A DNA stretch of 64,000 bases, from positions 1,550,001 to 1,614,000 of the forward strand of contig BQFW01000004.1 in the NCBI GenBank assembly GCA_020891255.1, in the 5' to 3' direction. The stretch comes from Entomortierella parvispora E1425 (taxonomy: Eukaryota; Fungi; Mortierellomycota). The notes under the pieces were generated by a model. That model was not told where the DNA came from. It searched no databases and worked only from the letters and a program-made list of their open reading frames with translations. Position numbers and translations under genes: made by a program. Below, in pieces: positions 1 through 64,000 of this stretch. The number at the start of each line of letters is the position of its first letter. Position 1 is the first letter of the stretch.

Positions 1-995
1 GAAAATGCAGCTGCGAGGATGACAGAGCTCAGACTCAATAAGCTGCCAACGCCGCCTCATATTGTACGTAGTGTACAGTCTTTGCAGGAGATAGGATCGA
101 CTATTAAGGCCGCACTCGGAAGTGCCGCTGGCTCACATTCACATGCAACACCAAAACCTTCACACAAAACTGGCCACTATGGCCCAACTGTCTGCTGTTT
201 AAGGTGGTCCCCTAGTGGCGAACATCTCTTGGTTGGGTATCGGTCAGGAGAAACCAGGATTTATGAGACCGCTACCTGGGAATATGTGTCGCTGAAGAAT
301 ATGACGGGTGTTCTCAAGACAGCTTGCTGGTCCCCTGACGGCTTCAACCTCATCTTTACACTGGAAGGAGATGACCAGATCAGAGCTATTCATTTTGAAA
401 AGCGAAGCGGCGACTTGACTTGGATTCCTCTCAACTCACTCAAACTGACTCTTCAGCCGCGAGATATTGAAGCATTCCAAGAGTCCTTCGATCAAAATGG
501 TATTGAGGTCTTTGGGAGATCCCTTCAGGAGCTCGAGAATTTTGGACCTGTGGAGGAGCTGGCACTGGATCAAAACGGCGAGAGACTGGTGGTACGGTTC
601 CGGGATACGGATCTTTTAGGCGTGATCCTTGTGCGGCCAACAGGCTCGATGCTTCGCGATCTGGACATTTTCATGCCCATGGGATTTATTCAAGGACCTG
701 GGTGGAATGGAAAGGAGGTCGTTTCTCCGGCCGATGACGACGATGACGACGATGACGATACCACCGGAAGAGAACCCAAGGCAACGACGATGGCCTTCAC
801 CAGCCACTTCAAGGGCGGCTCTATGCTGGGCATTGTAAGTCTTAATAGCCTCCCTGGAATTTGACCTGCTTGCCAGAGCTCATATTAACCCCTCTCAACC
901 ATCGTTCATTTCCTCCACAATAGGCATGGGAGTCTGGTCGAATCAATTTTGTGCCGTTCTACTATCTCTCACAAAAAGACATTGACTCGTATTAG
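1..995 (+). CDS. AAAS: WD40 nucleoporin Aladin-like protein, 3' part (runs off the left edge); exons <1-834 and 924-995
   Basis: WD40 repeats (VCCLRWSPSGEHLLVG, LKTACWSPDG). A GT-AG intron at 835-923 gives the spliced C-terminus GSMLGI-AWESGRINFVPFYY, which resembles the Aladin C-terminal motif (human LLSVGWSTGRIAHIPLYF, from memory). Confidence 0.75.
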
Positions 996-1128
996 ACATC
1001 AAAAGAGAATTAAAAGAACCAAGCCCTATATCCATTTCACTTTCTTGACTTTCGTTCAGGAGTTGCTTTATTGTATGCAATTGCAACTGAATGCGATAAT
1101 GTACATGCTGTAAGCCAAAAACAAGTAT

Positions 1129-4100
1129 TTACAAAAAGAATGGGTCATCATTCTGTATATCAAGGTCAAACCCTTGCTCCTCAAACCAGTACAAGACGTC
1201 ACTCTTGGCCTGGTAAAGGGACTCTTCTGACATCCGGATGACTTTGAGGGGTGCAATTCGAGGTAACCACAGATTATTTTTAACATCAGATTGATCGTTG
1301 GTACCCATTGAGTCGCCATGTCCGCCGTCCTCCTCTTCCTCTTCCTCCTTTTCTCCTTCCACTCCATCAATCCGTCCATCTTCCTTACTCTCATCCCCGG
1401 CATCCTGGTCATTTTTGGATGACATATCGTCTAACACAACGCCTTCTGGAAATTCCAGACCGCGACCAAAGTGTTGTCCGATAAACTCAAGTTCCTCATC
1501 CCTGAAGGAAAGCCCTCTTGACATTGTTACATCCCAAACTTCAAGATTCTTTTGGAGGCCGGGGACAAGGAGATCCAAACCGTCCTGTAGCCGGATCCGA
1601 AAGTTCAGTGTTGCCATATTCAAGTGTCGCAGTCCCGAGAGCCGACCAAGTCGGTAGTAAAACGAGCGCAGATATGCCAGGTTTTCAGGGTTGTGGAACA
1701 AGCAGACGTGGCGACGGCTTGCAGGTGCTTGCTCATCACCACTACCGTCGCTGTCCTCCGAGTCCGAGCCCAGATCCGATCCCATGTCTGATCCAAAGTC
1801 TGACCCCGATTCCCAGTCCGCGAACGACTCGTGCATCTCCAAATCAGCCGGAGATTGTGGATCCTGAGCCTGGTCTGTTTCTGGTTCTTGTGGATCTTCG
1901 ATATTGTTGGGGTGGCCAGCTTCCTCTGCGTCCTGAGACTCTTGATTCGCCTCTGAAGCAAGTTCAGTTCGCTTGCAAGCTTCCACGGGTATCGAAATCT
2001 GAGGAAAACGTACCAGCTCCTCTCCTTCTTCATGTTGGTCGCGGAGGCTGGTGCTTCGTGAATCAATCTTGAGGGATGTTGAGGAGACATCCAGATGATC
2101 CAGACGAGTACCCACGGCCCAAGGTCCATTGAATAGCTGTATGCTCAGTCCATGACAATGTCGGATGCTCAATTGTTCCAGGCCGACGCAGGATCGTACA
2201 ATGGCACGCATACCACGATTGTGGATATGAGGGCACATTTGTAAGACTAGAGTTCGCAGTCCTCCGGGAACACTGAAGTCACCTTTTATGGTCTTCTCTG
2301 ACCCATCGTAGAGCAAAGCCTCGTCTCTCAACTCCAGTGCTTCTTGAGTATCCTCCACTGACCCAGGGAGAACTTCAGTCACATTTTCGGATGACTTTAG
2401 ATCTTGTTTCTGTCGGAGTCTCCTCTGCTCAGCCTTGACGTGATCTCTCCATGCCTCAGGAACGCCCAATCCAAGTCGTGCCATTCGTTGTCGTTGAACC
2501 TTAGCGAGAATCCAAAGAGCGTGGTCATCTATTGCCTCTGATTCCTCAATGACGATTCGTTGCAGAGCGGTTGCATACTGGAACAGATCCTGGATACCGG
2601 TATTTCGTAGCCCTGAGCAGAAAGATAAATCAATCTCGGTCAAGACGGTATTTGGTTGCAATCCTGAAGGAACTGGGACATCCCTCTTAAAGAACGCCTG
2701 GATCATCTCATCCGTAACATCGCTGTGATGCTGACACGACAGTGACTTCAGATCCCACTGTCCGTTTTGAATGAGGGAGATCAATCCTGCCCCCGTTGTG
2801 TTCGTCATATCAACGTTTATCTTTTCAACACCATATCTCAAAACTCCAAGATCGCTTCCTGTATTATTGCTGGGATGTTGATGGCCTTGCAGATTCTGTT
2901 GGTCCTCTTGGGTCGCTCTTCCCGCTTCAGAGATGGCGGCTTTACGGGTTCCAGTAGCGCACTCGATCAAAAAGGAGTCCGTGATGTCTGTTCCTTTTAA
3001 CATTAGCTGCTTCAGATTGGGGCAGACCTGCATCACCGCGATCAAGTCTTTGTCGGAGGTATCGCTGAGATGCTTCAGCTGTAAACATCGCAATTGTGGA
3101 CCCAGCAAAGCCACGACTGGAAGGCAAGATGTTCCCACTAGGTTGTTGCATCGATTCAGAATCAGAGTCTCAAGGAAGCGAGGAAAAGGTGTCCTGACTC
3201 CTTTGAATTTTGCGGGTCGAGTTGCGCCGCCTCGCCGGTGGACCGGGACTTCCAAGGCAACTGCAGCGACTGCATGAGATCCATTGGGCTGTGATGAACC
3301 GCCGCCTGCCGATGTCATGGGTGCTGAGGTTGCAACTCGTCTCCGAGATCCGAACACTGGTCCCGTTACAAGAGGCTCCTGCTCGGACTCTGTGGCCGTT
3401 GATGGGCCTGGACCAAAACTCTCGTACTGACTGTCGTGATCGTGCTCCGTCTCAGTTTCTGTCAGAGGATTCAATCCGCGGTATTTGTGTGGTCTACGGG
3501 GCTCATCCTGTTCACTTTGCGTTTCTTGGTTGTCCTTGACGTCTGTATCCTGGTCGCTATCGGATCGTTCGGAGTCAGCACTACCGTCAGCACCTTCCAC
3601 TCTACGGGGAGCGCGGCCTCTCTTCCTTTTGCCTTTCTCTTCTCTCCTCTTCCCGATCTCGTAGGGGTCTCCGTGGATCAGAACTCTCAGTGTTTCGACC
3701 GTGACGTTTGTTCCTGTAAGGTCCAGACTCTTCAGCTTGGTACAGTTTTCTGCAATCAACTCGAGATCACCATCCTGAATAGGCATCTCATGCAAGGCCA
3801 AGCTTGAAATGAAACGTCCATAGCGAATAAAGCCCATTCGGAATCCTTTGGCAGACTTCCATATGAAATTGTCGACTCCAGGCCTGGTCAACGAAATGTC
3901 TCGCCAGAGATGCGGTATGCATGCATGGTGAAAGGCACGGGAGACTTGGCACCCGCTGACGAGAGAAGGCGTGTCGAGGTATGAGATTATAAGAGAAAGA
4001 ATCTCCGGAAGCTCCAGTGGCGAGGTTGCTGGGGCTGCATCGCTAGCAGCATCAGCCAGAGGGCTGTCCTTGACCTGGTAGCTGTAGCAACAACAAGGAA

Positions 4101-4152
4101 TCAGCACAGGGCGAGCGTCAACATGTAATGGGCCAACAAGAAGAGACGGCAT
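1129..4152 (-). CDS. F-box / leucine-rich-repeat protein (1007 aa)
   Basis: N-terminal F-box (SPLELPEILSLIISYLDTPSLVSGCQVSRAFH) followed by Cys-containing LRRs (LKSLDLTGT, LETLILNRC, LTEIDLSFC, LRTLVLQMC) with acidic low-complexity inserts. Confidence 0.8.
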   Translation of the reverse strand: MPSLLVGPLHVDARPVLIPCCCYSYQVKDSPLADAASDAAPATSPLELPEILSLIISYLDTPSLVSGCQVSRAFHHACIPHLWRDISLTRPGVDNFIWKSAKGFRMGFIRYGRFISSLALHEMPIQDGDLELIAENCTKLKSLDLTGTNVTVETLRVLIHGDPYEIGKRREEKGKRKRGRAPRRVEGADGSADSERSDSDQDTDVKDNQETQSEQDEPRRPHKYRGLNPLTETETEHDHDSQYESFGPGPSTATESEQEPLVTGPVFGSRRRVATSAPMTSAGGGSSQPNGSHAVAAVALEVPVHRRGGATRPAKFKGVRTPFPRFLETLILNRCNNLVGTSCLPVVALLGPQLRCLQLKHLSDTSDKDLIAVMQVCPNLKQLMLKGTDITDSFLIECATGTRKAAISEAGRATQEDQQNLQGHQHPSNNTGSDLGVLRYGVEKINVDMTNTTGAGLISLIQNGQWDLKSLSCQHHSDVTDEMIQAFFKRDVPVPSGLQPNTVLTEIDLSFCSGLRNTGIQDLFQYATALQRIVIEESEAIDDHALWILAKVQRQRMARLGLGVPEAWRDHVKAEQRRLRQKQDLKSSENVTEVLPGSVEDTQEALELRDEALLYDGSEKTIKGDFSVPGGLRTLVLQMCPHIHNRGMRAIVRSCVGLEQLSIRHCHGLSIQLFNGPWAVGTRLDHLDVSSTSLKIDSRSTSLRDQHEEGEELVRFPQISIPVEACKRTELASEANQESQDAEEAGHPNNIEDPQEPETDQAQDPQSPADLEMHESFADWESGSDFGSDMGSDLGSDSEDSDGSGDEQAPASRRHVCLFHNPENLAYLRSFYYRLGRLSGLRHLNMATLNFRIRLQDGLDLLVPGLQKNLEVWDVTMSRGLSFRDEELEFIGQHFGRGLEFPEGVVLDDMSSKNDQDAGDESKEDGRIDGVEGEKEEEEEEDGGHGDSMGTNDQSDVKNNLWLPRIAPLKVIRMSEESLYQAKSDVLYWFEEQGFDLDIQNDDPFFL

Positions 4153-4346
4153 GGTACCTCTGAGGAGAGCTCATCTGTGGTTGTCAGTTCGATGGATTGG
4201 GCTTTGCAGAGACGTGATTAGACAGACAAGCAAAGAGTGAAGTGGGCGAGAGGAAGAGGGGACAGGACACCAAAAAGAAAGAAAGAAAGAAAAAAAAAAA
4301 GCATGTGTGACGGTCGTAATCAAAAGTAAAGTTTAATACAGTCGCC

Positions 4347-5045
4347 TCAGGGCTGCACCTGCACCTGCAACTGTTCCAATCCTGCCCGGATCCTCTGCGG
4401 GACCGGCACTGGCCGCCGGCTTTCATTGTTCACAAAGACGTGGCAAAAGTGCCCTGTCGCCGCAGCGTCGCCTTGGACCTGACTCGGCTCAAACTCTGAT
4501 GCGTCGAATGTCTTGCCCGTTGCAACAGACGAAGCAGCCTTGGAAAAGACGCCAGCCGAGGCTGGTGATGCCCCTGCACGACCCGTCGAAGCAGACCCGT
4601 CCTTTGCTAGCTTCTTAAAAATACCCACCTGGTACACAACGCTGGATTTGCCAAGCTTAATCACGGCCAAGCGGGCCTCGATCATGTCTGGGAACGACAG
4701 GGAGCTGAAATATTGGCAACCAGATTCGGCTACAACACCAATGGCGCTCTCCTTTGATTGCTCCAAAGGGTTGAGACCGGTCTCCTGGATCAAGAACGTG
4801 TTGATAACGGTGTCAAAGAGAGCGTAGTAGTGCGCATTGTTGAGGTGCCCATATTGATCGTTATCAGCCCACCGTGACTGGATGTCGAGAGCGTAGGGAT
4901 AGAAGGCACGGTCCTTGTTGGTGACTTTATATGATGACGACGAAGACGAGGACGTAAAGTTACGGGTAAGGGTCAACGTCGAAACGCGTGTGGAGGTCGT
5001 TCTCAGATGAGAAGAGATTTGAGCAATTCTGTGGATGGGGGCCAT
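4347..5045 (-). CDS. Hotdog-fold acyl-CoA thioesterase (4HBT/YbgC-like) with a predicted PTS2 peroxisomal signal
   Basis: Motif RWADNDQYGHLNNAHYYALFD and C-terminal GHFCHVFVNNESRRPVPVP. The likely start is the ATG at 5045 (MAPIHRIAQISSHL). Confidence 0.85.
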   Translation of the reverse strand: MAPIHRIAQISSHLRTTSTRVSTLTLTRNFTSSSSSSSYKVTNKDRAFYPYALDIQSRWADNDQYGHLNNAHYYALFDTVINTFLIQETGLNPLEQSKESAIGVVAESGCQYFSSLSFPDMIEARLAVIKLGKSSVVYQVGIFKKLAKDGSASTGRAGASPASAGVFSKAASSVATGKTFDASEFEPSQVQGDAAATGHFCHVFVNNESRRPVPVPQRIRAGLEQLQVQVQP

Positions 5046-6600
5046 GATGTTCTTGTTGCAAAGGTCGGTTGTCAGCTTCCTGCAGTGGATGAGGGAATGC
5101 ATGCGTCGACTTCATGCAGGCTGGACGCGAGCCGTCGGCGGTCGTGTGCAATTAATAACGATCTCTAATTGACAAACATGGCGACGCGTCTGATTGGCCG
5201 GAGCACGAGTGACTGCGAGAGATCCTTGATGTGGAGTCATGATTGCGAGGTCGGCGTCCCTCTTGAGGTCTGTCCCGATCGTCCTCACCTCTACACTCGC
5301 GACCCTTGGTTCGACAAGACAGGCGCTTCAATCACTCTTGACCCCGCACTCCCGTAGCCAATCCTCGCAGGCAAACCATGTTTTCGGTATCGTTTGCTTT
5401 TCGTTGTCGCTTTGGGCAAACAACCTTGCGCTTGTTTGATTTGGTTGGGACAAAGATTCCACAGAGACAGAGACAGAGACAGAGACAGGGAAAGAAACAA
5501 GGCGGGAGTGAGCTCCTGTCTCTTGCTTCCCCTCATTCGCACATGATAATGGAGGGGTTCATGAGGACAGAGGGCGAAGTCCGCGCGCATGGCCGTGAAC
5601 AGTCGCCTTCTCAATTTGTCACGGAAATAGTCTCTCCTCCCTCCCCCCCCTCGCATCGACCATTTTCATTTCTCCTCGTCGTTGCCATTGCCCGAGACCT
5701 AAAAGAACTAAACCAAACCGTGGAGCAGACTTTGAAGGCCTCTGTCAGGGGCCAAAGTCTTTCCAGCCGTTATCCTGTTATCTTTTCACTGGCGATAAGG
5801 GCAAAGACCCCTTTGTCCATTCTGTCTCTTTCTTTTTTCTTTCTTTCCTTCACCACCATCCCCCTTTCTCCATAATCTTTGTGCATCCACCCCACGCCCT
5901 CCCCGCTGCAGCCACTGCCGCACAATCGTTTCTTGCCCACAGACACAGACACAAGCACAAACACACAAACACCCTCCAGGAGTTCTAAAGCACATGCCAT
6001 TTTCACTCCCGCAACTCTCACCCTCTCCACCACCATTCTTTTCGCCAGTCTTCAAACTTTTGTTGTTTCCACTCTTTTCTTCTTGTTCACTTCCTTGACC
6101 ATCCTCTGTCTCCTCAACCACTACTTCAACCCTCTCGTTTCGGTGTCGAGAATACCTCCTTGTTTTTTCTTCTTCGACCAGCCAAAAGATCGCCTCCACC
6201 CTGGTTCACAATCGCGTCCCTCCTATCCAAACTGCCGATCCCTCTTTCACCCGCGCGGCAACACAACACAACCAGAAGCTGCAGTAAGTAAGCAAGTGGC
6301 TTCATCCCCTGCGTCTCCAAATCCCATCGGCAGCTGTGGCCTGTGTGATCTCATGATCGCGATAACAGAGCCAGTGACCTGTTGAACCTAACGATGGATC
6401 GGGCGAAATTCAGACAGCAATCGCTCGGGCCGATTATTATTTTTCGTTGTTCTTCTCGGTCGCACACGACTTTTTTTTTTTTTGGTCCTTGGACACAAAC
6501 AATGATGCTCCTACCTATCCCATGTTAGAAATTCTTATCGTCGTTACTCTTCCTTTCTTTTTCTTGCTTTCCATCAGCAGTCAGGAACCATCAACAGAAA

Positions 6601-7683
6601 ATGCTTCAGGACCTGGATTTGAATTCTCGAAAGGGCTGGTCCAAACCTGCGGACGCACTTGGCCTTTCAAACCCTTTAAGTCACCTTCCACAATCACAGC
6701 AAGTCCAGAGGCTTCAAGAGCAGATCGAGCTTCATCGTCAGTTCCAGAGAAGTGCCCAACAGGCCCATGCCAAAAGCAGAAAGAGTCTATCGAAAAGCAG
6801 CAGTGGAAGCGGTAACAGCAGAGGCAGCATTGAACAGGCAAACGGCCAAGGCAACGAGCCTAATACCCGAGACTTTTCAAGTTCTGGCAGTTTTCAACTG
6901 ACCAACGACAACCAAAAGAGTGATAGCGAGCCCAAGCGTTCAAGCAGCTTTGGTGGGTTCAACTCTCGGCCTAGAAGCAGTCAAGGGAACAGCAATGCAC
7001 TTCATCGGCATTCACTTCACTTTGGCAGCGGTGGACGTGTCCAACACATCAACATCCAGAACGATGACGATGACGATAGCTATATGAGCGGCGATGATCC
7101 CGAACAAGATTCGCAGCACCAACAGCAACTCAACCGACTGAGCAGCTCTAACAGCAGCAACAGCAGCAGTATAAGGGGCATGGACATCAAGATGCCTTTC
7201 AACAACAACGATCAAGGCGCTTTTCATCACCATCGAAGCATGTCTCATCCACACCTTACTCAAGGGTTCGCTCCTGGTGGTATCCATGGATTCACGCCGT
7301 TCAGTCCCGAATCGCCCATCTCGCCGTCCTCGCCAGGATCATTTACATCCGATAACAACAGCTTTTCCGGGTTCACTTTGGGGTTGATGAACCAACATGG
7401 CGCAGGAAATAATCAATCCTCTGGGTTCCACAACAATGGAGGGATCGAGTCTTCCTTGGCGTCCCTGGCTGCACTATCTGTTATGTCTTCAGCTCCCTCT
7501 TCCAACTTACCTAATGGACAAGTTCGTCGACCATCCAGTTCAGGGAGCTCATCCAGCAACTTTATGTCTACACAGAACCTCAATGCCGCATACCAAAGCC
7601 AAACTGCTCAAAACCCGCTCTTGCCCCAGCCCAACATGTTTACGTCTGCTCTTGGACAGCAACTTCAGAGGCAACAACAACAG

Positions 7684-7751
<68 letters not shown>

Positions 7752-8583
7752 ACAACAACAGTTCCAGCAGCAACCTCAGCATCAGCATCAGCAGCAACAA
7801 GGTCAGAATGAAAACAACCTGTCGTCTTATCATCAAATGAACTCTGGAGGTCCGTTCTCGTCTTCATTGCCTGTACAGTCAGCACTTTCGTCTTTTAGTC
7901 ATCATCAACAAGAGTATCTTCAGCACAATTATCAGCATCAACATCATAATTCCAACTACCAACCTCAATTCTATGACCACCAATCAGCACCCCAACAACA
8001 ACAACATCAGCAACAGCAACAGCATCACCAGCAACAGCAGCAACAGTCCCAGAAGCACGATTCTCAAGATGAGAGACAACGGTCTAGGAGCAAGAGTGCT
8101 TCATTGGTGATCCCGCCAGCACCACGGGTCATCCCTCCAAGACCTCCACAGACCTCGGCTCCTCGCAAGTACCATGGTCGGCAGTCCCGAAAGGCTCCCC
8201 CGCCAATCACAAATGTAGTCAAGGAGGTTGTTGCTCCGACACGTCGAATGGCCCACATCCTCTCTGAGCAGAAACGGAGAGAAAAAATTAATGGAGGCTT
8301 TGATGAACTGAAAGCAGTGATTCCAGAGTAAGTCTGTTGATGTTCACTCCACGAAAAGACTTGAGAGACGTAAAACAAGGTAAGCTAACATTCTCTTTTT
8401 GCGGCTTGTAGGTGTGCACAAAACACGGACTCGAAAGCATCGATCTTGAGAAAGGCGGTGGATTACATCCTGTTGCTAGAGGACGAGCTTCGAAGATACA
8501 CTGGCGGCTATGAAGGTCAAGAGGATGGAGGCGATGATTCTCAGCAAGGATATGACGATGATGGTGAACATGCGGAGGAGTAA
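6601..8583 (+). CDS. bHLH transcription factor with polyQ tracts; exons 6601-8327 and 8412-8583 (further 5' exon possible)
   Basis: The intron at 8328-8411 joins RRMAHILSEQKRREKINGGFDELKAVIPE to CAQNTDSKASILRKAVDYILLLEDEL, giving a complete bHLH. Stop codon TAA at 8581-8583. Confidence 0.85.
7671..7800 (+). repeat. CAG/CAA polyglutamine tract inside the bHLH gene (second tract about 7993-8046)
   Basis: Mixed CAG/CAA codon run is directly visible. Confidence 0.9.
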
Positions 8584-8894
8584 AGCTGTCAGATGTTGGT
8601 CAAATCGACGTTTTGGTTTCCCAAGATGAAAACGGACGAAACGAAAGAGACCGATCAAAATAAAAACGCGTGTCTTGCACTTGAAATTAAAAAACGGGAA
8701 AGAATCTCGTAGGGACAACAGGAGTGAGCGCACCCCAGGCCTCATCGGGATGCTGAGGAGAGTGACACGGGCCAGTTCATCTATTCATCCATGGCAAATC
8801 TCCGTTCTTTACTCTTTATTCTTTACTACCATCAATCACCACCGCCCATCATCAGCTCGCGCAACAAAAACTAACAAAAAAACCAAAAAACAGA

Positions 8895-9631
8895 GTGGAA
8901 ACGAGATCCCGAGTTTCATCAAGGCGGCGAGTCCTTGTTACCATCTCTGCCATTGTAATCCTTCGATTAACATTTCTGTACAGCCATATCGACCAAAAGG
9001 TCCCTCAGGACTCTTTGGATGCCCAGTCATCGAGGAAAGCAGGCATGCGGGAATGGTCCAGAGCGAAATTATCACTTTTTCGGAAATACCAGCATCCTAT
9101 TCAAGAAAAGTCACTGCTCGCCAAAACCAACCACGTGGCTTTCCAAGAGTTTCATTGCGGGGATTGTCTCCTCCAGATTGTCCTTCAGAGCGACCGAGGT
9201 GTGGAGTTTTGCCATGCAGCGTCTTCCGGGAAGAGCGATAAGGAGCCAGGAGCATCTGAAGACAAAGCCACCACCGGAACAGTCCAGCACAAGCACGGCA
9301 TCGCAGCTGTGCTTCCGAATCCTGCCAGAAACCCTGAGGCGCTGCAAAGGGTTCTTTCAGATCTCTATCGATACAACTATATGATCGGCAGCTGCGATTT
9401 CTCCATTGTAAACCCGGTGAATAACGAGTGGGTAGACTATGAGCTAAACAAGTTTGCAGAGCACGAAAAGTCCAGTGGACCCGTGCCTTTTCGTTGCTTC
9501 AACGACAAATTGAGAACACTGCCTGGGATTCTGTCAAGGCAAAGATGGGTCAATTCTTCAACAGTCGATTCAAGACTCCATGACCTTGGGAACACGAATA
9601 AAACAGCGTTCATTCCTTTTTGCCACCAAAC

Positions 9632-9668
<37 letters not shown>

Positions 9669-10390
9669 CCGACTCTGTACGACATTCTTCAACATCGATG
9701 CGAGGTAGGAGACCTCTCTCTTTCTATCGTTCATCCATCTCTTCCTCTTTCACTCGACCCATATTTTCTGCACCATGCGATGGGGCGTCGCCTTATTTCT
9801 GGTCATGAGCTGTCAGGGGTACCTTAACTCCTGTCGACAAAGCCAGCTTGCGCAAAAATCCTCGAGGAAAAGACTGCGCCAACTCTACCCCTCGGGACAA
9901 AAGAGTGGATTTTGAAGCATGTTCTTGACCCTTCCTTCCTTCTACCACAAACAGACGACTCTAAAGACAATCACCCCCCTTTCGATATGGTGTATACCTG
10001 GGTGAATGGATCTGACCCTACCTGGAGGCTCAGTAGAGATCATCGGTGGCTCGGAATAAGGTCTTTCTCGAGAATGGTGTCGATAAAAAAAAACTGACAG
10101 CGTGGTCCAGCCAACGTTGGCGGGATAACGATGAATTGAGGCACTCAATCAGGTCGACATTTCGATATGGTTCCTCCATCGTCAGAAAGATTCACTTCGT
10201 CACAGCTGATTACCCGGAGAAAGGGGCATTGATCTCGACGAATGGCGCTTCTTCGGACCAACCCTAGGACCCTTCCGACCAAACGTTTCAGGGGATTCAG
10301 ATCCAGACGTAGAACAAGGGCAGGTCCCAGACTGGCTGGATCGATCGGCAGAGTCGCGCAGGAGGGTGGACGATGTACATCACTCCATTC
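8895..10390 (+). pseudogene. Frameshifted, 3'-truncated Stealth-family (hexose/xylosyl-phosphotransferase-like) gene
   Basis: N-terminal membrane anchor. CR1 (FDMVYTWVNGSDPTW) and the two parts of CR2 (RWRDNDELRHSIRS...IHFVTAD and GQVPDWLD...VHHS) fall in three different frames. No CR3/CR4 is seen before the Crinkler gene. Confidence 0.7.
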
Positions 10391-10684
10391 AAGTGAACAG
10401 GGAGGGAAATCAATTGTCAGTAGAGGAAGATGGGAGGAACAAGGGAGGCAGAAGAGAGGCAGAAGAGAGGAAGAAGGGGCAGAAGCGATGCGATGGAGCG
10501 AAAGCTACTGAGATGGAAGAGAAAAGAAAGTAGAGAAGCGGAAACCCCGTTTCCCTGCCCATGCAGGACTGTATGTATTTTTTATTTTATCATTTTATCA
10601 TTTGAGGAAATGCAAGGTACCCACAGAGACAATAGAAAGGGTTTCCTTGAGCGACTTTAATGAAAAAATGACGGAGCAAGATGC

Positions 10685-12847
10685 CTACAGATTGTTTCCG
10701 CCAGAGGGAGACTCATTGGTATTGACGGTTGTTTTGTCGCCATTTGGAGCGGCGATAATGAATCTCGTGCAGTCCTTGTTGTGCATAATGTTCACCACAA
10801 AGACATTGGCAGGGATGTTCAAAAGTGGGACTGGAGTTGAATGACCTTCCAGGTAGAAATTGACGAGATAGACAGGGATATCGTAGAAAACGGCATACTT
10901 CGAAGCCTGTTGGAGATGATCTTTGAAATCGGGCTGGCTAATTGCGTTAACCTTCAGCTCGTATCCAAACAGCTTTTGACCGTTTTCAGTCAACATCAAA
11001 TCGATGCGATCCTTGTTCTTCGCCTTTGCTTCGAACAAACACATCATTGTTCGAGGAAGCAGACCGTTGAGCGCAGAAAAAAGCGCCACTTGAAAGCCAC
11101 ACTCCTGGGGGCCATGCTTGTTGCGCACTAATGGATCGGCGACCGTAGAAGGAGAGATACATTGCAATCCAAGCTTTAGCATGTTGATCGGGTCCCCGAT
11201 TTCTTTCTTCGATAGTCGCTTCTCTGGTTGGGGCCAGACAGCGTCGATGCAGATACGCAGGATAATACCACTCGTGAACCGGACAGTCCTGTCATTGCTA
11301 GAGTCAAGGACACCAATGTCAAGGAGGTATCGGTTGAAATCGTCAGGAGTGAACTCCCAATCCTCCAACTGGTTTTTTGTTAGGTCGCGAACGTGCGATT
11401 GTTGTTCGGTGTTCATTGACTTCAGATTCGTTCTGAGCTTTGTTTGGGTCCCGTTAAGCAAAGAGCCGATATTCGCCTGCAGTAGACTAGCCCAACTGTT
11501 CTCGTCTGGGTGATGCTGCAAGATAAGTTTGAGCAGCACCATGAATGAGGCAGGGTGACCTCCGGACTCATGCACGACCTTGTCTTGAATCTGCCGAGTG
11601 ATGCCATCCGTGTCGCAGTGCATCTTGTACAAGTCAAAGAGTCTACCCATCTCCCTGAGATCGAAGGGTGGCATCCCGGCGAAGACAGCCTTATTAAATG
11701 GCGACTCCATCTTTCCGTCGGCGAGCAAGAGTTCCATAAGTTTAAATGTACCCACGGCGACATAAGACACCGCCGTCTTACTCGAGAGATTTCTGAAAAA
11801 TTTCTTGGCTGCGTTTAAGAGAATCGAGGAACGGAAAACTGATTGGAATTCGTCCACAAGAACGTAATGACGAGGACTTGGAGGGAGTTCTTGGAGCTTA
11901 GCCGTCAGGTCTTCCCAGGATAGCTTCTGACGGAAAACTCGGAGCGACCAGAATCGAGACAGCATGTCCAAAACAGCGACTTCATCTTGAGTGTCACTTG
12001 GGAGACCCAAATCGGATATATCGAAATATACAACTGCAGCCTCGACAGGGTTTTTCTCGAGCTCAGCTTGCATTGCCATCAGAAAAGACGTTTTTCCAGA
12101 TTGGTATGGGCCATGAACAACAAAAGAGTTTCCAGAGCAGATACCTCGGCGAACTTCCTCAAAGAGACTCCGTTCGGTGAACGGGAGCATCAATGAGGGG
12201 CCACTCCACTGCACCGGTCCTGCGGTTGTAATATGCGAGCGGGCTCTCTTTACATTGCGATCATCTAAGGCAAGTATTTGAACGAGTTAAAAGGAGCGAA
12301 ATAGAACATGAGATATTTAAAACAGATTCAAAGGTCAGATATACCACAAAGTCGAGTTCGAGAGAATATCACAGTCTACACAAGAGCGTTTAGTGGAATT
12401 CTCACCTTCGGCAGGCAACCTCTTCAAGGGAATGTAATCGACGGCAGAAGAAGACGGAGCTGGGCATACACTTTCATTATTAGTCACATGACCACAGCAC
12501 CCGCAACAATTAGAGAAAGGCAAAGCTGCATTACCTTCAGAGGGTCCCTGGATAAAGATGTACGTGTTGTCATCAGGGCTTTCAGGAAACACCCGAGAGA
12601 GCAGAGTCTTTGGATTGAACAGCCCGGTCTTGTCGTGGAGAGTATCAATCGTAATGTCAGAGTTTAGCATGTCGTCAGGGATGGAGACGCGCCAGAGGGT
12701 GAGAAATGCCGAGGCAGTGCGGAGTTTCAGCTCGTCGTTGATGGTTTTCTTGAGGTAATCCACCGTCTTTGCTCGGTCGACTTCAACGGAGAATGATGTG
12801 GGCTGTCCATGGAGGAGACACCAGAGAGTCAGGATGCTGTCAGTCAT
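10685..12847 (-). CDS. Crinkler (CRN)-type effector: ubiquitin-like N-terminal domain + AAA+ P-loop NTPase + PD-(D/E)xK nuclease-like C-terminus; 3 exons
   Basis: CRN N-terminus (LTLWCLLHG...FSVEV...TVDYLKKTI...LTLWRVSIP...TYIFIQGP). Walker A GPYQSGKT, Walker B VLVDEFQ, C-terminal RIDLMLTE...FGYELKV. Two GT-AG introns join the ORFs in frame. Confidence 0.85.
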
Positions 12848-13373
12848 AGTGTCAAACGAGAGTAAAATCTGGTGATGGGCAGGAAGAGAGGAGGCGAAAG
12901 CAGGCTACAGTACTGATATTCCGCCTCACATGACTCCATGGGTGGTGCAATGTTCTTATTTGTCCAGGATAGCACACAGTCACTATTTGGAAAATATTTA
13001 TTGTGCTTTGCACCTAAAAAAAAATAAACTTGCAGATATCATGATGATAAAATATATATCAATGAACAGTCACTCCGGTTAACCTAGAAATTTTGTAGCC
13101 TAAATGCACGTGACAACACGGGGCGCGTGAACATGGTCGCAGGATAAATAAAATTTCAGGGTGCGTTTTGGAACCATACTGACAAGGAGTTTCTGCGTGT
13201 AGTTGGAAAAAGCATGGATATGTTCGTATTTTACCTGGCATTCGTTTATTTGTAGTATACTTACGAACTTTTTACTCATTCAGAAAGGGTAAAAAGATGA
13301 GAAACAGCTATTCGGACCGCAGTATTTAAACTGCAACGTGCATGTTGCTTCTGAAACATCACCCCACATCCCA

Positions 13374-14530
13374 ATGACCTTTTCAGACGATATTCGCTGG
13401 TGCGCCATTAAGCTCTACAATATAATGGACCTGCCAAGGTCTGCTGTGGCAGTGTCGCTAGGCATTTCGCAATACACGATCACGAAATGGTCTCGTAAGT
13501 CAGCGTTGTTGAGTCGCGTCGCCTTCGCGTTTTTTTTTCTTATTCTTTTTTTTTAGGGGGGGTGTTTTTTTTTGGACATGGACAGGTCATTTCAACAACA
13601 GAGGGAACGTTCACATTGAACATACGCGCAAAAACTCTTCTCGATGGCCACCAGATGTGTTGACTTTCGTCGAGTCATATACCAAACACCATCCTTGCTT
13701 CTTCCTTGAGGAGCTACAAGAGGAGCTTAGACCTGAATTCCAGATCTGCAGAATACATCAGTCTCCACAATTTGCCGTGCTTTACGAAATGATCTGAATC
13801 TCTCGAGAAAAAAGTTGCAGAAACGAGCACGCGAGTCAAACCCACAGGAAATCGAGTGGTTTCGACAAAATATGAAGGAACTGTACCTCTTTCCAGAGCA
13901 GCTTGTGTTTATTGATTTATTGATGAGACGAGCAAGGACGGACGAGCGGCTTTGAGGTCGTACGCCTATTCCACAGTCAATACGCCAACTATTGTAAATA
14001 TTCCTTTTTCACGGGGGGTTCGTGTCTCTGCACTGGCTGCTTTTAACTACAGAGGTTTTCTTGCCTGGGAATTCACTACTGGAACATTCACGCGGGAGTC
14101 GTTTCATGATGCATTTGTCGAGAAGATTCTACCCCACCTTCAACCTTACCCTCTACCTAACTCCTTTGTAGTTATAGACAATGCTCGCATTCCTATGTAT
14201 AGCGAATTCCGGGAAGCAATTGAGAGTAGGAGGGCATTTCTCGTTTTTCTTCCTCCTTATTCTCCCCAATTGAACCCAATTGAGGTTGGTTTCTCTCTAA
14301 CCAAACGCTTCATTGAAAAGAATGCAAATCTTGTTTATGCCAAGGCACCGGAAATCGTTCTAGACCTTGCATTCAAGGCATGTGCAAAAACAAAACCTAT
14401 AGCCATCAATTTGTTTTCGCACTGTGGCTATGACGCCGATGGCCTGAAGGAGAATTTTTTGGACTGGAGCATAGACTTTATTTATACTTGGTCCAGCAAT
14501 AAACGTGTCAATCAAAATCTACACGATTGA
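13374..14530 (+). mobile_element. Inactivated IS630-Tc1-mariner (DD34E) transposase with one intron (13495-13585)
   Basis: N-terminal HTH (AVAVSLGISQYTITKWSR). Triad: FIDETSKDGR (disrupted), VVIDNAR, and YSPQLNPIE with 34 residues between D and E. There is a 1-nt deletion near 13740 and an 8-bp duplication at 13908-13923. No terminal inverted repeats were found. Confidence 0.85.
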
Positions 14531-14859
14531 TATCTTCCATATTCTCTAGCGGGCGAGGGAGAGCGGCCTGTTGTAGATGGACAAGGCCATTCAAGCCATG
14601 CTATGAGAGGTTAAGAGTCGTCCGTAGGCTCTCCACATCCACAAGAAGAGATAAGTCCTCTGGCTTTAATCGAATCCGTTTGAATTGAGCTCCATCTGTT
14701 TTTTCTTGAGTCCATCACCGTCTATCTTCCTGCGCTATTTGTGAACCAAGTGCTGTGCTTGAACGAAAGTGGCGGTTGTTGGGATCTCTAAAGGCTCCTC
14801 TGGATCAGGCAATCGAGCATATTGGGCAGGTCTCTGCGTAAACAAAATCTTTGTAATGG

Positions 14860-15400
14860 ATCCTAGAGGTTGTATCTGTCCATTCTCAACTGTCTATTAT
14901 ATCCTCTGAACCGCTGCCGCTTTCCGTGATGCTGTTGCTCGCTGGATTGTCGATCCTGAACCACCGCTGTTTCCTGAGGCACGAGTTTCGGGGTAAGTCA
15001 AATAAGCGAACATATGGACAACAATGTAAACTTACTCCATGCTTCCGCTCCATGCGCCATGCTCTTTCAGTAGCTTCTTCATAGTTGTCCTCCTCCAAGA
15101 TCTGGAAGAGATTAGCCGGGGAGTGTTTGGACAGTTTGACATTTGGTTTGGCATCGGCCGGTCAGCGCACACCAGGTGGGCGAGTTGGACTCTCGAATGT
15201 GCGCACAAATTTGATGGTAGGAATCTCACATTCATTTGTGCTGCCATGGTGGCGGGTCAGATAAATCGCCGATTTTCCGATTGTGAACAGCAGGAGAGGG
15301 TAGCTTCCGAAGATTCAATTGAATGGTGATGTTCTCTGGAGGACCATCTGATTCGACATCTCTGCCGAGTCTCGGCTAATTCCACGTGACAATGCGAATA
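14860..15400 (-). pseudogene. Possible degenerate spliced gene relic of unknown family
   Basis: A canonical GTAAGT...CTCAG 62-nt intron at 15035-14974 joins two short open stretches (EEDNYEEATERAWRMERKHG / ETAVVQDRQ). There are stops upstream and no recognisable domain. Confidence 0.25.
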
Positions 15401-15490
15401 CGTGAAGGATGCGAATAGATGATTGGCCAGCAGGTAAACTCGCCAGAGAGCCACGAACCGCGGTCGCGCGTCTCTTTCCTCTCTTCGCCC

Positions 15491-15640
15491 ACCTCAACAT
15501 CCTCTCTGCGCCCCTAACATCCCCTCTGCACCCTAACATCCTTTCTGCACCCTAACATCCCCTCTGCGCCCTAACATCCTTCCTGCACCCCTAACATCCT
15601 CTCGGCATTCTAACATCCTCTCCATACCCGTCCCTAATCT
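15491..15640. repeat. Tandem array of about 7 copies of a 19-20 bp unit, consensus CCCTAACATCCYYTCTGCR
   Basis: Units start at about 15491, 15511, 15531, 15550, 15569, 15588 and 15608. The array ends about 30 bp before the Fanzor ATG. Confidence 0.9.
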
Positions 15641-15669
15641 CCAAGTTTATGGACATTGGCTAAGAAGCA

Positions 15670-18600
15670 ATGTCGAGCAGCCAAGATTCCATGGACATGG
15701 ACATGGAGATTCACTTGCTGGATGTTTCTGGCGCCTCTTCGAAAAAGGTACTGGATGCCTCTTACTTTGGACTGTCTGCTCTTATCGTCAGCGAGCCCAC
15801 ACAGTACTCATGTTCCCCTTTTCAGACGACAATTTCGTTCATCGATGATGATGATTTTGTAGAGGAGGCAAATAGCCGATTGTCCGAGCAGACTCAAGAG
15901 GGAGCACTGTTGTTGCAGCAACGCGTGGACTTTCTCTTACGTGATCAAAGCAACGCTCTTCCAGGGGCGGAAAATGTTCAAAAGACTCTGAAGGTCCTTC
16001 AACAGCGTTTTGGGCTCGTCATCGACGAGTGCAATAAGACCCTCTCCGCCCTTGTTGCTGACGTTATGAACCGCACCCGACAAACTGCTTTTGGCTTCAA
16101 AGACTCCGCTGCCGATGACTTTATCAGCCTGACGCCTTCAACGCTCCTTATGCGCAGGCTCGCTCATCTTTTGCAAGTCAAGATCGTTGTCGTCTCCACG
16201 CGCGCCTCTACTCTTGTCATAGAGCCATTTCTCGCGCCTATCGTCGCACTAGTGCACGTCGCTGATTCCTTTGAACATATGCGGACCTACTGCCCACTAG
16301 TTGTCTCAAATGTTGCGCCGCAGGTAATCCAATCGCTACTGCCATCGGTCTCTACGCCATCAATCCTTGCACCAGAAACCTCCGCTCCATCAGTCTCCCC
16401 GCTATCCGTATTTGTGTCCCCGGTTGTCGCACCACCAGTCACCGCCCTGTCAGCCGGTCTACCGTCGACGCAAGGAACACCACTTGCAAAGTATTGTCCT
16501 GGAGCAAGACACCAAACCTACAGAAAAGACAAGATTGGATTTGATCTTGAGGATGCAGAAAGGTGCTTCCTCGGAAAGTGGTAAGTATTTACTGGTATAG
16601 GGAAATGAACCTATTGAACGATTCCCAGGCCCCTAACATCATATTTGTCATGCATATAGTACATGGCACTTGAGGAAAGTGGTGAAAGGCGGTGTTGAGG
16701 TGGCCGTCAAAAAAATTGATGACCGGAAGACCAGCAAGAGAAAAAAGAAAGTCGATGATGCAGATATAATGGAAGCCTCCCGAGCCAGCCTGCTGGAAAA
16801 GGAATCTACTCGAACCCGATTACCACAGAATGTTCTTCAAGACGCAATTAGAGATTTGGAGCAAAATCTGAGAAGACCACAAGGCAGCATATCAGTCAAG
16901 GACTTTGTGGACAAACTTGACGATCGACAGTTGGAGATCTTCAAAGTGTTTGTAAATGACAACTTCGAGGTGTTTTGGCGTGACGCTGTCGAAAGGAAGG
17001 AGAAATGCAGCGCCAACGAGGTCGAGCCGAGAATGAAAGAGGACGACCTAGACAAGGAGACCCTGATTCGTGTGTGCGATCTGCCTATAAAGAGGATCCT
17101 ACGCAAAGAGTTTGACGCCGATACGAAGGAAGCAATCATCGATCTACTCGGTGAGAGTCAGACGCTTCTATCGGACCACATGGAAGAGGTGCAGGCGGCA
17201 TGTATGAAGGCACATGTGGAGGTAAGCTCTGTGACGAACGGTTTTGTTTTCAATATCACGATCAATCTCTTGCTAACATTTTGAGCATTGTTTCCACTAC
17301 AGGTATTTAGGGGCTGTTTGAGTGACGACTGGGAGGATGTAGATATCACAGGCATTCTACCTGCCGGCTTCCAGATCCGCGATCCTAAACTTCAGAAAGA
17401 TCCCGTGGTCAGGGTTGCCAAGGTCTCTCACGACCTCCTGAAGAAAATCACAAAGTCCGAGGACAAGAACGCCGACGTGGTGCCTGATCTACGCGATCTT
17501 TTCAGCCAGAACTTCTTGGGTTTCCTCGCCAAGAAGCTTCTTCCTCCAGACAGGGACTCGGAGCCGGCAGAGAAAAAGCGAAAGACGGAGAAGGAGAACA
17601 ATCACGCAGATTGGACAACGTTGGTCGAGTGTATCCAAAAGACAGCCAGTGATGACGACAACTTCCGAGAAAACGCCGAATGTCCAGCAGGATTATCGCA
17701 GACACTGAACACTCTGCTGAGAACGGCTGCAACCGACATTGCCAATATCTGGAACGGAAATATCTACGGCGATATAAAAAGGGCAGTGGTTCGATATCTC
17801 GTGAGAATTCACTTGCGACCCCTTGGCGAAGAGCGATACCGTCAAAACAAAAAGAAATGGGCTGAAAAAAAAATGCACAGTAAGGCCGCTCGAAAGCCCA
17901 GAAATCGGGTGGAGTCAAGAAGAAGGAAAAAACTTTTCTCTTTATTGGATCAGTTGGATCGGACCGTTCGCAAATGCACCAATGAGTGGTCTGGATCAAC
18001 TTTGATTCTCACGGATCCGACGGACAATGAACCATTGTATTCGCGTGTCGACCGTGTCCAAAGATTGCTCCGTCTCATCAACATAGCCAGCACACAGTCT
18101 CAGGGCTCTACCGATGATGTCGATCACCAGGAGGTTATGTTGGGTGACGATGGCGACTATGACGATGAGGAGATGGATGAGGACGACGGTTTCCGAGAGG
18201 CTCTGGAGGAAGAGGCCAAAGAGGAGGAGGTGAAAGGGGGTAGTGAGAATGCGACCTCTGACCCTTGCCATGCAGCGGCCGCTGAAAAAGGTAAGGTCAT
18301 ACCAATCCCCGACATTGTGTATTTAAACTATGTGGTGTCTGACTTGTACATGATTCCTGTTTTAGAGTTAATGCGGAAAGCGGAGCCAACCTCGAAGCAC
18401 CTCCGCGGTTTGGAAACAGTGATCTGCAAATTACTTGATATCGGCGAGTTGTCGGGGTTGGTCACAAAGGATATTGTACGACAACATCTCTTCGACAGCC
18501 ACACGTTTAAGGAGAACGAGGTCGATGCAGCGGTGAAAATCATCAATGCACTTAGACCCTTTACACCAAAGCCCACATCAGGCACCATCCCTCGACATGT

Positions 18601-21135
18601 CCTAGCGACAGGGCCGTTTGCTTACTTGGCGAATCATCTACTGCATGCGATGGGGTTTGGCGATTTTACGAGGAAGCTCTATCCGATATCGTCTGCAGGA
18701 AAACTTCATCCACTCCCATTGGGATCAACAGGGATTCGGGAGGCGCTTTGTTCATCAAAGAAGGAGCATTTTGATGTTTTCGATGCCGAAGGAACCTTGT
18801 GTTCAACTCAGGCACTTGGAGTAAAAAACGCACCCGTCATATTCAGCGCCTTCTTCGATATGAGTGTTATCCATTCCATCTGCCAAAAATACGGGCTTGT
18901 ATTTGCTGATCGGTAAGAGGGAATGTGCCAAGAGTGAATGACATTGTATTCGAACATTACCAAGAACATGACCATAACACATAACATTTCACTTTGTGCA
19001 CGACAGGCTTCTGTTTGTCGACAAAAACACTGTACGAATTATGGGACATGGGATTCGAAAAGATGCCCCAAAGAACCTGTTCAAGGAAAAGAGGCTTAAG
19101 ACGAAGAAATCGAAAAAGCAGCGGGAGCCTTCTTACAACCAACTGAGGCAGCAGGAACTAGAAAAGGAGGGAATGACGAAGCCACAGGCAAAAAAGATCG
19201 CAGACGACCTTACCGATACTATCAAAGTAAAGGAAAAGGCCCTTCAAGGACGAAACAGAAAAGCAGCTAATCTTGAGAAGCAACTCAAGACCCTGAAGTC
19301 CAATTTTCAGGATGCTCGAGTATCGGTGACCGACCAATTTAAGACCAACATGCAGAAAATGCGTAATGATTTTCATGATGTTCAACGTGAAATATTGCGC
19401 ATGCGGGCGGAAATCAAAGACCTACGACAAAAGAAGTACGATCATAACAAATACTACTCCTCCACAACATCCTCGTCGTCATCGGCCTCTTCAGCACCTG
19501 CCAGCTCCCCTGCCAGCTCGTCTTCCGCGGTCCCTGCCGGTTCTTCCTCCTCGGCCCCTGTCAATTCATCCTCCTCTGTTCCTGCCGGCCCATTCTCCTC
19601 AAATCCCACAATCCGTCGACTTGGTTGCCTCGACAAGGCAGAGTCGATAAATATCAAGGGGTTGGTGGCAGAAATTGAGGACAATAACTTGGATCCCACC
19701 AATAGACAGATGGTATTGATGCCAGGAGGCACGGATCCAGGGGCACACGTCCTCTTCAACACTGTCCCCGTTCCCGAGAGCACCCTCATCTCTATGAAGA
19801 ACAGGTTTGATGTCTTGGCGGGTATTGAACCTGAGCCGCCCGACTATGTTCCTGCTGCTCTTCAGCAGATGAGGTTTCCCGCGGCACATCAGACCAAAGC
19901 GTCAAATATCCGACATCATGGAGGGTTGACTAGACAGTCCCAAGTACGATCAAAGATGGTCACCGAAACGACAATCCCAGGGATGGCCGGGCCGGAGACG
20001 ATATCCGAAGTATACACCAAGCTTGCTGATACTTCCATCACACGAGCAAGCACCTCACATGCCATTGAGGAGGCCCAGGAGCTGCGACGAAGGGTACGGA
20101 AAGACCTTCGAATATTCGAAAACAGCAAGAAGATGCAGAATCTCCGACACTACAAAGAACTACAACTAAGGCGCGCTTATGATCGTATTGCGGCGAAGGA
20201 GAGGAAAGCGTTCAGCCGACAGGCCAACAGTAAGTTGACAGAAAATGAAAAGGGGCTAGCCAAATGTCACAGAGCTGTAGATTGATTGGATTTTTTTTTC
20301 TTCGCCCGTCTAGTTACTGCAGATGCATCCTCGCCACCATCATCATTGCAGTCTCCGCTAATATCTTCTTTGCTGATAACGGCCCCGCCCCGACTTCAGA
20401 CCAACGGATTTTGCCTCAAGTGTGGTATACATCACCGACCTGAACCTACGCTAGATCGAACAAGCCCGGAGAGGCCACGGATGTCCCTCCAACACCTCGA
20501 AACTTGCCCAAAGTCGAGACCAGTTGTGATTCCGCTCATGCTACACGGTGATGCAGGTATGGGTGTAGGGTCACGATTGAAGGGGCACTCGAAAATGGGG
20601 GGGAATAAGGTGCCGGAGAGGCACATGAGGTACACCCCAGTCGCGAAGACCCCCGAGCACAAGTCGTCACAAACTTGTCCATTTTGTTTCCAGTTGGTCC
20701 GTTTAGCGCGAGCACGGAGAAAGAAGGATGGGGAGACGAGATTGGTTCGTGTCCACGGTGCTATCGAATGCACCAACCCTGACTGCGAATCGTACAAGGT
20801 GGGATACACCCAACGAGGACGCGACACAAATGCCGCGGTCAACATTGCATTGGCGGGCTATGTTCTCGTCACATCGGACCCAGAGGACCGAGCCACGCTG
20901 CCACCCTTTGACCCAAAGCGACCCACCTGGTCGCTTTCTTCCAACACCAGATCGACTTCGACTGGGGAACCATCACAGTCCTCATGCACCGAAGCAGGTG
21001 CCATGCAGGAATTGAGTCTCAGCTCAAATTATGTAAGTATTCTAAGCTCAAATGCATTGCTGCTCACATCAAATCAAAATTGGCCACAGAATAACTAATA
21101 TTTTTCTTTGTACTTTTTCTCGAAAGGCACAATAA
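15670..21135 (+). CDS. Fanzor (eukaryotic TnpB-derived RNA-guided RuvC endonuclease), giant spliced form of about 1,652 aa; predicted exons 15670-16580, 16660-17221, 17303-18290, 18366-18912, 19007-20229, 20314-21032, 21127-21135
   Basis: RuvC-I GGTDPG (D at 19734), RuvC-II TPEHKSSQTCPFC (E at 20655), Zn ribbon CPFC...CTNPDC, and RuvC-III RDTNAAVNI (D at 20823). All six GT-AG introns keep the frame, and the exon total of 4959 nt is 1653 codons. Intron 3 is in-frame and the last intron is less certain; the unspliced stop is at 21098. Confidence 0.85.
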
Positions 21136-21260
21136 CACGTTGCACAGCGTTGCGTTGAATGAATGCATCCCGTTTGGTTTGTCTGAGTAAAGGGTCCCCT
21201 TGTCAATATCCAACTGGCTTCTCAACCCATTGCGGAACAAAACAGAGCTAATCGGCGCCG
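21136..21260 (+). ncRNA. Candidate Fanzor omega-RNA region / element right end (boundaries unknown)
   Basis: Positional inference only: TnpB/Fanzor omega RNAs lie at the 3' end of the nuclease gene. There is a small hairpin AAGG-GTCC-CCTT at about 21190-21201. Confidence 0.3.
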
Positions 21261-22271
21261 TCGGCTTGTGGATCAGATGGACCCCGACGCATATGAGTAC
21301 ATTCCTTCAACCCGACCGTGGATATTGAACATTGGGTTCTGTCTGGGCGAAGGATTTTTCAGCATGCACGACTATGAATCAAAAACAACTAATCTGGATT
21401 TTCTGAACGAGGAAGGGAGCGAGGGTCTTCAACCGATTGGCCTTTCAAGAGTTCCACTGCGGCGATTGTCTCCTCCAGATTGCCCTCAACAACGACCGAG
21501 GCGTTGAATTCTATCTAGAGTGTATAGAGGATCGCCTTTATGAGATATGCGGACCCGATCATAACAAAGAAAAAGACAGCAAAGTCGACGAAAACGACGA
21601 CGAGACCAATGACGATGGGGAAGGCGAAAACAATACGGACAACAATCCTGGTATAGGCATTGCCCCTCCCCCCCATCGTCTGGTGAAACGCGCGCCCCCA
21701 AAAGGGTATTTCCGTCAGCGCACAAAGCCCTTACCGCGCTTGAAAGCTCAGCCGGGAGACGAAGAGCCCCCAAAGGTAGACTAGGAAGAGGAAAGGATGA
21801 ACTTGGAGAGGATCAAAAACAGATTTAGCCACACACCAGGGACTACTGCTATTCTACCAAGGGATGCACCGGAAACCTACCACCAGTTCTTTCCTAACTT
21901 CTCGTCCTCGTCGTCTTTTACTCCTATACGTCCAAAAGAGGAAGAGCCCACAAGAGTTCTCTCAGATCTCTCGGTATAACTACGTGATCAGGTCAACCCC
22001 ATCCCACTTTAGAGCCTACTTTAACCTCAAGGGTCCCCAGCTTGAGTTCAAGCGCCTGAAAGAGGAATACGAGCAACAGTGGCCCTTCGCGTACCTGTTC
22101 CTGAATAACACCATAGATCCCCCGGAAGATTGGCCTGAATTCAACGAGTCGTTCATGTCTTTCCTGGGTCAGCGGTTCCGCATACCAGGCCCTTGGGAAG
22201 AGCGAACTGAAGACGATGCCCTGGAAGGAGAAGAGGTCCTACGACCCCTGGATGAAAACAACAAGACATAG
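21190..22271 (+). pseudogene. Frameshifted paralog of the N-terminal part of the 8.9-kb Stealth-type gene
   Basis: AFQEFHCGDCLLQIALNNDRGVEF matches AFQEFHCGDCLLQIVLQSDRGVEF, and RVLS(D/Q)..RYNYVI matches RVLSDLYRYNYMI. The homology is split over several frames. There is no start or membrane anchor and no Stealth CR motifs. Confidence 0.6.
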
Positions 22272-22388
22272 GCTAATGCCACAAATTCTAATCGTGACCA
22301 GGATACGCTTTTGTTTGCTTCTTTTGTTGGAAGACATCTATTTTTATTGTGGGGCAATTCTAAGGATTGCAAAATGATCAGATCAGAG

Positions 22389-23795
22389 TCAGCTCAGACT
22401 TGAAGACGGTGGCGGAGATGGCGCTGGAAGGGGTACCGGCGAGGCCAGTGGCATGTTGGTCGGTTCTGAACTGAATGGCAATGAGGTCTGTGAAGGCCCA
22501 TTCTTAGCCGATATCGTGACGGGGGCCAGCGATGTTGGTTGTTCTTGCGCGTTTGGTGTTGGGGCAATTGGCGACCCTGGTGGTGTGAGAGGTGTCGGGT
22601 GTGGTTGAGCTTTTACGACCTCGTCATCAAAGAGACCGATATCCGCCGCCGTGTCGATGGAAGAGCTGGGTCGCAAGAGAACATAATAATCCGGGACCCC
22701 GTCGCCGTCCGAGTCTCTTGGCGAGATGAAATGATCTTCGATGATGACGCCATACTCATCCAGGGCAGGGATCAGTTGCGCCAATTTGCGCTCCTTTGTG
22801 GATTTGAACCGCCCGCGTTGGTTTTTTTCCTGGACTCGTTGTTGGCGCTGCAGTTGACGCTGCTCCCGCTGCTTCTTGGAGAGTTTGCTGTTGCCCTTGG
22901 CCGCCTTTTTGGTGGTGGAGGACATTGTTCTAGACTTTTCGTCTTTTGCGGATTTGACGGATCCTTGAGAGTCCTTTGTCACGTCGAAGGCCACGCTGTT
23001 GTTACCTTTGCTCCTGATCGGCTCATTCGTAGAGAGCTTCTTTTCCTTTGCTCCTCCTTTCTGTTGCTCAGATGGACTGATTCCTGTGTCACTGACGCTC
23101 GGAGCAGGATCTGGAGTTTTGGTTCGATGATGATAGTGTCCCTGAGACTGATCTACTGGTGGTTGTCTTGACACAGAGGGCTCCCGCTGCTGCTGAGTTT
23201 GCCACATTGGTATAGGTGGTGTCGCAGTGTCTATGGGACGATTATCCTGTGGTGATGCTAATGACGTTGAAGGCGGGAGTAGAGGCGGGGGTGGTGCCAG
23301 CGACGAGGACTGTACGTTTACAGAGGCCTTATCTCCTGTCTGATCGCGGTCGCCCTTGGGCAAGAGTACTATCTCTGGACCCCTGTGCTCTTCACTCCCC
23401 TCTGATCGCTTGCGTTCAGGGCGTGTCGCCCTCATAGAGAAATCCCACTGCTCGTCGTTAACGTGATAAGGCTCGACTCCTGCGCCACCCTTCAAGAACC
23501 GAGGGGTGGTGGCCTTCATTTTTGAATCCTTGATCTTCTTTCTTTGACCCTGTGATTGACCTTCTACATCTTGTCCCTGTCGCTGCTGTTGAGGTGAGCG
23601 CTGATAATGTGGCTGTGTCGGCGAGGGGCCAGAGTCCTTCATCCAGAGAATCGCCAGGAACTCGATGATCAGCAGGGCGGCGATCAATGTTGCCCGGTTC
23701 CTGGAGTTGCCGAAGGATAAGTATGGCATCAGAGGAGGGCTACCCAATATCTCAAATGCGAGTTTTGACGTGTGCTGACTGGATGCGAATGACAA
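22389..23795 (-). CDS. Hypothetical membrane-anchored low-complexity protein (468 aa)
   Basis: Long ORF with a hydrophobic N-terminal segment (ATLIAALLIIEFLAILWM), a Q/P/S-rich body and a DSDGDGVPDYY motif. Confidence 0.6.
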   Translation of the reverse strand: MSFASSQHTSKLAFEILGSPPLMPYLSFGNSRNRATLIAALLIIEFLAILWMKDSGPSPTQPHYQRSPQQQRQGQDVEGQSQGQRKKIKDSKMKATTPRFLKGGAGVEPYHVNDEQWDFSMRATRPERKRSEGSEEHRGPEIVLLPKGDRDQTGDKASVNVQSSSLAPPPPLLPPSTSLASPQDNRPIDTATPPIPMWQTQQQREPSVSRQPPVDQSQGHYHHRTKTPDPAPSVSDTGISPSEQQKGGAKEKKLSTNEPIRSKGNNSVAFDVTKDSQGSVKSAKDEKSRTMSSTTKKAAKGNSKLSKKQREQRQLQRQQRVQEKNQRGRFKSTKERKLAQLIPALDEYGVIIEDHFISPRDSDGDGVPDYYVLLRPSSSIDTAADIGLFDDEVVKAQPHPTPLTPPGSPIAPTPNAQEQPTSLAPVTISAKNGPSQTSLPFSSEPTNMPLASPVPLPAPSPPPSSSLS

Positions 23796-24213
23796 AAGTA
23801 AAAGATGGATAGGTTCGGAGAAAGGAAAGAAGAGTAGAAATGGGCAAAGAACGCAACATCACTCGCGTCGATAGTGAACCCCAAAAACAAACATTTCGCG
23901 TGCCTTTGGATGGGAATCTTCCAGGGGAGCGCTCCAAAACAAATAGAAAATTCGCAGCGGCTGTTCTGGGAACCACAACCACCCTTTTCGGGTCTAGTCT
24001 TCTTTTTCTTTTTTTTTTTTTTTTTTGGCCTTGCTATTGAACGGCAACATTTGGCGTGTTTGTTCGGAATGTTTTTAAAAAGTGGTCTATTGTGGCAAGA
24101 CAGCCCGCAGTGGGGCTGAGTATGAAATAACTATGTGAATGACAAGGATGCTGATGGGGATATGCAATGAGAATGTATAGAAAAGAGTGGTGGCCAGTAC
24201 AGGGTGTTTGCTT

Positions 24214-26598
24214 TTAGAGGTTGCGAATCGTGTTGCGACCAGCACTTCTCCTCTCTCTTCTCTCTCCTCCACCACTGCCTCCACTGCTGCCTCTTGACGA
24301 TGATGAACCGCCACGTCCTCCACGACTGCCGCCACGTCCACCACGACCGCCACGTCCACCGCCGATGTTGAAGGTCATCTCCATGCCACCAGCAGTCGAG
24401 CGAGAAATGGTATTGGATGTGCTCCGGTCCTTGGCCACACGGTCCGCAAAAGACCGTTGTGCCTGTGATTTAAGTACTGGAGCTGAGCTGTTGCTGGCAC
24501 GTTGCTATGAGTTATCAGCAATGACAGAATCTGGTTAGTAAAAATGAAGACTAGAGGATCATCTCTTTGCAATCCCAATTCCTTGAATTGCTCCATTCTG
24601 CCTACCTTGAGGGCTTCCATTTTGGGGATACGCTTGCGATCCTTGATTCCAGAACGGATAGAGGTGATCTGATCGCCCTTTTTCTTTCCAGACTTGAAGG
24701 TACTGACACGAATAAGATCTTCGTCCGAGTCCACGTCGCTTCCATCGCTCTGGCTGGCCTCGCTGGCCTCCTCGACTTCGTCGTCGCCAACGATACGGTA
24801 ACTGGGCTTCTTGGTCGACTGCACAGGGTTGATAAGCTTGAACTCGTTGGTGGTCTCGTCGACCTGGAAGTCGGGGTTGGTGAAAAGGTCTGCGAAACGG
24901 TTGTCCTTGAGTGCTCCTGGGGCTGTGGATGCCTCTGAAACGTCCTCTCCTGCAGCTGCGGCCTTGCGACGGGCCTTGGCATCCTCCATCATCATCTTTG
25001 TTGCCAACAACTTGTTGACCTTGGGGAGCTTCATAGTTGCGCGAATACGAGAACCAGACTCCTTGGCCAACTTCTCCTTGGCTTCCTTCTCGCGGTAATC
25101 TGTGTAAGCAAAAGGATTGGCGATCGCCTTTGCCTTCTCGTACAAACGCAAATCGATAAAGAATCCATGCATGTATGGCTTCAACACTGAGCTTCCAACC
25201 AAATGATCCAATCCCAATCTAAATTGTGAAAATAAGAAAAGAAAAAATGTTAGACATTTGGCAAATCCCAAAACAATAAAATCAGCGACAAGATCCTCAA
25301 GATCCTCTGTCCAGACAAGATAACGTACGAAGCAAGCTCCTTGCGACTGACAAACTTGTAGTCGTCGTAGATGTTTTGAACGGGGTTCTCCTCCAGCTCC
25401 TCTGTGAGGTTGTCGAGGAACGAGCACCACTTGGGCGCCGGTCCCAAAGATGGGATATAATAACTCTGCATCTGGATACCCTCGTTCGCGACAAACATCA
25501 ATCCAGAGTTGTCGACCACACAAACATCGTTAATATCGTTGACGGGTTCGATTGAGGTGAAGTTCTGTCCATTCTCGCGATCCCAGATCTTGATAATCTT
25601 GCAATCTGCAGAGACAACCTTGCTTCGGCCATCCTCTCCCTGTGTGCCCTCGTGGAAGGTTAGACTCTTGATAGGGAATCCATACTGGTGATCCTTGACG
25701 TACAGGGGCACGCTGCTTCGAAGATCGTACATCAACACATGTCCGGTCGAGGTTCCGACAGCCATGGTCAATCCATCGTCCCTGAACTTCATGGCCGAGA
25801 TGCTGAGGGAAGAAGACATGACGTTCTCGGGCAAGGAAGGTGCCAAAATACCAACTCTGCCTCTGACACGCAAATCCCAAAACTCGACTGTTCCTGCGTC
25901 CGTTCCACATCCGTACAACAAGTGAGCTGGGTTGATCTCTCCGCAGTTGACACCGCTACCGTCAGTAGGATCCACGTCTGTGACGAGCGAGTTCAAGAAG
26001 CGTCCTTGCTCCAGGTTCACACGGTAAATCTCGTTGGAGGATCCGGTCACGAGAAGATCACAGGAAGGGTAATGGTATGTCAACGAACGTCCAAACTTTG
26101 GGATCCTGGTCTTGAAATGGATTCCACCCTGAGCATGGAACTCAATGCTGCGATCTGCCTGCAAGTGCACAGTCTTTGTCCAGTCGTCTGACAAGATCTG
26201 AAAGTCTACGTTCTCGACGTCGGTATGGCGATCAAACTTCATGGACATCTCCGAGTACTCGTAAACTCTCATCTGGGGCTTGTACACTCCTGTGGCCATA
26301 ACATATTTTCCATCCCGAGTGGTTCTGATCTTGAGAGAAGCTTCTGGGAACTCGAAATCCTGAATCAGCTCAATACGATGTCTCCAGTCTACAGAGAAGA
26401 AAAGACGACATGCGGCGTTAGAGGGACGGATCTTTATCAGCCCTAAACTTCTTCGAAGACGACTGCCTACTAACCCAAATCATTCTTTAGCGTCTTCTTG
26501 TTGCGTCTGGCGAGCCAGTCGGGTATAGAACGTGAGCCCTTGGAGCCAGAGACGGTGTAAATTTTGACATTGTTGGCATTCTGAACTTGCAACGACAT
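24214..26598 (-). CDS. ENP2: Nucleolar 40S biogenesis WD40 protein NOL10/Enp2 (multi-exon)
   Basis: N-terminus MSLQVQNANNVKIYTVSG..SIPDWL, then ATGVYKPQMRVYE, SYYIPSLGPAPKWCSFLDNLTEELEE, the NUC153-like DNRFADLFTNPDFQVDE, and an RGG-rich tail. Confidence 0.92.
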
Positions 26599-27638
26599 GA
26601 TGGCTGCGGTGTCTCGTTTTCAAGGGTGAAGATGCGCTGTGGTTGGGGTTGACAATTGAAGGCAAGATAACAACTAGGGTGGAGATAAGGGAAGGCACTG
26701 GCGCAAAGACAACAAATCGGGATTGTCGATGAGAGGAATTAGTCGAGGCAGAAGTGACAAGGAGGGAGCGATGAAGAGTTTTTTTAATGAATTACACACA
26801 GGGACATGGAAACCAAAAAAAAAAGAAAAAAAATCGTAAACAAAAAACCTACTACACAGTCACTTTTTCACGTGATTGAAAACGCCAATTAGGCGCGCGC
26901 TCAACAGACCCTGGCGGTTACGACATCAATGGATGCAAACTCCTTCATCCTTTCTCCCCTCACCTTCCCTGTCATTACCGCCTTTTTCTCTTTATCCTTC
27001 TTTTTCTTCCACACTCGCACCCTTGAAAACAGAATAAAAGAAAAAAGAGAAAGAAAAAGAAAAATCTGGACCAGCAATCTCTCATTTGACAACTGCTCAA
27101 CTGCACAACTGACAACTGCACATCCCAACGCACCCTTGAAAGAATGATCGCGAACAATCTAAAGACTTTCCATCCGAAAAGACCCCAGAAGCGCACAGCA
27201 AGACAACAGGTGGACATGACTCGCATTGCACCTTCTCGACCAAAGAAGAAATAGGAACCCACCGCCTCATAAATACACACTCTTGTCCCCCCCTTCCCCT
27301 CGCGCCTCTCTGGTCGTCTCCTCCACCTCCCTCTCCTCTCCACAACCTGGGACTAACCTGGACCCTTTTCTTCAGCATTCTTCCGTCGCACCAAAAAGTC
27401 CGCCATTCCCTTTCTGTCCATCTTTGATTTTTTTTTTTTTTTTTTGCTCCTCCAACTGTGCCACTTGTTGCCTTGCCCTCAGATTCCCTGTCGCGTCTTC
27501 TTCTTGGCTCCCAAAACACACCACGCAGGACCTTTTGTTGCTCCCTTCTCTTTCTCCACTCCAGTACACACAATCGCACTGCACCCTGCACACCTCGACT
27601 CCTCGAGTCTCCACCGCGAGGGGTTACAAAACAACACC

Positions 27639-29883
27639 ATGTTCCAGGTCGACAGCTTCATCTCCTTCCATGACCTTTCACCCCACGGCCACTTCCTCTG
27701 GTCATCGTCCTCCATCACCGATATCCTCGGCTATGATCCCGAAGAGGTCTTGGGCTTGCCTGCCTACGAATTTCTTCACCCGGAGGACATCCCGTTGACA
27801 AGAGTGACCCATCACGAAAACATACTCAATGACCTTGTTGCCTCTCAGATTGTCCTTCGGTTCATGACCAAGGAAGGGACGTACGTTACGTGTCTGTGCA
27901 TCTTCAGTCTCTGCTACGACTTTATCCTCAATTGCTGTCAAGTGATTGATCGCGAGGATGGCGCCTGTAAGTAGCGTCTGCGAATGTCGCGCTCTCTTCT
28001 TCTCTCCCTCTCTCTCCCTTTCCCTCTAGCTTCTATCTCCCAGAGGGGTGTGAAACAATCGTTTTCGAGCAGTGAGCCATGCCAGCCAAATTTTATGTCC
28101 CAGCCTCTATCGACCGACCTTTTGCCTGTTTCCCCTTCTTCTTCAGGACCGGAACCGAGACACCAGCTCGGGAAGATCTGCTTGGGAATGGATGCGGCAT
28201 AGACCTGCTGTATGCATTGGTACATTGGACCGGGAGACGAGCTTTGGATGCAAGAAAAGCAAGAAAACATGAGAGAGGGGGGGACTGGAAATCGAGCCAT
28301 GCCTACATTTGGCTTGTCTGCTCGTTTTTTGTACAGTTGCTTTGGAACAACTAGACAACAAACATCATGCTCCCTCCCATTTGACACTGGATTTTTTTTT
28401 TCTCGTTCTGTTTTGTGCTCTACTGGGAAACATGAAATTTTAGACAAACAGATCCGCGCCCATTCAGCAGCCATGACTCGACTGGCGGGATCCAGAAAAG
28501 AGGTAAGGAAAGGGGGTTGGATTACTTTGCCTTGCTTGGAAAATCCTGTCGTTGTTTTGCTGCGGATAGTGGTCAACGGAGCCAAGGCATGGATGGACCT
28601 GTAGGATCTTTCCGGCACCAGTGCTTCCCGGAGTACATCAGGGGGACACGAGTCTGGGTTTGGACGTTCGGATAGAGTTTTTTTACTTCCTTTTTCTTTT
28701 TAGCGGGGAGCCGGGGGAAGCCCATCAAAGCACAGCTCTTTTTTTTTTTGGTTCGTCCTAGCTCATGCATGACCCACTTTTTTAAGGAGAGAGAGAGGGT
28801 GTGTGTGTGTGTGCGAGAGAGGTGGGGGAGACTGAAGGAAGACAACAGGATTTCCAAAAAAAAAAAAAAAAAAAAAAAAAAGGCTCAAAAAAAAAGGGAT
28901 CGACATTTTGGACCAGGAACGCGAGGGCTGTTATTGTGTGTAACCCCAATGAAGTTATCTTTGCACTAAGCAAGCGACCGCACTCTTTTTTTTCTCTTGT
29001 ACAGGAATTTGCACGAATCAAGCGCCATCATGAAGCCTTCCAAGCCAACTCTTGGAACCCCAATTTCCTGGCCCCAGAACTTCGCACTTGTGTGATTCTG
29101 AACCGATTCGCACGGAATCTGGCGGTCATGTATGCCTCGCCTTCGATTGGGCCCCTCCTCAACGTGGACCCCGAAATGATTATGGGCAAACCTTTTTTGC
29201 TTTTTATCCGGGCCGACGACTTGGCCTCGTTTGTGGAACAGGTCGACATGGCCAAATCGTCCAACATGATCATGCACATGCGCTTCTGGTTTCAGTCGCC
29301 CAATAGCCCAGAAGAGATCCCTTGTGAGGCCATGATATTTGGATCCTCGGACGGCATGGTGGCCGTGCTGAGGCGGTGCAAACCCTTCATGCGAAAGAGA
29401 CTCATTCAAGACAGGGGCGCATTTGAATACAGGTCTGTAGGCGAACGACGCCCCCCTCCGAGCTTTGGCATCTCGTCTTCCGCCCCGAATAGTGCATCCA
29501 AAAGGCCCACAGCATTCCGAACGACCGCCAGCAGGACCCCGTACAGCCACTTTCCCGAAGACCGCTTCTCGACCTCTCCCTCCACCACCGCCTCTTCCTC
29601 TTCCTCATCCCCTCCTACACCGTCCCCTCCTACACCGTCTGGGCCAACACGCGCTGCCATGGAAGGAACACGAAAGATGACCTGTCCGTTGACGCAATTA
29701 CCCCAGGGAAGCATCAATTGCATACGGAATTTGGATCAAGAAAAGACCCGGCCCTTGACTTTGGTGTCAGCGTCCGAAGTCGACGAACATGAAATGGCTG
29801 AATCAGAAAACCTACTTCGTCGAATTCACATACAAGAGTTTTCGGGAGAAGACGAAGATTCATCCTCTTCACATGATTTATAA
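27639..29883 (+). CDS. Two-PAS-domain protein with no recognisable output domain; exons 27639-27966, 28444-28502, 29005-29883
   Basis: PAS1 (SSSITDILGYDPEEVLG..AYEFLHPEDI) and PAS2 (YASPSI..LLNVDPE..MGKPFLLFIRADDL). The 59-nt middle exon is needed to reconcile the intron phases. Confidence 0.8.
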
Positions 29884-30196
29884 AAACGGTTGTCGGTCCG
29901 TCCCATTTTCGATCTTGCCCTTCTCTTGCAACGAACAACCTCTAATTAGAAAACTCGACCGTTTGATCAGTGGGAACAACAACTGTTCTGATATGCAATG
30001 TTCAAATCTTTTATATTTTACAATCTATCTGTTTGCTGAATGGGTGGTGGGTAGAGAATGTTGCTACAAGTGTGAGTGTGTGAGTGTGTATGTGTAAGTG
30101 TGTGTGGTTTGGGAGGGATGGGCAGAGAAGAAAAAGAATGCAAAGGAAAAAACAGAAAAAACACGCTACATAAAAACAGAAAATGAAAAAAAGAAT

Positions 30197-33100
30197 CTAC
30201 AGAGGCGACCCTGTCGACAAGAGTCTTTCTCGCTTGGCCTTCTCCTTATCCACATGTCGGAACCAATCCTCTCGCAGTTGGCCTGCAGATTTTGAGCTTG
30301 CCATCGAAGACAACACCCGATCGACCAATAGGTTGCTTTCGTTGTCATGATCGGTTGTCAATGTGGATGAAATCTTTGTATGTCCAGCCAAGACCTTCAG
30401 TGTCTGAAGGTTGGCAGCCATGAGAGGTTTCCTGGATTTTCCTGTCTTCCCAGAGCTTCGAGGGGTTAAAAAGTATCGCTCCACGACCTCCTTGACGTCC
30501 TCATTCGCTTGATGGGATTTCAAACTTTCCAATAGGCAGTTCAGTCCCTGGACCTGGATGGGAACCTGATTCTTCTGCGCCCATTCGAGACAAGTCCTCA
30601 GTTGATTCAACCTGTGCGATTCCTGCTCCTCAGTCAGTAGAGAGTCAACGGAAGACACATCGTCTAAAGGCTCTCCTTCTGTGTCATTCGCTGAGGCTCG
30701 ACGTTGAGTTAGAGGTCGCAGGAAACCATTCTGTGTCAACAGCTGCTGCAGCAACGCTCGGTGTTTGTTACTGGCCTCCAAGTGCTTGTTCACAGTCTTG
30801 GATGGGATCCTTTCCGAAATAGGTCGACCCTGTCTATCCACAAGTTGTTTCTGAGTCTCGCTATTCGTGCCCCGTCGTGAGCTTTGTTGCACTGAACTGA
30901 AATCCCAATCATTCACAATGGGCTTGTCCTCCTTTGACTTTGGACGCCGCAACAGCTGGAAGTCTCGCTCCTTTGGCCCAGAGTGTCTTAGGGCCCTGAC
31001 TGTCTCGTCAAATGCAGACGCCAAAACCTGGCGATCCTTAACCGACTTTGGAGCATCCAATGCCAAGAATTTGCTCTGTGCTTCGAAGCGTTCAGTCATC
31101 TCGATCCACGCCTTCCAGGTCTCCTCGTGCAAGGTTCGGTCGCCAGAGAGTGCCTTGGCTCGCATCACACCGACATTGGCCATTTGGATAGGTCCTTGGA
31201 TCAAGATCCGGTTATTCCGTCGATGGCGTCCAGTTCGTCCAGGATTTGAGCTCTCGAATTCGGTCTGAGAGTACAGGAGTTCGTAGACGCGCTCAGCCGC
31301 TTTCGGGTGTCGCTCCAGTTCCCAAATCAACTTCACAACCTCTTTTCCTCGAGGTCTGGACTGCTTCTGACGGATCAGCAGTTCATAGAGAGCTCTCTCG
31401 GCACCAGAGACTTTGTTATGATCCAACAAGTGCTGGAACAGTTGGTGGTACATCGAGGTGGGGACAGGATTGATATAATCCGGGAGTCGATTCATAGCTG
31501 AGACGGCCTGAAGGACACTAGAGCCCCATCCAGTCGTGCGCTCTCTCCGCATGTCGTTTAGAATCTCGATTGCAGACGCCTCATCTCCCTTCGACAGGTG
31601 GTACTCGAACAGCAGGATCCAGGTCTTCTGGGTCGGGGTATACAGATAGGAATCATTCCTCATTAAGTCCATGGCCGCTTTTGCCTCTCGGACTTTGCCT
31701 TGAGATAAAAATCCCTGGATCAAGTACTCGTATGAGCGAGACGTGGGTCGGAAACCCTCCCTGGAGATGAGCTGCATCACATGCAGCGCCTTATACATCC
31801 ATTCACGGGCAAGAGAATCCGAGTACGCCTGTGCACTGATCGAATACTCCACACAAGTCTTCATAAAGATATCCAGCATACGCGGAGGTACTTCGAATCC
31901 GTGTCTCCTGTATTCGCCCAACCAAAAGTGTGCCTTGTTGACCTTGAGATCTTGAAGGGAGAGTTGCATTAGGATTCGGAAAGTTTGTTGATCTGCCTGG
32001 ACCCCACGAAGCTCCATCTCCTTCAAGATATTCTCTGCATGACGAGAACCTCTTCCAGTACCAACTGCCTTCAAGAGAACATTGTATGTGGAGGCTGTTG
32101 GACTTGGTCCGTGCTTCCAAAGGTGATTCAAGGTCTTCTGGATCCACAGGACTGATTCGGGCTTGGTGGAGAGCTGATGAAGGTAGCTTGCGTATATCTC
32201 GACGGGAATTGGACTTGGATAGCGTTTTGTAAGGACCTGGAACATCTTAAGCGCGGTATCGGGGCGATTTGAGTTTGCGTAGTGCGTTGACATCATATGA
32301 ATTGTTGCTGCATTAGGAGCCGCCATGCTGTGGTCGCCATAATCAAAACCAGGCGACTGGTAACGAGTCATGAGGAGGTTGGTGATGCGGAGGCCATTGG
32401 TCCAGTCCTTGATATCAGCACAGTGGGATAGAATCGCGTTGCACTCTGCTACTGTGAATTGAACTGCTGGACTGGATGTGGGCTCCTTCTTAGAGGCGGT
32501 ATAACATGCCTCGTTCATCTCGATCAGCTTTGTACACTGGCGACCGCGTGGTAAGGTTGCTCCGCATCGCTTGACCCTGAGAAGTAACTTTGCAGTCCTG
32601 ATAGCCTTTTCAGAGAGACCTTGTTCAATGGCTCGATTCAGATATAGCAGCAGCCTCCCGTTTGTAACCTGGAATCGAGGTGTCCCGATAGCGTTCCGGT
32701 TACGATGTGTCTGGTTGATCTTGCTGAGCTTTGCAGATCGCTGCCAATGAAGAGCTTTCCGACCCCTCTCTGAGGTTAATCTGTTGCGTTGTAAAAAATG
32801 CTGAAACCCAAGGAAACGGATCCGACTTTTGTGCTGCTTTTTGTAGTGGTAGTGCACATGATGGTATCGCGGATACAGTCGCCCATAAGCGTCCATGGTG
32901 TAAGCATAATCGCGTCCTGCTTTGAACTGCTCGACCCGTCGCTTTTGCTGCAAAATTGTCCTTGTGCGTGTCTTGCTCTGGACGGTACTCAGAGCTGACA
33001 ACTGCGCTGAATGTCTAGGGGTCGCTTGCTTCATCCTTTTGACGTCTTTCAATAACCTGACTCGGTGCATTGCAGCCAACTTTCTCCTGTGACTTCCCAA

Positions 33101-33763
33101 AGGTGACCTCCGGAGAGATTTTTTCGATCTCTGGGGTTTACTCGTGCCTGCCACGATCGGTGGTGCAGGCGGCGTCAATACTGTTGATTTGACAGCGGCA
33201 GAGGAGCCATGATCAGAACGCGATGTTGATTTTAAAGTCGATACTCGAGATGCAAGCGCGGGATCAGACGGTATGAGCGTGCTCCGAAAGGCGACTCTTG
33301 CAGTTGAAAACATTCTCACTGATCCAGTAGCAACCGCTCCTGATGAATGGATTTGTTGACATGTAACTTGGAAGGGTGATGAAGAGAGGGTGGTGAGGTA
33401 CGATATTGATGATCCTAAACTCCGAGGGTGTAATGGGAAGGTCCGCATCCTTTGATGATTTGTAAAGCTGATGGTTGATTGAAGAGAGAATGCGCGTGGC
33501 CGATCATCAGGGAAGTGAGCCCTGTATCCTTCAGCAGCGCCTAATGAGAATGGCCGAACTCTTTGATCTTGAAAACGCGGACGCCCTTGAGCGAGTGCAC
33601 TGCTGGGTATAGATCCGTTTCTTGGTATCCGCCTAGATCCGTGCCTATGTGATACTTGACTGGAGACAGAGTCCTTGACCGCTGAAAGGCGCTGAATTGA
33701 GCTGGAGAAGCATCTCCTCGGCGCCAATGGACAGGACGCCGTGAAGAACCTCCGAATATCCAT
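30197..33763 (-). CDS. Pentatricopeptide-repeat (PPR) protein, probably mitochondrial
   Basis: PPR-like repeats (PTASTYNVLLKAVG, ADQQTFRILMQ, PTSRSYEYLIQGFLSQGKVREA, PTQKTWILLFE) and an R/S-rich presequence-like N-terminus from Met at 33763. Confidence 0.72.
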   Translation of the reverse strand: MDIRRFFTASCPLAPRRCFSSSIQRLSAVKDSVSSQVSHRHGSRRIPRNGSIPSSALAQGRPRFQDQRVRPFSLGAAEGYRAHFPDDRPRAFSLQSTISFTNHQRMRTFPLHPRSLGSSISYLTTLSSSPFQVTCQQIHSSGAVATGSVRMFSTARVAFRSTLIPSDPALASRVSTLKSTSRSDHGSSAAVKSTVLTPPAPPIVAGTSKPQRSKKSLRRSPLGSHRRKLAAMHRVRLLKDVKRMKQATPRHSAQLSALSTVQSKTRTRTILQQKRRVEQFKAGRDYAYTMDAYGRLYPRYHHVHYHYKKQHKSRIRFLGFQHFLQRNRLTSERGRKALHWQRSAKLSKINQTHRNRNAIGTPRFQVTNGRLLLYLNRAIEQGLSEKAIRTAKLLLRVKRCGATLPRGRQCTKLIEMNEACYTASKKEPTSSPAVQFTVAECNAILSHCADIKDWTNGLRITNLLMTRYQSPGFDYGDHSMAAPNAATIHMMSTHYANSNRPDTALKMFQVLTKRYPSPIPVEIYASYLHQLSTKPESVLWIQKTLNHLWKHGPSPTASTYNVLLKAVGTGRGSRHAENILKEMELRGVQADQQTFRILMQLSLQDLKVNKAHFWLGEYRRHGFEVPPRMLDIFMKTCVEYSISAQAYSDSLAREWMYKALHVMQLISREGFRPTSRSYEYLIQGFLSQGKVREAKAAMDLMRNDSYLYTPTQKTWILLFEYHLSKGDEASAIEILNDMRRERTTGWGSSVLQAVSAMNRLPDYINPVPTSMYHQLFQHLLDHNKVSGAERALYELLIRQKQSRPRGKEVVKLIWELERHPKAAERVYELLYSQTEFESSNPGRTGRHRRNNRILIQGPIQMANVGVMRAKALSGDRTLHEETWKAWIEMTERFEAQSKFLALDAPKSVKDRQVLASAFDETVRALRHSGPKERDFQLLRRPKSKEDKPIVNDWDFSSVQQSSRRGTNSETQKQLVDRQGRPISERIPSKTVNKHLEASNKHRALLQQLLTQNGFLRPLTQRRASANDTEGEPLDDVSSVDSLLTEEQESHRLNQLRTCLEWAQKNQVPIQVQGLNCLLESLKSHQANEDVKEVVERYFLTPRSSGKTGKSRKPLMAANLQTLKVLAGHTKISSTLTTDHDNESNLLVDRVLSSMASSKSAGQLREDWFRHVDKEKAKRERLLSTGSPL

Positions 33764-34456
33764 GATGGAGGAGTCAGTTGTCTTCTCTCTCTGCTTCAGG
33801 CCCGATGGACTGGGTGCTGCCACAGAAGAGATGCTCCTGCCACTTTTCTAGATGTTCCAAAGGGGACGGATGGAGCTCGCTGCTACTTGGACCGGAGCAA
33901 TGGACTAAGATCGCGCGTGTTTGTTTGTTTTTTTGGGTCAAGGTTAGTTTGGGTTCATGCAGAAAGACGGGACGTCTAGAACGAGAGAATGCGTCCAAGT
34001 GAATGCTAACCTTGAGCTGCAAATCGACAATCCGACAATGCTGAGACAGACCAAGACAACGAAAGAAGAAGTTGTCCTGCTGAAGGGGGGTGATGGGGGG
34101 ATGAAGAGGGAAGGAAGACGATGATGCGTGAGCAAGGAGTGGCTCATGAGAAAGACGCATCAGACCGAACGAGCCCTGAGGGAGATCCCGAGGACGACAG
34201 ACAACACAAGCCAAGCCACCGATTTGGCCTCTTTCTCTCTCGATTATTTGATTTCTTGTGCCTGTCAAAGGGTAAAATCGCATTTGGGAATTTTTTTGTT
34301 GCATCTCCTCCGTGTTCTTCTTCTGGCTGTCCGCCGCTCTTGGGTGCACAAAGATCGATCAAGGACTGCGGTGTGGTATGGTGGTATGGTGGTATGGTGG
34401 TTTAATAATGGGAATGAAAAAATAACAATGGCAAAGAGACTACAATGGAGACACGC

Positions 34457-34631
34457 TTAGAGCGCCTTGGCGGTGGGGCTGATGATGCACATGGCACGGG
34501 CACGGCGGATAGCCTTGGTGACACGGCGCTGGTTCTTGGCCGAGAGACCGGTCTGTTCCCTTGACAAGATGCGTCCGAGAGGTGAGACGTAGTGTGACAA
34601 CAAGGCAGCATTCTTGAATTACAAAACATAA

Positions 34632-34668
<37 letters not shown>

Positions 34669-35679
34669 TCAGCTCTACGATCCTATCTCTTGCTTCAAAA
34701 TGTTCACACTACAGATCGAGCATATCCTTTCGTCTGCCCAGGCTCTTTTCGTGCTCTCTGATACCATGATCTGCACTGTCGCCCCCAAAGCAATGTCCTG
34801 CAGACGCCATACCTTGTACTCGACGACAGGGTTCAACTTCAAGATCTTGAGCTCGTCCACTGGCTTGGGGGGAGCGTCAAACTTTGTTGGTCCAGAGTCA
34901 TTAAGGTCTGATGGTTTGTAGATCTATAGAGAGGAAAATCAGTCGAGAAAGAAACATCCAAGTCTGTCAATTCTCGGGTCTTTTGTTCAGCGTGTGTGAT
35001 TCCGTCTGATCTGAGCGTTTCGTCCTTACATCGCCCTTGCGGTAGTTGCCGCGAGCCATCCTGAACTGCTCGTTGGGGAGAGCACCTGTTACCGCTATTA
35101 ATTGACAAAAGAAAGGCGATCACATACTGTAAGCAACTGCTCAGCAAAGCAAAAAGTACTGGTTCAGGGCTTAGAGTGTAAACACCTACGTGAGTTGATC
35201 GAAGACTTGAGAATATTCAACAAACCGTCCTCGGCTATCATTTTGCAGAACAAAGAATAGCTCTCGTGTTAGTTTGAGTTGAGAAGGAGACAAGTCCTGC
35301 GGAGTGTGTAGCGCTGTAATCCAGGTGCGGGCCTGTTGCAATGCCGGCTAGTGGAAACATGGGGTCGATGCATCGAACCACATGGACGATGTCCAGTCAG
35401 TCTGTAGTGTGCTCATGGTCTGCTCTTCCTTCCAACGTCCTTGGCTGGTTCCATCTATTTTATCCGTTCAGCTGTACACTGCATCGAGGAATGCAAGTAC
35501 GTTTGCGCCGTTGTGTTTCCTGTATGTCTGTCCATTGCATCCTTACGTGTGTGACGACCGTCGGCACCAGAAGCATTGGAATTGTAACGGATGGCAACGA
35601 TGCTGTGGGCGGAAGTAGGGGTGGCCATGACAGCCTTGGGGACGACTGCAGCGGTCCTGGCGAGCGAGCTTCTGAGCAT
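34457..35679 (-). CDS. RSM18: Mitochondrial ribosomal protein bS18m (multi-exon)
   Basis: The spliced product reads IYKPSDL...[10 protein letters not shown] / [41 protein letters not shown], which is the S18 signature. It has a presequence MLRSSLAR. Confidence 0.85.
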
Positions 35680-36723
35680 TGTGGAGATGATGGTGTAGTC
35701 GGGTTGATTCAATGGAAGGGAATGCAAGCGAGCAAGACGAGACAGAGAGCAGACAAAGGCAGTTGAATGTGCATCCATCCTTGACTTGCAACCGTTCGCC
35801 AGTCCAGGTCCGCCCTCTCCGCGAGCCTGCTCCGGTGGCTTTGATTTTCAAACAAACATCTCTCAATTTTTACGCCACCAATTCGACTGTGCACGTGATA
35901 CTTTCATCTTGCGCTGCACCATTCAGCTTTCTCCTCGGAGAATACAATGGCCGTAGATGAAAGGCGGTCGTCTGCGCCGCGACAAGTCCCTGCAATATGT
36001 GAAACTGCACAGATGCTGCACAGAATAACGAAACAGTTAACTTTAAAGTTGCGCCAGCTGCTGTGCTACCGCAGTCAAAGAAATGTTCACAGGAGGTCTG
36101 CGCTCGACTTTTGAACGTGCCAAGAAAACGTGCCAAGAAACGTGCCAAAAAGAGTCAACATGGTGCAAAGTGCTGCGTGCGGGCGCTGTGGGGGCTGTGC
36201 GTTGCTCCCTATTATCTGTGGTCATTAGTAACATATAGAGCGTTACAGCCCAGATGTTTCTACCTTGATTTACACCTTGCCGTTTTAATTTTGCAAGATC
36301 ACCAGTCGATCGTCTACACGGCCACAGAGTTTCGACTGCTGCGGTTAGCCCTTCGCTCCTCTATGGCCACGAGTCCGTGGGATTCACGTTTTCTGACGAA
36401 AAAGGAAGGAAAAGGGCCACCGAAGATGCCGCGGAGAAAAAAAAAAAAAAAAAAAAATTGGGATTTCGTACCTGCATGAGGAGCAACGCACAGCACAGCC
36501 ACATTTTTTTTACATTTTTTTTTTTTTCAGGAAAGTAGAAACACTTTGTGCAAGCTAGTGTCGTTCGGAACAACACCAAAAGTCCATACTTAGGTTGCCA
36601 CGTCAGCGAACCCCTTAGAAGCATACCAATCGAACACACGTGATGTAGCTACGCCCAACGAGGCTAATCATTCTCAAAACCCGGTTGCCTTTTTATTTCA
36701 CATGAGCTAGCCCGGTTTTTGTT

Positions 36724-38760
36724 TTATTTACTTGGCGTCGTCATGGATCGCAGTAGTTCAGCATATGGGTCAAAAGAATCGTCAGTCTGACTCGTGTCCG
36801 AATTGCCGTCTTGCCCTTTACCCTGTCGTAGGTCATCACTTGTTGACACCTCGGCGATGTCTTGGACTATGTTCGACTTTGCCGTCAAAGATTGCAAAGC
36901 TTCCACGTCACCCTCCGCCTCTTCGCCTCCTCGTGAACCCTCCGCGGCCTTCGTCAGTGCCGCAGTTGTTTTGTCTTCCGCGCCTGCACGCTCACGCGCT
37001 TGCCGTTTTTCCTCCCTGATCTTCATCTTTAATTTCTTTCGCTTCATCCGCTGTTGTTGCTCGAAAGCATATTGTTCCTGAGGTGTCCGTTTTTCAACCT
37101 AGAAAACGGAAAAATGACAATTAAATTTCGTAATACTCTTTCCATGTTTTTTTTCAATCTCGCCAAGCCGCTCCTGCATTGCAGCTGCTGCAAGTGATCG
37201 GCGGACAAAAATTCACCAGTCCTTCACCGATCCACTCTTGCTGTACGTACACGTCGAGGGGGCAAAAACTCGTAATCGTTCCGACGCAGGGCGCCAGTTG
37301 CCGCAAATTTGTAACGGCTATATTGTTCCTGGACATATGAAGTCATGACGGCTTCCACATCACGAATGTAATCGCTCCGACTTGCTTGCAAAATCGAAAT
37401 TGGAAAAATGTCTGGTAGGGCTGGAAGTTCGTTCCTGAGTTTCTCTGTATCACCCGTAGGGTTCAGCTGATGTTTTTCCTGTGCTTTCACAAGTAAGTCG
37501 ACCAAGGCAGGTTGTGTCTCCTGATTCTGCTCAGATGACATTTCCACAATATTGGTCATTTCCACGTCTTGATCCCTGGACATGTTTGTGGCGAGGTTAC
37601 TCGTTGTCGATATTGACTTGGCCTTCCCTTCTGACAGGTGCTCCTTGATGACAAATGATGGTACAGGTTCGGCGTGTCGTAAATTGATTTCCGAAGGGTG
37701 CTGTTTCGCCAAGTGGGTTAACACTGCTCCGCTCGCATTTCTCGTCAAAGACAAAGTCACCAGATCCCTCTTTGCGTAGTAGTACTTTGACGACATGTCA
37801 TACAAATCTGTCATTAATGGAGCAATTGGGACCTATTATTTGACCAGAAGAAAAAAAAAGAAAAAAAAGGAAAGATGAGATTAATCTCGAAACATAAGGA
37901 GCATGAGAGTCGACGTTTGACTCTTCCCAGCCTTCCGATGCATCCAATATACTTTTCAACTTACAAGCCCATTGTCGTCCAGAGTATCCTTTTCGAGACG
38001 CAGTAATGTATCTTCAGCGAGAGCAGCAAGGTTCGCGCTCTCGTCTGCGACATGCGTGGCACTTAATTTCGAATTTGCAACGAAAATGAACGCGTTTCTT
38101 TGTCGTAGCTGATGGATCACAGAGATGAGATCGAGAGCATCCATCCGAAACGCCTGAATGTAAAGGTCCTGAATATCCTGCCATTGAGTTGTTGTCATTC
38201 GGATACCTGCCTTCTTAAACCGCGATGGCTGTGAGAAATAAAACATGAACAGTCCAAAAACAGCCCCTGCTTTTGATTTCAGGGACCTCGAGGCAAGCCG
38301 AGCTATTTTAGTCAAGCGGGCTGATGAGTGAAGGACCCTCGAGGTGACATACATGCATGAAGATGGGCTGTCATAGCGCAGTTTTGCACAGCAAAACAGG
38401 GCTTGGATGCATTTAGGATAATACTATTACCGAGGAGAGAATCATAGATAGCCTGCGTGAACGAGCTTCGAGCCTGTCCCTGTGGAGCAGCGAAATGGAC
38501 CAGGGCCATGCGGTGTTTCCTCCATGAGGCAACGAATGAGGCATAGCTTGAGACGGGAGACTGTTGCGTAGAGTGACGAAGAGGTCAGTGAGAGTGAGGG
38601 TCATGGAGGGTCATGGAGAGTAATCAGCAAAGAGTTGGTGGAAGGTTCATGGTACCATGAACATATTACGTTACCGCTTCAAATGTTCCAAGTAGTTGGC
38701 TAATGTCCTCCAGCAGAGCATTCTTGATGAGTGCACTCTTTCCACATGACAAACAACTCA
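36724..38760 (-). CDS. SNAPC1: snRNA-activating protein complex subunit 1 (SNAP43)-like, multi-exon; 5' end uncertain
   Basis: ALLEDISQLLGTFE, FTQAIYDSLL and KAGAVFGLFMFYFSQP...IRMTTTQW...LRQRNAFIFVA resemble human SNAPC1 RVGALYLLYGLYNTQ...LRLDRAFHFTA (from memory). Confidence 0.68.
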
Positions 38761-39087
38761 TAAGGCACAGTGGGGGCGAAGGGACAGGACAAGATGTGTG
38801 TGGTTTGTGCGGTGTTGTGCTGTGTGGATAGAAAAGGCCTCTGGAAGGGTTCACCCGCAAGCAGAAAGAGAAACTTTGAATCTTTGGCAAAGCCAAGCCG
38901 CTTCGACTCAACTATAAATTCTTCACTTCTCGCTCTCCTTTCTTTCCCCCAATTTCGCGTTTTGCTCAGCCCTTGATTCTTTGTCCATAAACACCACAAC
39001 ACCGCCTTTCACAACTGCAAACTTGTCACATTCGCCAGCGCCAAGATAAATCCAACTATTCATCCCCAAGACCCTTCACTTGAGAAA

Positions 39088-41950
39088 ATGTGTGGACCAT
39101 CATCAACACACTCAAGATCAACTCGCGCCTTTGTAGTCAAAGAGCCCAACCTCCGTCGCAGCCGCTATGCCGCTCTGCCAGAGGCGAAGGAACAACCAGA
39201 TCAGCTTACTTTGCCATCGGCGGAGGGCCAATTGAGGGCGAAGAAAACACCCAGATTAGTACGGCGCTCTAAAAAGCGAACTGTTCGCCAAGAAAAAGAC
39301 GATCTTCGTGATCCAAAACGAGTCTGCCGTGGCGATCCTCCTTTAGAACTCCAACATCTCAAAAATTTAAGCAGAGCTCCCTCCTCCACCACTCGACATG
39401 CAGCTGCCTCGCTGGCTGGTTTACCACGCGAGCTGCTGAGCCAGCTTTATGGGTACGTGCAAAAGACGGTGGACGTTGTCCATCTCTCCATGACTTGCAA
39501 GCCTTTGAACGAGGTGCTTTCCTCCAGAATTATGGCCGAAACGTATATCCGGACCAAGCCCAGATGGTGCCTAGACATTGGCCTTTCTCAGCAGATCCGC
39601 CTCAGGCAACTTGACCTCAAAGTCTGGAGCAAATACCTCGCTGAGGAACACGTACTAAATGTGAAACTTCAGGGCCCTCCACTGGAGGAGGATAATGATG
39701 AGGAAGATGCTGAAATGACAGATCCGGAGGACATTCAAGCTCCTCCTCCTGAAAGGCAACAAGCGGTGGCAAAGGCCAATGGCTCGTGGCGATATGAACT
39801 ATGTGCCCCAACGAAACTTGTCCTCAACACATTGTTTGGAAAGATCTTGCAGCGGCTCCCCGCTGTCGACTCGACCGTAGACCAATGTACACGGTGGATG
39901 AACAGTGGACCATTGGTATCGCACACGGATGCAAGCTCTGGCAAAACACTTGTCTGCTATATGCAAAAGTCGGACTCGGCTGCCCGAATCCTGATCAGCA
40001 ACCAACTCGATTGTTCAGACGTCGCCGCAGAGATCCCTGAGGAGTTCTGGCGTCCACTCGAGGAGAGCTTTTCCTTCCCCAGCAACCCCAACTACCCACC
40101 CATGCCGCTTTCAAAGATGGTCCAGATCATGGCCATGAAATTCTATCCTCACCAAAGAAATCGGCAAGGGAAGATGAGAGTGCTAATTGTACTTGCCTTT
40201 GGACGGGGGAGCTACACGCCTCCAGTGAATGCTGCTATGGCCGCAACCAACAACAATGGTGCTCAGGACGCCGCTCTATTGGACATTTGGGAGGTTATCA
40301 AAGTAAGTTGACCCTCAACTGTTACAAGATACCACACAGTTCTGTTACTGACCCCCCTCCCCTGTTTTGCCTCTCCCTTTTGTTTCATTCTAGGTTATCG
40401 AAGTCTTTATTACTGTTACTCCACGGACATCAGGGGGAGCTCTGGAACCACCAACTCAGGGACAGACCGAGAAAATCGTCCTCAACTCACACCAGGATGC
40501 CCTTCGGGGTCGAATCATTGAAATCTACAATACACCTGCAACAACTCAGTCCACCTCAGTTCCATCATCCGAGCCCGTCATGGAAGACCGGATAGTGCTG
40601 ATCGGCCTTCGACAATACTCTGAACGAGGCAATGCCAATGTGATCCTTATGAAATGCCAATTGTTCCAACCCACTCTGCCCGCCATTCCCGGAACGCCCT
40701 CGCCCGCGCAGAGCAAATGGATCTGCCACGTACTGGCCACCCACGGCCTTGCTGGATTGGAAGCCACCTGCATGACCCTCTTCCCTTCTCGGAGTCCCCT
40801 CGAGCGCCTCGTCGCGATTCTGGACAAATCAGGACGCGGAGAAATCTGGGACTGGATCCACGTTCGCCGCGTGGCTATGCTCTCCTTGGCCGATGTGCAG
40901 GCCACCGTCAGTGAAACTGTTTCTTCGACACCGGCCACGGCCACCGCACCCCGCCCACCGCAGGCTCTTTTGATGCCCAGGAAATGCATCGATGGCACAC
41001 CCTACACTCCCCTTCAAGTCTTGTCCCAGACACATCACCATTTGCAACAGAGAAAGAACAGGCGCCAAGGACTTCATTATTGGGGGATACATGCGAGCTA
41101 CGCCATGGAGTTAAACAGCCATGGGCAGAACGAAGCACCGGACTTGAACTGGGGCGATATACGACTTGTGGCGATGGCCGATGGCATGGAACGGCAAAAC
41201 GAAGCCAGCTGGTGGCACGTTGATGAGGAGCGGATGTTGAAGCACCTGGATGCGATTCAGGTTCTCACTGTGGAAAATGCTCGGGAGAATCCCACCACAA
41301 CGACAGCGACGCGACCGGGCACCCTGCGAAGGCTCCCTCCACTAGAAATTCGATCTTCAGGTCGTCATTTTGAGTACCAGACATTGAGCAGGACGATCAC
41401 CTTTCTCCCGGACGAAACCGCGGGCCAGGGCAAGGAGACAAAGGCAAAGAAGCCATCGTACAAGACGATCCTTGGAAAAACGGTGGAACCGCTTCAGACA
41501 AACGCGTTCCTTGTGTGGGAACACTATCGCATCCTGCTTTCTGCAGAGAATGGACTCTGCATTGTGGATATGGACCAAGAGCCCACGGGGGATATTTTAC
41601 CACCCTTGAAAATGACCAGTGCCAAGGAGAAAGAACTGCAGGCCTCCCTTCCCTCCGCTTCCAATGCCGCGAGCAGTGAAATGACGTGTACTACTGGAAC
41701 CACTGAAAATCAACGAAGAGTGGGAGGTCCTCACATTTTAGAAGAGGACACGCTCCCCACCGTCTGGGTGACGGTTCTGGAGAATTCAGAAGAAGATCCC
41801 ATTACAGATATATCTACTGTGGATGCCTGCCTTTTGGTCACGCGAAAGTACTCCCATCTAATGTGGCCTTTCCGCGATTTGGTCTCCAAACTTCCCACTC
41901 CTCCCTCTTCTTCATCAACGACTTTGTCACAAAACAATAAATTGGTTTGA
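39088..41950 (+). CDS. Hypothetical F-box-like protein; intron 40303-40393
   Basis: F-box-like LAGLPRELLSQLYGYVQKTVDVVHLSMTCKPL. The intron links the 407-aa and 456-aa ORFs in frame. Confidence 0.55.
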
Positions 41951-42668
41951 GGCCTTGGGAACAAATAATCAGATCAGAACATGAGCATGCAGGCTTCCGA
42001 AGGTTGAGGTGAAGGCAATATGCAAACGAGGTTTTCTTAGCCTTTGCAAAATGCAAAATGCAGAATGTAAAAAAAAAAAAAAAAAAAAAAAAATGGCATC
42101 GCATGGTGTGGAACGAACAAAGGTGCAGGCAAAATTCAATACAAACTGGGCAAAGCAAACCTTGGAGACTTTGCCTGTAATTCAGACTCAGGTGCCACTC
42201 CTATGACTAAAAACGTCAGAAAAACAACATATCAACACCGTATCGAAAAAGGGAAAAAAAGAAAAAAAAAAAAAGGCCAATGGGCAATGGCGAAGCACAA
42301 CTTCATATGATCTGTAACTAGACTGCGCCAATCCGAGGGGCTTGTTGTCGCACAAGGCAAGGCGAAGGCGAAGATCAGGGGGAGGGGCTGGCGATCTTCA
42401 ATGGAACGAAAAATTAATATCAGGGGGAGGATGCCCTGAAAAAGGAGTTGAAAGCTGGAACAGGGAGGGGGCCAAGTTTTGAAGAATCAAAAAAAACCAT
42501 CAATTGATCAAGGAAAATGCAAGGCAAAGCTGAAAGAACATTGAGCCTTCGTTTTTCCTGTATGTACGACATGCAAAGAATCTTCTCGACCTTTTAGCAG
42601 TGTAAATAAATCAAAAAAGGAAAAAAGACAAGGCTTTTTGGCAAAGTAATTTTGTTGCTCTTTAATCA

Positions 42669-45600
42669 TCAGGGCGAAGTCGTGACGTCTGAATGCACTT
42701 GTGCACTCAGAGGCGAAGGTGATGGAGGTTGGTAGGATAAGCTAGTGCTTGATCCAGACTTGTGGATCGAGGGGGTCGTGACAATTCTTGAAGGCAACTG
42801 ACGTTGTTGCTCATGGGGTTCGGGGGGAGGGGCTAATGAAGAGGAGGGTGCAATTGGCTCGCGGTAGGCCTGCTGCAAGGATACATTGGAAGATCCTGCA
42901 GACCGCGACGGCAAAGACGGCAAAGAAGGCGAAGGGACGGGAGGCAAAGCTGTCTCTTTGTCTTGCAACGACTGCACATAGTTGTAGGATGACGTCCGTC
43001 GACTGTGTTGGAACGAAGGGTCATTGGGTTTCAAAATCTGATCCGGGCTCCCAGCCTCGGCAGCGAGCTTTGCCTGCTGCTGTTGCTGCACCGCCAACAA
43101 TTGCTGCTGAATCTCCAGAGGCGTAGGTAGGTACATTCCAGATGTAGTCGACGCGCCTCTGACAGCTGTGCCAGCAGCCCCAGATTCAGCACCTGTGTCA
43201 TTAACGTTGATCTGGATCATGGTCAAATCATAAGGTTGGTCATCGGGATTCGATGGACCCTTGGTGTAGTTCTTTCCACCTCGGCCATGGGCTTTAGCGG
43301 CCTGCTTTGCGGCCTTCTTTGCGGCTTTCTCGGCCGCCTTCTCGGCGTTCTTCTCGTCTTCCTTTTTCAAAATGGCCTTTTCTTGCTCCGATTGGCCTTG
43401 GGGAGTCATACCGTCGGGTGCCAGTCCAGTCCACTTGACCTTGTTAGCAATAGCGTTCCATTTCTCTGAAATCATGATGCCTCGGACCACATGGACATCA
43501 TCTGGGAACCACCAGGCGCTCACAAACAGCACCGTGTAGCGAACCAGGAATGCTGTTGTCACGGCCAAGAGCAATAGGAACCAGAAAGGTCCTTGACTAA
43601 ACAGATGAAGTCCCACATGGTAGATTGGCGATGCCGTGAACTCTCCGTAAATGAGAACCAACAGGACCAGGAAAGTAATCGAGCCCCAGACAGCAAAGTG
43701 CATCAACCAAGTCCAGTGGTAAGTATGGAGACCCACGTACAAGGACGCGATTACCACATTCGTAATTGCCACCGCGGTTGAGAATTCCAGCAAGGAAGAA
43801 TCAATACCGTTTCGGCCCAGGACATTGATCCCAAAGACTCCACGCCAGAACCAAAAGACGATCAGGGACTGCCAGACACCATCCAACATGTAGGCAACAA
43901 ACCGGTACTGGTTATATCGCTTCTGATGGATACCCAGTCTGTAAACACCAGGGTATCGGAGGACGTAAGGCGCAATGAGATCTTGGTCTGTAGCACCCAG
44001 CACGAGCACTGGAACTGCAGTCAACATCAAATTGTAGAGTGACACGAACGTGTAGTCGTAGAAAAGATTGGCAGAGAAACTAACGAAAATAAAACAAAAA
44101 GACGCGCTCGCGTTAGAACAAGCCATCCAGACACTCATCATGATCCAAAAGTTATCAAAAAGATGCAACCCATCCTTACCCGCAGTAGATCTGGAACCAG
44201 AGGACAGCGGCCACCCAGAGCACGTTCTTGAAGAAAAAGTTGAGAATCATCTCTGCGATTCTCATGTAACCCCAATGACCATGGACCAGAACCAGCTTGC
44301 GAATAAACCGGAACTGCGTGATACTGTAATCCGAGGCCATAGCGGCCTGCATTCCTTCTTGTCCGGCAATACCCACTCCAATGTTTGCGGCCTGGATCAT
44401 CGAGACATCGTTGGCTCCATCACCGATAGCGAGGCAGACCGTCTTCTTTCCACGGCGGATCAGCTCTACCACCAATGCCTTCTGAAGAGGTGAGGCACGG
44501 CAGCAGATGACAGAGAAGCAGACGTCCGACAACTTGATCAAATCCTGGCGGGACTCTGGGTCGTCCAAAAGGATCTTGAGGGCTGATCCGTCCACGATCA
44601 GGGCATGTTGGAGCGAGCCCTGCTCTTGCTGCAAGGGGTCCTCATGCACAGTCCCACTTGGGGTTGGTGGCAAATGCTTCTCATTGTCCCAAGTGTTTTC
44701 GTGGGTCTGTTGAGGTACCTGTTCCTGCTCCTCGTGCACCTCCGCCTTTTCACTGAAGGGCAGTTGATTCTCGCTCTGCACTCTGGGCACCTCCTCCTCT
44801 TCCTCGACGCCTCCTTTACCACTCAAAACACCTTGAACCAGGCCCTTGAATCGCAGAAGCACCTTGGTAGGCTCCTCGTTGCGTGACATCTTCATGATAT
44901 GGAGCTTCATGTTCTTTTCCAGCAACCGAGAGGCGAAACCGATATTAATGGCTGTCTCCAACTTGTCTCCAGTCAAAACCCAGACCTTGATGCCAGCCTC
45001 CCTGAGAGCAGCAATACTCTCTGGAACGCCCTCCTGCAATTTGTCCTCGATGGCAGAGGCTCCAACGAGTGTCAGGTCGGTCTCGATCTCTTCTGCGACT
45101 TTGTCCAACTTCTGGGCTCTGTCGTCCAGGGCTTTTCCTGCATCTGCATACTTGGCTGCCCAAGCATCATAAGTTTCCTGGTCCAAAACTCTCTGGGCCA
45201 GTGTCAAAGTACGCAGACCCATGTTACTGAAGGTTTCGATATCTGCTTCAGTCTGGTCCCGGAACTGTTGATCTTCATCCGAATGACTGAGACGCTCAAA
45301 AATGACGTTATCGGCGCCCTTGGTCAACAGCAAGATCCTGCCGCCCAACTCTTGTGGCTCCCTAACAATGACCGTCATACGCTTGCGAGTCGAGTTGAAC
45401 TTGATCAGGTCCAATTGTTCATAGGTATAGTCCTGTCCCAAAATGTTCAAGTTGACGTTCTGTCTCGATTTGGTGCCGCCCTTGGCACCCTCTTTCTCTC
45501 CATTGGTGTTGGCGACAGCTCCACGAGAGACAAAGACAAAGCCGACGTTTTTGGCAGCAGAAACGAGCGCAGCCTCATCAGGGGACTCTGCACGGTAGTT

Positions 45601-48600
45601 GAGCGTTGGCTTGGCAGGGGTCGTGTCGGATCCATTGCCGCTCCCAAGCTGACGGAGCCCAGGGGGAGGAATAGAGCCGTTGTTGGAATTCTTACGACTT
45701 CTGGTACCGGGTCCTGAAGGGGAGTTGTGGCCATTGGTGTTAGACCCAGGAACAGAGAGTCCAGCCGCCTCGGCCTTTTTCTTGAGTTTCTCCCGCAATC
45801 CAAGGTGATGATGGCGACCCTCATCTTCATTATCGCCAGAGTCCTTGTCTTTAGGAGACCCGTTCTCGTCGTCCATGCCGAAGTCGTCGTCATCATCGTC
45901 ATTGATTTCTTCTTCAGGCTGCTCAACCACAACAGTGTGGCAGAGCGCCAAGATTGTAAAAAAGTCGCGGATGTTGCTCGCAGGCGATCCGTCATGGGCG
46001 CCTCCAGCAGGTGTAGAAGTAGCAGGGGGTCGGTTGGAGGTCGAACCCTCATCATTCCCACTGTCTGAGGTCATGGCGGTAGTCGTGCTCCTGCTCTCGG
46101 AAGAGGTGCTCACTCCAGCGCCGCCAGCGTTCATGTCCCGCAATAGCTCTGGGTCCGCAAAAGTGAGATCCTCGAGTGCATCCATATATGTGGGTTCAAA
46201 TGTCTTTCGGATCTCCTGCTCGTATTCTTTCAAGACGGCATCCTTGTTGTTCTGGTGGGAACTGGAGGGATCCTGTTGTTGTTGTCCCTGACCCTGACCC
46301 TGGCCCTCCGGACCCTCCTGAGCCATAAGCTCAAGGCCCTTTTCAGCATCCGTCTGACCAGCAACGGCGTTGTTACCATATATCTTGCCGTTGATTGAAC
46401 ACTTTTTGAACTCCATAATGTTCCTGGTCAGGGTCCCTGTCTTGTCAGAGAAGACATATTCAATCTGGCCAAGATCGTCTGTCAAATTCCACTAAAGTGA
46501 ATTATTTTTAAAGAAATAAAAGAAAATAAAGAAAATAAGAATTAAATCACCATGAGAGCAATAGTACCTTGATGGGTGTGGTTTAGCCTAAAAGGGAAGA
46601 GCTTTCTGGGTCCTGCTCTGTCTACACATCCCTATTCGTCGACAAGGTTAACGGGAAAACTTACAGTTTTTGGCGTGCAGAACTCATCCAGGTCCACGTC
46701 GTACATATCGCTGTCCTGCCAGATAAAGTAGGCCTGGAAGGTCTTGACAAACTCGATGGAGATATAGAGTGAGATGGGAATAATATTCTGGAAAATAATC
46801 AAACTCGTGCTAGAAGACAAGAAAAGAATTAGAAACGATGCTTCAATCAGGTCCATTCGAAAAGGTGCAGTAGACCCCTATTCCACGACTTACAAAAAGG
46901 TGATAACACCCTCAACGACAACCCCATACGTCGACATGTCCCAGAGTTGCTCCGCCGAGGTATCTCGCCAACGACGGTCATAAATACTCGAACCAACAGC
47001 ACAGACAATACAGAGCAGGAGCAAGATCAAAAAGTTGATGGCAACCTTCAAAAATGATAAGAGACAATGCATTGATTTAGTCACCAATGCAAACCAATAT
47101 TACGAAAGCAACAAAGAGACTGATTCTTACCTGAATGTTCATGGTCTTTTCGATGCGACTGCGTTTACTGGGGGTCTCTCCAGAGTTGAGCATGATCTTG
47201 GTCTCTGTTCCGGTGGCAACAATAACGGCGATTACCCAATGAGTGTTTCGCACAACGTGTCCGCGGAGCAGTGTGTTGTTGATGTCTACAGGCACAGTTG
47301 TTTCTTTGTAAATCGCTTTGCCACTTTTCGTCCTGACGGCCCCACTGTTAATAGGTCCAGAAGACTGTGCTCCGTTGATGGCACCAGGCCCCGACAACTG
47401 CTCCCGAAGAACACCCAGTGGCTGTGGCTGCTGACCCTGCATTTGCTGCTCATAGTTTGCCTTCAAAACAGACTTTGCCATCTCGCTCGCGCCTGCCATG
47501 CTGGCCGAGGTTGCGGTTCGGTAAAGACTGCTCCGTTTAGCGATAGCTGGTCGAGATGAAGGGTGCTGATCGTCCTGATCCATTTGCTCCTCTGGTTCTG
47601 GGCTTAGCTCCTGTTTGTCACCTCCGTAATTACTAGGGGATCCAGTAGACATATCCATGGCACCAGAAAGACGAGATCGGCGCCTATGAGATGGACTCTT
47701 GTGGAGTCGTGCATAATCTGAGGCAGCAGTGCCGCCTGAAGCTGCCTGGGTTGGGTGCTGACCCTCCACACTCAATCCAACTCCTTCGCCACCCTGGAGG
47801 GGTTCCACGTACGTTTCCTCGTTATCCTCCATGGAGCCTCGGACGCTAGACACCATACTAGAGGTAATCGAGGCTGCATATTGGCTGTTGCGATGTCCTG
47901 CAGCGTATCCTCCCGATGGGTTGCCAAATGCGCCGGCCTGCCTCTTTCGCGCCAGCATAGTCAACGATCCGTTGAAGGAGAACAAGTTGGCGTTGATGGG
48001 CTCCACGTCGATATAGCACTTGAGGCGGCTCATTCGACGCGCAGTGTTGTACTTTGAAGTCTCATGCAGCGAAGACCGCGTCTTTAGGTTGGTTTCACCA
48101 TCCAGATCCTTGGTTTCAATATAGCACGATCCTTCGGCCTCGGAGGTCGAGAGGATGATGGCGTCTGCAGGAACGGCCTGGTTGTTCTTGAGCATGATCA
48201 CATCACCGACTCGCAAGTTGTGCCATTGCTCTTTGATAAACTCTGGCTGCTTGGCGGGATCCTGTTGTTGCTGAGCGCCTGCGTCTGCTGAAGTGTCCTC
48301 CTCCATGGGTAGGTCTGCAAGGTCCAAGGTGGGGAGTTCCCGGCTTTGCTCTTTTGAAAGCTTGAGCGCCCTCATCGACTTTTCCCTTCCTGTGCCAAGT
48401 CCATGGGCGATCGAGCGCCATACTCTGGAGAAGATGCTCTTTTGTCTCTGAGCGGCCAAATGGCTCTCTGTCGGGTAATTGTAGTTGACCACGTTCTTCA
48501 GTTGGGGACAGAGTCGCTGGTTGAAGTTGCGGTCCTCGATGTGTCGCTTATAATCCTCAAATCCGTCTTTGATGGCCGTGACTCCGACGACAAAACAGAG

Positions 48601-49152
48601 GGGGAAAACAGTGAGGAAGGGAGAGCCGACGGTGAAGATGGGAGTGAGCTGGATAATGGCCATGAACAAGAAGAACATGTTGGCCACTCTGCGGAACTGC
48701 TCAAACAGGTTCTTGGGCAGGAAGGAGAGTGTCGTGTACTTTGCGGTGTTGATGCGGTTGGAACCAAAGGTCGTCTTGGGCATGCCGTTGCTGTCGAGAT
48801 AGGCGGCCGGAGGTGGGATGTTGACAAAGACGCGGCGCGAGTCCTTCTTGGTCTTGCGATGCGAGATCTTTGTGTCGGCCCTGGTCATGCCGCGTCTCAG
48901 CGGCTGGCCGTCTGCGGTCGTGGCATTAGCAAGTGAATTGGGAGCACCATGGGAGCTGGGCGATGCAATGGAGATCTGGCGCTGCAATTGGTGTGGCTCC
49001 TGAGCCTGCAGGTCCTGGCTATGCTCGTCCTCTTCTCCAATGGTCGACTGCTGGGGGATGTTGGCAACATAGTTTGGGTCCTGCAGGGGTTGACTGAGTC
49101 GCCGTTGTTGCCAAGGCGTCTTGTTGTAGATCCGCTTCAGGGTATTTACCAT
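42669..49152 (-). CDS. DNF1: P4-ATPase phospholipid flippase, DNF1/DNF2-like; exons 49152-47131, 47045-46894, 46809-46665, 46491-44180, 44079-42669
   Basis: DGETNLK, PISLYISIEFVK, WNLTDDLGQIEYVFSDKTGTLT, AESPDEAALV, VWVLTGDKLETAINIG and GDGANDVSMIQ. All splice phases are consistent. The subfamily assignment is by recalled similarity. Confidence 0.93.
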
Positions 49153-49199
49153 CGCAGACGGCACAGTGAAGGGAAGGGAAGGGAGGGATAGATGGGTAT

Positions 49200-49807
49200 C
49201 GGACGGAGACGAAGAGAGAGAGGAGAGGAGAGGAGAAGGGGGAAGGGAAGGGAAGGGAATGAATTAAAGAGAGAGTGAGAGAGTGAGAGAGTGCGATTGG
49301 GCGAGTGATTCTAATCTGTGGATGCCATGCAGCCGTTGGAGAATGAATTGCCAAAGGGAAGGAGGGGAGAAGGGGGAAGAAGGGAAGAGAGAGAGAAGGA
49401 AAGAAAGAGATGGAGAGAGAGAGAGAAAGAATGGCTGGTGTATCCCACGATGGCAAGCAGGCAGGCAGGCAGTTCCACAGACAGAGAGAGAGAGGGGGGG
49501 TTGGATGAGGGATGCTAATGGATGACGAGCAGAGAGAGAAGGAGAGAAGAAGAAGAAGAAGAAGAAGAAGAAGAAGAAAAAGACGATGAACGAGAGTCCG
49601 TCGAGATCCATTCTCTCTCATCTCTCTTTCTCGCTTGGATAAAGACCGACAAAGATTGACTGCGCTGCGGTTCCTTTTTTTTTTTTTCTCTTCTCGTTTG
49701 TACTCTTGTGTCCTTGGCGCACTTACGACCAACGCTAATTTATATTTGGCCAATTCAAAAAGTAGACAGACCGACACCCTCCGGGTTCGAGAAACGGACT
49801 TTTGGGC

Positions 49808-49841
<34 letters not shown>

Positions 49842-49882
49842 TCAGTCTGTTGGTCTGTCGTCTGGCTGTCTGGCTGTCTGGC

Positions 49883-49915
<33 letters not shown>

Positions 49916-49920
49916 GACCA
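49200..49920. repeat. Microsatellite cluster upstream of the flippase: (GA)n, (GAA)n about 49545-49578, (CT)n about 49809-49840, (CTGT)n about 49884-49916
   Basis: Simple repeats are directly visible and generate several spurious ORFs. Confidence 0.85.
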
Positions 49921-51658
49921 GGGCTGTTTGTTTGCCTTCCTTCTTCTCTCTTTTCTGTCTTCTCTTTTCTCCACCGATACAAGAACCGCAGCCCTGAGTT
50001 TTCTCTGTCATCTCTGTGTCTCTGTACATGTAGACTACCTGTTTGACCGCTCTCTTCTTTTACATGGGTACAGTGAATCAATTGAAAGCCCCTCCCTTTC
50101 CTCGTGCTCGCCTTTTCTTGTTTCGTGCTCATTCACAAAAATTTTGTGGAAAAAAAGGAAGCAGCAAGCCCGGAGAGCCGGCCGATCGAGGATGACCATG
50201 TTTTCTAAACTTGAGCGGTCAGAGCAAAACAAAAAAAATAGTCATCATCATCATTGCTACCCTCATTGTTTATGTAGGATTGGCCCTGCTTTGCTGCACC
50301 CCTGTCTCTTTCCCTCTCTTCCCCCCCCCCCCCTTCTCCCATCCCGACCACATTTCAATGGCAATGGGCTTTCCGCATCTCACTCCCAGCAAGCAGTCAA
50401 CATCAATAGTACCGCTGCAAAAAAATAAAAAAATAAAAGACCTGTCGAGACTCACCCACTCACCCACGCCCAGTTGTCGATCAACGAGTATGTGCAAGCT
50501 CATTTCTGAGGTGGGCAATTCCTGGTATTTCTCTTTCTCCTATTTCGCTTTTTACTCTCCCTTACATACGCAAGGATCGATGTTGGTGTTGACATCATCC
50601 TTGTCCTTTGTTTTAGGCCAACATACCAAAAAAAAATCAGGCACAATCGGAAATGAACTGCGACGCGTGCATCTTCGAGGGTTGCACGAAACCTGGCCAG
50701 CCCCGGGAGACTGGGACCCCCTGTTGCTTGGAGGACCCTGTGGGGGGCCTCTCCCAGCTTCAAAACCAAGCCACCTGACCCCATGCCCAGACGCACGGTG
50801 CAGTGGGCGCAAGCTCAACTCTCTTGCCCGCGCACTACCCCTACGCAGGGCAAAAAGTGCCTATTGGCAGCAACAATCGTTCCACACATCCTGGAACAAC
50901 TTTATCTCTTTGGACTCACTATTATTTTGAAGTTGGCGCGGTACAACTCTTCCTTCTTCTGAACCCTCTCCCCCCTGCTAAAACATTGCCTTTCTGGACA
51001 ACAAAGCTGTTCATTGCAACTGCGTAGGAGAGCTGCGCCCTTGGTGGGGAAGAAATGATCAATTGAGAAAATTATCGGGTTGGGGTGGGGACAAGGATAC
51101 GGAATGTGCAAGCATGCAAAGAGTATGCGCGGTAAAATGATGGGAAAAAGGGTCGTCAAGAGAGAGAAGGGTCGTCCAGAGATAAAAAGATATGAGTACA
51201 GGGTCCCTTTGAGTGTTCTCTGGAAGCAACGATAGGGAATGCTGCCGCCCGCAACCCGGTTACTCCCACATCCGAAGCGGTCGATTGGTCCGTTCAATTA
51301 CAGATAGGCATGTGCTTTTTAATTGAACATTCAGATAAACAAAAAAACCACATGAGCCCCTCTGTAATTGACCAAATATGGGATCCCGATTCGAAAGGGG
51401 GTCTCACAGCCCTGGAGTACCTTTGGCCTACAAAAGCAGACGGTGGCCTGTTTGCCCCTCTCTTTTCAATCTTTTTGTTCGTCTACCCTCTCTCCACTCC
51501 ATTCCCCTTCGAAAGCTGACAGGCAGTCATCTTGTTTGCCGCACCACCAGGTATGAACTGCTACCGTGCACAAAATTCTCTCTAATATCTTTTCCTTCAT
51601 GATCTAATGCCAGCTTTTTTTTTTTTTTTTTAGCTGCAGTGCAAACAGACCTTTTTTG

Positions 51659-51689
<31 letters not shown>

Positions 51690-51704
51690 TATCTCTTAGA
51701 GAGA

Positions 51705-51929
51705 ATGGATAAGTACAAGATCCTCACCATTGTGAACTTTGTCGTGGGATCGACTGCTCTTTCCTTCCAAATCGGCGTTTTATACCCTTGGCATCACCAA
51801 CTGGATGGTGACTTTAAGCAGCTGGAAAAGCGCCATGAATCTCGACTGCAAATATTCCACGATAGAAAGTGGGAGAAACTGAACGAAATCGACTCAAAGT
51901 TAAATGTGCTTCTCAGTAAAAAAGAATAA
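51705..51929 (+). CDS. Small (74 aa) single-TM plus coiled-coil protein, uncharacterised
   Basis: MDKYKILTIVNFVVGSTALSFQIGVLYPWHHQLDGDFKQLEKRHE. The NF.V...AL.FQ..VLYPWH..LD..F pattern recalls a conserved small fungal protein family. There is an ATG after a pyrimidine tract and a clean stop. Confidence 0.6.
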   Translation: MDKYKILTIVNFVVGSTALSFQIGVLYPWHHQLDGDFKQLEKRHESRLQIFHDRKWEKLNEIDSKLNVLLSKKE

Positions 51930-52122
51930 GTTCTGCTCGCACAATCATCTTTTTTTGTTTTGTTTTGTTCCTTCTTTCTTGCTATCAGTCAACAAGGACC
52001 AGTTTGTTTTCCGTTAGAGACATCATCTTCCGGTGTGGGCGCACGTTCAAATCGAGCTCGCAGAGTAATCATCATTCAATTGAACATTGTGGGGAAAGCA
52101 CTCTTTCGCTGTCCCTCTCTAT

Positions 52123-54779
52123 TTATTTCCTTTGGTGTTCAAGCTGAGCATCACTGTCCAACAGACCCCTTCCAAAGCCACGACTCATCCGCCTTCCAAC
52201 CTTGGTCGTCGCCAGGATGCCCGAGGAAGGATTCACCTTGGCCGCGTTCTTGGCCGAGTTGTACATCCACAATCCCCAGAAGGTCAGGCACACGCCCGTC
52301 CACTGGGTCGCTCCCAGCGTTTGGTGGAAATACACGATCGAGGCCACAATCACCACAATGCGCTTGATCAACGACGCGATCGAGTAGGTCACCGGCGACG
52401 TCAATGCCAGCACCGAGAAGGCAAAAATGTTTTGGAAAAAATGCGACACTCCGTTCAGGAAGAGCAGCCAAGAGATATGTCCCCATCCGGATCGTTCCAC
52501 AGTATGCCCTGCAGCTCCAGCTCCAGCACGCATCCCGTCACCCAGGGGGTCCTCCCCAAACATGAGATGACCTCCTTCGGCATAGAACCACATCGGGATC
52601 ATGCACACTGCCGCCATGGTGGACGAGTAAAACAAAATGTTGATCTTGTCCAATTTGGGCATCTGGCTCCCGACCTCATCGACTGGATCCAGACCTGAGC
52701 CAGAGGCTGATTCCCTGTTGCCCAGACCGCCCATCCCGTGAAGCTCCTGATGCTGCTGTTGCTTTGTCTTGCTGCTCGATAGAATCTTTTTCGTAAACAC
52801 ATTCTGGGTCACAAAGACCAAGGTCGAGAGTAGCGCGCAAAACAAGCCCACGAGATTGTTGAATTCGAGCGACATGCGACAGGCCAGCATCACCCCTGCG
52901 GTCAAAGGCACCAGCGACAGATACACCGCTCTGCTATAAGTCGTTCCAAGAACCACGCGATAAAACAAGACCGTGAACAGCGGTGTCAGTGCCTATGATT
53001 AGACACAAGAAGAGAGAATGTAAAAGATTACAACGTTTAGTATCCATCCAATTAAAATATGAATCCTGGATCGCTGACCCAATGTTGTACGATCCCACGT
53101 TCAATGAACACCATGCAGTGCTCTTTGTGCCTCCACGCTCTAATGAATCAAAAACATTGCTGGACACAAAGAACGCGGGGATGACAATTCGCATTCCAGG
53201 TCCTGGTTGGGCCAAATTAAGGAATAACGATAGTTGCGATCGCCAAGTTGACCCTTTTTTTTTTTTTTTCTTGAGCTTTAAAACATGGGTGCCGCCCTCC
53301 GGAACAATCCTTGGTCCGTATAAAAATGGGTTGAAAAAAAAATAGAACAAACAGTACCTTCACAGTGTGCACAACGGACAAGGGAACACGGCTGATGGCA
53401 ACGCTCGAAAACACATGACCAATGACTTGGAAACCGACCAGAGGTGCTGTCAGTTGCACAATAGCTCGTGAGGGGGAACGGAGTGTTGTCATCTTGAAGA
53501 CCGCGCCAGCCATGAAACAAAAGACGGCCATGAACCAAAATTGCACAAACGTCAGGGTGACCGGGTAGCTGAACTGGTTCAAGATTTGCTTTCCAAGGTT
53601 GTTGGTCACCGCGGACGAAAAGTACCAGGACAGGCAGATCAGAGGCAGTTGTGTGGCCTTGTACACCTTGGCAATCAACCCAAGAATGGAGCTGGGTCCC
53701 AGTCTAGATCGAACAGACGATCTAGGCGCAAAGGCACTCACGGTGGGGCCGCTTGGTCCTGACGCCTCTGGGATGGTCGACATGCGACTAGAAGGTAAGC
53801 TGTGAGAGCTGTTGGGTGAGGTTGGTACATTCACGGCCTCCATTGCTGACTGAACAACCTTGTTGAGGGCGGGAGGCAAGAACGAATTCGTGTTTGATCG
53901 AGCACTCTTCTTTTGCATATCTTTCTCGTCCTGCCAAAGGAGTTGCTGCTGGTGCTGTTGCTCGTATTCATTCTGTTGAGCCTGAAACAAAACGCGCCCG
54001 CCCATTGTCGTGGAGGACGTAGAGGCTGCAGTAGCAGTTGTCGATGCTCCCACACTGCCATTCATATTGTAGATACTTGATCCTGCCAATGGAGATGTCG
54101 AGGATGAAGGCTCAAACAGCGAAGGAGCCAGTTTGGGGCCATGGGCAGGTGGGCTGGAGAGATAGGCCTGTGTTTGATAAGCAAGAGGTGATCGGGTGTA
54201 AGGCGCGTTGCTGTTGACGCCGCCTTGGATCCCACTACCGTTGTTGGAGTGGATGGGCGAGGTAAAGTTTGAAGCAAGAGTGCTTTGGAAGTCTGGACGG
54301 ACGGAAGGGGGAGTAGAGGATGAATGACTCGCATAGTGATGACTGGAGGAGGTGTTGGTCGGGTGAAGCTGTTGTGGGTGACGGGCCTGGGTGGGGGAAA
54401 GAGAATGTGCACTGGGGGATAGGGTCTCTGGAGGCGAGGATGCCCCTGAGGACATGGACGTTCTCGGTGTGGGGAGTTGCTGGATACGGACACTCAGGGG
54501 CTGGTCTGGGTCAGCACCCACACCGCTAGAGGAGCCGTCGCTGGAGGCGAACGCGAACGACTGCTGGTGCAGAAGAGCATCCGTTGGCTGGTGCGGTTGG
54601 AACTGGTGCTGACGATACTGCGACGGGTGGACTGGGAGCTGGTTCGGCGCCGACTGTGACTTTGGGTGGAAGGAGGTCGGTCCACTGGAGATACCGGTGG
54701 TTGAGGAAGCCGACTTGAGATAGTGACCTTGCTGCTGTTGGCCAGGCGAGAGGGCGGACGCAGTGGTGGCTGCAGCCAT
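52123..54779 (-). CDS. Triose-phosphate/nucleotide-sugar transporter family (SLY41/SLC35E1-like); exons 54779-53358 and 52992-52123
   Basis: LICLSWYFSSAVTNNLGKQILNQFSYPVTLTFVQF, VPLSVVHTVK / ALTPLFTV, and SPVTYSIASLIKRIVVIVASIVYF, preceded by a long disordered N-terminus. Confidence 0.88.
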
Positions 54780-56085
54780 AGAGAGGAGAGGGCAAGGAGA
54801 GAGCTGATGGAGCAGAGAGAACGAGAAAAAGAGAGGAATGAGAGAAGGATCAGAATGAGCCAGAGAAGGAGGGATGGAGTGGCGATGAGGAGGGTGGCAT
54901 GAATGGGAATGCGAAAAAGAGAAGAGATAGAAGAGAAGAAAAGAAGAAGAGAGAGAAGGAGATAAAAAGAGAAAGGAGGGAAGAGAAGAGAGGATGTCGA
55001 CGACAGGGCAGACAACGTGCGCGCACAGAGCGACATGCTGGATGGGCAGTAGGATAGGATGGGGGCAATAGCATCCACAGATAGAATGGCAGGGCAAGGG
55101 CCAAGGGAAGGCAACCACACGACAGAATGGAGACCGAGGATGAGTGGTTGTTTCGTTCCTCTCCCCTCCATACATGTACTCTCCACCATTCACTTTCAGT
55201 CGCCTTGCTCGTCTTCTCCCTCGCCCTGGCGCGCGCCCTTGGCCGGGTTTTACTCGACGAGACAGAGACACACAGGTGTGCGCGTTCTAAATATACACAT
55301 GTCCACGCCTAGCGCGCCCGGGTCTTGCCATGCTCTCTTCTGTGGGATGAATGGATGGGAGGTCAACGGGACGAACAATCCGCTGCGGGCGTCCAGTGGG
55401 AACAGAAAGTGGCCAGACCAGACCAAGGCGCGTCCCTTCTTGGGCGATGTGATGCGTCTAGGCGAGAAAGAGGCGACTTGCTCCGCGGGAACCCTTGAGC
55501 CGGTGTCCGTTTCTGTCTGCTTCTCAGGTTTTCCTTCAAGATTGCTTCCCTTGAAGATCCTTTTGGGTGCAGATGAAATAGCCCTCAATGAAAAAAACAT
55601 CGATACTCTTTCTTCTTTTCTCTCTTTTCTTTTTCCTTTCCTTACTTCTTCGATGCCACTCTTGGAAACACATCCTGCCTCTCTAAGCCCTTAGGGCAGT
55701 CTTCAACATCTCAGAACCCGCCAGGGAGTGTATGGATTACTTTAGCCCATTCAATATAACTATCCTCTATTTCTTGGGCTTAGATACCATGCACGATGAT
55801 CAAGAACGACAGGAAACTTCGGTATCAGTGACAAAAGCTGAAGCCATTCCACCCCCCTCGACAACGACAATTGCCTAGATTTCAAGAGACGATTGAGCTA
55901 TTTGATTGCAAAAGACCTACGAACAGCATCCGAGCTAGGTCTACTCTGTCAGAACTTCTTTGCACGTTGCGTTTGGGACAACACTAGAGAGGCTAGAACA
56001 GAAAGAAAAAGATACGAAAGAGTCCTACGGGGACGCGATGGGCGTTCCAACATCAAGGACTTTTGCCAAAAGAAACAAAAAGATG

Positions 56086-56157
56086 GGGCTCAACCGGGAA
56101 TTGAACCCGGGACCTCTCGCACCCAAAGCGAGAATCATACGACTAGACCATTAAGCC
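56086..56157 (-). tRNA. tRNA-Pro (anticodon TGG), intronless
   Basis: The reverse complement GGCTTAATGGTCTAGTCGTATGATTCTCGCTTTGGGTGCGAGAGGTCCCGGGTTCAATTCCCGGTTGAGCCC folds to a cloverleaf and is followed by a T-tract terminator. Confidence 0.95.
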
Positions 56158-56203
56158 TCAGAACTGTTGTGAGGAGTGAGATATTTTCCTTTTTGTACGG
56201 GAT

Positions 56204-56247
56204 CATCAACTATCACGTGACTACACTGGTCACGTGATAGTTGATGG
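56204..56247. promoter_or_regulatory. Perfect 17-bp inverted repeat (10-bp spacer) with a TCACGTGA E-box in each arm; third CACGTG at about 56250
   Basis: CATCAACTATCACGTGA - TCTACACTGG - TCACGTGATAGTTGATG, located upstream of the tRNA. Confidence 0.7.
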
Positions 56248-56373
56248 GCACGTGATTGTATTCCCTTTTTCTGGAAAAAGCGAGTCTGCCAGAACATGAA
56301 CACGCTCAGAATTGGAGCCAGCACAGCCACTGAGAGCTCGCCAGTATTAAAGAGCTCTATTGATTTTCTCATA

Positions 56374-57915
56374 TCACATCCCAACGTCCTGTGGATTCCT
56401 TGGTGTTGCCTGCCAAGACGTTGCCGCGCACGCTTGTGGGCCCCTTGGCAACGAAGACGGTGGTGGTGTTGTGGTCACGATATTCATTATGTCCTGCTTT
56501 AACCGCTCATTCCCCCATGGCATGGACTCTGGATGACCCACTGCGGAATCTTTTGCTTGTGCTGCCTTCTCTGGGACAATTGGCGCGTATTGTTGATCTT
56601 CGTTAGATAGCAATCGTTGCGCAAGTTTCCCATTGACCGACATCACAGAGTTGCCTCGGTAAAGTTGAGGGTTGTTGTGGGGGGACCCGGGCAGTGTTGA
56701 TGATGGCGTCTGCGCCAGGTGAATGACCTCCTCTTCTTTCCCAGCCTGGGACCGTTTCCTGCGCCGAGTCCAGAAAACAAGAGCGGCAATCAGTATGACA
56801 GCGACTGCCCCTCCTGATCCTCCCGCGATGGCTCCAACCTTTGACTTTCCAGGGGATCCAGAACCCGAGTCGGGCAAGCTAGGGCCGGGACTGGAGATGG
56901 GGCTGGGGATAGGGCCAGCCGGAACAAATGCTTGCTGCCAGGCACTCGCCGTGAGACTGTAGACCGACACCAACTCTGGGACTGGGAGACGCCCGCTGAC
57001 ACTTGAGTATCCTCCGTAAAACACCAGATTGTCGCCTGATACCGCGCAGGTATGCCCTGCACGCTGTCGCGTTACTCCACCATCAGGTCCCTTTGTCCAT
57101 GTCGATGTAGCCACGTCAAAGACGTAGATGTCGCTCAAGACTGTTTTGTTGGCACCTTCGCCGCCCATCAGAATCAGCTTTGTACCGCCATAGGCTGCTA
57201 CCAGGCAACTCACAGCACGAGCGGGTGGAGTAACACTTCCGGAAACCGTTACCGCTGCCCATGCCGGACTACCATAATCCAGTTTTGCAAAGGTCGCAAA
57301 TACTTCGTTGACAATCAGCCCTCCGAAGTAGAACATCGCCTGAGCGCTGTCGCTCGCAACAATCGTGTAGTACTGGTGACCATCTACGTCCGTGAACCGC
57401 GGTTGCGTTGATTGTGTCTCTGTGGTCGGGCCGAATCTCATAGTAGCATTCCCATTAAGGGTGGGCAGTGCTGCTGCAGGGATGACGAGCTCGCCTGTGG
57501 ATGGGTCCCGTGCTGCCGCCAAGGCCTGCACGCCATTGAAATTGGCAACGGGGTTCTTCTTGGTGAGTTCCTGACGGTTGAGGTTGTAGGTAAAGTAGGT
57601 GTTGTTACGGATTGCTCCCCAGGTCACACCGTCCAGCAAGAGGGCGCTGGGATAGACGTGTCCATCGAGGCCGTTTTTCAGCTGCGTGAAGGCTGGGGCA
57701 GTGACATTCCAGGCCGTGGCGAGGCTGATAGAGAAGGTTTGAGTCACCCAGGTCTGTAAGCCATTCGGACGTCCGGACTGGATATAAAACGCACGACCTT
57801 CGATATAGATGGAGGCAGAGCCCCAGGTTGATTGTGGAGTAAATGAGGTCTGCGCGAGGGCGACATGGAGGAAAATGAGGCAGAGAAGGATTGTCGAGAT
57901 AATCCTGGCCATCAT
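56374..57915 (-). CDS. Kelch-repeat type I membrane protein (signal peptide, beta-propeller, TM helix, cytoplasmic tail)
   Basis: Signal peptide MMARIISTILLCLIFLHVALA. Kelch-like GG motifs (MFYFGG, KLILMGG..LSDIYVFDVATSTWT, RAGHTCAVSGDNLVFYGG). TM segment IAGGSGGAVAVILIAALVFW followed by TRRRKR. Confidence 0.85.
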   Translation of the reverse strand: MMARIISTILLCLIFLHVALAQTSFTPQSTWGSASIYIEGRAFYIQSGRPNGLQTWVTQTFSISLATAWNVTAPAFTQLKNGLDGHVYPSALLLDGVTWGAIRNNTYFTYNLNRQELTKKNPVANFNGVQALAAARDPSTGELVIPAAALPTLNGNATMRFGPTTETQSTQPRFTDVDGHQYYTIVASDSAQAMFYFGGLIVNEVFATFAKLDYGSPAWAAVTVSGSVTPPARAVSCLVAAYGGTKLILMGGEGANKTVLSDIYVFDVATSTWTKGPDGGVTRQRAGHTCAVSGDNLVFYGGYSSVSGRLPVPELVSVYSLTASAWQQAFVPAGPIPSPISSPGPSLPDSGSGSPGKSKVGAIAGGSGGAVAVILIAALVFWTRRRKRSQAGKEEEVIHLAQTPSSTLPGSPHNNPQLYRGNSVMSVNGKLAQRLLSNEDQQYAPIVPEKAAQAKDSAVGHPESMPWGNERLKQDIMNIVTTTPPPSSLPRGPQACAATSWQATPRNPQDVGM

Positions 57916-58348
57916 GATGAAGCGGGAATGGACGTTGACGGCAAGACAAGAGAGATGACCGATTCAGCATCAATGATGAATGAAGACGACATGGTGGGGA
58001 GGCAGAGGGCGAATGGCATGTGAGCTTTCTGTGGTGTCCATTCACTGCCCCATTTCCCCCTGGGTTCTTCCGCGGCAACAAAAAAAAAGGCACAACCGAG
58101 CGCAAACAGAAGCACAAACACAGTGTTTACCTAGAGAGCTCCGCCCTTCGCCCGCTCGCATCATGGAGGAGCCGAGATATCTCCCAAAGCTCGATGGGAT
58201 ATCAAACTCAGGATAAGCGATTTCAGTTTCTTTAGTTCTGGTTAGGAGACGGCAATAGCGATGAAAAGTCATGGTAGGAGGATTGAGGAAAACATGAACG
58301 CGCCGAGTGAAAAGGCGCGTTCACAAGGTCCGACGCCACCAATATCAT

Positions 58349-58381
58349 TACATCACGTGATAACGTGATGTAGGTCACGTG
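58349..58381. promoter_or_regulatory. E-box cluster with a 10-bp inverted repeat upstream of the second tRNA-Pro
   Basis: TACATCACGT-GATA-ACGTGATGTA followed by GGTCACGTG. Confidence 0.6.
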
Positions 58382-58438
58382 CATATATTGAGATCCTGTA
58401 TAAAGAGGAAAATTTTTCATCCTTCACAACAGTTCAGA

Positions 58439-58510
58439 GGCTTAATGGTCTAGTCGTATGATTCTCGCTTTGGGTGCGAGAGGTCCCGGGTTCAATTCCC
58501 GGTTGAGCCC
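58439..58510 (+). tRNA. tRNA-Pro (anticodon TGG), identical to the 56086-56157 copy
   Basis: 72-nt cloverleaf with B-box GGTTCAATTCCC, followed by CATCTTTTTG. Confidence 0.95.
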
Positions 58511-58514
58511 CATC

Positions 58515-58528
58515 TTTTTGTTTCTTTT
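58515..58528 (+). terminator. Pol III T-tract terminator of the right tRNA-Pro
   Basis: TTTTTGTTTCTTTT lies directly after the tRNA and is mirrored by the A-tract at about 56068-56081 for the left copy. Confidence 0.75.
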
Positions 58529-58805
58529 GGCAAAAAAGTCCTCGGACCTGGTATGTTCAGCGCGTCCATTCCTGTAAGGACTCTCTGCCCTCCCTTTTTT
58601 TTCGCCCACCCTCTGACAATGTCGTCTACCGACTGATCTCATTCTTTTACCGCCGACCTTTCAGAACCGTCTAGCAACTTTGTCACATAGGTGCCTTCCA
58701 TTTGATACAACCCACTTGGATGAAACAATAGAGGAAACATGCGAAGCCGACAGTCCGTGCAAAGCTCGAGGCTCGTTTTTCAAAAACTAGAAGAGAAAAA
58801 TGGCT

Positions 58806-61140
58806 TTATGGTGCTGAACTGGATATGGTGTGATAATGGCTACTGCTATTGCTATTGCTATTGCTGTCTCCTGCACCGGGGATCCCAGATATGGATGGAA
58901 TGGAGATCCCCTGGTTTCGTGAACGATAGGCGGTCAGTCGAGGACTCTGCGCTGCTTCCTGAACCAGACCCACGGCCGCACCACCAACCGCACTTCCAAT
59001 GGACCGGAGAACCGGCCATCCCCGTCCTGAGAGCAGACCTGGTCCATTATTGACCGAGGACGGCACACGGAAAATATCCACGTCCAAAAACGTCCAGTTC
59101 TCTGGTTGTCCCTGAGCCACATATGGAGCACGAGCCGGATCCTCATCGCCGTCGTGCTCTTCCACGCCAGAATGGGACGACTCTGACCGCCTCCGATCGC
59201 GAGAGGGGTGAGGTGGACGTCGTTGCAGGTGTGAGGAGTTCCGTCCTAGAGACTGGTGTGAATCTACGGATCCTCGGGATCCACCAACGACAGACCCAGA
59301 TCCAGACCCCGAGGTCCTCCAGTCGTGGCCATTGGTTGAAGTTGAACTTGGCATGGTTGTTTTAAGGGTATACATGCCATCCTCCTCTTCCTGGTCATCG
59401 TTCAAGATAAAGTCGTCCTCCATCGCCCCCATGTTGCCCGCGACCGCGTCTTGGAGCTGCAATCCGCCCCAAACAGGGGGCTCTTCTTCTCGACGTGATT
59501 GAATGACCGCAATCAAGTTATCCACGTTGAGATCAAAAGGGTCTTGACCTGGACACCATAACAAGTACTCGTTTTGATCCACTGGTTCCACTTGTTTCCT
59601 GAGAGGATCGGACTTGAAGTCCAAGCCGATATTTTCAAAATCGCCATCGTCGCTCGCTGGAGACCGCAAACTGGCTTCGTCCATGCTACTGTCAATGTGA
59701 GCACCGGGTTCGGGTCGTCTGGCGACATTCGAGGCATAGTTGGTATAACGTCCCAGGTTCGGTGCCTTGCAGCAGGCCAAAAGATTCTCCAGGGTATTGG
59801 TGGCATTGGCGAGCGTGATATGCACGCCTTGCGAGTGACAGAGGTAAGCAATGTTGTAGTTGAGATAGCCCAATCCTGCTGCAAACTGATGAAGGTTCTT
59901 TTCCGAGAGAAAGAGTGGCGCCCGTTTGGAACCTCCGGTGAAAGCAGCTTGGATATAGTTTTGCGATTGTCTTGTAAAAGTGTCATACGGCAGTTTGATC
60001 CCGAGGTAGCACGCCACCAGTGTCATCATGTGAATGACATTTTCAATCGTTGTATTAATCTCGTCTCGGTCATAATCTATTCCACAGAAAGGAAAAAAGG
60101 TGTTAAAACACTGCCACAATTCTCATGATACCTCGTGGCTCGCCTAGAACGAAACGACTCTTTCCTTACTTTCAAAATATCCTGTCGGTAACGGTCTTCC
60201 AACAATCAAGTATTCGTTCCAAGAATCTTCCTCAAGATAATCCCGAACACGAAGCTTTGTAGATCTCCGTCGTGCAGTTTTCCCAGATGACCCAGACACG
60301 GCCGTTTTCCCAGTAGATCCAGATATGACCGTGGTCCCTGAGAGCGCCGTGCTATTCGAGAGTATGCTTTGATCCAGGTCATAAGTCGGACTCTGACGCC
60401 TTCGTTCCGGGACGCATTTCAGATCAAATAGAGTAACGAGTTCTGCGACAAGGACCCTACGAGAATGGCCCAGCTTTTCATGAGTCGATGCCCATCGTTC
60501 CTCCGTCCTTGCAATCGATCGTTTAATTTTTGGAGGACCGTTCATTTTGGCTACCTCGAACCGCGCCATGGATAGTTTCAAGGTCTCTTTGCGCTGGTTC
60601 AACGTAGTTCTGAGTCTCACCAGATTCTGTCTATCTAAAAGAGCAAAACCAAGCACCGAGAACGAATGGTGTTACTAGGGGGTGGAGAAAGGCTGTAAGG
60701 GGTGGGTGTGCACGGTCCAGCAAGCAATCCCAGGAGAGTTTTTTTACCATGTTCTAGGTCTACCAAGAGGAGTCGTCTTTCCTCTGCCACCGCGGCAGCA
60801 TGCTCGGCAGCCATGGCGCGTTGTGCTAGGCACATTTGATATCGTTTGATCTTTGGGTTTAGAACTTGATTTGCCTGGGCCGCGAGTTGGTCGCGCTCTT
60901 CTGTGGCGGCCTTCAAGTCTGCCCAGTGCTGACGCAAGCTACAGATAGCGCAGCGTTAGTCAATGTAGTGAGAGAGAAAGAAAGAAAAAAGAGCGAGGGT
61001 GGACATGGGGAGAAGAGTAGTGTGCTTGCAAGTCGTACATACTATGAACGAACACATTGCTTGCATGTGTATGAAGAAGAGCCTTGCAAATGGCAAACGC
61101 CACATTGCACCCTGGGCAAGTTGCTGCTTGGTAGGTCCAT
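58806..61140 (-). CDS. ATG14: Autophagy protein Atg14-like PI3K complex subunit (multi-exon)
   Basis: First exon MDLPSSNLPRVQCGVCHLQGSSSYTCKQCV carries a CxxC pair. Coiled-coil exons follow, then the BATS-upstream-like block HMMTLVACYLGIKLPY...FAAGLGYLNYNIAYLCHSQGV. UVRAG/Vps38 is not fully excluded. Confidence 0.72.
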
Positions 61141-61446
61141 GGGCGGTGTTTGCACCTGTGCCGTTGGATAGGGGAGGTGCTGTTTCTGTGGCTAGAAGAA
61201 ATACTCGAGAGGGAGAAGGTATGGAATGAGGAAGAGAGGAAAGATGCATGGTCACCATGCGCGGACGGTGTGGGCAAGTCAAGCAAAGGGTCCAAAAAAA
61301 AAAAAAAAAAAAAAAAATCCCGTGACACGTCCCTTTTCGGAAAAAGTGGTGGCGGTTGCTTTGCTCATTCATTCGTTTCTGTTTTTGCATTGCAGATCTG
61401 CTTTTCGTTGGTCTGCATGCATTCATCACTCTCAACAACGCCAGCC

Positions 61447-63206
61447 ATGAACACCGCATCAAATGCACCGCCGTTGCCGACCTACAACCAGGTGACCAAG
61501 CACAACTTGGCGGCGATGCAGCCCATGATTGTCCAGCTGCTTAAGCAAGCTACCTTCCTCGCCCTCGACGCAGAGTTTACAGGACTGGGTTCCAACCCCC
61601 AGACAACCCGGGCAAAGGACATCCAGGAGCGTTACCAGCACCTTTGTGGACTGGCAAAGAGTCATGCCATGGTGGCTTTCGGACTTTCCATCTTTATTCG
61701 TGTAGAGCCATCCTCTGCTCAAGGACAAAGCGAAGATACAGATTCGCGAAAGCGTGCCTACAAAATCCATAATTTCAACTTTTCAATGCTGAGTGAGGTA
61801 CAACCTTGCCGTTGCCTGTTTTTTTCAAACCCATGTTGACTCAAGGGAGCAGCGAAACTTACCTGGTCTTTTTTGTTTCTTATTCGATAGAATGATTACA
61901 TGGTCAGTCCCAACAGCATGGTGTTTTTGGCTGAGAACGGACTGGATCTGAACCAATGGGTGCTGGAAGGCATTCCTTATTCAGGAGGCAGCCGAGAGGT
62001 ACCACTTTGTACAAAAAAGAGGCGCCCGCTTTAAGGATACATTATTTTGTCCGCATGCTGATATAGAGAGAACCACTTCTTTTGAACGCTACTAGACAAA
62101 CGATGGCGGGCGAGGAAACCCCAACGGGATCATGCGATCCATCTTTAAACGTATCATGTCGCGTCGCGTCCCTGTCGTAGTCCACAACGGGTTCTTGGAT
62201 TTGATCTTTTTATACCACAGGTACAGCGGCGAACACTGAGAAGCAGGAAGATGAAACAAGCGCGTTGGTTCCTCACATTGCTAATGACTATTATCTTCCT
62301 CTCATAGTTTTTACGCTGACCTGCCTCCCAAGTTGTCGACATTCGTGGCGGATCTATCGGACATGTTTGAGGGTGGCATCTTTGATACAAAGTACATTTC
62401 CGACTATGTTACACGGGAGCGGTCCAGTTTCTTGGCGTATCTGTTCCGGAAGTATGAAAGGGCTGACATCCGAGCCAAGGAACCTGTGAACCCAGCAGGT
62501 GTTGTAAATAAGCAAATATTCTCTGATTTCTCGGTACAAGAGGCTTTGCCCGTCCCCTCGCGGCCGCCAGGACCCTCGTCCACTTCAAGAAAGAGGGGCA
62601 AGCAAGGACGGGAGAGCACATCAGAATATTGCGAAGACTATGCTGTAAGTTGAACCATTCTTACAGTTGCCAAAAAAAAAAAGAGGAGGGATGAAGTTCC
62701 TGGAGCTAACAGTCTTATGTTTTGATTCGCAATAGTTCCATGGCGTTTGCAAGCAAAAGATGAAATGTGGAAAGTCGCACGACCTGGATGTGATTCTTGA
62801 TGCAGAGGAGGCGCGACTGAACTCCAAAAAAAGAAAAGGCAACAAAGATGACGCGATACCATCAGCTCCAGAGTCATCCACAGAGGAAGTTGCAGCGGAT
62901 GAAGTAGCGACTTCAAGTGACGGCGCGGCGACGCCCACCAATGAAGTGACCTTAATCAATGAAGCTGTGCCATCAACACCACCAGCTGTGGCTGTCTCCA
63001 GCGAAAAGTTCCATTCGGCCTACTTTGATGCCTTTATGACCGGAGCTGTATTTAGTCATCAATTGAATGCACACTCTCCGGAGAAAATACAGGCCGAGTC
63101 CATCAACAAGGTCTATCTCATTGGCAAGGATATCCCTCTCAAGCTTGAAAAGAGTGCTTTCACAAAGTACAGCCCTGAACACGAGCGTCAGCGAGCCTTG
63201 AGATGA
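61447..63206 (+). CDS. TOE1: CAF1-family DEDD deadenylase with CCCH finger, TOE1-like (multi-exon)
   Basis: FLALDAEFTGLG, VPVVVHNGFLDL, IFDTKY, the spliced C-x8-C-x5-C-x3-H finger (CEDYA/FHGVCKQKMKCGKSH), and HSAYFDAFMTG. Confidence 0.8.
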
Positions 63207-63242
63207 ATAAAATAGTCAAGACGTTTATTACATCAAAAGTGT

Positions 63243-64000
63243 TCAAAAAAAGTTGGGTTTGCCACCAAGAGCAGCCCGTTGTTCCGCTTTTGCCTAGAAG
63301 ACCATACCATATAAAGTACAACAGAGGGGTCAGGACCATGACATGTCAATCTCAGATTCAGAAAAAGACTCCAAGTGCAAGCATCACATACCGTAAAGAA
63401 TGCTCGCACATCCTCCTCAGTGACGACCTTCCCTTGCTCTGAGAATGGTGCCAAAAAGCTGCGAATCTCATCCCGCATCTTGCTGTAGGCCAGCATACCG
63501 TCCATCATTTGTACTCGGTCCATCTCGCTGAGTTTCTTCATACCGCTCTCCAAGATGGACGATTCTTCATCTTCGTCCTCATCGTCCTCATAGATGGCCT
63601 CTTCTCCGAGGATAAACGGAACATTTTCCTTTGTATAAAGCGCCAGGCATGACGGACATTGGCACAAGAGATCCCGCCAGCCTTCAGTCGCAAAGAGATT
63701 CACTTCTTGCTCCGGATATGCATCCTCAGGCTGAAGATCCAACTTGCATGGACCCACAGAGTCCACCTCCAACTTGACTCTTTTGCTTGAGCTCTCTGAC
63801 GTTTCTTCCTTCTTGAGAGGATCCTTGTCCTTGTCCTGGTCCTGATCTGTTACCTCAAGTGAGCGCTTCACATGAACAGTTGTGTTGGTAGCTGTGGTCG
63901 ACGTGGACGAGGAGGAGTTTTCAGCTGTTTCTGTTTTGGTTGTTGTTTCTGTTGTTCTTGTCACAGTCGGGATGGTAGAGGAATCGGCTGTGTCAAGGTT
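63243..64000 (-). CDS. UBR7: UBR7-like E3 ligase, C-terminal part (runs off the right edge)
   Basis: LFATEGWRDLLCQCPSCL...MDRVQMMDGMLAYSKMRDEIRSFLAPF...KVVTEEDVRAFF. The intron from 63391 leads to a short last exon ending at TGA 63243. Confidence 0.8.

Follow-up and report, generated by a model that had tools for sequence, protein, structure and literature searches.

An intact, intron-containing gene for a giant Fanzor1-type nuclease, the probable cargo of a DDE_3 transposon in Entomortierella parvispora

Characterised Fanzors are compact and are studied as small genome editors. The gene EMPS_03070 of the soil fungus Entomortierella parvispora (15670-21135 of the window, i.e., the whole 64,000-nucleotide stretch of DNA analysed; + strand), whose product GJJ70720.1 has 1,626 aa, raises the question of whether one is looking at a single nuclease gene, at a merger of two, or at a former transposon gene now in the service of its host. 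In our judgement it is likely an intact gene for a giant Fanzor1-type nuclease, interrupted by introns and transcribed, and carried as cargo by an 8.1-kb DDE_3 transposon.

Gene model and splicing

The eight GenBank exons (Table 1) translate exactly to GJJ70720.1; because the first GenBank intron is in frame, its retention gives a model of 1,652 aa with six introns. A first-pass annotation made from the letters alone had joined five + strand ORFs (15670-16584, 16670-17284, 17288-18916, 18996-20285, and 20286-21098) through canonical GT-AG introns into one frame of about 1,650 aa with six junctions. That model holds, with no stop and no frameshift. Contigs of run X2 (same sample as the genome, labelled "DNA?") skip exactly the six introns it shares with GenBank, none of which is skipped in contigs of the DNA run X1. 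For the third of these, the evidence consists of loose X2 ends at 18290 and 18364 that bear far-side sequence, whereas the 20229-20314 junction lies within a 977-nt X2 contig, with 188 nt on its shorter side. Indels between copies whose length is not a multiple of three sit inside five of the predicted introns. The GenBank-only first intron is retained in the sole X2 contig that covers it, and this contig represents a 94%-identical paralogue.

The Fanzor family at this locus is transcribed, the spliced contigs being assignable to the family but not to EMPS_03070 as against its near-identical sisters; since they carry the family's majority alleles, they do not prove expression of this very copy. 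The tandem repeat just upstream is the stretch that varies most between copies and possibly represents promoter or 5' UTR sequence; one X2 contig begins at 15626 and continues upstream into repeat-like sequence.

Table 1. Features of the locus (window coordinates)
Feature	Position	Strand	Remarks
DDE_3 (Tc1/mariner-type) DNA transposon	12997-21135	+	8,139 bp; Fanzor gene is right-hand cargo
Left terminal inverted repeat TTATTGTGC	12998-13006	+	Reverse complement of the unit's last 9 bases
DDE_3 transposase gene, broken	13338-14530	+	HTH part, then catalytic part in shifted frames
Tandem repeat, seven copies of a 19-20-nt unit CCCTAACATCCYYTCTG	15492-15625	+	Just 5' of start codon
GenBank exons	15670-15747, 15826-16580, 16660-17221, 17303-18290, 18366-18912, 19007-20229, 20314-21032, 21127-21135	+	
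Exon 1 (six-intron model)	15670-16580	+	N-terminal alpha/beta domain (15745-16338), Pro/Ser-rich linker
GenBank-only first intron	15748-15825	+	78 nt, in frame
Intron	16581-16659	+	79 nt, GT..AG; skipped by X2 contig; 1-nt deletion in L002 at 16588
Exon	16660-17221	+	Start of helical domain (whole domain 16528-18112); basic cluster KRKKK
Intron	17222-17302	+	81 nt, GT..AG, CTAAC branch-like motif; skipped by two X2 contigs; 8-nt insertion in L002
Exon	17303-18290	+	Remainder of helical domain, then acidic linker
Intron	18291-18365	+	75 nt, in frame, GT..AG
Exon	18366-18912	+	First part of the family's most conserved block, the start of the Fanzor core (18458-19136)
Intron	18913-19006	+	94 nt, GT..AG; skipped by X2 contig; 7-nt deletion in both L002 and L006
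Exon	19007-20229	+	Coiled-coil hairpin (19173-19469), Ser-rich linker, RuvC-I
RuvC-I, GGTDPG	19725-19742	+	
Intron	20230-20313	+	84 nt, GT..AG; 1-nt deletion in L006 at 20291
Exon	20314-21032	+	Extra CxxC..H..C, Gly-rich loop, RuvC-II, Cys4 ribbon, RuvC-III
CLKCGIHH	20412-20435	+	Extra CxxC..H..C motif; second part 20487-20510
RuvC-II, TPEHKSS	20649-20669	+	
Cys4 ribbon, CPFC and CTNPDC	20676-20687 and 20769-20786	+	Between RuvC-II and RuvC-III
RuvC-III, RGRDTNAAVNI	20814-20846	+	
Candidate omega-RNA scaffold region	20900-21135	+	Putative
Last intron	21033-21126	+	94 nt, GT..AG; skipped by X2 contig; a second contig finishes with last-exon letters
Last exon	21127-21135	+	Ala-Gln-stop; doubles as right terminal inverted repeat GCACAATAA

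One should ask of any gene model this long whether gene prediction has merged a separate N-terminal protein with an ordinary Fanzor of ~800 aa. The long homologous proteins are all computer predictions, short contigs do not establish one full-length mRNA molecule, and exon 1 is covered by the paralogue's contig alone. Nevertheless, we regard such an artefact as highly improbable. The ORF 17288-18916 runs without any splice from the helical domain at the back of the N-terminal extension some 150 residues into the core block, all junctions downstream of exon 1 are observed spliced, X2 depth is present in every bin along the gene, dN/dS is equal in both halves, and the order of the parts is identical in seven genera and in Mucorales entries of AFDB. 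Because a single ORF bridges the two, colinear homologues exist, and spliced contigs join the exons, extension and core are one protein, and the joining of the 5' exons to the RuvC exons that the first-pass annotation presupposed is supported.

The colinear homologues (1,300-1,900 aa; e.g., P0017 with 1,823 aa and P0038 with 1,731 aa) come from at least six other genera. In Mortierellaceae the extension comprises ~790 residues, including the OTU-like front domain described below, whereas Mucorales proteins have a helical-domain-plus-core layout, their matches covering only the helical domain (~480 residues) of the extension; AFDB A0A168HZD0 (1,154 aa), for example, matches the helical domain at E 2e-4 and, at E 2e-25, the core as well. 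With the middle exon as query, 335 cluster representatives were retrieved, most of which align at 18366-18912, a stretch that contains nearly invariant residues. Other genera carry many divergent copies of the family, not a single ortholog.

The transposon and its copies

The ends of the element can be read from its copies, since homology among them ends at identical bases and the flanks beyond are unrelated. The unit is 99.57% identical to L001 (5813-13933; 8,143 columns), 95.8% identical to L002, and 90.8-96.9% identical to L006 in three blocks. At least four copies, 95.8-99.6% identical, occupy different sites in the assembly, and X1 contigs contain at least one additional flank past 21135 that matches no assembled copy. 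The terminal inverted repeats are just 9 bp long (L006 reads TAATTGTGC on the left), and the Fanzor stop codon forms the final three bases of the transposon. Read as TTGTGC...GCACAA, the element has a TA next to each end, but one further base per side is also shared, with L006 differing there.

The transposase is recognisable (Pfam DDE_3 matches ORF 13952-14530 with 64 bits where 28.6 is the cut-off, E 1.9e-17) and, as the first-pass annotation had noted, decayed: an 8-bp tandem duplication, TTTATTGA, at ~13908 shifts the frame within FIDETS and is absent from L002, and near 13790 the frame changes again. The Fanzor frame is unbroken only in the EMPS_03070 copy. Across the gene, only four substitutions separate this copy from L001; it may be intact because it is young and not because selection has acted on it.

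Two explanations had been offered for this intact gene, recent activity and domestication, and the first is the one that stands, because an 8.1-kb unit with fixed ends at four or more sites points to recent mobility. A domesticated host gene, that is, an ex-transposon nuclease serving the fungus at a fixed locus, would fit a Fanzor frame intact beside a broken transposase and a family under purifying selection. We consider it very unlikely all the same: the gene lies within a unit bounded by terminal inverted repeats and repeated, nearly identical, at unrelated sites, three sister copies are already frameshifted, the transposon ends with the gene's stop codon, and the relatives in other genera are numerous and divergent.

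The nuclease core and its candidate guide RNA

The final ~800 residues are supported as a Fanzor1-type nuclease by their predicted fold, catalytic motifs, and transposon setting. The first-pass motifs (TDPG, PEHKSS, RDTNAA, the CxxC/CxxxxC zinc ribbon, and CLKCGIHH) are all present, and the catalytic triad is D1220 (RuvC-I), E1499 (RuvC-II), and D1555 (RuvC-III) in 1,626-aa numbering. The RuvC-I aspartate, residue 1220 or 1246 depending on the model, agrees with the roughly 1,240 preceding residues reckoned earlier. Homologues from Linnemannia, Mortierella, Gryganskiella, Actinomortierella, Lunasporangiospora, and Modicella retain both the triad and the zinc cysteines.

By sequence profile the TnpB/Fanzor assignment is marginal. 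Pfam PF07282 (Cas12f1-like_TNB) scores 21.0 bits (E 3.8e-4), under its gathering cut-off of 26.3, and has no match among the 30 relatives that make up alignment A1; we view this shortfall as a matter of detection threshold, not a structural feature. SpuFz1 is the sole PDB sequence match (E about 0.1), its E541 and D606 motifs aligning with TPEHKSS and RGRDTNAA and its ribbon with CPFC/CTNPDC. By structure, the predicted core matches GtFz1 and SpuFz1 with a Foldseek probability of 1.00. In VIA-align, PpFz1 reaches Z 12.1 and SpuFz1 (8gkh) Z 13.9, the latter with 251 residues aligned over model residues 385-799. RuvC-I is preceded by a helical hairpin and a conserved block of alpha/beta plus helical structure, where the WED/REC half is not directly alignable to a solved Fanzor; block and hairpin match Mucoromycota proteins named Cas12f1-like TNB (model residues 2-832).

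With the solved Fanzor1s (SpuFz1, 8GKH; PpFz1; GtFz1), the protein shares the RuvC-I/II/III triad, the placement of the Cys4 ribbon, the Gly-rich loop before RuvC-II, the RuvC/TNB fold (Z 12-14), introns, and a right-terminal position in a eukaryotic DNA transposon, with the ORF reaching the element's end. It differs in its length (1,626-1,652 aa), in a ~790-residue N-terminal extension that the solved Fanzors lack, in the long coiled-coil hairpin and Ser-rich linker before RuvC-I, in the extra CxxC..H..C in a RuvC insertion, and in a similarity that falls under Pfam thresholds. Most Fz1 proteins have 600-700 aa (PMC11423790). The RuvC plus zinc-ribbon nuclease fold is likewise that of bacterial TnpB (IS200/IS605, e.g., ISDra2) and of Cas12f and Cas12j (CasPhi, Z 11-12; Cas12f and Cas12 family chains also appear in the Foldseek list). 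Unlike TnpB, however, EMPS_03070 is eukaryotic, spliced, four times as large, and carried by a DDE cut-and-paste transposon rather than an IS200/605 element.

The 3' end of the element is a candidate for the omega-RNA. At -61.6 kcal/mol, the RNA fold of its terminal 236 nt is better than that of all 200 shuffled sequences (-45.3 +/- 4.0 kcal/mol; z -4.1), and only 2 differences per 250 nt separate the copies here, although the protein tail it encodes is disordered and unconserved. A search of Rfam found no family match for the region. One X2 contig runs 21 nt past the last joint and would extend about 12 nt into the flank of the EMPS_03070 copy.

By analogy with Fanzor1 and TnpB, the protein is probably an RNA-guided DNA cutter. 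It would bind an omega-RNA from the element's 3' end, with the scaffold within about 20900-21135 and the guide read out of the flank past 21135, and would cut double-stranded DNA that matches the guide and lies next to a short transposon-adjacent motif. Cutting might aid the persistence or spread of the element, for example if element-free or excised sites were cut and repair copied the element back.

It is also conceivable, though we think it unlikely, that the Fanzor fold is kept while the main activity is another, be it that of a guide-independent or nicking nuclease or of a DNA-binding platform whose function resides in the extension. Half of the protein is unrelated to known Fanzor parts, the RuvC domain contains an additional conserved CxxC..H..C motif, and the omega-RNA here is a candidate only; against this, the D-E-D triad is complete and, like the Cys4 ribbon, conserved from genus to genus, the ORF reaches the element's end, as where a guide RNA overlaps the 3' end of the ORF, and the 3' terminus folds as described. 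RNA-guided cutting is the reading we prefer.

The N-terminal extension and what it may mean

The protein is ~2.5 times the usual Fanzor size because a conserved front part of ~800 residues (the first ~790) is attached to the core. It consists of a small alpha/beta domain followed by a ~475-residue helical domain, for which no known relative was found, and our literature search found no published description of such an extension. Judged by dN/dS (0.19-0.23 for the extension, 0.20-0.25 for the core), purifying selection on the extension is as strong as on the core in the copies compared.

Residues about 73-187 return recurrent weak matches to OTU domains, the fold of a family of cysteine proteases (deubiquitinases), whether searched against PDB, AFDB, or the ESM Atlas. 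In the Foldseek search of PDB, OTU domains account for about half of the best 50 matches, with E values of only 0.9-4.6; VIA-align Z is 3.2-4.9, and in the Atlas residues 74-182 reach a TM-score of 0.48. In contrast to OTU proteases, the catalytic cysteine is not conserved (Cys95, at the IDECN position, occurs in two of the eight sequences aligned there), the histidine is variable too, and Pfam OTU finds no match in the EMPS_03070 protein. One family member, P0033, additionally bears a canonical OTU domain that Pfam recognises and in which DGNC and His motifs are present, and profile comparison of the front domain with it was not significant. The front domain is OTU-like but probably non-catalytic, and the OTU assignment is a weak one. 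The domain resembles OTU, not PIN. No XPG/FEN1 domain was detected in the EMPS_03070 protein or in 20 further family members scanned in full, and according to Pfam the 36 members of alignment A2 have none in their extension parts.

As to function, the extension might, at a guess, serve to regulate the protein or to bind partners, for example in nuclear import or in contact with ubiquitin or chromatin. That it is a functional module (OTU-like plus helical domain) rather than a passive spacer, coupling the RNA-guided nuclease to the ubiquitin, chromatin, or DNA-repair machinery, is a tentative idea that we find doubtful; such a module could, for example, steer repair of the nuclease-made break or control the nuclease's own stability. 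Should it prove correct, these proteins would form a new class of eukaryotic RNA-guided nucleases, one that is regulated or multifunctional and common to Mucoromycota.

What emerges is a widespread fungal lineage in which a Fanzor1 core has long been coupled to a conserved extension, and which domain-based surveys may undercount because Pfam thresholds miss it. The intact copy at EMPS_03070, with its exact ends and splice sites, offers a defined construct for probing what the extension adds to a natural RNA-guided nuclease.

Gene model and splicing

EMPS_03070 carries the GenBank label 'hypothetical protein' (GJJ70720.1, 1,626 aa), and the exons listed in the table reproduce that translation exactly. 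Canonical GT-AG introns connect five plus-strand ORFs, from 15670 to 21098, in frame. If one retains the first interval, which is 78 nt and in frame (15748-15825), the product is 1,652 aa, and it is with this form that the six-junction, ~1,650-aa model of the first-pass annotation agrees.

The junctions were sought in contigs from X2, a run that shares one sample with the DNA run X1 and was tagged 'DNA?' by the tool, a tag that is a guess. X2 contigs skip five intervals, each of them GT..AG (16581-16659, 17222-17302, 18913-19006, 20230-20313, and 21033-21126), and loose ends at 18290 and 18364 bear far-side sequence across 18291-18365; none of these joints was seen in the X1 contigs. At the 20230-20313 junction, the shorter side of the contig is 188 nt. 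These intervals are present in all four assembled genomic copies. The strain's stranded RNA-seq library (DRA013164) served as AUGUSTUS hints in the genome paper (PMC8759367), and X2 behaves like that library. Because they carry the family's majority alleles, the X2 contigs are not assignable to the window copy; they are also short, and leave the existence of one continuous mRNA unproven. Indirect support for splicing comes from the genomic copies, between which indels with a length not a multiple of three lie inside five predicted introns (at 16588, 17225, 18973-18979, 20291, and 21075). In four other runs with the same species label (X4, X5, X9, and X10), the locus was absent.

Some X2 contigs differ from the window copy. 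For 15748-15825, the sole contig comes from a 94%-identical paralogue in which the interval is retained, and the contig covering 15626-16292 has only 94% identity, yet the top depth (216). Another, at 16322-16505, is missing 100 nt (16323-16422) and has one additional A after 16505 (net -99 nt); it probably derives from a paralogue that is expressed and whose Pro/Ser linker is shorter by 33 residues. A 19-20-nt unit (CCCTAACATCCYYTCTG) is repeated seven times in tandem immediately upstream of the Fanzor start codon; this is the stretch varying most among element copies, and an X2 contig reaches into it.

Coordinates of the features of the Fanzor gene, its protein, its sister copies, and their surroundings
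Feature	Position	Strand	Remark
EMPS_03070 exons	15670-15747, 15826-16580, 16660-17221, 17303-18290, 18366-18912, 19007-20229, 20314-21032, 21127-21135	+	exact translation match to GJJ70720.1
Tandem repeat	15492-15625		upstream of start codon
Alpha/beta domain	residues 26-197		model of residues 1-790
Disordered Pro/Ser linker	after alpha/beta domain		model of residues 1-790
Helical domain	residues 261-735		model of residues 1-790
Acidic linker	after helical domain		model of residues 1-790
L001 Fanzor frameshifts	16746; 20729		+2 nt; +1 nt
L002 Fanzor frameshifts	15896; 17865		-1 nt; -1 nt
L006 Fanzor frameshift	18249		-5 nt
Crinkler/ATPase gene	10685-12847	-
Direct repeat	9128-9208 / 21430-21510		81 nt, 80% identity
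Insert in L002	L002 997-6368		~5.4 kb
Insert in L006	L006 6907-7318		413 bp
Gene downstream of L001 copy	L001 14104-19290		1,625 aa
RuvC-II to RuvC-III	L003 10883-11389		unannotated

A Fanzor1-type core with a conserved N-terminal extension

A Fanzor1-type core occupies the C-terminal ~800 residues. Its sole PDB sequence match is the Spizellomyces punctatus Fanzor (SpuFz1; 8GKH), which is weak (E 0.09-0.1), yet holds motif for motif: TPEHKSS aligns with the E541 motif, the two Cys pairs with the zinc ribbon, and RGRDTNAA with D606, and both E541 and D606 bind metal in SpuFz1 (PMC10432273). Relatives belonging to Linnemannia, Mortierella, Gryganskiella, Actinomortierella, Lunasporangiospora, and Modicella retain the catalytic Asp, Glu, and Asp, together with the four Cys. 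The CLKCGIHH motif, which had been noticed as an extra feature, is part of a family-wide conserved CxxC..H..C motif within the RuvC insertion.

The first-pass annotation named profile and structure searches as a check on this assignment; the structure searches support it, and Pfam fails to detect the family. The AlphaFold model of residues 790-1626 (mean pLDDT 73) matches GtFz1 and SpuFz1 with a Foldseek probability of 1.00, and VIA-align gives Z 13.9 to SpuFz1 (model residues 385-799, chain residues 362-633), 12.1 to PpFz1, and 11-12 to CasPhi. The Pfam TNB profile scores 21 bits on the protein, under the cut-off of 26.3, and has no hit among the 30 relatives that make up alignment A1; single exons searched against Pfam and NCBIfam returned only a sub-threshold TNB match and coiled-coil noise. 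In PDB profile searches, a further alignment (A3) recovered SpuFz1 (E 0.1), A1 found coiled coils only, and the alignment with the extension parts of 36 members (A2) found nothing meaningful. Searches on language-model features scored low (0.53-0.80) and offered DUF8286 as the sole lead.

At L003, the locus of a more distant family member, RuvC-II, the zinc ribbon, and RuvC-III lie intact but unannotated just 3' of EMPS_06960 (P0003, 1,415 aa), whose GenBank model ends at an intron; the P0003 subfamily, therefore, also exceeds its annotated length.

Most Fz1 proteins are 600-700 aa, with the ~100-aa RuvC insertion in PpFz1 named as a notable exception (PMC11423790), whereas the protein described here has 1,626-1,652 aa. 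The N-terminal ~790 residues are conserved and form one protein with the core. The ORF at 17288-18916 alone leads from the helical domain across the acidic linker into the family's most conserved block, and the link between extension and core is therefore independent of splicing. A full HMMER scan with the exon of this ORF found 335 cluster representatives, and the long ones among these align colinearly to the full-length model (P0017, 1,823 aa; P0038, 1,731 aa; P0029, P0050, and P0059, ~1,550 aa); a word-based homologue search with residues 1-790 found three proteins only. The census of Saito et al. includes at least one Mortierella protein. Our literature search found nothing linking Fanzor to Mortierella, and when Fanzor was combined with OTU or N-terminal extension, it was absent from the top-ranked matches.

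The model of residues 1-790 has a mean pLDDT of 79. In the AlphaFold DB, its helical domain resembles the N-termini of uncharacterised Mucoromycota proteins, one of which (A0A168HZD0, 1,154 aa) has a second match, to the Fanzor core, at E 2e-25; the layout of helical domain plus Fanzor therefore extends outside Mortierellaceae. Against solved structures, this domain matched generic hairpins only, as did an exhaustive structural search with the N-terminal model (helical hairpins only). No XPG/FEN1 domain was found in the protein or in 20 relatives scanned over their full length.

The front (alpha/beta) domain resembles OTU domains, which make up about half of its top 50 Foldseek matches in the PDB, weakly (E 0.9-4.6). 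VIA-align gives Z 3.2-4.9, OTU proteins in AFDB match with probability 0.5-0.9, and residues 74-182 reach an Atlas TM-score of 0.48. A Cys within IDECN, before a helix, stands at the Cys position of OTU enzymes, and is present in two of the eight sequences aligned there; should this fold assignment hold, a protease role is improbable for the domain. The Gryganskiella cystojenkinii relative P0033 (KAG0050570.1, 1,902 aa) shares this front domain (hhalign 95%) and, alone among 21 family proteins scanned in full, possesses a canonical OTU cysteine-protease domain (residues 282-400, Pfam 23.6 bits, DGNC and NHY motifs) between the front and helical domains, which is at most a hint of a link to ubiquitin.

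The transposon, its copies, and selection

The DDE_3 transposon (12997-21135) has sister copies at L001 (EMPS_02746/02747; 99.57% identity), L002 (EMPS_10539/10540; 95.8%), and L006 (EMPS_07617; 90.8-96.9% in three blocks). In all copies, homology stops at identical bases and the outer flanks are unrelated; X1 contigs add at least one flank past 21135 that is unlike any assembled copy. Variants specific to the window copy lie at 18472, 19659, 19685, and 19857, and its own flank past 21135 is unique. The ends form a 9-bp inverted repeat (TTATTGTGC ... GCACAATAA), the Fanzor stop codon is the final three bases of the element, and no target-site duplication could be fixed from copy ends and flanks.

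The left part encodes a DDE_3 transposase (64 bits), which is decayed in the window copy, as first reported, through an 8-bp duplication within FIDETS and a second frame change. L002 is without the duplication, and the ancestral transposase was therefore intact. The Fanzor frame proved to be unbroken, as had been claimed, in the window copy alone among the four assembled, though, the assembly being based on Nanopore reads, some sister-copy frameshifts that fall in short homopolymers could be assembly errors.

The window copy has a dN/dS of 0.26 against L002 (dS 0.059) and 0.18 against L006 (dS 0.047); taken separately, residues 1-735 give 0.19-0.23 and the core gives 0.20-0.25. For the transposase fragment, where ~1 would be expected of a dead gene, dN/dS is 0.30-0.57 on few sites; we therefore make no claim that selection on the Fanzor outlasted the transposase.

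Neither an adjacent DDE_3 remnant nor a shared end motif was found at L003-L005, the loci of three more distant family members, and the transposon type may therefore vary among subfamilies. The L006 insert has ~27-nt inverted ends (ACAGTGCACG...) and looks like a miniature transposon, and that in L002 carries a hAT dimerisation-domain gene. The gene directly downstream of the L001 copy has no tblastn similarity to the Fanzor protein at E 1e-5.

The Crinkler gene, whose start is ~150 bp away from the transposon's left end, joins a Crinkler effector N-terminal domain (Pfam E 1e-15) to an AAA/TniB-like ATPase. On the element's right side, the stretch 21437-22271 is similar to the ORFs at 8675-9827; two paralogous gene fragments, therefore, flank the Crinkler gene and the transposon. 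A direct repeat also occurs on either side (see table).

Proposed omega-RNA and mechanism

The Fanzor ORF extends to the last base of the element, the final 236 nt of which have an RNA fold z of -4.1 and are among the best-conserved stretches across copies, despite coding for a disordered tail. These observations are consistent with an omega-RNA model, but prove nothing; Rfam gave no match. Nuclear import could be a role of the basic clusters KRKKK, KKRK, and RRRKK. SpuFz1, GtFz1, PpFz1, and TnpB suggest, as analogues, that the protein should bind an omega-RNA from the 3' end of the element, whose guide should come from the adjoining flank, and should cut DNA that matches this guide.
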